Shown here: piece after piece, positions 1 to 64,000 of the stretch
Layout: each line of letters starts with the position of its first letter
Numbering within the stretch: the stretch's first letter is position 1
Origin: Macrostomum lignano
Lineage: Eukaryota
Assembly (NCBI GenBank): GCA_002269645.1
Contig: NIVC01001570.1
Location: forward strand, 40,546-104,545
Direction of reading: 5' to 3'
Length of the DNA: 64,000 nucleotides
Notes under the pieces: generated by a model
Seen by the model: only the letters and a program-made list of their open reading frames with translations
What the model was told of the DNA's origin: nothing
Database searches by the model: none
Translations under genes and position numbers: made by a program

Positions 1-214
1 TTGTCTTCAGTGCTGCAACTTACAGCACTTACAACTCTTTTTGTGTTTTTCTCTTTCTCTTTGCTCCCTTTTTCTCATTTTTTCCTTTTCCTTTCCCCTT
101 TTTCGTCTTTTGTTTTTTCGTTTTTTTGGCAGTTAATCAATTTTGCGACTTACTTGGTTGGCCGCCAAATCGGTCGGCCGGATCGGCCGACTCGGCCGAC
201 TGTTGCGCATGTAT

Positions 215-930
215 GGCTGGGGTCGAGAACAAAGGAATTGGAAATCGGGGATAATTGGGGAAAACTGAGAACAATGGAAAAGTAAACATTGGAGAAAAGG
301 TGATAATTAGGTGCGAAAACGAGAACAAAAGAAAGAGAAAATCGGAGAAAATGTGATAATTGGTGGGGGTCGAGAGAACAAAAGAAGCAAAAACGAGAAC
401 AATAGAAGCGGAGGTGGGGTGGGTGTCACATGAGAAATTTGGGAAGGAGAACAATAGCGTGAGAAAAGGTTGCGCAAGAGAGGGGGGTGAGTCATCGATG
501 AGTCACCGAGGGGGAGAAGGGGTCACACGACTTGCGTCACCGTTTGGGAGTTTGAGAGGGGATGGGGAGACGGTGAGCACACAAAGTACTGTAAGTAGAC
601 ACAGGGAAAGAGGGGACAGCGCAGGAAAAGAGTGCAGAGGGAGACAAAAAAAAGGAGGAGGTAGAGAAAGTACAGGAAGAATAGGGCGGGAGCAGAAGAG
701 ATAGGGTAGAGGGGGAGGTACAGAAAGGGGTAGGGGCTCCGGAAAGGCAGGTGTGGCGGCAGGAGAGACGGGACCAAGGCAGCAGGAGAGGTGCAGCAGA
801 GCGGGAGTCTCCAGGCCCGGTCGGAGACCTGGCCGAGTCTCGACAGCTCTGTGCAGAGGGTGCACGGGATAGGAGGCACTTTCGAAAAAGTTCCCATGCC
901 CTATCCCGCGACCAGGGCGTGGTTACTTCA
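215..930 (-). repeat. 3' LTR, partial (U3 portion), copy of 17367-18081
   Basis: By-eye alignment shows about 4 substitutions and one 1-nt A-run indel over ~716 bp. Begins TGAAGTAACC on the minus strand versus TGATGTAACC in the 5' LTR. Confidence 0.93.
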
Positions 931-947
931 CACCCCCACTGCCTTTT
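931..947 (-). promoter_or_regulatory. Polypurine tract (PPT)
   Basis: Minus strand AAAAGGCAGTGGGGGTG directly precedes the TG start of the 3' LTR. Confidence 0.75.
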
Positions 948-1534
948 GTGACGGAACTGGTTCCGTCATCATCGCTGCCCAACATGGAACCACACAGACG
1001 GGAGCGGGATCTCAACCGAACGTGAAATCACAGAATTAACAAACCGCGAGCGGGAATGGAAAAAGGCGATAAAATAGAGGGGATAGCAATAAATTCACAA
1101 AACGAGATACATAGGTTGGAGTGCAATACAGAATTTCAAAAATTTCAACTGTTGCTGTGGCTAAAGTGGGAGGGTGGAAACACAGACAGCGCAATAGTAG
1201 GGAGAAAAATAGCGAATTGTCAACAATAAATTATCATAATTGGATAGAAGCGCAGCTGGGAAAGAGAGGAAACGGGGAAGGGTGAGGGAAGTGGGGAAAA
1301 AGAAGGGGGAAGGGTTGCTAGCACACAGCCAAGGGCAGAGCCTCGGGGAGAATGACGATTACACAGGGGAAAAATACTAATGCAGCGCAGTAAATTAATA
1401 AGCTAATTTCGCCGGGAGTTCAACCGCACGGAGGCCTAGCGTCCTTGAAGGCTCGGACCCCGCTTCAGCCAGTCAGAGGGCTTCGGGGCGATCGGTTGTA
1501 GGCTGGGAGGCGCCGCGCCCTGCGCTGGCCACTG

Positions 1535-1647
1535 TATAAAAGGCGCCACTGATAACGGGAGCCGGCTGCCTGCAACCTACACGGAGTCGCAGTTTCCAAC
1601 CAAGGCACTCAGCGCGATTTTCCAAACTATACAACTACTCGGTAAGT
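1535..1647 (+). promoter_or_regulatory. Candidate antisense Pol II promoter, short non-coding first exon and splice donor
   Basis: TATAAAA at 1535-1541 after a GC-rich stretch; consensus donor CG|GTAAGT at 1641/1642, followed by AT-rich intron-like DNA. Confidence 0.5.
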
Positions 1648-1989
1648 CCCATCACCAACCTGATTTCCTTTCGCCTATACGTTAAACGAAATCTACCCAC
1701 TCGCCATGCCTTTCGTTTTAAACTGAGCCAATTGCAGTAATAATATATGGCCTTTCTTACGGTAAAAGTAGTGAGCAGCCAACACAGAGCCATTTTTAGG
1801 AATTTTTAGGATAATGACACAACAATGACTCGTATATTGGTTATTAAAGTTTAAAAATGAATATTATGGAAGAACCGAATATTAATAGGATAATTTCACA
1901 CACACACACACGACAAACACACAACGCAAGGGGGCGGAAAGGCGGGTCGGACCGGCCGGCGGACGTCGCTCAGCAGGTAGTCAGCATCC

Positions 1990-3339
1990 TTACTCGAAAT
2001 GGGCCTCTTGATTTAGCTGGTACGGGCCATATGCCGCCACCTGAGCCATGGCACTTGCCCATGCTTCCACATAACGTTGGGCTGCCGCGGCCGTGAGCAC
2101 CACTCGGTGCCATCGGCTAGGCAAGATGTCGTTGCGCAGCACGCCCCTCAACTGCGGCAGAGTCGGGATGCCCAGGGCTTGGCATTGGACGACGAAGGCC
2201 GCATTCCGTACTTGTTGCAGCCGTGTCAGAGTTGGTGCAGACAGGGGCGGCTGCGCGATTGCAAAATGCTGCAAAGTGCCACGGGGCACCTCGGCCAGGC
2301 CCGCGTAGCCGGGCTCAACGTCGCCCAGGGCCGCCAACACCCACCCACAGCGGCGATTGAACCGTTGCGAGAGAGTGGCGGCCCAGGCCACTGTGGCAAA
2401 CGGCGCATAGAGGAGGGGCGCAGAGGCCGGCGCGGAGGCCGCAAGAATGCCGTCGTGGATGACGAGAGCCTCTTCCCATTCGGCGCCCTCGCTCAGGAAG
2501 CCCCAGAGCAGCCCTGGCAGGTCCGCAGGAAGCATGCCCCAGCGGCTGGCCAAGCTGGCCAGGCCAATCAATAGCCGGGCTCTCTGGGTTGGTGTCAGTT
2601 GTCTAGTCATCTGAGAGGAGGCTGCGCAGCTGATGATCACCTTCTTGTAGACCGGCCGATCGCAGGTGCTGAAGATTGCTGTGATGGGGGCACAGGACGG
2701 CGGCCGGGCTGTCAGGTGCGATGGTTCCTCATCCACAACCTTGCGGAGGAACTTGGCGGCCTGCCGGACTAGGTCGCCGAGGGCGTATTTGTAGGCGCTC
2801 TGGGCCGCTGCCTCGATGTACATTAACAGCGTATTGTCAACCAATCCCAGCAGGGCCGCTTTTGACAGGATGAGCAGACAGGGCCGGTCCAGGTTGTCGC
2901 GAAGTTGGCGCTCTAGAGTCGCATGCCTGTCCTCGGCCTGGAGTGGGCCATGATAGGACTCAGGCCCGACCCAGTGCACCAGATCCATAGCTGTCGCCGA
3001 AGGTTCGCCAGCCACCTGACCCCAATCGACTTCTTCTCTTTGCAGGGCGATGTCCACACTTCGGCGGCTGTTGGGCAGAACATCACGCAGGCGGCGGGCC
3101 GCCTCGCCGAATTCGGCCGCCAGGTCCGAAATGTCCGCGGTGTCGCCCCCAGCATTGGCCGGGTCGATTGTCTCGTCACCTTCTTCGACCCTGGCGGAGG
3201 CCGCCGCTGGCGGCTCGGGGCCGTCCTCCGCCTCTTGGATGGCGTCACGGGGCCGCTTTCGGCTAACTGGGCTGGCAGGACGCTCAGACGGTAAGCTGGA
3301 GCATAGCTGAATTCGATTGATGGTAGGCTTCGTGTCCAT
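1990..3339 (-). CDS. 449-aa hypothetical protein carried by the LTR element (N-terminal RKRPR NLS-like motif, acidic/disordered N-terminus, Leu/Ala-rich probably helical body)
   Basis: Long intact intronless GC-rich ORF flanked by AT-richer non-coding DNA, with its own TATA/CCAAT promoter ~95 nt upstream. No family recognised. Confidence 0.8.
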   Translation of the reverse strand: MDTKPTINRIQLCSSLPSERPASPVSRKRPRDAIQEAEDGPEPPAAASARVEEGDETIDPANAGGDTADISDLAAEFGEAARRLRDVLPNSRRSVDIALQREEVDWGQVAGEPSATAMDLVHWVGPESYHGPLQAEDRHATLERQLRDNLDRPCLLILSKAALLGLVDNTLLMYIEAAAQSAYKYALGDLVRQAAKFLRKVVDEEPSHLTARPPSCAPITAIFSTCDRPVYKKVIISCAASSQMTRQLTPTQRARLLIGLASLASRWGMLPADLPGLLWGFLSEGAEWEEALVIHDGILAASAPASAPLLYAPFATVAWAATLSQRFNRRCGWVLAALGDVEPGYAGLAEVPRGTLQHFAIAQPPLSAPTLTRLQQVRNAAFVVQCQALGIPTLPQLRGVLRNDILPSRWHRVVLTAAAAQRYVEAWASAMAQVAAYGPYQLNQEAHFE

Positions 3340-3384
3340 GTCAAGCTGGATAGTTCAGAGAATGCTTCAGCGATTGAAGGACAG

Positions 3385-3552
3385 AATGATTTCTCTGATT
3401 GATGATTTCCAGCTCTGGCAGGCGTGGGTCTTCTTATAGTGCCGGGGCTGGCTTCCCATTGGTTGAGCACATTGGGAGGCACACCTGCTGCGGCCGGGGT
3501 CGCCGTTGGCTTGGGACCGCTCGCTCTAGTCTCCGTGCGCTCTGATTGGCTG
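3385..3552 (-). promoter_or_regulatory. Internal promoter for the 449-aa ORF
   Basis: Minus strand: CAGCCAATCAG (CCAAT at 3549-3545), AACCAATGGG (3462-3458), TATAAGA (3438-3432), Inr-like TCATT/TCAAT ~30-45 nt downstream, ATG at 3339. Confidence 0.65.
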
Positions 3553-3885
3553 GTTCCGCCGCTTCCTGTTTCCTCACCTGTGAGAAGGGGCCAGACCCGA
3601 GACCACCTCCGGTCGCGCCCGCGGCAGATCCGTACTCCAGCCGACAGAGATCGCACTCCCACCTCACATGCACACATTCAGATCAGGCACACAAATTAAT
3701 TTGATTAATATGAATAGAAGAGGGATTTGGGAGATTAGACTCCGGAGGATAAATGATGATGCGGCCCAACTCCCTTCGATTTCTTCCTTCAACGCCACGC
3801 GCACGCAGTTCTCATCCATGCCTCCGAGACCCTCATAAACTTAACAGCCGAAAGAATTCGAAAGAGGAATTAATCATTAATTTGA

Positions 3886-4253
3886 CTGCCACCAGTTTGA
3901 TGTACTATTATAAAAGAGAAAGGGGAACCTACCACCATCTTGGCGCATTACCAAAGAAAAGAAAAGGAGGATCAGCCACCATTTTGAGAGAGGTTGCTAG
4001 GGAAAACTGCCACCAATTGTACATTAACAGGGAAGAGAAAGAGGGAACCCGTCACCACTTAGAGTGGATTGCCCGGGGAAACTGCCACCATTTGCCCTTC
4101 TACCAGAGGAGAGGAAGACGAAAAACTGCCATCACTTAGAGGTGTATCATTAAAAGAAGGCGGGGAAGAAGGCTACCACTACTTGATCACCTAGAGCTCA
4201 AGGGGAGGAGAGGGAATGAAGAAAGGAAGAAACCCCCAGGAAGGCCACTACCA
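3886..4253 (-). repeat. Degenerate array of ~8-9 PBS-like motifs (TGGTGGCAG consensus) with 33-47-nt period and variable spacers
   Basis: Plus-strand CTGCCACCA-like motifs at 3886, 3929, 3973, 4007, 4049, 4082, 4126, 4173 (weak at 4245), most preceded by a purine tract. Confidence 0.7.
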
Positions 4254-4344
4254 CACGCCATAAAGTTAAAATCCCCATCTATCTACATCCTAATACCCGG
4301 CTAGTTCCCTACTTCTATTTTATCCCTTAAATTCTCATTTTCAG

Positions 4345-4751
4345 GATTCCGGCCGCTAGTAGCCGAGCCCATCCTTGAAGAGGAGTCCGACTACGAAGCG
4401 CCCGAAGACAGCCATTCAGAGCCGGACGCCCCCTCTGATTCTGGGCCGGCTGCGCCATCTGGTGGCATAGGCGCCGCGGCTCCCGGGCCATGCGACCGCC
4501 GGGCCGCCAGCGAACCAGCGTCCGGGGCCGGTTGGCATCCGGTACCACCGCCGTTGTCAGCCCGAGCGCACGCTCCGCCGCCGGTCGCCGCGGTGACGCC
4601 CGTGGCTGCCGCTCCACAGCCCTTGCCAACCCCTGTGGTGGAGGCCGACGGCTCCTGGCATTTGGTCGTGCTGTCGACGGCCCTAATAGCCGGTCTCACA
4701 ATGCACTGGCTACTGCTCTTGGAGCTATTTCTGCGGCTTCCCAACTGCTGA
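4345..4751 (+). CDS. Putative terminal coding exon of an antisense gene: acidic segment, Pro/Ala linker, C-terminal hydrophobic (TM-like) helix
   Basis: Acceptor TTCTCATTTTCAG| at 4344; open frame xFRPLVAEPILEEESDYEAPEDSHSEPD...WHLVVLSTALIAGLTMHWLLLLELFLRLPNC*; ATTAAA at 4936-4941. Start codon not located. Confidence 0.45.
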
Positions 4752-5744
4752 TGCTGGTGGTTCTTAATGCTTACTTACTATTTCTGAACTATCTGTCCCC
4801 ATAACTTGACTTTAATTACTTACCTGACTTTACATTGACTAAACCACTGGCCTACTCTAAACTAATTGCTGCCCCATTTGCCTGATAAACTTAATTACAT
4901 TGAAGGCCCCCCCCCCTATTGCCTCATCGAAACCAATTAAAAGTTTCCCAAAATCGGACTTTCACAAAGTGTGAACAAACACACGAAATCAGACCTAAAG
5001 GTGCTAATTTCCTACGGTCCCAGACTTCCATTGTTCCCAGAAAATCTTGAACAGCGGGGCAGGACCTCCTGTGGAGCAGACCCATAGAAATTTTACTAGT
5101 TTCCAAGTTAATCCTATATATAATACTAAAAATGAAAATCTTGCTTGCTTGCTTGTAATCGATTAGAGAAAAAGTGGTTTAACCGATTTTCATGAGACTT
5201 GCACTGTTCAATCAGAAATTTTCCCGGGACGGTACATGTATCTTGGCTAAGAAATTGCTAAATTCTAAAGGGATTAAATATTCGAAAAACATACTTTTTT
5301 GCAAAGGTCAAGCAAACTTTTCGACTTGAAATGCATTGTAAGAATGCTAGAGAAAAAACTGACGACTGGTTGAATTCTGATTCTGAAATAGATTGCATCA
5401 TAACTGAAATGTAACTCCGACTTGAATTGCGTCACAGTATTGAAAATGCAGTGTGGAAGCGTAGCACCAGACTTGATTTAGATTGCGTAACCATATTCTC
5501 AACTTTAATTGAGACTGACACTGACTTGCCTGGGAAATTGATTATGTCATAACTGCTTCGTGAGTGAGTGTTGAATTATATAAGTGCTACAATTTCATTT
5601 ATAAATTCGATAAGATCTAGCCTAGATGTGAACAGACTGGACTGCTAATGCAGCGACCTGGGTTCGAATCTTAGTAGTGAAAATTTTTTTATTAAAAGCT
5701 TTTATTAAAAAAATAATAAAGGACTAAAGGCGTCATGCAAAAAA

Positions 5745-6830
5745 TCAGAGAAGCGTCATGTAAACAATCATAGAAGCGTCATGTAAACAATCATAGAAGC
5801 GTCATGTAAAAATCATAGAAGCGTCATGTAAACAATCATAGAAGCGTCATGTAAAAATCATAGAAGCGTCATGTAAAAATCATAAAAGCGTCATGTAAAC
5901 AATCTTAGAAGCGTCATGTAAACAATCTTAGAAGCGTCATGTAAACATCATAGAAGCGTCATGTAAAAATCATAAAAGCGTCATGTAAGCAATCATACAA
6001 GCGTCATGTAAAAAATCATAGAAGCGTCATGTAAACATCATAGAAGCGTCATGTAAACATCATAGAAGCGTCATGTAAAAATCATAGAAGCGCATCCTGC
6101 AAAAATCGTAGAAGCGTCATGTAAACAATCATAGAAGCGTCATGTAAAAATCATAGAAGCGCATCCTGCAAAAATCGTAGAAGCGTCATGTAAATAATCA
6201 TAGAAGCGTCATGTAAAAATCATAGTGAGTAGAAGCGTCATGTAAAAAGTCATAGAAGCGTCATGTAAACAATATTAGAAGCGTCATGTAAAAATCATAG
6301 AAGCGTCATGTAAAAATCATAAAAGCGTCATGTAAACAATCTTAGAAGCGTCATGTAAACAATCATAGAAGCGTCATGTAAAAAGTCATAGAAGCGTCAT
6401 GTAAACAATATTAGAAGCGTCATGTAAAAATCATAGAAGCGTCATGTAAAAATCATAAAAGCGTCATGTAAACAATCTTAGAAGCGTCATGTAAACAATC
6501 ATAGAAGCGTCATGTAAAAAATCATAGAAGCGTCATGTAAACAATCATACAAGCGTCATGTAAAAAATCATAGAAGCGTCATGAAACAATCATAGAAGCG
6601 TCATGTAAACAATCATAGAAGCGTCATGTAAACAATCATAGAAGCATCCTGCAAAAATCGTAGAAGCGTCATGAAAAAAATCATCGAAGCGTCATGTAAA
6701 AATCATAGAAGCGTCATGTAAAAATCATAGAAGCGTCATGTAAAAAATCATAGAAGCGTCATGAAAAAATCATAGAAGCATCATGTAAAAAATCAAAGGA
6801 GCGTCATGAAAAAATCATAGAAGCCTCATT
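5745..6830. repeat. 22-23-bp minisatellite (AGAAGCGTCATGTAAAAATCAT) inside Helitron 1
   Basis: Direct tandem copies visible. Confidence 0.95.
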
Positions 6831-7727
6831 TTAAAACTAATGAAAGTGTCATTTAAAAAATTAAGAGGCATCATAGTAGAATAAAAGAAGCGTCATGTCA
6901 GACATGAAGGGTGTCATGTAAAAATTAAATGAAGCTATAGTGCTGTGCTGGGGAGAAAAACTGTGACGTCAAGGCTCACAGAGAATAACTGAGATTACGG
7001 GGGGGGTTCTGAGATGTCAAAGCAAAAGTCAGATGCTACTTCAAAGTTCATGTACTTTACTCCATTTTTTATTACATTCTTTGTTGGCTCGCCACGGGGG
7101 GTGCTGATAGAAGAAGAGTCATGTAAAAAATAAAAGTAGCACTATGTATACATAAAAGAAAAGTCATGTCGAAGTTAAAAGATTCATTTGGGAATGGCTA
7201 CGATGTCAAAGCTTGGTGGAAATCGTTATAGTGCTGTGATTCTTAAAGAAGGAATCACTAAAATGTCAAGGCTTAGGGGAGAAGAATTGCTGAGATTTCA
7301 AGGCTTTAGGTTGGGTTAAAGTTAGGTTTAGGTCAGGTGTGGGTTGAGGGTTATATTTTATCGGGTTTCAAGGTTAACAGGGGATTTTTTAGATTTCAAG
7401 GTTTATGGGGGCCATCGCCGACATGTCAAGGCTTACGGGGTGAATAGCTGAGATGTCAGGGCTCACGGGGGTATAAATGAGATTTCAAGGCTAAAGTCAG
7501 AAGCTACATGTAGTTTATTGAAAACTTTTTATTCCGATATTTGATGCCTCCTCAGGGGAGGGATTGCTGATAAAAAAAGCGTAATGTAGAAAATAAAAGA
7601 AGCTTCATGTCGAAGTTAAGAGATTCATTTGGGAATCCCTACGATGTCGAGGCTTGCAGGGAATCGCTATAATGCTGTAGTAGTGCTATAATGACTCTTA
7701 GAGAGAATTACTGAAATGTCAATGCTT

Positions 7728-7794
7728 CAGGGTTAGGTTAGGGTTAGGGTTAGGGTTAGGGTTAGGGTTAGGCTAGGGTTAGGGTTAGGGTTAG
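7728..7794 (+). repeat. Interstitial telomeric repeat (TTAGGG)n; degenerate copy near 7306-7345
   Basis: ~10 TTAGGG units. Confidence 0.9.
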
Positions 7795-8016
7795 AAGGTT
7801 GACAGATATTTTTAGATTTCCAAGGCTTATTGGGGGCATTGCTGAGATGTCAAGGGGGGAAGTTGATATGTTAAAGCTTGTGGGGGGGAATTACTGACAT
7901 GTCAAGGCTTACAAGGTTTGACAGGAGATTTTTTAAGATTTCAAGGATACATGTAGCTTATTAAAAAAACATGTATTGCATTTTTTGGCTCCCCAACGGG
8001 GGGCGTAGATTGCTAG

Positions 8017-11000
8017 TCCTATATACTAAAATGAGTTGTCTGTATGTGGGTAGGTATGCGATAGATTTTAGAAAAAATGGCTCAACTGATTTTCTTCAAA
8101 CTTGCACCATTCGATCAGAAATTTTCCTGGGACGGTACATGCATCTTGGCTAAGAAATTGCTCAATATTAAAGGGATTAAATATTCGAAAAACATGCTTT
8201 TTTACAAAGGTCAAGCAGCTCTTTCGACCTGAAATGCATTGTAAGAATGCTAGAGAAAAAACTGACTGACTGAATTTCAATTCTGATAAAGATTGCATCA
8301 CAACAAGTTGAAAACAGTGCCGAAGAAATGCACACACAACTTGATTTAAATTGCGTAACAATATTGCTAACTTAAATTGACACTGATACTGGCTGACTGA
8401 GAAATTGATTATGTCATAACTTTTTACTCTAACCGATTTGCTCTAACCGAATTGCGAAGAACCGGTTCGAATCTTAGTAGTGCAAAAAGATTTTTTTATT
8501 CAAAAACCTTAAAAACACAAAATGCTAAACACAAAAAAGCACAATGTCAAACATCAAAGAGCCACCATGTCGAAGATTAAAGAGCCATCATGTCTAACAT
8601 TAAAGAGCCACCATGTCTAACATTAAAGAGCCACCATGTCGAACATTAAAGAGCCACCATGTCAAGCATAAAAGGACCACCATGTCGAACATTAAAGAGC
8701 TACCATGTCAAAAATTAAAGAGCCACCATGTCTAACATTATAGAGCCACCATGTCGAACATTAAAGAGCCATCATTACATTAAGGTGCCACTAGGTCAAA
8801 CATGAAAGAGCCACCATGTCTAACATTTACGAGTCACCATGTCTAACATTTTCGAGTCACCATGTCAATTATTAAAGAGCCATCATGTCAAACATTAAAG
8901 AGCCATCATGTCAAACATTAAAGAGCCACCATGTCAAACATTAAAGAGCCACCATGTCAAACATTAAAGAGCCATCATGTCAAACATTAAAGGACCACCA
9001 TGTCAAACATTAAAGAGCCATCATGTCAAACATTAAAGGACCACCATGTCAAACATTAAAGAGGCACCATGTCGAACATTAAAAAGCCACCATGCTGAAC
9101 ATTAAAGAGCCACCATGTAAAAATTAAACAGCCACCATGTCTAACATTAAAGAGCCACCATGTGGAACATTAAAGATCCACCATGTCGAACATTATAGAG
9201 CCACCATGTTGAACATTAAAGAGCCACCATGTCAAACATTAAAGAGCCAGCATGTCAAATATTAAAGAGCCACCATTTCAAACATTAAAGAGCCATCATT
9301 ACAGACATTAAGGTGCCACCAGGTCAAACATTAAAGAGCCACCATGTCTAACATTAACGAGTCACCATGTCAAGTATATTCGTGACTCCATGTCAAACAT
9401 CAAATAGCCATCATACCAAACATTAAAGAGCCACCATGTCGAAAATAAAAAATCCACCATGTAGAACATTAAAGAGCCATCATGTCAAACATAAAAGATA
9501 CACAATTTCAAACCTAAAAGTAAGCGTCATGCCAATTTTAAAAGAGCCACTATAGAGCTAAGGAAATTGTTGCACTAGCTACTTATTGTCTGGTGGATGC
9601 TTACTACTTGGGGATGCTTACTATCTGGGGGATGCTTGCTATCCGGGAGGGGGGATGCTTCCTATCTGGGGGATGCTTGCTATCAGGGGGATGCTTGCTA
9701 TCTGGGGGATGCTTGCTATCTGGGAGAATATTAAAGAGCCACTATGTCGAACATTAAAGAGCTACCATGTCTAACATAAAAGAGGCACCATGCCAAACAT
9801 AAAAGAGCCACCCTGTCGAACATTAAAGAGCTACCATGCCAAACGTAAAAGAGCCACTATGTAGAACATAAAAGAGCCACCATGTCAAACATTAAAGAGC
9901 CACAATGTCAAACATTAAAGAGCCACCATGTCGAACATTAAAGAATCATCATGTCAAACATAAAAGAGCCACCATGTCAAACGTTAAAGAGACACCATGT
10001 CAGACATTAAAAAAAACCGAATCAAACATAAAAGAGCTACCATGTAGAACATAAAAGAGCCAAAAGAGCCACAAACATAAAAGAGCCACCATCTCAAACA
10101 TATATGTGACTCCATGTCAAACATAAAAGAGCCATCATGTCAAACATTAAAGAGCCACCATGTCGAACATTAAAGAACCATCATGTCTAACATTAAAGAG
10201 CTACCTTGTCAAACACTAAAGAGCCACCATGTCGAACATCAAAGAGCCACCATGTCAAACATAAAAGAGACACCATTTCGAAAATTAAAGAGCAACCATG
10301 TCAAACATTAATGAGACACCATGTCAGACATTAAAAAAACCCCGATTCAAACATAAAAGAGCCACCATGTAGAACATAAAAGAGTCACCATGTCAAACAT
10401 TAAAGAGCCAACATGTCAAACATAAAAGATACACAATTTCAAACCTAAAAGTAAGCGTCATGCCAATTTTAAAGGAGCCACTATAGAGCTAAGGAAATTG
10501 TTGCACTAGCTACTTATTGTCTGGTGGATGCTTACTATTTGGGGATGCTTGCTATCTGGGGGATGCTTGCTATCTGGGAGGGGGGATGCTTCCTATCTGG
10601 GGGATGCTTGCTATCTGGGGGATGCTTGCTATCTGGGAGGGGGGATGCTTCCTATCTGGGGGATGCTTGCTATCTGGGAGGGCGGATGCTTCCTATTTGA
10701 GGGATGCTTGCTATCTGGGGGATGCTTGCTATCTGGGGGAATATTAAAGAGCCACTATGTCGAACATTAAAGAGCCACCATGTCAACCATAGAAGAGCCA
10801 CCATGTCGAACATAAAAGAGCCGCCATGTCGAACATAAAAGAGCCACCATGTCGAACATAAAAGAGCCACCATGCCAAGCATAAAAGAGCCACCATGTCA
10901 AACATAAAAGAGCCACCATGTCAAACATAAAAGAGCCACCATGCCAAACATGAAAGAGCCACCCTGTCGAACATAAAATGCTTGCTATCTGGGGGATGCT

Positions 11001-11315
11001 TGCTATCTGGGGGATGGTTTGCTATTTGGGGGATGCTTGCTATCTGGGGGATGCTTGCTATCTGGGGGATGCTTGCTATCTGGGGGATGCTTGCTATCTG
11101 GGGGATGCTTGCTATTTGGGGGATGCTTGCAATCTGGGGGATGCTTGCTATCTGGGGGATGCTTGCTGTCTTGGGATGATTTATTTTTGCATTGCACTTT
11201 ATTTGAGCAGTTTGTCTGTTGTCTTTGAGAAGGCTTTATCTGGCTGTCTTTTTGTTACCTGTAGAGAGCAGAGATTCTATCCACATGTCCCCCAACGGGG
11301 GGCGAAGATTGCTAG
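8017..11315 (+). mobile_element. Non-autonomous Helitron (copy 2, related family, head-to-tail with copy 1)
   Basis: Starts TCCTATATACTAAAATG directly after the CTAG of copy 1; ~8085-8500 is homologous to ~5180-5690; ends CCCCAACGGGGGGCGAAGATTGCTAG|T. Confidence 0.85.
8555..11170. repeat. Interleaved 23-bp (TAAAGAGCCACCATGTCAAACAT) and 18-bp (GGGGGATGCTTGCTATCT) minisatellites inside Helitron 2
   Basis: Tandem copies; the block ~9480-9760 is duplicated at ~10400-10770. Confidence 0.95.
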
Positions 11316-11545
11316 TATTTACTGATAGGGAATTAACGCCTACTGTACGGGCCTAATTTTCGAGCTAAAATCTTAGATATTTAAACAACACCAACGAGCA
11401 CGAGGTCACAACATAAATTCGAGTAATAGAGGGCATACGTAAATACGCGAAAAGCGGTCCCCAACGGGGCAACACGAGCAAAATTTCGACACGCGAATCG
11501 GGGGGGGGGAATTAAGCAATCACTGGCTAGCTACCGATCTGTTAC

Positions 11546-12070
11546 TCAGCGGGGGTCGAATGGGAGACTCACACCTAGCAAGTAAACCTTTTCTGTTCGA
11601 TAGTCTATGATAGCATGCGTACTGGCTAGAAAAGCACTACCCAGGAGGGAAACTGCTGCTGAATTGCCAACGACCAGAAAGAGGATTCTCACCTCTTCTA
11701 GCCCAATAACTGCTGTGAGGGTGGCCTGGCCTAGCATCTCTAATTCATTGCCCGTGTAGGACACGGCCTTCACACATGGGGGCTCCAGGGCCTCCACACT
11801 CTGTCCGGTAATTTTAGTAAAGTCTTTGACTGTTAGCAAAGACAGCGCACTGCCCCCATCTGCCAGGAGGCGGGTGGGAACATTCTCAATTGGCAACTCT
11901 ACAACAATATCTCTCCCGCGTTGTCCTCTAGCTGGTCTTGGCTGATAGAAATCGGGCACCTTCTCAAATCTAAACTTCTTGCTGGGCGGACGTGGCAGGT
12001 TAAGCTGGGCCCTAGAGAGGGAACGGGGCTGAGTTCGGGCCGGGCCATTCAGCCCTCCCACGGGTTTCCC
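11546..12070 (-). CDS. Retropepsin-like aspartic protease, -1 frame relative to gag, terminated by TGA with no downstream RT
   Basis: LLADGGSALSLL (D[ST]G-type motif, here DGG) and LLGSAFL (LLGRDFL-type motif); frame overlaps the gag end at the slippery site. Confidence 0.85.
   Translation of the reverse strand, partial: GKPVGGLNGPARTQPRSLSRAQLNLPRPPSKKFRFEKVPDFYQPRPARGQRGRDIVVELPIENVPTRLLADGGSALSLLTVKDFTKITGQSVEALEPPCVKAVSYTGNELEMLGQATLTAVIGLEEVRILFLVVGNSAAVSLLGSAFLASTHAIIDYRTEKVYLLGVSLPFDPR
12006..12070 (-). promoter_or_regulatory. -1 programmed ribosomal frameshift signal
   Basis: G GGA AAC heptamer (12070-12064), 8-nt spacer, stem GGGCTGA/TCAGCCC; loop GGCCC could pair with downstream GGGCC (pseudoknot). 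Confidence 0.8.
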
Positions 12071-13494
12071 GAACCCGGGGGCTCTTCAGGCGTGGGAGGA
12101 GGAGGCATCAGAGCTTGCGCGCGCAGCTGGGCGAGCCTCTCCTGCCTCTCCCTGGTAGCCTCGTCTAACATATCTCTGCCCCAATCCTCTAAATCTTGCC
12201 TATGGCGATCGGGTGGCGCACGAAGCTGCAATTGCTGCTGCTGCACACCCGGCGCCGGCGGCGTGGGCGCCTCCTGAATTGCAAGCGGCGGGGGCTGGGA
12301 TTGGCGCCAGTTCCTACTGTTATTAGAGCCGCCCTGCCCCTGCCTCCAGTTCCTGTTGGGAGTGGCGGGGCGAGGGGGCCTCATCTGCTGGGGCAGCTGG
12401 GCAACAGACTCTGCTGTCGCCTTCATAGTTTCATTGAGCTGCACCAGCTGGTTGCGCAGATCCTTTTGCGTTTGCTCTAGCGCGCCCAACCTCTCTTGCA
12501 TCTCTGATAGGCCGTCACTGTCCTCCTCCGTCTCGTCAGCTTCCTGGTTCACCATCCTGACCCACTTGCGAGGGGGCCTGGGTGGCTGCTGAGGTTGCAG
12601 ACGGACTTCGGTGCGGGACTCAGACCTGGGCGGGCCACTACTGTCCCATTTCCCGGCTAAGTCTGCGGCTTCTAACAGGGCTTGCTGCTGTTCTAACACC
12701 TGCTCAATTGTCTGCCAGCGACGGCTCAACAGATCTTGTCTGACCTGGCGGGGGAGCTTAGCGTGTTCCAAGTAGGTGTACACGATTTCTTGTTCTCTCT
12801 GCTCACCCTGAATCTGAGGAAACATGGCCGTTATCTGAGATCTTATCATAGCAGCAAAAGCACTATGTGATTGGCCGGGTTTCTGGCTCAGATTCTTCAG
12901 CTTATTTCTCTTAGCCAGATCAGTGTTGGCCTCGCCCAACTGCTCTCCTAATCTAGATACGAACTGCTCAAAGGGCAATTGCCCGTCCAATCCTAAGGCT
13001 AAGTTCTGAAATTCACCTGGGAGGTGCGAGATGAGCACCTGCTTCCTAGCCTGATCTCCTACAGTTCTCTCCGCGTCCAGCTTGTAGATCATTCTCTCTA
13101 CCCATTGCACAAAACAGTGTTCGCCGGGAGAGAACTTCTCTACGTAGATTTTCGGCCTCTGAGCTTCTTGGCCCATGTTTAGCTGGTTAAACGCATTGGC
13201 TATAGCAGCAACTAAGTCTCCTAGCTGCGGGACTGCCTGAGGAGGATTCTGGGCTGCGTCCGGGGGAGCAGCGGCGGCTGCTGCGTCACCCTGATTGGGA
13301 GCGGGAGCTGCTACTCCTTCATCTGGTTCCTCAACTACTACTGCTTCTGGAGGCTGAGGGACCTGGTTACCAGCGGCTGCGGCCATTGCGGCTGCGGGGG
13401 CGGCAACTGCTGGGGTGTCAGCGGCCGAGGGTGGTTGACCAGGGGCGTCTGCGCACACAGCTTCTACGACCCTATCTCCACGCGCCCGTGACAT
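12049..13494 (-). CDS. gag: Gag (Ty3/Gypsy capsid-like), 481 aa from MSRARG
   Basis: KFSPGE..FVQWVERM and MHR-like LKNLSQKPGQSHSAFAAMIR; coiled-coil-like segment; no CCHC knuckle. The 66 extra in-frame upstream codons in the ORF track are low-complexity and probably non-coding. Confidence 0.85.
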   Translation of the reverse strand: MSRARGDRVVEAVCADAPGQPPSAADTPAVAAPAAAMAAAAGNQVPQPPEAVVVEEPDEGVAAPAPNQGDAAAAAAPPDAAQNPPQAVPQLGDLVAAIANAFNQLNMGQEAQRPKIYVEKFSPGEHCFVQWVERMIYKLDAERTVGDQARKQVLISHLPGEFQNLALGLDGQLPFEQFVSRLGEQLGEANTDLAKRNKLKNLSQKPGQSHSAFAAMIRSQITAMFPQIQGEQREQEIVYTYLEHAKLPRQVRQDLLSRRWQTIEQVLEQQQALLEAADLAGKWDSSGPPRSESRTEVRLQPQQPPRPPRKWVRMVNQEADETEEDSDGLSEMQERLGALEQTQKDLRNQLVQLNETMKATAESVAQLPQQMRPPRPATPNRNWRQGQGGSNNSRNWRQSQPPPLAIQEAPTPPAPGVQQQQLQLRAPPDRHRQDLEDWGRDMLDEATRERQERLAQLRAQALMPPPPTPEEPPGSGNPWEG

Positions 13495-15846
13495 GTGAAT
13501 GCCGGATAGCTGGGGGAGTACCCACCACCGGGAAGGAAAAGAAAAGAAAACCGGGGCAACTACAGGTAAAGACCGAAAAGTTGATCCGAAACACACAAAC
13601 ACACTCACACACACACAAACACAGACAAAACCCACATACTTGCGGCGTCGAAGAAAACAAATTGAAAAACGGGTGGCTCCACATAATTCCATTTAGGCAG
13701 TCCTAACGGCTTCACTCGGCAAAGCACACTGACTCAAACTGCGGCTACCACTACCAGTTGTCTATGGCACATCCTGACAGGGAAAAATTGGCTATTCAGA
13801 GAGACTTGACCTTCATTTTGCGGCCATGCTAGGGAACCCAAATGCCGACCGTAAACGGACTTACGGCACCTGTACAAATTCTCCCCTAGGGTTGCGCGCC
13901 GGACCCCATTTCCTTAAGAAAGCTACTACGAAGAAGCGTTGGCGCCTGGACCCAAAAACCCAAGTGGCGGGAGCAATCCCCATGGAGGTCCTCCCACTTT
14001 ACTGCCCTTGCACAGCCGGAAAACCGTCGGAGTCCAGTGGGGCTTCCACCTCAGGACTACCAATCTTGTACACGCAGCTTCACAAAAGGCGGGAATCCAG
14101 CTCCCCTACGTCTAGCAGAATCCACAAAAACCAAGACCTCCCCCTTCTGTTCAGAGCGAAGGCGCGCAGCGGGAGTCCAGACTAAACTGTCCCCGAAGTT
14201 TTCAGGTTAGGCGGATTACAAGCCTGAAACTCTCGCCCGCTTTCCTAGGATAAACAGACCTAAGTGAGTATCTTCCTGAAATGCTTGCCCCTCCGATACT
14301 CCACCTTTGCTGCAGCTCGAAATAGCATACTTGGGACCTTTATCTGATGGCGGAGAAAGTCCTACAGTTGTCAGCCTCTCCACTTTACTGTACTTGAACG
14401 CCCGGTTCTACCAGGAGACAGCGGTACCTCCATCTAGGTTATTCCAAGTTGCCAGAGACGTCAACCCGTCTTATTGACCTTGCGGGGCACTGGGGTGGCA
14501 CTCTATGTACCGGGGCTTTACATTAGGGGACTGCATGCAACCCTGCGTCTAAGCGCTTAGTGGGCTGCAGTGGCCAGAGGGGAAAAGAGTTGCGCAATAG
14601 CGCCTTCCTGGGCCAGGCTGACAAGTCGGGCAGGAGCGCCGTTCTACCGGGTCGGGCTGATTGGCACACCCACCTCCCCTATCAGACTGACAGCAGGGGG
14701 GAGGAATTACTAAAGGAGGAGAATGCAGCAGGAAACATTACGAGATCACTGGGGGCCACCAGACTTCCAGTACACCATTCCAATACTCACTGAACTCCAC
14801 TATCAATAGGATACTATGGGATCTACTATTTCCAGCCACTGCACCAGCCCAAATGCAACCAAAGCAGTTACTACCGGGTCTGCAATACAGTGGGGAGAGT
14901 CAGCAGACACGTTGGGATCGAATCCCAGCCATGAAGGCACCAGGGGTTACCGCAGAATTCAGGTCCGGGCTGATCGCAGGTATTCCATAGGAGGTGACAC
15001 TTTTTTTAGCCCGAGATTTTTGAGTCACACTGATACCCTACAGAGATACAATCACACCGCTATTCCCATTCCTGCGAGACTTTGGTATCCCCCAATGTTT
15101 CCAAGGCCATGACTACTGCTTCCCTTACTATGCATATATAGCGAGTTCCCCATAGCCCTTGATAGCTGTTCATTCTAATGGACAAACAAAACACGCTCCG
15201 GTCTCTACGCATTTCTAGGATTAACTGAGCGATCAGGGAGAGCGACTGTTACACTCCCCCGAGTAAAAGAAAGAGGTAGGACAAAGGAAAGAAATGCTTC
15301 GCTTCCAGCTTCCCTGTGCTTGCGTGATGAGGCTTCCGTACCTGGCTGGCTGTCCACCTCAACACTCACACAGTTCTGCTGTAGGCTAGGCGAGAGAAAG
15401 AAAGGGAGGGGAAATAAAGCATATTACCATGAAATAGAAAGTGAGTCCGGAAAATTCACTTTCGCAGTTCTTCACACACTCCGTTACCAGGTAGCTATTC
15501 TGATTGTAATCAAATCCGCTCGTCTACCACTTCACACTTTCTAGCGCTGAAACTGATCGGCTAAATTAATTTTAAATTGAATCAGGGGCTTTTGGCGAAT
15601 GAATGAATTTGGAAATTTCGAATGAATTGAACGAATTCGCAGCCCGAAAAATTTGAAAAGTTACATTAATATTTTTGGATTTTGTTGCCTCACGCCATGG
15701 GAGAAGAGAATGACGATTGGCGATTTTTACGATTGGTAGATTTAGACATGGCACTCTTTGCGCTTCGGCCACCATTCTGAGGGATGCCACAGGTGCGCTT
15801 GTCACATCTAAACCACCAGTCCGAAACTCAGCGCTGTTTGCACCAG

Positions 15847-15864
15847 ATCCCACCGCTGCCACCA
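15847..15864 (-). promoter_or_regulatory. Primer binding site, tRNA-Leu
   Basis: TGGTGGCAGCGGTGGGAT, 18 nt complementary to the 3' end (AUCCCACCGCUGCCACCA) of eukaryotic tRNA-Leu(AAG/TAG type), 3 nt from the LTR end. Confidence 0.92.
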
Positions 15865-15867
15865 TTT

Positions 15868-18081
15868 TGATGTAACCGCCCTTGTCGCCTGTCCGCTCCG
15901 TAGAGAGACGAACGCATGACTAGAGGGGCAATGACCGTAGGCTGCCTATGACCGGGCAATGACCTGACGGACCTCCAGCACCAGACTGTCCCGCCCACAT
16001 GATTAGTAGCTTTGGTAGCGCTTCGTGACCAGAGGGCCAAGGACCCACATGGACCCCACCTGTAGCCAAGGTGCAATAGTTGGTCACTCGGTCATAGTAT
16101 GACCGAGTGGCTGCCACCACTCTATGTGACCTGGCGCACCTGGATCTTTCTACCAGACCTCTCGAGGCTAGAGCCCCGCCTGGATTGGTTACCAGGGGAT
16201 TTAGGCTAACAGGGGAGACGCATGCAGCCGAGTACAGGGACTCTGCTTGGGGCATGATCGGGAACTCTGGGCTCAATCCTGGAGGATTTCTCAGCAGGGG
16301 ATCCTTTGTGGCTGTGAGCGAGGCTGACTTGCGACTTTGATTACTAAGAGTAGTATGAGGCGAACATGTACTGTCTACAGTTTAGATTGCTCAGGGCGAA
16401 GGGACGCGTTAGCATGGGGTTGCAACCTTCCTACTGCCATTCTGTGCCAAGACTCGCTAATCCCTCTACTGCACGCACACGCGGCCCCGCAGCACGCACT
16501 CACAGGCGGGCTTGCACGGGGAGAGGCCATTAGCTTACCCAAACTTCCTTATGCTTTGCCACCCCGGGAGAAAGGCTTAGCAAGCCATGAGTGAAATGAT
16601 GGTGAAAGATTGAATAATGATGAAGTTAGTTAATAGTTAATAATTAGGCCCTTAGGCAAATAAGCAGGCAATTAGGCGGCTTCACTATTGAGTAAAATAC
16701 AGCAAAAGATACGGTATCACAATTGGCTCAGCTCTCTAATCAGACAATGGAAAATAGGCAAACCCCGGATAAGCAAAGGCAATTAGAGCACAAATTAGTA
16801 GTAGGAACTTACCGGCAGCTGCACAGAGAGAGAGAGAGGCGGAGTGACCGAGGGCGGCTGTAGGCTGCAGTCAGGCAGACGGTGAAGCGGCGATGCGCTG
16901 GAGCGACGAGGCGCTGATGTAGATCAGGCGATGCTGATGATGCTGGGCGGTATCAGACCGCTGGCCGATAGGCGAGCTCACTTGGGGAGCTAAGGATAAC
17001 TTGGCGGTAACAGACCGCGGACCGGCAGGGATTCGTCTTATAGACGAATGGGTCAGAACTCAATCTGACAGCAAGTCCAAAGAAGGACGAGGAGAGGAAC
17101 AGAGATAACTCAGTTGAGTATTCTCATGCCGAAATCGCTTCCTTTTATAGACCTCACAGCCGCCTCCTCAAGGTCGTTACCATGGCTCCCTCTCTCTGAT
17201 TGGCTGCCGGCAGAATGACGTCAGAATGAGTCATGATGAGAAGCATGAGACCGGCATAGCAACATGAGAAATCGGGAAATTGCGCAATCCGGAGGTGGGG
17301 TGGGGGGATAATTGGCGCAGCGGGTGGTCGCGAAAGTGTTGCGCAAGCAAACATTGAGAACAATAGGGCTGGGGTCGAGAACAAAGGAATTGGAAATCGG
17401 GGATAATTGGGGAAAACTGAGAACAATGGAAAAGTAAACATTGGAGAAAAGGTGATAATTAGGTGCGAAAACGAGAACAAAAGAAAGAGAAAATCGGAGA
17501 AAATGTGATAATTGGTGGGGGTCGAGAGAACAAAAGAAGCAAAAACGAGAACAATAGAAGCGGAGGTGGGGTGGGTGTCACATGAGAAATTTGGGAAGGA
17601 GAACAATAGCGTGAGAAAAGGTTGCGCAAGAGAGGGGGATGAGTCATCGATGAGTCACCGAGGGGGAGAAGGGGTCACACGACTTGCGTCACCGTTTGGG
17701 AGTTTGAGAGGGGATGGGGAGACGGTGAGCACACAAAGTACTGTAAGTAGACACAGGGAAAGAGGGGACAGCGCAGGAAAAGAGTGCAGAGGGAGACAAA
17801 AAAAGGAGGAGGTAGAGAAAGTACAGGAAGAATAGGGCGGGAACAGAAGAGATAGGGTAGAGGGGGAGGTACAGAAAGGGGTAGGGGCTCCGGAAAGGCA
17901 GGTGTGGCGGCAGGAGAGACGGGACCAAGGCAGCAGGAGAGGTGCAGCAGAGCGGGAGTCTCCAGGCCCGGTCGGAGACCTGGCCGAGTCTCGACAGCTC
18001 TGTGCAGAGGGTGCACGGGATAGGAGGCACTTTCGAAAAAGTTCCCATGCCCTATCCCGCGACCAGAGCGTGGTTACATCA
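15868..18081 (-). repeat. 5' LTR (2214 bp)
   Basis: 10-bp terminal inverted repeat TGATGTAACC/GGTTACATCA; PBS adjacent; U3 duplicated at 215-930. Confidence 0.9.
17143..17233 (-). promoter_or_regulatory. LTR core promoter
   Basis: AP-1 TGAGTCA 17227-17233, CRE TGACGTCA 17216-17223, CCAAT 17203-17199, TATAAAA 17149-17143; splice donor CCG|GTAAGT at 16812. Confidence 0.7.
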
Positions 18082-18329
18082 AGCGTCTGTTTTAAATGGA
18101 GAGTACCTTTTTATTTTACATTTGCGCGCACGCTCATGACTCATCTATGTTCTGCCTCTCACTTCTCTCGCCTGGCTTAAAAATATCTGCGTTTATAATA
18201 ATAGGCTTAAGGAAGAACATACAATGTGAACTCGAAATATCGGCACTTAGCTTTAATATCAGCGTTACCATGTCAGTGCTTTGGGTTTGAGCACTGTTCC
18301 CTCTCCCCCTTCCCCCTCTCTCCGTTTAT

Positions 18330-18830
18330 CTCTCATAGTTTGTTGGATAGATTAGCAATCCATTATCTCTCATAGTCATAGTTTGTTGGATAGATTAGCA
18401 ATCCATTATCTCTCATAGTCATAGTTTGTTTGATAGATTAGCAACCCACTATCTCTCATAGTTTGTTTCATAGATTAGCAACCCACTATCTCTCATAGTT
18501 TATTGGATAGATTAGCAACCCACTATCTCTCATAGTTTATTGGATAGATTAGCAACCCACTATCTCTCATAGTTTATTGGATAGATTAGCAACCCACTAT
18601 CTCTCATAGTTTATTGGATAGATTAGCAACCCACTATCTCTCATAGTTTATTGGATAGATTAGCAACCCACTATCTCTCATAGTTTATTGGATAGATTAG
18701 CAACCCACTATCTCTCATAGTTTGTTGGATAGATTAGCAACCCACTATCTCTCATAGTTTGTTGGATAGATTAGCAATCCATTCTCTATCTTTCTTTTAT
18801 CTCTCATAGTTTGTTGGATAGACTAGCAAT
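18330..18830. repeat. 37-bp minisatellite (TATCTCTCATAGTTTATTGGATAGATTAGCAACCCAC)
   Basis: Tandem copies. Confidence 0.95.
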
Positions 18831-19500
18831 CCATAATATTTCTATGGTACGCATTTGAATTGGCTCATTTAGAAGTCAGAATTTGATCGCGGCAGAACAC
18901 CAGCACAGAGCAGCTACAGTGTATCAGCAATCGCACACAGAGCAGAGCCTTCTGGAGTTTCACGCTCGGATTAATAAAATCTAGAGCTCAAGTAAATTCA
19001 ATTTCAAGTCTAGAACTGAAAATTGCTGATTGCAAAGAGGGAAAAGTGCAACCGCTGGTTTTCAAGCTGGTTTTTACTGATAACACAGCATTTCTTCCAG
19101 CTTGTAATTATATCAGCCGAAACAAACTGGTTAGTTAACATCTGGCAAGACAGGCATACAGGACAAGCCTTAAACTTTATTCATATCAACCAACTGGTGG
19201 CACCAGTAACTATGATTTTTTTACATAATTTGAAATTTCAAAGCCAGATACCAGTTAATACAAGCTAACCCACATTGACTCTCAGCCAATAAGAATCGCG
19301 CCCACTCCAACTCCCCTCTCTCTCTCTCAGCCAATGAGAATTCATTCATTCTCATTTCAACCCCATCAACCCCAACAATTCATTCACCCACCTCAGCGAT
19401 CCCTCCTTTAGCCAATGAGAATCGCACTCATTCCAACCCCCCTCCTCTCAGCTAATTGAGAAAAGAATCGCACCCACCCTAACTCCCCCTCGGGGGGGGG

Positions 19501-19690
19501 GGCGTAGCCCAGCGGTCTAGCGCAGGCTCTGGTGTGCCAGCGACCCAGGCTCGATTCCAAGTGCAGTCACATTCATTTGGGGCTGAATTGGAATCTCGGT
19601 TTGGCTCTGCTCGTGCAATTAACGGCCTTGAGAGCCAACCCCCAAGGCGCAGTGAAGTGTACATCCCTAACGATAAAATAAAGTTAGGGC
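19501..19690 (+). mobile_element. tRNA-derived SINE-like element
   Basis: A-box-like GGCGTAGCCCAGCGGTCTAGCGC and B-box-like GGCTCGATTCC; no cloverleaf 3' end. Confidence 0.55.
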
Positions 19691-19859
19691 CGCTGTACAC
19701 TCCTGTGTGAGTGTGTGCCTGCGTACGTATCCGCGCGCTTGTGTGCCTGCTCAGAGGAGTCGGCGGAATGGGCAGTAATGCCTCTTGCCGGTTGTGTGCC
19801 TATGTCGCTTAAAGTGCGCCAGGGTGCACACAACCCCCCTGCCTCTAATAAAAAAAACT

Positions 19860-20190
19860 CCCCCTCTCCCCAGCCAATGAGAATCGCACCCACCCTAACT
19901 CCCCTCTCTCCCCCAGCCAATGAGAATGGCACCCACCCTAACTCCCCTCTCTCCCCCAGCCAATGAGAATCGCATCCACCCTAACTCCCCTCTCTCCCCC
20001 AGCCAATGGGAATCGCACCCACCCTAACTCCCCTCTCTCCCCCAGCCAATGAGAATCGCATCCACCCTAACTCCCCTCTCCCCCAGCCAATGAGAATCGC
20101 ACCCAACCTAACTCCCCTCTGTCCCCCAGCCAATGAGAATCGCACCTACCCTAACTCCCCTCTCTCCCCCAGCCAATGAGAATCGCACCC
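19860..20190. repeat. ~40-bp CCAAT-containing minisatellite (CCCCAGCCAATGAGAATCGCACCCACCCTAACTCCCCTCTCTC)
   Basis: Tandem copies, plus dispersed degenerate copies at 19280-19490. Confidence 0.9.
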
Positions 20191-20283
20191 ACCTCAACTA
20201 TTACAATACCTCCATTAGCCAATAAGCAACAATATCTATCTAAAGTGACCAATCAGAACCCTTTTAATCAGAGGGCCACCAAC

Positions 20284-36656
<16,373 letters not shown>

Positions 36657-37170
36657 TTTAAAAACTGAAACCATTTTTCGAGTTTCGTTGCAGATTTTTA
36701 GGTGCATCGTATATAAGTCTACTATAAGTAGGAAGATAGAATATTATAGTCTAAAAATAAACTAACTCCATTTCAAGACAGAATAGAAACCTGGAACCAG
36801 CGCTGAGGTGCAACGCAGACAGGCAGTATATTTAGTGGTTAAATAGCTGACAAGTTAATAAACAGCTGAACAATTTTGCAATAGCACTAAATAGACAAAG
36901 CAGATTATTAAACGCGTGATAAAAATTATGGTAAGTAAAATTATTTTCGATACATATCGGCTAATAAGCGACTTTTAGCGGCTCGACAACGAAATGTAAC
37001 TACATTGAATTTATTGACACTTATAAAGCTCGCAAAAAATGCAACGATTAATTATGGACTATGATACAAAATTAAATTTATTAAATTTATTATCGATAGC
37101 AAAATACGGAGAGGGGTTGGGTTGAGATAAAAGAATAGTTCAATAATTCAATGGGTAGCATTTTAGTTAA

Positions 37171-53295: not shown

Positions 53296-56200
53296 TCAGC
53301 TGTCATCGGTTCCGGGCTTCTCGCGCACTGTAGCCGCACGACTCTGCGAACAGCAGGCGGCAACGGAGACCTCTGGATCGAGGATCTCCTCCTCGGAGCT
53401 GTCCGAAGAGTACGCGTCAAGGCTGCCACCGCTGGCAGTGGCCGTCGGCGAAGTCGGGTGGCAAGGAATCTGCAGCGAGTGCACCAGCGCTGGGAACTGC
53501 GTCAGACCTGCGAAGGAAGAGATAGATAGATAGATGGATAGATAGATAGATAGAGAGACAGATAGATGGATAGATAGATAGATGGATAGATAGATAGATA
53601 GATGGATAGATAGATAGATAGAGAGACAGATAGATGGATAGATAGATAGATGGATAGATGGATAGATAGATGGATAGATGGATAGATAGATAGATAGATA
53701 GATAGATTGATAGATAGAGATAGATAGATAGACAGATAGATAGATAGATAGATAGATAGATTGATAGATAGAGATTGATAGATAGACAGATAGATAGATA
53801 GACAGATGGATAGATGGATAGATAGATGGATAGATGGATAGATAGATAGATAGATTGATAGATAGAGATAGATAGATAGACAGACAGATAGATAGATAGA
53901 CAGATAGATTGATAGATAGATAGATAGACAGACAGACAGATAGATAGACAGATAGATTGATAGATAGAGAGATAGATATATAGATAGATAGATAGATAGA
54001 TAGAGAGACAGATCACTGGCAAGGGCGGCACAGAGAGAAGCGGGGGTCGCAGGGATGGCAGAAGAATAGATATCAGGCCCAGAGAAGCGGCGGAAGGCCG
54101 GCCTTTACCGCCGGCCATCCCTTATCGACTCCGAAAAACCAAATAATCTGATCTCGCCCTGTGCGCTATCGATTCCGTAGCCCAAATCCCCTCGCCCCAG
54201 CTCGTGAAGGAGTCCACCGCCCCACTGTCCCCCATCTATTTTAGACGGACCAAGGCCGCCCGCCGACCTGTGGGGGGGGGGTTAGGCCAGTCTAAAAATA
54301 GCATTCAGAACCGGGCCGGTTCCTACACTGCAACCCCACTCCACTCACTCACTCCCTTGCCTAGCCCTCAACCAAGAGTTGTTTTGCTGACCCACTCCAA
54401 CTAGCTAGCTAAATATAAGTGCGAATCTGCGCTGTACAGGAGGGATTATTCTGCCTCCTCCCCCAGCTGGGCCAGCTTCACCCAAACCCCCCCCGTTTCC
54501 CGCGCTCCCACTCCAATTGCAGCACTATTCTCCTGTTCTATTCTGGTCTAACACAACGGCAGTTGCTGCCTTGCCCTTCCTAAAACTATTAAAAGTACAT
54601 TCAGACGACCTGAGTTTAACGCGAGAACAATATTATCTAGTCCGAACTAAAGAGGCAGATAAAAGTACAGTTGGTACCTCTTTTTCCCCGATAACTCTTT
54701 TCTGGCTTCCATTCTCACCCTTTATGTTCCCCTAGTATCTCATCCTTTATCTTCCCTAGTATGTCACCCTTTATCTTCCCTAGTATCTCATCCTTTATCT
54801 TCGCTAGTATCTCATCCTTTATCTTCCCTAGTATGTCACCCTTTATCTTCCCTAGTATCTCATCCTTTATCTTCGCTAGTATCTCATCCTTTATCTTCCC
54901 TAGTATCTCACCCTTTATCTTCCCTAGTATCTCATCCTTTATCTTCGCTAGTATCTCATCCTTTATCTTCCCTAGTATCTCATCCTTTATCTTCCCTAGT
55001 ATCTCACCCTTTATCTTCCCTAGTATCTCAGCCTTTATCTTCCCTAGTATCTCACCCTTTATCTTCCCTAGTATCTCAGCCTTTATCTTCCCTAGTATCT
55101 CAGCCTTTATCTTCCCTAGTATCTCACCCTTTATCTTCCCTAGTATCTCACCATTTATCTTCCCGAGTATCTCACCCTTTATCTTCCATAATATTTCACC
55201 CTTTATGCTCGCCTATTATCTCATCCTTTATCTTCCCTAGTATCTCACCCTTTATCTTCCCTAGTATCTCACCCTTTATCTTCCCTAGTATCTCACCCTT
55301 TATCTTCCATAATATTTCACCCTTTATGTTCGCCTATTATCTCATCCTTTATCTTCCCTAGTATCTCACCCTTTATCTTCCCTAGTATCTCACCCTTTAT
55401 CTTCCCTAGTATCTCATCCTTTATCTTCCCTAGTATCACATCCCTCCCTCATTTGTTCCGCTCCAAAAATCAACAAAAAAACGCTATCGAAACAAGACGG
55501 ATAATTAGGCTCTACAGGAGCTAACACAGGGTTTGACGTGAGCTCATTCCCTAAATATAAAATTGTGTCGACGTTTAGGTTAAAAATAGGCTCGAGTGTA
55601 GGGCCAGAGTGCGGGAATTAAAGGGCCTTCACTATAAAAGGAGAGGTGGGAGAGAAGGATGAAGAGAACACAGCAGGGTGTGGGCGGATTACTCAGTGGA
55701 ACTTACTCCGTTCCTTAGCTTTCCTCTCCCACTCTCACTCTCTGCCAATACAAGCCGCCCCCCCCCGCAAAAAATACCGCCGGCAAGCTAGAAAAACCGG
55801 AAGGTCATAAAAAGGAAGTCCTACTAGGAGAGATGAATGCGTAAATTACTGCATAGGCAAAAATTTCAATAGCAATCAAGCTATAGGGGAGATTAATAAT
55901 AAAAATAGCAAGATTGACGAAATCTCTTTGACATGGCAGGATTGAAAAAGATTAAATTGCGAACGGGAAGGACACGGGACAGAGGGATTAAGGTGAGTAG
56001 TCGTAGAAGCCAAAGCTTTGAAGCTGAGCGAAGGCATAATAATTAATAAGCTAGTTTGGCATCTCACCAACTCACCTGCCTCTGGCTCACAAAGGGGAAT
56101 AGAGGGCAGACACAGGGGAATAGAGGGCAGACACAGGGGAATAGAAGGCAGACACGTAGCAGAATAGACACACACGGAGAGCGGGAAGAGACACACATGG

Positions 56201-59200
56201 GAAGCGGAAAGAGACACACACGGGAGCGGGAAGAGACACACACGGAGAGCGGGAAGAGACACACGGGAGCGGAAAGAGACACATGGAGAGCGGGAAGAGA
56301 CACACGGGAGCGGGAAGAGACACACACGGAGAGCGGGAAGAGACACACACGGGAGCGGGAAGAGACACACGGGAGTGGGAAGAGACACACGGAGAGCGGG
56401 AAGAGACACACGGGAGCGGGAAGAGACACACACGGAGAGCGGGAAGAGACACACACGGAAGCGGGAAGAGACACATGGAGAGCGGGAAGACACATGGGAG
56501 CGGGAAGAGACACACGGAGAGCGGGAAGACACATGGGAGCGGGAAGAGACACACGGAGAGCGGGAAGAGACACACACGGGAGCGGGAAGAGACACACGGA
56601 GAGCGGGAAGAGACACACACGGGAGCGGGAAGAGACACACACGGAGAGCGGGAAGAGACACACGGGAGCGGGAAGAGACACACGGGAGCGGGAAGAGACA
56701 CATGGAGAGCGGGAAGAGACACACGGGAGCGGGAAGAGACACACACGGAGAGCGGGAAGAGAAACACGGGAGCGGGAAGAGACACATGGAGAGCGTAAAG
56801 AGACACACACGGGAGCGGGAAGAGACACATGGAGAGCGGGAAGAGACACATGGAGAGCGGGAAGACACATGGGAGCGGGAAGAGACACACGGAGAGCGGG
56901 AAGAGACACACGGAGAGCGGGAAGAGACACACACGGGAGCGGGAAGAGACACATGGAGAGCGGGAAGAGACACACGGGAGCGGGAAGAGACACACACGGA
57001 GAGCGGGAAGAGACACACGGAGAGCGGGAAGAGACACACGGGAGCGGGAAGAGACACACACGGAGAGCGGGAAGAGACACACGGGAGCGGGAAGAGACAC
57101 ACGCGGAGAGCGGAAAGAGACACACGGGAGCGGGAAGAGACACACGGGAGCGGGAAGAGACACATGGAGAGCGGGAAGAGACACACACGGGAGCGGGAAG
57201 AGACACATGGAGAGCGGGAAGACACATGGGAGCGGGAAGAGACACACGGAGAGCGGGAAGACACATGGGAGCGGGAAGAGACACACGGAGAGCGGGAAGA
57301 GACACACACGGGAGCGGGAAGAGACACACACGGAGAGCGGGAAGAGACACACGGGAGCGGGAAGAGACACACGGAGAGCGGGAAGAGACACACGGAGAGC
57401 GGGAAGAGACACACGGGAGCGGGAAGAGACACACACGGAGAGCGGGAAGAGACACACGGGAGCGGGAAGAGACACATGGAGAGCGGGAAGACACATGGGA
57501 GCGGGAAGAGACACACGGAGAGCGGGAAGAGACACACACGGGAGCGGGAAGAGACACATGGAGAGCGGGAAGAGACACACGGGAGCGGGAAGAGACACAC
57601 ACGGAGAGCGGGAAGAGACACACACGGGAGCGGGAAGAGACACACGGGAGTGGGAAGAGACACACGGAGAGCGGGAAGAGACACACGGGAGTGGGAAGAG
57701 ACACACGGGTGCGGGAAGAGATACACGGGGGAGCGGAAGGAATCTCAAATGGCTCACCTGTGTGCCGCACCACCTTGGCGGCATTCTCTTTGCACAGCAC
57801 AAACAGAAGCTGTCCAGCCTGTCTAGCCAGACCGCTGCTGCTACCGCAGCTGCCGCTAGCGCTGGCGCCTCCGACGCCTTCGAGTCCGCCGCCGCTGATC
57901 AGGCGACACAGGTCGGACAGCAGCGAGTTGGCTTCGGTCTCCGTTACCGACTCATCTTCGGTGTCGATGTCTCCGCCGCCAGCGGCAGCAGCAGCCGAAG
58001 TAGTTGACGAAGACGACGCCGCCGGCAGATGCGGATGCTTCGGCAGGATCAGCGAGCGCAGGAAGCAGCGCACAGATCGTTGCGAAATCGACGCCTCAGT
58101 CAATACAGCGAGGCAGGCGCCGACGCTGCTGGCGCTGGAGGCTGCTGACGGCGTGAGTTCAGTCGGCGGCAGCTCGTGAGTCACTTCGCGCAGACAATGA
58201 CGCAAAAATTCTACAAGAGAATTGACGGCGGACAAATTTTTATCCTCAAATCGGCAGGCTACGTCGACTGTGCCTTCTAGCGGGGTGGTGAGCTCTTCGA
58301 ATGCGATTAGCGGCACAGTGAGCAGCACTTCTAGGCAGGATTCGAGCAGCGGACGTCGGTCTAAGCTAGGCGGCATTAGCAGCAGATCGTGCACCAGAGA
58401 CACCAGCCGCAGGTAGTGAGCCTCCTCATCCGGTGTCAGGTTGTCCCTATCGTTGCTAGCGGCCAGGCTGGCGAGCACCCGAAGCACCAGGCACACCAAG
58501 GCTTGCTCCTGCTGAGCCAGGGGCCTCGGCGGCCGGCAGTCACTGATGATCAGGTCAATCACTTCCATTAGGTAGACAAAACCGTCCAGGTTGCGGTATA
58601 CCTGTCCGGGAACGATTTGTTAAATGGAATTGACTGTATGACTTTTATACTAAATCTGTTAGCTATGGAGTCTATAGAAAGTGAATTCTAGATTCAATTC
58701 AATATGCTAAATATAATTTTTTTCTGATTAGATATCTCTAAACACCGTAGAATATAGATCTCTTATAGACTAAAGATCTTTAGAACCACAGACTATAGAT
58801 CTCTACAACCATAGACTATAGATCTCTACAACCATAGACTATAGATCTCTAGAACCATAGACTACAGATCTCTACAACCATAGACTATAGATCTTTAGAA
58901 CCACAGACTATAGATCTCTAGAACCACAGACTATAGATCTCTAGAACCACAGACTATAGATCTCTAGAACCATAGACTATAGATCTCTAGAACCATAGAC
59001 TATAGATCTCTAGAACTACAGACTATAGATCTCTAGAACCATAGACTATAGATCTCTGGAACTACAGACTATAGATCTCTAGAACCATAGACTATAGATC
59101 TCTAGAACTACAGACTATATATCTCTAGAACCATAGACTATAGATCTCTAGAACTACAGACTATAGATCTCTAGAACCATAGACTATAGATCTCTAGAAC

Positions 59201-62200
59201 TACAGACTATAGATCTCTAGAACCATAGACTATAGATCTCTAGAACTACAGACTATAGATCTCTAGAACCATAGACTATAGATCTCTAGAACTACAGACT
59301 ATAGATCTCTAGAATCATAGACTATAGATCTCTAGAACTACAGACTATAGATCTCTAGAACCATAGACTTTAGATCTCTAGAACTACAGACTATAGATCT
59401 CTAGAACCATAGACTATAGATCTCTAGAACTACAGACTATAGATCTCTAGAACCATAGACTTCACACAGCACACGTAGCTTCACACAGACAGCAAGATTA
59501 TACTCTAGTTAAGAAATTTTGCCTCAGCAAAAAAAGATTACAGGGTTACTTCTAAGACTATTCTCAGTTCTTCAAGACTAAAGCCCCTCACATACGCTTT
59601 TATACCTGCATTGCTTAGCAGGGAATTATGACATACTCGAGAACTAGTATTTGCAGTGAGCTCTGTAATCAAGTCTTATCACGAGTTGATCGAAGCTAAC
59701 AGAGTAAGTAGTGATTTTGGTTGAATAAGATTTCCGCCAGTACGAGCTATATTAATACCATGAGCATAATTTAGGTACGACTTGTGGATACGTATTTTTG
59801 TTGCTAACACAAGCGTGCCTTGGCGGTGCGACAAAAGTATGGTGTGACAGAGTATATTGTGACTGGGTATGGCTTGAGTGACTGATTATATTGTGACTGA
59901 GTATATGGCTTGAGTGACTGATTATATTGTGACTGAGTATACGGCTTGAGTGACTGATTATATTGTGACTGAGTATATGGCTTGTGTGACTGATTATATT
60001 GTGACTGAGTATATGGCTTGAGTGACTGATTATATTGTGACTGAGTATGCGGCTTGAGTGACTGATTATATTGTGACTGAGTATATGGCTTGAGTGACTG
60101 ATTATATTGTGACTGAGTATATGGCTTGAGTGACTGATTATATTGTGACTGAGTATGCGGCTTGAGTGACTGATTATATTGTGACTGAGTATATGGCTTG
60201 AGTGACTGATTATATTGTGACTGAGTATATGGCTTGTGTGACTGATTATATTGTGACTGAGTATACGGCTTGAGTGACTGATTATATTGTGATTGAGTAT
60301 ATGGCTTGAGTGACTGATTATATTGTGACTGAGTATATGGCTTGAGTGACTGATTATATTGTGACTGAGTATATGGCTTGTGTGACTGATTATATTGTGA
60401 CTGAGTATACGGCTTGTGTGACTGAGTGTGGCTGTGTCAGAACTAGAAGTGCTTGTTGCTAATTATAATTACCCGTAGAAAGCGTATTCTAGCCTAACGT
60501 TTTTTGGCAATTATAAAGAGGACACACTAATGCTTATAATCTAGTTTGCACTTATAGAGTAACTTTTAGTTTTTAATCCCTTTCTCTTAAAGCTAACGTT
60601 TAGGATTTAAAATATATAATTCTATAGATTATTTTATATTAACTAAAGCTCAAAAACATAAACTCAGAGATTTACTAAGACGGCAGTTTATAAACATAAA
60701 GAGTCTTTAAAAGTACATTTTTTAAATGAAAACCGTTAGGAAGGCTTTTCAGCTTTTCGTTAGGAAGGCTGAAGTTTTTCAGTCTTCCTAAAGTTCCACT
60801 TCAGAGCACTTTTTAAGTAGTCGAATCTTCAATTTAACAAGCACTAGACAGCGTAAAAAACAAGGACTAAAGATCATGAAAAAGTACTTTTTCTTAAGGG
60901 TCTGAACCAAGGATTGTAGAGGCATACATTATACGAGCTACGACCTGCATTGCTGGTCTAGGGACGAAAATTTTTTGCATATAGTATAGGTCATCCTTAG
61001 TCTGAACTTCCATGACTGACTGACTGACTGACTGACTGACTGACTGACTGACTGACTGACTGACTAACTAACTAACTAACTAACTAACTGACTAACTGAC
61101 TAACTGACTAACTAACTGACTAACTAACTGACTAACTGACTAACTAACTAACTGACTAACTGACTAACTAACTGACTAACTAACTGACTAACTGACTAAC
61201 TAACTGACTGACTGACTGACTAACTGACTAACTGACTAACTAACTGACTGACTGACTGACTGATTAACTAACTAACTGACTAACTGACTAACTAACTAAC
61301 TAACTAACTCACTCACTCACTAACTAACTAACTAACTAACTCACTCACTCACTAACTAACTAATTGACTGACTAACTAACTAACTAACTCACTAACTAAA
61401 TATAGATACTCTTGAATGGTGTCAACTTGTCGACATGACAACTTTAAAAAAGATGGCAGAATTTCGTGTGCCTTTGAGCTGCTCCGTTCTGGTGCAGAGA
61501 TAAAAAACTGTCACCGTGATCTCTGTCCTTAGTCGCATGCCCGCTCATACAACGGATGGAAAAAAGTTTTTGGTTTATAAACTTTGAAAGCTGTAGTTTT
61601 TTAGTTTAGACGATACTAAGACGAATAGATGTAAAGTAGCGATTTGAGAATGCAGCATCGGGTTGAATCTTAAAAATGCCAGATATGAAATGGAGCGTGA
61701 CTTTCAGCAAATCTGAGGGCCTGGGAATCTGTTTCTTTTTCTAAGACATTTTTTTCGACGCTAAAACTTTAGTAGAACATGGAAGGCCGCCAGCAACTGA
61801 GGATTTGGGAGGCTGGCCCAGCAACTGAGGATCTGGAAGGCTGGCCAGCAACTGACACTTTGGGAGGCTGGCCCATCAACTGATCTGGGAGGCTGGCCCA
61901 GCAACTGACACTTTGGGAGGCTGGCCCATCAACTGATCTGGGAGCTGGCCCAGCAACACAGCAACTGAGGATCTGGGAGGCTGGCCCAGCAACTGACACT
62001 CTGGGAGGCTGGCCCAGCAACACAGCAACTGAGGATCTGGGAGGCTGGCCCAGCAACTGAGGATCTGGAAGGCTGGCCCAGCAACTGACACTCTGGGAGG
62101 CTGGCCCAGCAACACAGCAACTGAGGATCTGGGAGGCTGGCCCAGCAACTGACACTCTGGAGGCTGGCCCAGCAACACAGCAACTGAGGATCTGGGAGGC

Positions 62201-63768
62201 TGGCCCAGCAACTGAGGATCTGGAAGGCTGGCCCAGCAACTGACACTCTGGGAGGCTGGCCCAGCAACACAGCAACTGAGGATCTGGAGGCTGGCCCAGC
62301 AACTGACACTCTGGAGGCTGCCCAGCAACTGACACTCTGGGAGGCTGGCCCAGCAACTGACACTCTGGAGCTGCCCAGCAACTGACACTCTGGGAGGCTG
62401 GCCCAGCAACTGACACACTGGAGGCTGGCTCACCATAGGCGCCAGAGAAGGCATGGCACGCAGCACCCGGTCGAGAACGTCAATATCGGCCAGCTTCACC
62501 TCCCAGCCGATGCAGGGATCACGAAAGGTGGCACGCGGTCGATGAGGCCCTGAAGAATTCCTCGGCGCAGAAGCGTCAGCGGCGGACAGCGGCGTCTGCA
62601 AGGCAAAAGCGTATGGTTTCTTGCTGGGTCAAGCATAGGAGAATCACACAGAGACTGCTGCTGGGTCAAGCATAGAACAATCACACAGAGACTGCTGCTG
62701 GGTCAAGCATAGGAGAATCACACAGAGACTGCTGGCTGGGTCAAGCATAGGAGAATCACACAGAGACTGCTGGCTGGGTCAAGCATAGGAGAATCACACA
62801 GAGACTGCTGCTGGGTCAAGCATAGGAGAATCACACAGAGACTGCTGCTGGGTCAAGCATAGGAGAATCACACAGAGACTGCTGCTGGGTCAAGCATAGG
62901 AGAATCACACAGAGACTGCTGCTGGGTCAAGCATAGGAGAACCACACAGAGACTGCTGCTGGGTCAAGCATAGGAGAATCACACAGAGACTGCTGCTGGG
63001 TCAAGCATAGGAGAATCACACAGAGACTGCTGCTGGTCAAGCATAGGAGAACCACACAGAGACTGCTGCTGGTCAAGCATAGGAGAATCACACAGAGACT
63101 GCTGCTGGGTCAAGCATAGGAGAACCACACAGAGACTGCTGCTGGGTCAAGCATAGGAGAATCACACAGAGACTGCTGGGTCAAGCATAGGAGAACCGCA
63201 CAGACTGCTGGGTCAAGCATAGGAGAACCGCACAGACTGCTGAGTCAAGCATAGGAGTAACTCTCAAGTGAAACTCACATGCGTCAGCAGAGTCAGGATG
63301 CAGGTCAGACTAGACTGAGCATCTTCTGCCGTCCCAGCATCCGGCTGATGCCGATGCCGACTTTCCTCGGCGCAGCGGCTGCACTGGTGAGTCCGGCTGA
63401 CAACAACAGCTGCTGGCTAGGCCGGCAGTCACACTGCGGCTAGCCAGGCAGTCGCCGGGTACAGCTTGAAGAAGCTGGAGAAGAGCGGTACGTATTCGCT
63501 AAGCTGTTGGTGCTGCTTCAACTGACATTCCAACCAGGCTAGTAGGCTCTGAGTAGTGCCGGAGTCTAGTACGGTGTCTGCTGATTGGCGCTGTTGCATG
63601 TGCAGCTGGAGCAGCAACGCTGATGCTGCTGATGCTGATGATGCTGTTGCTTACGCTGCTCGGCGATCAGTGCCAACCGCAGACGGTGCATTAGATCTAG
63701 GCGTGCATCGTCTAGCCTGACTTTCGGTCGCACTCGTCCAGCAAATGCTGCGCCAATTGCTGGGCCAT
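53296..63768 (-). CDS. RIC8: Ric-8/synembryn-like G-alpha GEF/chaperone. Exons: 63768-63279 and 62595-62434 (both with apparent frameshifts), 58601-57758, 53507-53296
   Basis: [90 protein letters not shown]; by-eye co-linear with Ric-8A. Confidence 0.82.
53518..54010. repeat. (GATA)n/(GACA) microsatellite abutting the last RIC8 acceptor
   Basis: Direct. Confidence 0.95.
54730..55440. repeat. 24-bp minisatellite (CCTTTATCTTCCCTAGTATCTCAC)
   Basis: Tandem copies. Confidence 0.95.
56160..57730. repeat. ~20-22-bp minisatellite (GGGAGCGGGAAGAGACACAC)
   Basis: Tandem copies; stop-free in several frames, which creates the spurious 500-800-aa ORFs. Confidence 0.97.
58775..59460. repeat. 23-bp minisatellite (TAGAACCATAGACTATAGATCTC)
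   Basis: Tandem copies. Confidence 0.95.
59850..60425. repeat. 36-bp minisatellite (GTGACTGATTATATTGTGACTGAGTATATGGCTTGA)
   Basis: Tandem copies. Confidence 0.95.
61014..61400. repeat. (CTGA)n/(CTAA)n/(CTCA)n compound microsatellite
   Basis: Direct. Confidence 0.95.
61785..62425. repeat. ~28-bp minisatellite (GGAGGCTGGCCCAGCAACTGA-core)
   Basis: Tandem copies starting at a RIC8 donor. Confidence 0.93.
62620..63255. repeat. 37-bp minisatellite (GCTGGGTCAAGCATAGGAGAATCACACAGAGACTGCT)
   Basis: Tandem copies filling RIC8 intron 1. Confidence 0.95.
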
Positions 63769-64000
63769 ATAAAAATTTTTTGTGTAATAAATTGATGTAT
63801 ATATGAATTAGTATCAGTTATTGTTAGCTTTTGATAGGGGATCCGGTCGAGATGGATAGAAGGTTGCTAACTGGAAATAGATAGACCGCAGAATGCTATA
63901 TTTTCTCGACATTGACAATTCACCACCCGGGATTGGGAGAGGGCACTCTCAGCAACAGCCTCTGCCTTCTCTGCTTCTGCTGTCTCTCTCTGCATCTCCC

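Follow-up and report, generated by a model that had tools for sequence, protein, structure and literature searches.

The window in this study is the whole stretch of DNA that was analyzed, 64,000 nt from Macrostomum lignano (GCA_002269645.1, contig NIVC01001570.1, positions 40,546-104,545, forward strand). It contains an element, here named A1, whose sense is the minus strand of the window. A1 represents a young Ty3/Gypsy-type family with 2.2-kb LTRs, a tRNA-Leu PBS, Gag, a predicted -1 frameshift and a protease. RT is absent from the window element (custom profile, six frames). The features of the locus are as follows.

15870-18081, minus: 5' LTR, 2,212 bp, TGATGTAACC...GGTTACATCA, common to the partner element B1
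15849-15866, minus: 18-nt PBS, tRNA-Leu (AAG/TAG), identical in A1, B1, A2 and B2
13495-15848, minus: 2.35-kb leader, common to B1 (A1/B1 comparison)
12049-13494, minus: gag, 481 aa, with a capsid-like region and a C-terminal part missing from B1
12064-12070, minus: predicted -1 frameshift heptamer G GGA AAC, in the gag frame
11546-12085, minus: aspartic protease frame, D-G-G at 11852-11860, stop codon at its end
8017-11315, plus: second non-autonomous Helitron-like insert, window copy only
5112-8016, plus: first non-autonomous Helitron-like insert, window copy only
4305-4751, plus: antisense frame with a hydrophobic C-terminus; 134 codons follow a conserved acceptor-like site at 4344/4345
3886-4136, minus: degenerate repeat with six short PBS-like cores, each at most 11 nt with 0-2 mismatches
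3430-3550, minus: candidate internal promoter (TATA-like and two CCAAT motifs, from motif conservation) upstream of ORF449
1990-3339, minus: accessory gene ORF449, 449 aa, with a homolog in the matching slot of A2
1534-1647, plus: antisense TATA box and splice-donor-like site, within the piece common to B1
931-1764, minus: 3' piece common to B1, with the PPT at its end (931-940)
216-930, minus: 3' LTR, first part; the remainder lies left of the window (L011:2216-3724)
1-215, no strand assigned: right end of a hAT-like DNA transposon, 14-bp TIR, 8-bp TSD

Structure and genes of the window element

The A1 LTRs end in TGATG...CATCA and carry 10-bp terminal inverted repeats. Target duplications are 4-bp, and the window element is flanked by CGCT/CGCT. 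The description of the element in the sequence-only reading (LTR, PBS, PPT, gag and protease) was confirmed overall, with corrections. For example, the 3' LTR, which had been taken for a segment, is whole; it is split by a hAT-like insert of ~6.5 kb and resumes left of the window. The PBS-like array consists of short matches in a degenerate repeat rather than full PBS copies, and it is absent from B1, A2 and B2. The two Helitron-like inserts lie in tandem, with TC...CTAG termini at a target site between A and T that is empty in other A1 copies. The tRNA-end pattern containing the PBS has 12 exact genomic matches, and tRNA-Leu AAG/TAG was found in 4 of 4 tested. The identity of the A1 and B1 leaders extends into the first gag codons, until about 13304, and the leader is likely a packaging region.

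Purifying selection acts on the genes of A. The dN/dS of gag was 0.09 between the window element and a diverged copy, C100. The capsid regions of A and B match the gags of complete Gypsy elements in the genome and gave Atlas leads to Retrotrans_gag/Ty3_capsid (scores about 0.8), with no Pfam match above the cut-off. The CCHC knuckle (CX2CX4HX4C) was not found in Gag of A1, A2 or B1. Thus, RNA binding by the Gag of A is an assumption, and a knuckle-less RNA-binding region is possible. The frameshift heptamer is kept in 16 of the 17 A1 copies compared, and its A2 equivalent at the same position is A AAA AAC; the hairpin 3' of the slippery site is no more stable than shuffled sequences (z -0.32). 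The A1 protease frame stops where the protease domain ends in complete relatives. The protease matches ASPRV1 (E 5e-7) with the motif D-G-G, not D-T/S-G, and is 41% identical to that of A2, where the motif is D-S-G. Its dN/dS within the first family was 0.45 (95% 0.12-1.87), an uninformative value based on 9 differences only; values were 0.19 in A2 and 0.26 for A1 vs A2.

The 449-aa accessory gene proposed earlier proved to be real. Its dN/dS of 0.11 indicates purifying selection, and the TATA-like and CCAAT motifs upstream of it are conserved, also in the C100 copy. No match to ORF449 was identified in a word-indexed protein search (singly or as a 5-sequence alignment), in the Atlas or in Pfam. 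In addition, its profile had no relative among solved structures (best E 0.57), and no related locus was found in the metagenome or viral contigs searched. The AlphaFold model was poor (pLDDT 44); it matched nothing in viral Foldseek at E<=0.001, and its best Z in VIA was 7.2, to generic helical bundles. A bacterial TPR protein (P0002) was dropped as a relative because the match was driven by repeats. ORF449 has no strong TM segment, and its homologs are present in sequencing-run assemblies. It is an old, selected passenger of A, dispensable in cis, since short A forms occur without it. The protein represents a new selected family; no claim is made of a new fold. Most likely, though as a guess, it helps in trans, for instance as an expression factor or a host-silencing factor.

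The candidate antisense spliced gene proposed earlier was upheld in its frame. The frame at 4305-4751 is under selection (dN/dS 0.23) and is the sole stop-free frame of six. No start codon was located for it, and the candidate first exon contains no ATG. No splice joints for it were seen in contigs from four runs, in which strand, ends and level are unreadable; no listed source of the matching contigs is recorded as RNA. None of the interior ORFs of A1 matched a Pfam family, env included.

The partner element B1 and the distribution of pol domains

A1 was expected to obtain RT and integrase from a partner with the same LTRs, and such a partner was found. In this element, B1, a single frame encodes capsid, a dUTPase-like domain, RT, RNase H and integrase, and protease is lacking. 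It occupies 10 loci, which are all the RT matches at or above 90% among the best 111 of 4,666 candidates scored, and the full frame is unbroken in only two of them. A1 has at least 58 protease loci. The entire LTR and leader are common to A1 and B1 at >99%. No fixed difference separates the 5' LTRs of 17 A1 and 7 B1 copies, and the LTR alignment holds six shared polymorphisms and 0 fixed differences across 2,238 columns. The capsids of A and B are only 22-27% identical. TSDs match in 8 of the 10 long A1 elements that are complete and in 5 of the 6 complete B1 elements, and the LTR pairs of these insertions differ by 0-0.4%. Both halves have inserted independently and recently.

The gene contents of the two components are complementary. 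The protease profile matched all 7 A elements and, at E<=10, none of the 12 B elements; the RT profile matched 12 of 12 B and 0 of 7 A elements. Intact Gag and protease without RT or integrase is a family trait of A, as the sequence-only reading had supposed. A1 is a young, multi-copy family whose members share the exact Helitron-free layout with TSDs, so the window element is not a one-off deletion; no member with a full pol appeared among the copies scored, and the interior is linked to these LTRs in other copies. The A frame stops at the end of the protease, and B pol starts at the domain next after it, which is predicted to fold as a dUTPase-like domain and not as a retropepsin. B is read in a single frame without frameshift and lacks the protease and the C-terminal part of Gag, and thus has no evident route to free or excess Gag. 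A search of proteins of 847-2,697 aa gave no homolog of B1 residues 90-480. A complex prediction of the A1 and B1 capsids, folded without alignments, was uninformative (score 0.00).

The earlier view of A1 as an RT-parasitic satellite of an autonomous element with full pol was not supported, as the only same-LTR, RT-bearing partner found lacks both protease and the Gag C-terminal part. Dependence is therefore likely mutual. It is unlikely that dependence runs one way. In that case B would be self-sufficient, either with its polyprotein left uncleaved or through cleavage by a protease of the host, and A would be a satellite or helper that brings Gag and protease, comparable to the wheat elements Sabrina_SA or Quinta. 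B does have a capsid domain of its own and shows normal TSDs at its insertions, A exceeds B about 6 to 1 (58 vs 10 loci, among the candidates scored), as is often so in satellites, and semi-autonomous Gag-Pro elements are already described (PMC9744471). Nonetheless, B has no evident route to free or excess Gag, in both families B has lost the protease while selection has kept it in A, and processing is reported to be required for Ty3 transposition (a paper cited in PMC5371799).

A third element could also serve as helper for both A and B, either a complete member of the clade missing from the assembly or unrelated complete Gypsy families, which are numerous. This explanation is improbable, somewhat more so than one-way dependence. 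The assembly is fragmented (5,269 contigs) and many copies stop at contig ends. In addition, the genome searches scored the best candidates (111 of 4,666 for RT, 150 of 3,939 for integrase, 150 of 888 for protease and 40 of 71 for the leader), which leaves room for a rare complete helper. However, scoring of the capsid candidates, 101 of 101, revealed no new type, and the best 40 of 71 leader matches were all A1 (34 loci) or B1 (6 loci). Clade-level RT, integrase and capsid matches among those scored came only from A1, A2, B1, B2 and two remnants. The gene sets of A and B also complement each other at the border of a domain, and a full helper doing the work would make each of them redundant. 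All 22 of 22 other Gypsy relatives examined have protease and RT, in the order protease, linker, RT (18 of 18 relatives in a first set and 4 of 4 in a later one). The protease and RT matches near C255, C822, C100:604-614k, C621 and C2503 were traced to adjacent elements that are unrelated and share 25-49% identity with B.

A second family divided in the same way

A second family, A2/B2, has LTRs unrelated to those of A1/B1 and is divided in the identical manner. A1 and A2 have only 38 bp of DNA in common, at the PBS. The proteins pair A1 with A2 and B1 with B2, and the LTRs pair A1 with B1 and A2 with B2. In the RT tree B1 and B2 were grouped with support of 100/99, and in the protease tree A1 and A2 were grouped with 100/100. 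All four capsids form a single clade (100/100), within which A1 and A2 do not separate as a group of their own; branches are long in both the protease and the capsid tree. The LTR and leader of B2 are nested among A2 copies. Both near-complete B2 loci are broken at one identical place in the capsid region. A2 has young copies. A third, degraded B-like lineage, C251, has other DNA in place of the protease slot.

These data bear on the possibility that a single complete element recently gave rise to A and B by deletion or recombination and that both are now in decay. Frame breaks do occur in many A and B copies. However, some of these may be assembly errors, as short-read contigs differ from an assembly copy by single-base indels. 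In addition, the A and B capsids are strongly diverged (see above), the split is common to two families with 71% identity in RT-RNase H and saturation at synonymous sites, and there are young independent insertions of both halves. Recent decay is thus already largely refuted, and we give it very little probability.

Comparison with known systems and the two-part model

LARD and TRIM elements usually lack coding capacity and depend on RT in trans, and complex retroviruses such as foamy viruses use internal promoters for accessory genes. A1 resembles the former in needing RT in trans and differs in its intact, selected coding capacity (dN/dS of 0.09 for gag, 0.11 for ORF449 and 0.23 for the antisense frame). 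It resembles the latter in its internal promoter-like motifs, but none of its interior ORFs matched env in Pfam, and it shows no retroviral-type pol and no transactivator evidence. The likeness to foamy viruses drawn earlier was not sustained: nothing links the accessory genes to foamy-virus-like transactivators, and the partner pol is of Ty3/Gypsy type.

Two LTRs, an 18-nt PBS, a PPT and a capsid gag agree with the Metaviridae profile, which has gag with capsid and nucleocapsid and pol with PR, RT, RH and IN, in this order, in one element (PMC7879559). The TG...CA ends and 4-bp TSDs agree with the expected 4-6 bp (PMC12440569). A carries only PR and B only RT-RH-IN, and the pol set is complete only in A and B together. 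Thus, neither half is a canonical Metaviridae member, and the pair derives from one.

Several systems resemble the pair in part. First, the wheat elements RLG_Sabrina_SA (GAG-Pro) with RLG_Wilma and RLG_Quinta with RLG_Cereba have an intact Gag without RT or IN, LTR ends, PBS and PPT common to their partners, diverged Gag and additional ORFs of unknown function, with Gag donation proposed; Sabrina_SA also has protease beside Gag, like A1 (PMC9744471, PMC11302176). In these papers the wheat partners are described as carrying a complete set, with the protease named for Cereba. A1 has the semi-autonomous GAG-Pro layout and ends common to its partner, but the partner found does not carry a full protein set (protease in 0 of 12 B elements), lacks the Gag C-terminal part and has LTR and leader in common at >99%, and the split occurs in two families. 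Secondly, a Ty3 CA-RT-IN construct, with capsid fused to RT-IN and no protease, complements in trans and has the layout of B (reviewed in PMC5371799). It is a laboratory construct in yeast, whereas B is a natural element. Third, in the bipartite endogenous florendoviruses (Caulimoviridae) two components with complementary, partly redundant ORFs make up a full reverse-transcribing genome, a state likewise inferred from genomic copies (PMC10377300). Capsid, encoded on both halves, is the redundant part in A and B. The florendoviruses are plant pararetroviruses, whose caulimovirid genomes have a movement protein and no LTRs or integrase; A/B, with LTRs and integrase, works like one and is not a member. 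This review reports no multipartite genomes elsewhere among the Ortervirales. Lastly, LTR elements of bdelloid rotifers have a dUTPase(-like) domain between protease and RT and extra ORFs 3' of pol, among them small ones that have a TM segment (PMC5408684). They are complete single elements whose ORF3 is env, a GDSL esterase or a DEDDy nuclease, unlike ORF449, which matched no Pfam family. No protease-less or two-part Gypsy element was among the top literature matches listed, drawn from the main texts of largely open-access papers.

For these reasons, A and B are, from their sequences, probably the halves of an obligately two-part Gypsy LTR retrotransposon, and not a satellite with an autonomous element. 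The complementary gene content, the common LTR, leader, PBS and PPT, separate young insertions of A and of B, the identical split in a second family and purifying selection on the genes of A were observed. We infer co-assembly, trans-cleavage, frameshifting and splicing, and TSDs and LTR identity suggest replication in virus-like particles. The same LTR promoter would transcribe A and B. A would yield Gag and, through the -1 frameshift, Gag-protease; the B polyprotein would enter the particle of A through its paralogous capsid domain, and the protease of A would release RT and integrase in trans. RT could then copy either RNA, primed by tRNA-Leu, and integrase could insert the cDNA of either with duplication of 4 bp. 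The likeness of LTR and leader may be maintained by template switching when both RNAs are packaged together, or DNA-level conversion could homogenize the LTRs.

We also favor, somewhat less firmly, a fuller reading, in which the LTR retrotransposon is naturally segmented. A Gypsy lineage of ancient origin would have split at the protease/dUTPase border into mutually dependent, separately integrating, co-packaged components that continually exchange LTRs and set the Gag:Pol ratio partly via copy number. Both components would have diverged together into two or more families, the Gag-protease half carrying an unknown family of accessory proteins.

LTR retrotransposons are treated as single genomes, either autonomous or parasitic. 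If the model is true, a stable pair of incomplete halves extends genome segmentation, so far found in viruses and by inference in some endogenous plant pararetroviruses, to integrating retroelements. Annotation by RT and integrase alone would label B autonomous and A a satellite, and thus such pairs may be common yet unrecognized. The pair would also provide a countable system for asking why multipartite genomes persist, in which chromosomal copy ratio, ages and exchange are measurable and the two co-diverged families serve as replicates.

The Gag-protease element and its copies

The window element lies on the minus strand in a 764-Mb eukaryotic assembly (contig G000:C1570) and represents a family, here called A1, that encodes Gag and protease.

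Features of the window element
15870-18081, minus strand: 5' LTR with 10-bp inverted ends
Directly after the 5' LTR, minus strand: 18-nt PBS
gag, 481 aa, stopping just past a G GGA AAC heptamer
5112-11315: two tandem Helitron-like inserts
1990-3339: 449-aa frame (ORF449), followed by the PPT and then the 3' LTR

The PBS is of the tRNA-Leu type (of the genomic matches to the tRNA-end pattern, all four that were tested are tRNA-Leu genes). An aspartic protease in the -1 frame relative to gag, followed by a stop, matches human ASPRV1 (E 5e-7). The sequence-only reading described a 3' LTR segment about 99% identical to the 5' LTR. The high identity holds (6 substitutions in 2,224 aligned bases), but the 3' LTR is complete rather than a segment, as it is interrupted by a hAT-like insert and continues left of the window. 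The target duplication is CGCT/CGCT. The insert, a DNA transposon of about 6.5 kb (window 1-215 plus L011:3725-10000), is bounded by 14-bp TIRs and an 8-bp TSD and contains long frames resembling transposase. The first Helitron-like insert contains eleven TTAGGG-type repeats (7729-7794), a MITE-like 137-nt inverted repeat pair lies at 35463-36232, and the remaining window is dense in minisatellites.

Copies sharing this layout without the Helitrons and with TSDs, as expected of a family, were found. The junction is Helitron-free in 15 of 18 other A1 loci, the remaining three stopping short of it, and contigs from independent sequencing runs span the empty site; thus, this layout is not an assembly artefact. 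Complete long copies measure 13.04-13.16 kb, their LTR pairs diverge by 0.05-0.3%, and 7 of 9, in addition to the window element, have matching TSDs. The ORF449 region has at least 29 near-full matches at 97% or more (40 of 42 candidates scored). Among the part of the protease candidates scored, the A1 protease occurs at 58 or more loci; all 137 residues are unbroken in 33, where the frame stays open for just 179 or 186 codons. In some cases (C4075/C2906, C847/C4636) two loci have flanks in common, or match at 99.8% and carry one and the same TSD. These are copies of one insertion, and therefore locus counts exceed independent insertion events. A short A1 form lacking window 1849-3801, and with it ORF449, has young LTRs and, in the C181 copy, a TSD.

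In addition, a repeat of about 1.2 kb at two loci 94% alike (L104:4255-5469, L105:4125-5346) contains rearranged A1 pieces (window 4964-5112, 11313-11617 and 11760-11980) at about 80% identity. It may be an older part of A1 that a different element carries along. The genome protease search also gave dozens of short protease fragments of this kind.

The protease-less partner

The gag search also found elements with a 1,553-codon frame, here called B1. These are 96-99.6% identical to A1 over window 13304-18081 (LTR, leader and first gag codons) and over a 3' piece (931-1764), and differ in a 4.7-kb middle, in which Pfam matched RT, RNase H and integrase and no protease. All 10 RT matches at 90% or more were of B1 type (part of the candidates scored). 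The full frame is unbroken in 2 of 10 loci, one locus being truncated by a contig end. Complete copies have matching TSDs in 5 of 6 cases, and their LTR pairs diverge by 0.09-0.4%.

All 18 other Gypsy elements sampled have a D-T/S-G protease, which precedes the RT motif by 428-447 residues. A profile built from these proteases and searched in six frames (E<=10) matched all 7 A elements (E 8e-9 to 7e-13) but none of the 12 B elements. Conversely, an RT profile matched each of the 12 B elements and none of the 7 A elements, which bears out the original report of no RT in the window-type element. The partner expected from that reading exists with the same LTR, RT, RNase H and integrase, but not with a full pol. 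The protease-linker-RT order is present in four further Gypsy relatives, and the B segment from capsid to RT aligns with the post-protease domain of complete relatives. Its predicted fold is dUTPase-like (pLDDT 74, VIA Z 8-9.8), and the Foldseek matches listed are all dUTPase or dCTP deaminase. Thus, A stops at the end of the protease and B pol opens at the next domain. The motif V-x-x-V-N lies past the capsid region in A1 Gag and directly before RT in B1 and in the second B family (B2, below); it may mark shared cleavage sites.

No complete helper appeared among the candidates scored; a rare one may exist beyond them, since the RT, integrase, protease and leader searches cover part of their candidates. 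The B1 capsid search, with 101 of 101 candidates scored, gave only A1, A2, B1, B2 and one remnant, with no new type. Among candidates scored, RT and integrase matches fall from at least 64% (B types and remnants) to at most 50% (other families).

A second pair, LTR exchange and accessory frames

A second Gag-protease family, A2, has 16 near-full matches in the genome, a 2.0-kb LTR unlike that of A1, Gag, an A AAA AAC heptamer and a D-S-G protease; Pfam and the RT profile found no RT. Its partner, B2 (two near-complete loci and one 5'-truncated remnant), has the A2 LTR and leader and encodes capsid-linker-RT-RH-IN, with no protease found by profile search. Both near-complete loci are interrupted at the identical place in the capsid region. 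A degraded third B-like lineage with its own diverged LTR and leader (L106-L108, G000:C251:200-215k) has a pol 73% identical to B2 in DNA.

A1 and A2 have only 38 bp of DNA in common, at the PBS. B1 and B2 group in the RT tree (100/99), and A1 and A2 in the protease tree (100/100, on long branches; 41% identity, at most 27% with others). In the capsid tree all four form one clade (100/100) with B1 and B2 together (99/98) and A1 and A2 not grouped with support; capsid identities are 43% for A1-A2, 30% for B1-B2 and 22-27% for A-B. B1 and B2 RT-RH are 71% identical, with synonymous sites saturated. The A/B split is therefore older than the divergence of the two families.

The LTRs do not mirror this deep protein split. 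Across 2,238 columns, the 5' LTRs of 17 A1 and 7 B1 copies show no fixed difference and share six polymorphisms. Over the 2,517 columns of the leader two differences are fixed, both close to the border, and the 3' piece has eight, all within 56 columns of it (counts exclude the diverged A1 copy on contig C100). B2 LTR and leader nest among A2 copies (0.7-3.5%). Because LTRs and leaders are near-identical despite the deep protein split, continual A-B recombination is needed. The usual route is template switching between co-packaged RNAs; DNA conversion is an alternative.

ORF449 had been read as a gene with its own promoter. A gene under selection it is: the window and C100 frames are 77% identical (dS 1.33, dN/dS 0.11, 95% 0.07-0.15; pairwise Nei-Gojobori, own script), and ORF449 is the sole stop-free frame of six in this comparison. 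The candidate promoter consists of conserved TATA and CCAAT motifs upstream. In the long form of A2, the matching slot holds a 363-aa homolog (six full-length loci, dN/dS 0.09-0.10), which aligns with ORF449 at 24% across 175 aa (pairwise E 4e-6) and shares H-x-G-x-x-A...Y-A-P...W-A with it. Beyond this genome, ORF449 matches only three Logan proteins, one full length at about 30%. Short forms also exist in A2 (C380, C2246, C3728); ORF449 is not needed in cis, as B and the short forms of A transpose in its absence. The C100 copy (L012-L014, G000:C100:357-369k) is about 96-97% identical to the window in LTR and gag and only 73% in ORF449 DNA; it therefore appears to be a mosaic whose accessory cassette was exchanged between sublineages. 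A broken ORF449 relative (72% DNA) lies at L016 (G000:C201:632.5-633.9k), with no LTR match within 30 kb, and a third variant of the accessory gene, 56-69% identical to that of A2, occurs at L121.

The proposed antisense spliced gene survives as a selected frame (4305-4751, dN/dS 0.23, 0.11-0.41) with donor- and acceptor-like sites kept; neither a start codon nor a spliced contig was found. An A2 antisense frame in the matching slot (L115:7957-8550, dN/dS 0.22) lacks a hydrophobic tail and shows no similarity to it that could be detected.

A probable two-part retrotransposon

The two halves have complementary content and shared cis elements, both have inserted recently and independently, the genes of A are under purifying selection, and the same split occurs twice. 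The window observation is confirmed and strengthened: the element is probably one half, the one with Gag and protease, of an obligately two-part Gypsy retrotransposon. A and B would be transcribed jointly, A supplying Gag and Gag-protease. The B polyprotein would enter the A particle through its capsid domain and be cleaved in trans, and either RNA could then be copied and integrated. A Ty3 CA-RT-IN construct with the same layout as B is reported in a review to restore cDNA synthesis in trans (PMC5371799). The A:B locus ratio is 58:10 in family 1 (among candidates scored) and about 16:2-3 in family 2; one might speculate that it parallels the direction of Gag:Pol needs.

The model has several weak points. 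First, the A1 protease motif is D-G-G, a variant that occurs in some plant Gypsy proteases. Secondly, the selection estimate for the A1 protease is uninformative inside family 1. Third, the B2 copies are broken.

Wheat Sabrina_SA and Quinta work like A alone, but their partners are described as complete, whereas B is without protease (PMC9744471, PMC11302176). The A+B pair resembles the bipartite florendoviruses in its way of working; a review of these states that multipartite genomes are otherwise absent from Ortervirales (PMC10377300). Neither A nor B alone has the pol by which the ICTV defines Metaviridae; together they do (PMC7879559). No comparable two-part Gypsy pair is among the literature matches listed, a scope outside which most subscription papers and Repbase lie. 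If the mutual dependence is borne out, the pair would represent a genome architecture new to LTR retrotransposons.

Follow-up and report, generated by a model that had tools for sequence, protein, structure and literature searches.

A selected accessory gene with a predicted SGNH-like domain in a protease-bearing, polymerase-less LTR element of Macrostomum lignano, and a possible two-part carrier

Introduction

Extra genes other than env are known from LTR elements of bdelloid rotifers, where Vesta elements carry an ORF3 of the GDSL/SGNH type and Athena-L elements contain dead GDSL ORFs (PMC5408684; our summaries of published systems draw on parts of the papers cited). A role in particle assembly or trafficking has been proposed for retroelement esterases. 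The ORF1p esterase of ZfL2-1 binds liposomes independently of its active site (PMC3905857), and the OSK domain of Oskar, a dead SGNH domain, binds RNA without a catalytic triad (PMC10792757). The gene described here (referred to as the ORF) resembles the Vesta gene in that a non-env ORF with an SGNH-type domain (here predicted) occupies the ORF3 position in an element of Gypsy type as a separate, here putative, transcription unit. The Vesta proteins, however, keep the GDSL catalytic residues and the elements are complete, whereas the present protein lacks these residues and has a predicted helical domain ahead of the SGNH part, and its carrier has no pol. With ZfL2-1 and Oskar the common point would be an SGNH fold serving as a binding module, but these are a non-LTR ORF1 and a host protein, respectively, and neither is among the listed fold matches of the ORF.

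For the carrier, the closest systems are pairs of defective genomes. Du et al. are said to have described LTR swapping in soybean in 2010. BARE-1/BARE-2 and TR-GAG are non-autonomous LTR families that use proteins in trans (PMC4350172), and these systems and ours have in common non-autonomous families whose ends are those of a partner. In the published cases one partner is complete (or unknown), whereas our searches gave no complete partner for the families described here, each of them holding the part that the other lacks. The plant pararetroviruses ePVCVL and ePVCVL2 are complementary and defective, with non-coding control regions homogenised by recombination (PMC5491270). They are thus similar as two complementary reverse-transcribing genomes with recombination-homogenised control regions; however, they are plant DNA viruses in which coat protein and RT are split and both parts have the protease, while here integrating animal LTR elements are split into protease versus RT-RNase H (RH)-integrase (IN), with Gag in both. 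Our search of the open-access literature found no complementary pair of LTR elements, these pararetroviruses coming nearest; a description may exist in Repbase reports, in subscription journals or in supplements on bioRxiv. A survey of LTR elements in M. lignano (PMC12801592) took RT as its starting point and, in the parts covered here, does not mention protease-less families. Because it starts from RT, families such as that of the present element would be missed.

Foamy viruses have an internal promoter ahead of the 3' accessory gene Tas, and HTLV-1 HBZ is a spliced antisense gene transcribed from a 3' promoter. Antisense ORFs are also found in Retand elements (PMC11963269). The present element resembles these in its putative internal promoter before a 3' accessory gene and in its spliced antisense gene with a 3' promoter, but no sequence or fold link to them was found, and a second family of its kind lacks both the promoter and the nuclear localisation signal (NLS).

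Results

Anatomy of the carrier element

The window, by which we mean the whole 64,000-nucleotide stretch analysed, contains on its minus strand an element with the order 5' LTR, primer-binding site (PBS), long leader, gag, protease frame, spacer, ORF, polypurine tract (PPT) and 3' LTR (Table 1). The element encodes Gag, protease and the ORF; RT, RNase H and integrase are absent, and were likewise found in none of the six other copies examined, which are about 13 kb long. The PBS is presumably tRNA-Leu-like. A 4-bp target site duplication (TSD) flanks the window copy and the copy on C100, while none was seen for the copy on C650. With TG...CA LTRs, PBS, PPT and a short TSD, the ends are those of Ty3/Gypsy elements; the RT-RH-IN order of a Ty3/Gypsy pol is missing from the window element and is found in the partner families A1 and A2 described below. 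No stable RNA structure was predicted 3' of the slippery site (z 0.22), and neither AATAAA nor ATTAAA was found between the 3' end of the ORF and the LTR.

The window copy has been altered by insertions. The Helitron-like insertion consists of tandem units with TC...CTAG ends (identified by eye), is rich in minisatellites and contains (TTAGGG)n near 7730-7790. The 3' LTR is split at window position 211 (L031:3724-10000) by an insertion of about 6.5 kb with terminal inverted repeats and an 8-bp target duplication; it has no Pfam match, and we take it to be hAT-like. The stretch 3880-4255 contains some nine short repeats that are similar to the core of the PBS (CTGCCACCA on the plus strand), one of which provides the microhomology for an ORF deletion.

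Table 1 Features of the element and of its accessory genes, in window coordinates.
Feature	Positions	Strand	Basis or remark
3' LTR, first 719 bp	212..930	-	remainder left of the window, past an insertion of about 6.5 kb
3' block in common with A1	212..1764		98% identical
Polypurine tract	931..940	-	
Antisense TATA (1535-1541) and non-coding exon 1, donor 1641/1642	1535..1641	+	GT-AG joint in run X1
Span deleted in the commonest ORF-less subfamily	1849..3821		the other three deletions end elsewhere
449-aa accessory ORF	1990..3339	-	stop-free translation; dN/dS 0.064 for residues 96-449 against L022
Predicted SGNH/GDSL-like alpha/beta domain, residues 293-437	2029..2463	-	moderate prediction; catalytic Ser, Asn and His missing
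Predicted helical bundle, residues about 145-290	2470..2907	-	structure model; no specific match
Antisense exon 2, ATG at 3050, 80 codons	3046..3290	+	joints found in X1 and in X2; L022 retains the reading frame and the splice sites
RKRPR basic cluster, ORF residues 27-31	3247..3261	-	overlaps antisense exon 2; not kept in family N2
Putative internal promoter	3400..3549	-	motifs in sequence; conservation in L022
Antisense exon 3, 134 codons, acidic/Pro-rich, hydrophobic C-terminal tail	4345..4751	+	joint in X2
Later Helitron-like insertion, tandem repeats, foreign to the element	5113..11312 (6.2 kb)		not in other copies
Aspartic protease frame (LADGGS)	11546..12085	-	likely entered by -1 frameshift
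gag, 481 aa, no CCHC knuckle	12049..13494	-	dN/dS 0.09
Slippery heptamer G GGA AAC where gag ends, phased for -1 entry into the protease frame	12064..12070	-	sequence
5' block in common with A1 (LTR, leader, first 53 gag codons)	13337..18081		99% identical
Primer-binding site	15847..15864	-	
5' LTR, 2214 bp, TGATGTAA...TTACATCA	15868..18081	-	99.5% identical to the LTR of A1

Two pairs of complementary families

A search of the genome (764 Mb in 5269 contigs) with gag led to family A1; its LTR and that of the window element are 99.5% identical. We refer to families with Gag, protease and ORF as N (N1 being the window family) and to their partners as A. N1 and A1 have LTR, PBS, leader and 3' end in common, and the two shared blocks (Table 1) are 97-99.5% identical overall. 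A1 is a single Gag-RT-RH-IN frame with no protease motif. No Pfam protease was found in A1 or A2, and a protease profile run over all six frames of five A elements reached at best -0.7 bits, while the same profile detected both of two held-out normal elements at 66-104 bits. The A1 RT is present at 10 loci; the direct Gag-to-RT junction occurs in nine and is unbroken in eight of these, and one locus is partial. Outside relatives of this junction were searched for and none was found. Gag, protease, RT, RH and IN are thus not combined in one element in either N or A, as autonomy would require.

The same split was found a second time. Family N2 has LTR, leader and 3' end in common with A2 (RT at two loci), which is also without protease, and the LTRs of this pair are unrelated to those of the first, with which they do not align. 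Between N2 and N1, Gag is 38% and protease 41% identical. In midpoint-rooted trees of RT and Gag (7 and 8 rows, respectively), A1 and A2 RT form a clade (100/100), and all N and A Gags are likewise united (100/100), with four normal families outside. As the RTs are sisters, all four Gags are one clade and the LTRs do not align, the split should predate the divergence of the pairs, each of which afterwards maintained matching ends of its own. The two LTRs within an element are 99.4-99.8% identical in all seven elements tested. A CCHC knuckle is absent from the N and A Gags and present in three of the four normal families checked. As a side observation, the last codons (about 37) of the N2 ORF lie just 3' of pol in A2 (L061:5417-5602), a recombination scar.

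The best 150 scored of 4136 RT candidates included no complete sibling with both protease and RT, and the next RT relatives among them were at most 55% identical. As judged from their anatomy, N and A are likely to complement each other mutually, keeping in mind that a complete element may be absent from the assembly. We consider it probable that they form an obligate two-part system.

Selection on the ORF and its relatives

The ORF, with no internal stop, lies as originally annotated between protease and PPT of a single LTR element. It is also, as had been claimed, not an env, for which a signal peptide and a TM anchor are the criterion: since its maximum 19-residue hydropathy (KD19) is only 1.71 and internal (1.32 and 1.45 in homologues), it has no clear TM segment.

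Against the genome contigs the ORF gave 79 matches among 94 candidates on 37 contigs, including 15 full-length copies at 99% identity or more and one intact copy at 77% (L022), although these counts are inflated by assembly redundancy. The comparison with L022 over residues 96-449 gave dN 0.106, dS 1.67 and dN/dS 0.064 (bootstrap 0.049-0.089), where the method is one of simple counting and dS is close to saturation. The shifted sense frames gave 1.7 and 5.1, and differences per codon position were 56/22/183. All 15 near-identical copies are intact, with 12 synonymous and 7 nonsynonymous variants, and the N2 ORF is also selected (dN/dS 0.105 and 0.092). Neutral evolution among copies, which the initial annotation named as grounds against its reading, is thus not what was found; selection is strongly purifying, and the extra gene is almost certainly functional.

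The initial annotation called the ORF an orphan and proposed a search for homologues in other elements; such homologues exist, and the label no longer applies. The ORFs of N2, at the same element position, are 22-23% identical to it (E 3.5e-11 to 4.2e-8), and P0005, on a public contig, is a full-length member of the cluster with 33% identity over 341 aa (E 6e-42). Among 1.84 billion representative proteins, three were returned, two of them true relatives and one (P0003, a bacterial TPR repeat protein) a repeat artefact that was rejected; no cellular homologue was among these representatives. No match was obtained in Pfam, the ESM Atlas, metagenome and viral contigs or PHROGs (0/8 family members), and PDB sequences gave a best E of only 0.5-0.8. 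Word-index protein searches also returned nothing, but should be regarded as insensitive, since one of them missed the family's own member P0002. A broken relic of ORF and promoter, 73% identical, lies at L042:7084-8686 with no LTR or gag within 30 kb. A pol beside the relic copy on C201 was dismissed as an unrelated LINE-type frame.

Other ORF3s were seen in the genome. A different Gypsy family has a 570-aa ORF3 (L056:6719-8431) with weak matches to DnaJ (E 0.0026) and TatD DNase (5.7e-5). Two further Gypsy families (L059:7585-8454 and L064:1672-2910) have Pro-rich ORF3s with similar C-terminal ends, which by profile are unrelated to the ORF. An ORF at L109:352-1764 matches SGNH weakly (E 0.044), in what looks like a degenerate form, and is a possible local source of such domains; it precedes an RT frame that we take to be Penelope-like.

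Predicted fold

Folding of the single sequence reached a pLDDT of 36.7, and the best model from a 15-row alignment 57.8 with pTM 0.57 (pLDDT 40-44 for the other four models). The initial annotation proposed an AlphaFold and Foldseek check; Foldseek against PDB and BFVD returned nothing at E 0.001. A wide structural search divided the protein into two parts, a helical bundle of generic type and a C-terminal domain. The latter matched SGNH/GDSL hydrolases at least five times, with alignments beginning at about residue 293 and spanning most of the target. Model residues 229-373 matched OatA with Z 6.3 (135-139 of 179 residues, rmsd 4.0-4.1), a value inside the range reached by unrelated models; other SGNH matches were 1yzf (5.2), 3p94 and 6vjp (4.6). 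Two helical matches outranked SGNH, and TPP-binding and receiver domains were also matched at Z 4.5-5.7. No viral nucleoprotein was among the listed BFVD/PDB matches of this middling model, and the idea of a captured Borna/chuvirus nucleoprotein found no support. DNA-binding folds were likewise absent from the structural matches.

Profiles were built from 31 SGNH, 25 TPP and 23 receiver domains. Locally, SGNH scored 16.1, whereas one of 40 shuffles reached 18.6, the highest value among them. The global score is 11.25 over 135 columns, versus 3.9 and 2.9 for the decoy folds, and exceeds all of 100 column and 100 block shuffles. In hhalign the first strand was placed on block II rather than block I; blocks III-V match in order (strand to conserved Gly, strand-Pro, helix-Gly-strand, final helix). 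Pfam gave no SGNH match. The family columns read HDG, GD/GE and L, with no conserved catalytic Ser (GDS), oxyanion Asn (GxND) or His (DxxH), and an active esterase is thus not indicated. On balance, the models and profiles favour an SGNH/GDSL fold without catalytic residues for the C-terminal ~145 aa.

Putative promoter, basic cluster and antisense gene

The CCAAT-CCAAT-TATA-Inr motifs reported upstream of the ORF are indeed there, with TATA (TATAAGAA) at 3431-3438, CCAAT at 3458-3462 and 3545-3549 and an Inr-like TCATCA at 3400-3405 (all minus strand); a third CCAAT at 3471-3475 had been overlooked. In shuffles of 3340-3640, TATA with at least two upstream CCAAT boxes occurred in 12 of 20000, a rule that was set after the sequence had been viewed. 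The divergent copy L022 keeps the TATA and two of three CCAAT boxes, in a block that is 86-88% identical. This identity may stem partly from a recombination boundary, because dS is 0.15 in gag there as against 1.67 in the ORF. In N2, TATA[AT]A is absent from the roughly 600 nt that precede the ORF. From its motifs, the promoter may be real for N1. The NLS-like RKRPR is present as originally annotated, but L022 has only RKR and N2 has no basic cluster, while P0005 has KTRR close to its N-terminal start.

On the plus strand, two GT-AG joints (1641->3046 and 3290->4345) delimit a spliced antisense gene, each seen in one contig of one run with sides of 26-28 nt. Exon 3 is under selection, with a dN/dS of 0.225 (bootstrap 0.11-0.43), and has a KD19 of 2.02. 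Exon 2 overlaps ORF codons 17-96, the disordered N-terminus of the protein including RKRPR; because the same stretch has a coding function on the antisense strand as well, the cluster is weakened as evidence for an NLS. The gene (1535-4751) has about 215 codons, and its TATA and first donor occur in A1 as well. In N2 (L049, L082), the spacer between protease and ORF contains a conserved antisense frame of another kind, about 200 codons long. In two of four runs (of 24 listed, their RNA status being guessed) the leader intron was uncovered and the ORF covered, by unstranded contigs, which fits a spliced ORF-containing RNA.

Copies without the ORF

Among 20 fetched Gag-protease loci without an ORF match, 16 have a clean deletion of the ORF and four are uninformative (contig ends or truncation). 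The deletions fall into four breakpoint classes of 12, 2, 1 and 1 loci, and several N2 copies are also without the ORF. As at least four independent deletions occurred in copies that are otherwise complete as elements, the ORF is dispensable in cis, and as ORF-less copies have amplified, it brings no obligatory cis benefit. Being dispensable per copy and yet long conserved, the ORF fits a product that would be shared in trans and exploited by cheaters.

Discussion

Our reading is that of a selected accessory gene, with a predicted helical and a predicted dead SGNH/GDSL-type domain, on the Gag-protease half of a split Ty3/Gypsy element; the RT, RNase H and integrase of this element lie in a separate protease-less family with the same LTRs, and the halves likely complement each other. 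Taken with all of its parts, this reading falls a little short of an even chance. The RNAs of N and A and both Gags would enter one particle, in which the N protease would mature the A polyprotein and the A enzymes would copy and insert either RNA, with template switching keeping the shared ends identical. The ORF would be made from its own short transcript and act in trans as a non-enzymatic binding module, for membrane or RNA, that aids particle assembly or trafficking. Such a role, based on analogy with other SGNH proteins, is put forward tentatively.

The initial annotation proposed instead a nuclear regulator, a transactivator or silencing suppressor resembling Tas, which would be made from the internal promoter and act on the LTRs shared by N and A. 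Its idea of a selected, functional accessory gene other than env stands, while the foamy-virus analogy does not hold up, as N2 lacks both the NLS and the TATA and structure comparison offers, as its best candidate, a degenerate SGNH hydrolase. The annotation mentioned neither the complementary partner of the element nor the antisense gene that overlaps the ORF. The TATA/CCAAT set, the basic cluster of N1 with KTRR near the start of P0005 and the acidic, disordered N-terminus would all suit such a regulator, and both action in trans beside ORF-less copies and a dead SGNH fold are compatible with it. However, the family-wide absences in N2, the constraint that the antisense frame puts on the RKR codons and the structural matches, which are free of DNA-binding folds, make this role unlikely. 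An RNA chaperone or packaging protein of non-SGNH fold, captured for example from a virus and replacing the zinc-knuckle nucleocapsid, could explain why the N and A Gags are without CCHC, in contrast to three of four normal families, and would agree with the 35 Arg in 449 aa and with the lack of a cellular homologue among the 1.84 billion representatives. Against this, the listed BFVD and PDB matches held no viral nucleoprotein and the C-terminal order of strands and helices follows SGNH blocks III-V, so that we regard it as decidedly improbable.

The alternative for the carrier is that N is an ordinary non-autonomous parasite with cargo, and that the protease of A is supplied by the host, by a different Gypsy family or by a complete sibling missing from the assembly. 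N loci outnumber A loci by about 58 to 10, as parasites might, many protease-bearing Gypsy families are present in the genome, and the genome searches scored only the best candidates. Nonetheless, a protease is useless to a parasite and was kept in both N families, the same complementary loss is seen in two pairs with different LTRs, and the scored candidates held no complete sibling; a parasitic N is thus rather unlikely. We therefore return to the two-part reading: there is a good chance that N and A represent an old, obligately bipartite (segmented) lineage of animal LTR elements, in which Gag is duplicated, protease, dead-SGNH gene and antisense gene are separated from RT-RNase H-integrase, and recombination keeps the shared LTRs in step, with at least two pairs recently active.

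The ORF itself probably adds a new and degenerate member to a known type of cargo, and the two-part carrier is the notable result. With natural ORF-less copies available for comparison, this gene lends itself well to testing what a non-env ORF3 does. As annotation that starts from RT misses N, and A resembles an ordinary autonomous element, many genomes may hide such pairs, for which a search for protease-less pol together with LTRs in common would be a simple screen. Mutually dependent genomes are known in multipartite viruses and have been proposed for some plant pararetroviruses, while our search of the open-access literature gave no such case among LTR elements; if our reading is true, persistence in the form of two genomes that need each other is possible for LTR retrotransposons too.

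Follow-up and report, generated by a model that had tools for sequence, protein, structure and literature searches.

The closest described counterparts of the array reported here are the second primer-binding sites (PBSs) of gypsy and Ty3. The available part of PMC1635307 gives the Drosophila gypsy PBS a length of 11 nt and describes, for gypsy and (as cited there) Ty3, an additional primer-tRNA site remote from the PBS and close to the 3' terminus of the genomic RNA; pairing at these second sites involves the anticodon/T arms, which lets a single tRNA hold both ends, and the one in gypsy is unneeded for cDNA synthesis and has been proposed as a bridge of the RNA ends. HIV-1 isolates of the MAL type carry one partial PBS copy, generated by duplication and placed directly behind the PBS (PMC3185550, accessible portion). 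Retand elements, a plant lineage, combine a variable-number array with an antisense ORF in the same Ty3/gypsy region, and PBS-derived units are not described in the accessible text of PMC11963269. TR-GAG elements are LTR elements with Gag and without RT, under 4 kb and with one ORF in the account available from PMC4350172. Finally, 3' tRNA fragments silence elements at the PBS, where the targets described in the available parts of PMC7472051 and bioRxiv 10.1101/2025.05.12.650695 are near-full PBS matches and a decoy array is not among them.

The window, by which I mean the whole stretch of 64,000 nt analysed here from Macrostomum lignano contig NIVC01001570.1, contains an LTR element with an internal array of degenerate copies of its own LTR-end/PBS junction. 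Like the second sites of gypsy and Ty3, the array would offer extra primer-tRNA sites remote from the PBS and close to the genomic RNA's 3' end, but its eight sites repeat PBS-type acceptor-end pairing together with the LTR-end dinucleotide, and the units match 9 nt at the CCA end only, with none of the pairing outside the acceptor end that marks the gypsy/Ty3 type. It shares with the MAL-type isolates the partial copying of the PBS by duplication, although here there are eight copies about 5.4 kb downstream, and with Retand the combination of array and antisense ORF. The carrier resembles TR-GAG in having Gag without RT, but it is an element of about 13 kb with a protease, and its only same-LTR RT relative is itself without protease, so neither half is complete. 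As with targets of 3' fragments, the units complement the CCA end. A literature search that covered subscription papers thinly returned neither an account of PBS junctions arrayed inside an element nor one of an LTR family divided into a Gag-protease half and an RT half, and mutually dependent halves are not mentioned in the accessible part of PMC13570524. I regard the array as a real feature, kin to the known secondary primer sites and 3' tandem arrays, within an unusual two-partner element.

The array lies on the minus strand at 3886..4215. On the sense strand of the element each unit reads as an LTR-end-like CA, 2-3 nt, the nine PBS bases nearest the CCA end of the tRNA, and a pyrimidine tract. 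The cores of eight solid units start at 3886, 3929, 3973, 4007, 4049, 4082, 4126 and 4173, with core-to-core spacings of 43, 44, 34, 42, 33, 44 and 47 nt (range 33-47). The sequence-only reading had counted eight to nine motifs at this spacing; eight stand, while the ninth (4245..4253, minus strand) has 3 mismatches and is 72 nt from unit 8. Its further claims that unit 1 equals the true junction (15856-15874) at 18 of 19 nt, and that unit 3 has 12 nt in common with that junction, proved correct. Composition does not produce such matches: 2000 dinucleotide shuffles of 3860-4270 never came below 3 mismatches to the junction, the expected number of matches of the 18/19 grade in the internal region is about 3e-6, and the six cores with at most one mismatch from the junction core compare with a shuffle mean of 0.05 and a maximum of 2 (2000 shuffles). 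The 18/19 match, set against the shuffles, upholds the derivation of the array from the element's own LTR-end/PBS junction.

The likeness to the PBS has a sharp boundary. In the three most divergent arrays, which supplied 20 units, agreement with the junction is 0.70-1.0 over the nine core positions, and the three PBS positions that follow score 0.15, 0.05 and 0.0, so what had been described as PBS likeness is retained for 9 nt at the CCA end and gone beyond the ninth base. In the same 20 units, the base immediately outside the CCA pairing is the most variable (G2, T10, A2, C6). The T-rich stretch with the terminal LTR dinucleotide TG is mostly retained.

CRISPR arrays consist of short, near-identical repeats separated by variable spacers that are acquired and unrelated to one another. 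A CRISPR-like layout with non-identical spacers had been noted for the present array, but its spacers turned out to be homologous to one another and not unique (spacer-spacer alignment score 371 versus 283 +/- 20 for 500 shuffles, maximum 338), its repeats are degenerate, and its host is a eukaryotic retroelement. Because the spacers are mutually homologous and a higher-order repeat of 77 nt is visible, the array must have grown by tandem duplication; with units homologous across core and spacer and variable in number, it is a decayed tandem duplication and not a CRISPR-like record. TRF did not report it (below threshold), an Rfam scan of window positions 1-20000 gave no match, a tRNA gene search of the whole window found none, and the matches of a genome-wide pattern search for paired cores were dominated by unrelated minisatellites.

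The element, about 13 kb long with a protease and two extra ORFs, is present in the window as a single minus-strand copy. It has the TG...CA LTR ends, the PBS after the 5' LTR and the polypurine tract before the 3' LTR of a Ty3/gypsy LTR element. The 5' LTR (15868..18081, minus strand, 2214 bp) has 10-nt inverted termini, holds one 10-nt PBS echo at 16111 and is 99.2% identical to the LTR of an RT-carrying partner; the 3' LTR remnant (212..930, minus), preceded by the polypurine tract (931..947, minus), is 99.2% identical to the 5' LTR and cut at 212. The true PBS of 18 nt (15847..15864, minus) is complementary to the 3' end of tRNA-Leu(AAG/TAG) with CCA. The alignment to host tRNA 3' ends that the sequence-only reading had proposed bears this out, in that the PBS complements this genome's tRNA-Leu(AAG/TAG) genes plus CCA and the unit cores pair with the CCA end. 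A degenerate PBS echo (15766..15774, minus), 90 nt downstream of the PBS, is present also in the RT partner.

A gag ORF of 481 aa (12049..13494, minus) has matches of 24-28% to Gag of complete elements, with no Pfam match and no CCHC knuckle. Its end is overlapped by a retropepsin protease frame (11546..12085, minus) with the catalytic Asp in D-G-G, which matches the solved retroviral-like aspartic protease 1 at E 5.7e-7. The protease (11546-11917) is the same protein in dozens of copies, with D-G-G here versus D-S-G in a second family, family B. RT, RNase H and integrase are absent after the protease. A foreign insertion of 6.2 kb (5113..11312, no strand assigned), made of minisatellites and other repeats, is missing from the other copies compared; with it discounted, the array is the stated 5.4 kb downstream of the PBS. 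An extra sense ORF of 449 aa (1990..3339, minus) has its own CCAAT/TATA-like boxes at about 3433-3555, and its changes by codon position relative to C100, the most divergent copy, are biased to the third (183 of 351, versus 56 and 22). Pfam gave no match for this ORF, a comparison with proteins of 246-786 aa gave no homolog at E<=0.001, and an extra ORF in family B matches it weakly (25% over 148 aa).

The partner was reached via Gag search matches at 27% identity. Compared with the window-type element, its LTR is 99.2%, its 5' UTR 98.7% and its 3' UTR 98% identical, and it has the same PBS, while its coding part is one ORF of 1553 codons with a diverged Gag-like start followed by RT, RNase H and integrase in Ty3/gypsy order. 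It occupies at least 10 genomic places; array, antisense exon and extra ORF were absent from all seven that were examined, so that in this family the array is found in the Gag-protease half only. A protease profile matched 6/6 complete control elements and 0/4 RT partners (3 of family A, 1 of family B), the window element for its part does not hold Gag, protease, RT, RNase H and integrase together, and protease and RT never occurred together in the copies examined, which came from searches that score best candidates only. LTR, PBS and UTRs are thus common to two elements of complementary coding content. Because young LTR pairs are present in both halves in addition to this complementarity, the halves appear mutually dependent, and each would move only with the other's proteins. 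Family B, whose LTR is unalignable and whose PBS is the same, is split likewise into two halves; a Gag-protease versus RT-integrase split in two families with proteases 41% alike is notable by itself. Complementary LTR pairs have reportedly been found in plants. Protease matches at first assigned to a 'family C' were rejected as degraded fragments. Protease-less RT-RNase H-integrase elements (C936, C2925, C2803, C3095) were seen with LTRs and UTRs common with Gag-protease elements.

Copies of the junction occur elsewhere in the clade. All 10 of the Leu-primed elements with long LTRs that were examined, drawn from 8 families, carry U5 junction echoes, which decay from full 18-nt copies close to the PBS to copies of 10-12 nt further in. 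Five short-LTR Leu-primed elements, from three young families, had no echo and a PBS of only 11-13 nt; an echo of the own PBS was found in 0/11 LTRs of elements with other (non-Leu) primers, mostly short ones. Three of 20 fetched elements were dropped for want of a resolvable LTR pair. That junction duplication is common in the clade supports a mutational origin. In family B, a single internal copy of the junction, again with a core of 9 nt, lies in the 3' UTR of both partners; of 15 loci, this copy was intact in 9, degraded in 2 and absent or not reached in 4. Restriction of such sites to the RT-less half is therefore not general, given its presence in both partners and its degradation in 2/15. 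The recurring limit of 9-12 nt fits acceptor-stem pairing and the mode of copy formation alike. In addition, a motif of 9-10 nt located 160-360 nt upstream of the PBS is common to the unalignable LTRs of families A, B, C20/C73, C100b, C85 and C1568, and two of its variants resemble half of a CTCF site.

To follow the array through the genome, 55 genomic places of the Gag-protease type were examined, of which one is cut by a contig end, leaving 54 scorable; C25, C3635, C497, C498 and C4369, where the array region was not reached, are not counted. The array query or pattern search found (or also found) 37 of these copies, and 17 were found by protein only. All 54, including all 17 of the latter, retain 3-6 cores within one mismatch. 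The promoter side of the extra ORF is present in 33, the cassette is missing in 19, and other deletions affect 2. Unit number is variable among the 42 distinct arrays, losses of 76 nt are common, and units 6 and 7 are damaged in the commonest subfamily. C100 has a different duplication set with the motif retained.

Whether cores change less than spacers, as the sequence-only reading had implied, depended on the copy compared when units were matched by spacer only: cores differed less against C100 (5/54 versus 41/174, p=0.021), but against C513 the contrast was not significant (10/54 versus 40/158, p=0.36). Paralogous cores are 82% alike and spacers 64%, versus a shuffled baseline of 61%. Compared with non-coding flanks, which may be constrained too, cores were no better conserved. 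Among changes in distinct core alleles, 8/36 were G-U compatible, which gives no sign of a wobble-preserving bias, and 15 were G-to-A and break pairing. Constraint on the cores, as judged from these comparisons, appears modest, and the purine-rich spacers may simply be faster-mutating.

None of 100 shuffles folded as poorly as the sense RNA of the array (z +3.9), the two array windows have the highest z of the 20 windows of the element, and across four arrays sense under-folding ranges from z +1.7 to +3.8. The antisense strand is under-folded too in this copy (z +2.8), which makes under-folding a weak sign. Predicted accessibility is 0.41 versus 0.31 +/- 0.07, a level equalled by 3/60 shuffles, and predicted whole-core opening is below the local median. 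The predicted duplex with the tRNA 3' end is -12 to -21 kcal/mol for the units versus -39 kcal/mol for the PBS.

An antisense transcript crosses the region. In contigs of four putative RNA runs there are plus-strand GT..AG joints from 1641 to 3046 (2 runs) and from 3290 to 4345 (2 runs), each in two studies, and the joined forms occur in 0/244 fetched genomic loci. Intron 1 (1642..3045, plus strand), with a TATA-like box upstream at 1535-1541, is followed by exon 2 (3046..3290, plus; ATG at 3050), intron 2 (3291..4344, plus), which encloses the whole array, and exon 3 (4345..4751, plus), an acidic, proline-rich frame with a hydrophobic C-terminus; both introns are GT..AG, the phase of exon 2 fits exon 3, and the compatible exons give an antisense ORF of 215 codons in all. 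Unspliced contigs, whether sense or antisense, also span the array. No joint in the contigs of the 4 runs uses the pyrimidine tracts as sense-strand splice acceptors, an absence that weighs little there. The antisense promoter side and first donor are found also in the RT partner, which is without exons 2 and 3, and in family B the corresponding place likewise holds an antisense ORF.

I tentatively favour, as the leading account though one that could well be wrong, the view that the array is retained as a set of accessory sites at which tRNA-Leu docks on the genomic RNA by its 3' acceptor end. The array is a tandem amplification of a junction copy truncated to 9 nt, carried by the Gag-protease half only; on the docking view, tRNA-Leu would anneal at the units. 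A tRNA held in this way could help the RT-less RNA to collect both primer and the partner-made, RT-bearing Pol, or might alternatively tether RNAs for packaging; docked tRNAs would seldom prime a product that integrates. Docking is favoured because PBS identity ends at the ninth base and the base outside the CCA pairing is the most variable, because the cores diverge less than the spacers do, both from C100 and between paralogues, because the array persists in 54/54 copies while the adjoining ORF cassette was lost in 19, because 0/7 RT-partner copies carry it, because its sense RNA is under-folded, and because the internal copy of family B has the same 9-nt limit. Pairing of the acceptor end alone would be close to a working length, given the PBSs of 11-13 nt in young families and of 11 nt in gypsy. 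Against docking stand the C513 contrast and the flanks, the frequency of pairing-breaking core changes together with the damaged units 6 and 7, the barely raised accessibility and low whole-core opening, the occurrence of the internal copy in both partners of family B, and the absence of own-PBS echoes from families with other primers (0/11), which gives no primer co-variation to point to. A bolder extension, which I consider unlikely, is that the lineage split into two obligate partners and that the multivalent tRNA-Leu trap of the RT-less half became an adaptor pulling RT-integrase into particles. The array in any case bears on how an RT-less LTR RNA gets primer and Pol in trans and on what tandem arrays located 3' in Ty3/gypsy elements do. 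A candidate ligand can be named (the tRNA-Leu 3' end), some natural copies have lost units or carry damaged ones, and the partner, identical in PBS and alike in LTRs but free of the array, serves as a built-in control.

The main rival to docking is neutral carriage, a somewhat unlikely but serious account in which junctions are duplicated recurrently and one internal copy was amplified by template slippage and carried along inside an intron. The U5 echoes decaying away from the PBS speak for it, as do the homologous spacers with their 77-nt higher-order repeat, the variable unit number with frequent 76-nt losses and the pairing-breaking core changes, and tandem arrays do lie between pol and the 3' LTR in other elements, including about half of Retand in the accessible text of PMC11963269. 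It accommodates less easily the core-spacer contrast against C100 and among paralogues, the under-folded RNA, and an array lost in 0/54 copies next to a cassette lost in 19. A neutral array would still document the copying of primer-site junctions into the interior of an element. The idea that the units bind tRF-3 of tRNA-Leu and divert it from the real PBS, or serve as an extra target, came from the sequence-only reading and seems rather improbable. In a MusD reporter screen, mutations in the CCA pairing relieve silencing most and seed mismatches not necessarily so (bioRxiv 10.1101/2025.05.12.650695, available part), and the CCA-end half is just the part that the eight sites retain in open RNA. 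Pairing, however, covers only 9 of the 18-22 nt of the 3' fragment, falling short of the extensive complementarity of described targets and leaving the units without a seed match, at duplex energies well short of that of the PBS, whereas the accessible text of the review PMC7472051 has tRF3b needing its seed and tRF3a highly sensitive to mismatches. Sites on the same RNA would moreover attract silencers to that RNA, the RT partner with the same PBS carries no array, and splicing removes the array from the antisense RNA. That last result also weakens the proposal that antisense RNA mimics tRNA 3' ends, the array being part of intron 2.

It is improbable as well that a DNA-binding protein recognises the cluster of units as an enhancer, insulator or silencer set between antisense exon and internal promoter, with PBS likeness reflecting origin only. 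The short motif with variable spacers lies 330-700 bp from the internal CCAAT/TATA promoter in a layout like the insulator known from gypsy, and the near-identical U5 motif of unalignable LTRs starts with AGG in two of them and so could not pair with CCA. The junction resembles a YY1/Pho site, but the T that YY1 requires after CCA is present in only 10/20 units, so that an invariant CCAT core is lacking; furthermore, the array occurs without the promoter in 19/54 copies, and this account leaves the under-folding unexplained. Alternative priming, by which tRNA-Leu would prime internally and the LTR-end-like dinucleotide would give the cDNA an integrase-ready end, I consider very improbable. The order of PBS core, 2-3 nt and TG is that of the real junction, and PBSs of 11 nt occur in young families; even so, 9 nt is shorter than the shortest PBS found here, the second site of gypsy is dispensable for cDNA synthesis in the available account (PMC1635307), and 0/54 scorable copies terminate at the array, which weakens the suggestion that such priming is productive. 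An antisense protein-coding repeat is scarcely credible: an ATG at 3900 opens 79 codons across six units in this copy, with recurrent C-H-H-L-like words, but the units do not have lengths divisible by three, the region lies within an intron, and the frame was rejected on frameshifting indels and on 17 nonsynonymous versus 2 synonymous changes in C100.

Several minor observations were made along the way. The window contains a host-like low-complexity exon of 530 codons without Pfam match (29557-31149, minus strand) and an exon of a class I aminoacyl-tRNA synthetase (PF00133; 20236-20964, minus strand). The search returned a single match for a Leu(CAG)-type PBS. C16 has, 157 nt upstream of its PBS, a U5 junction copy in which 11 nt agree with the tRNA end of Leu(CAG) and not of Leu(AAG/TAG), and this copy is possibly the fossil of an earlier primer. 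The outermost PBS of C1568 and C1946 has a 2-nt insertion, with an intact 18-nt copy 69-72 nt inside U5. C251 (6366-6460) and C246 carry complete LTR-end plus PBS junctions in tandem, with periods of 35 nt and 59 nt.
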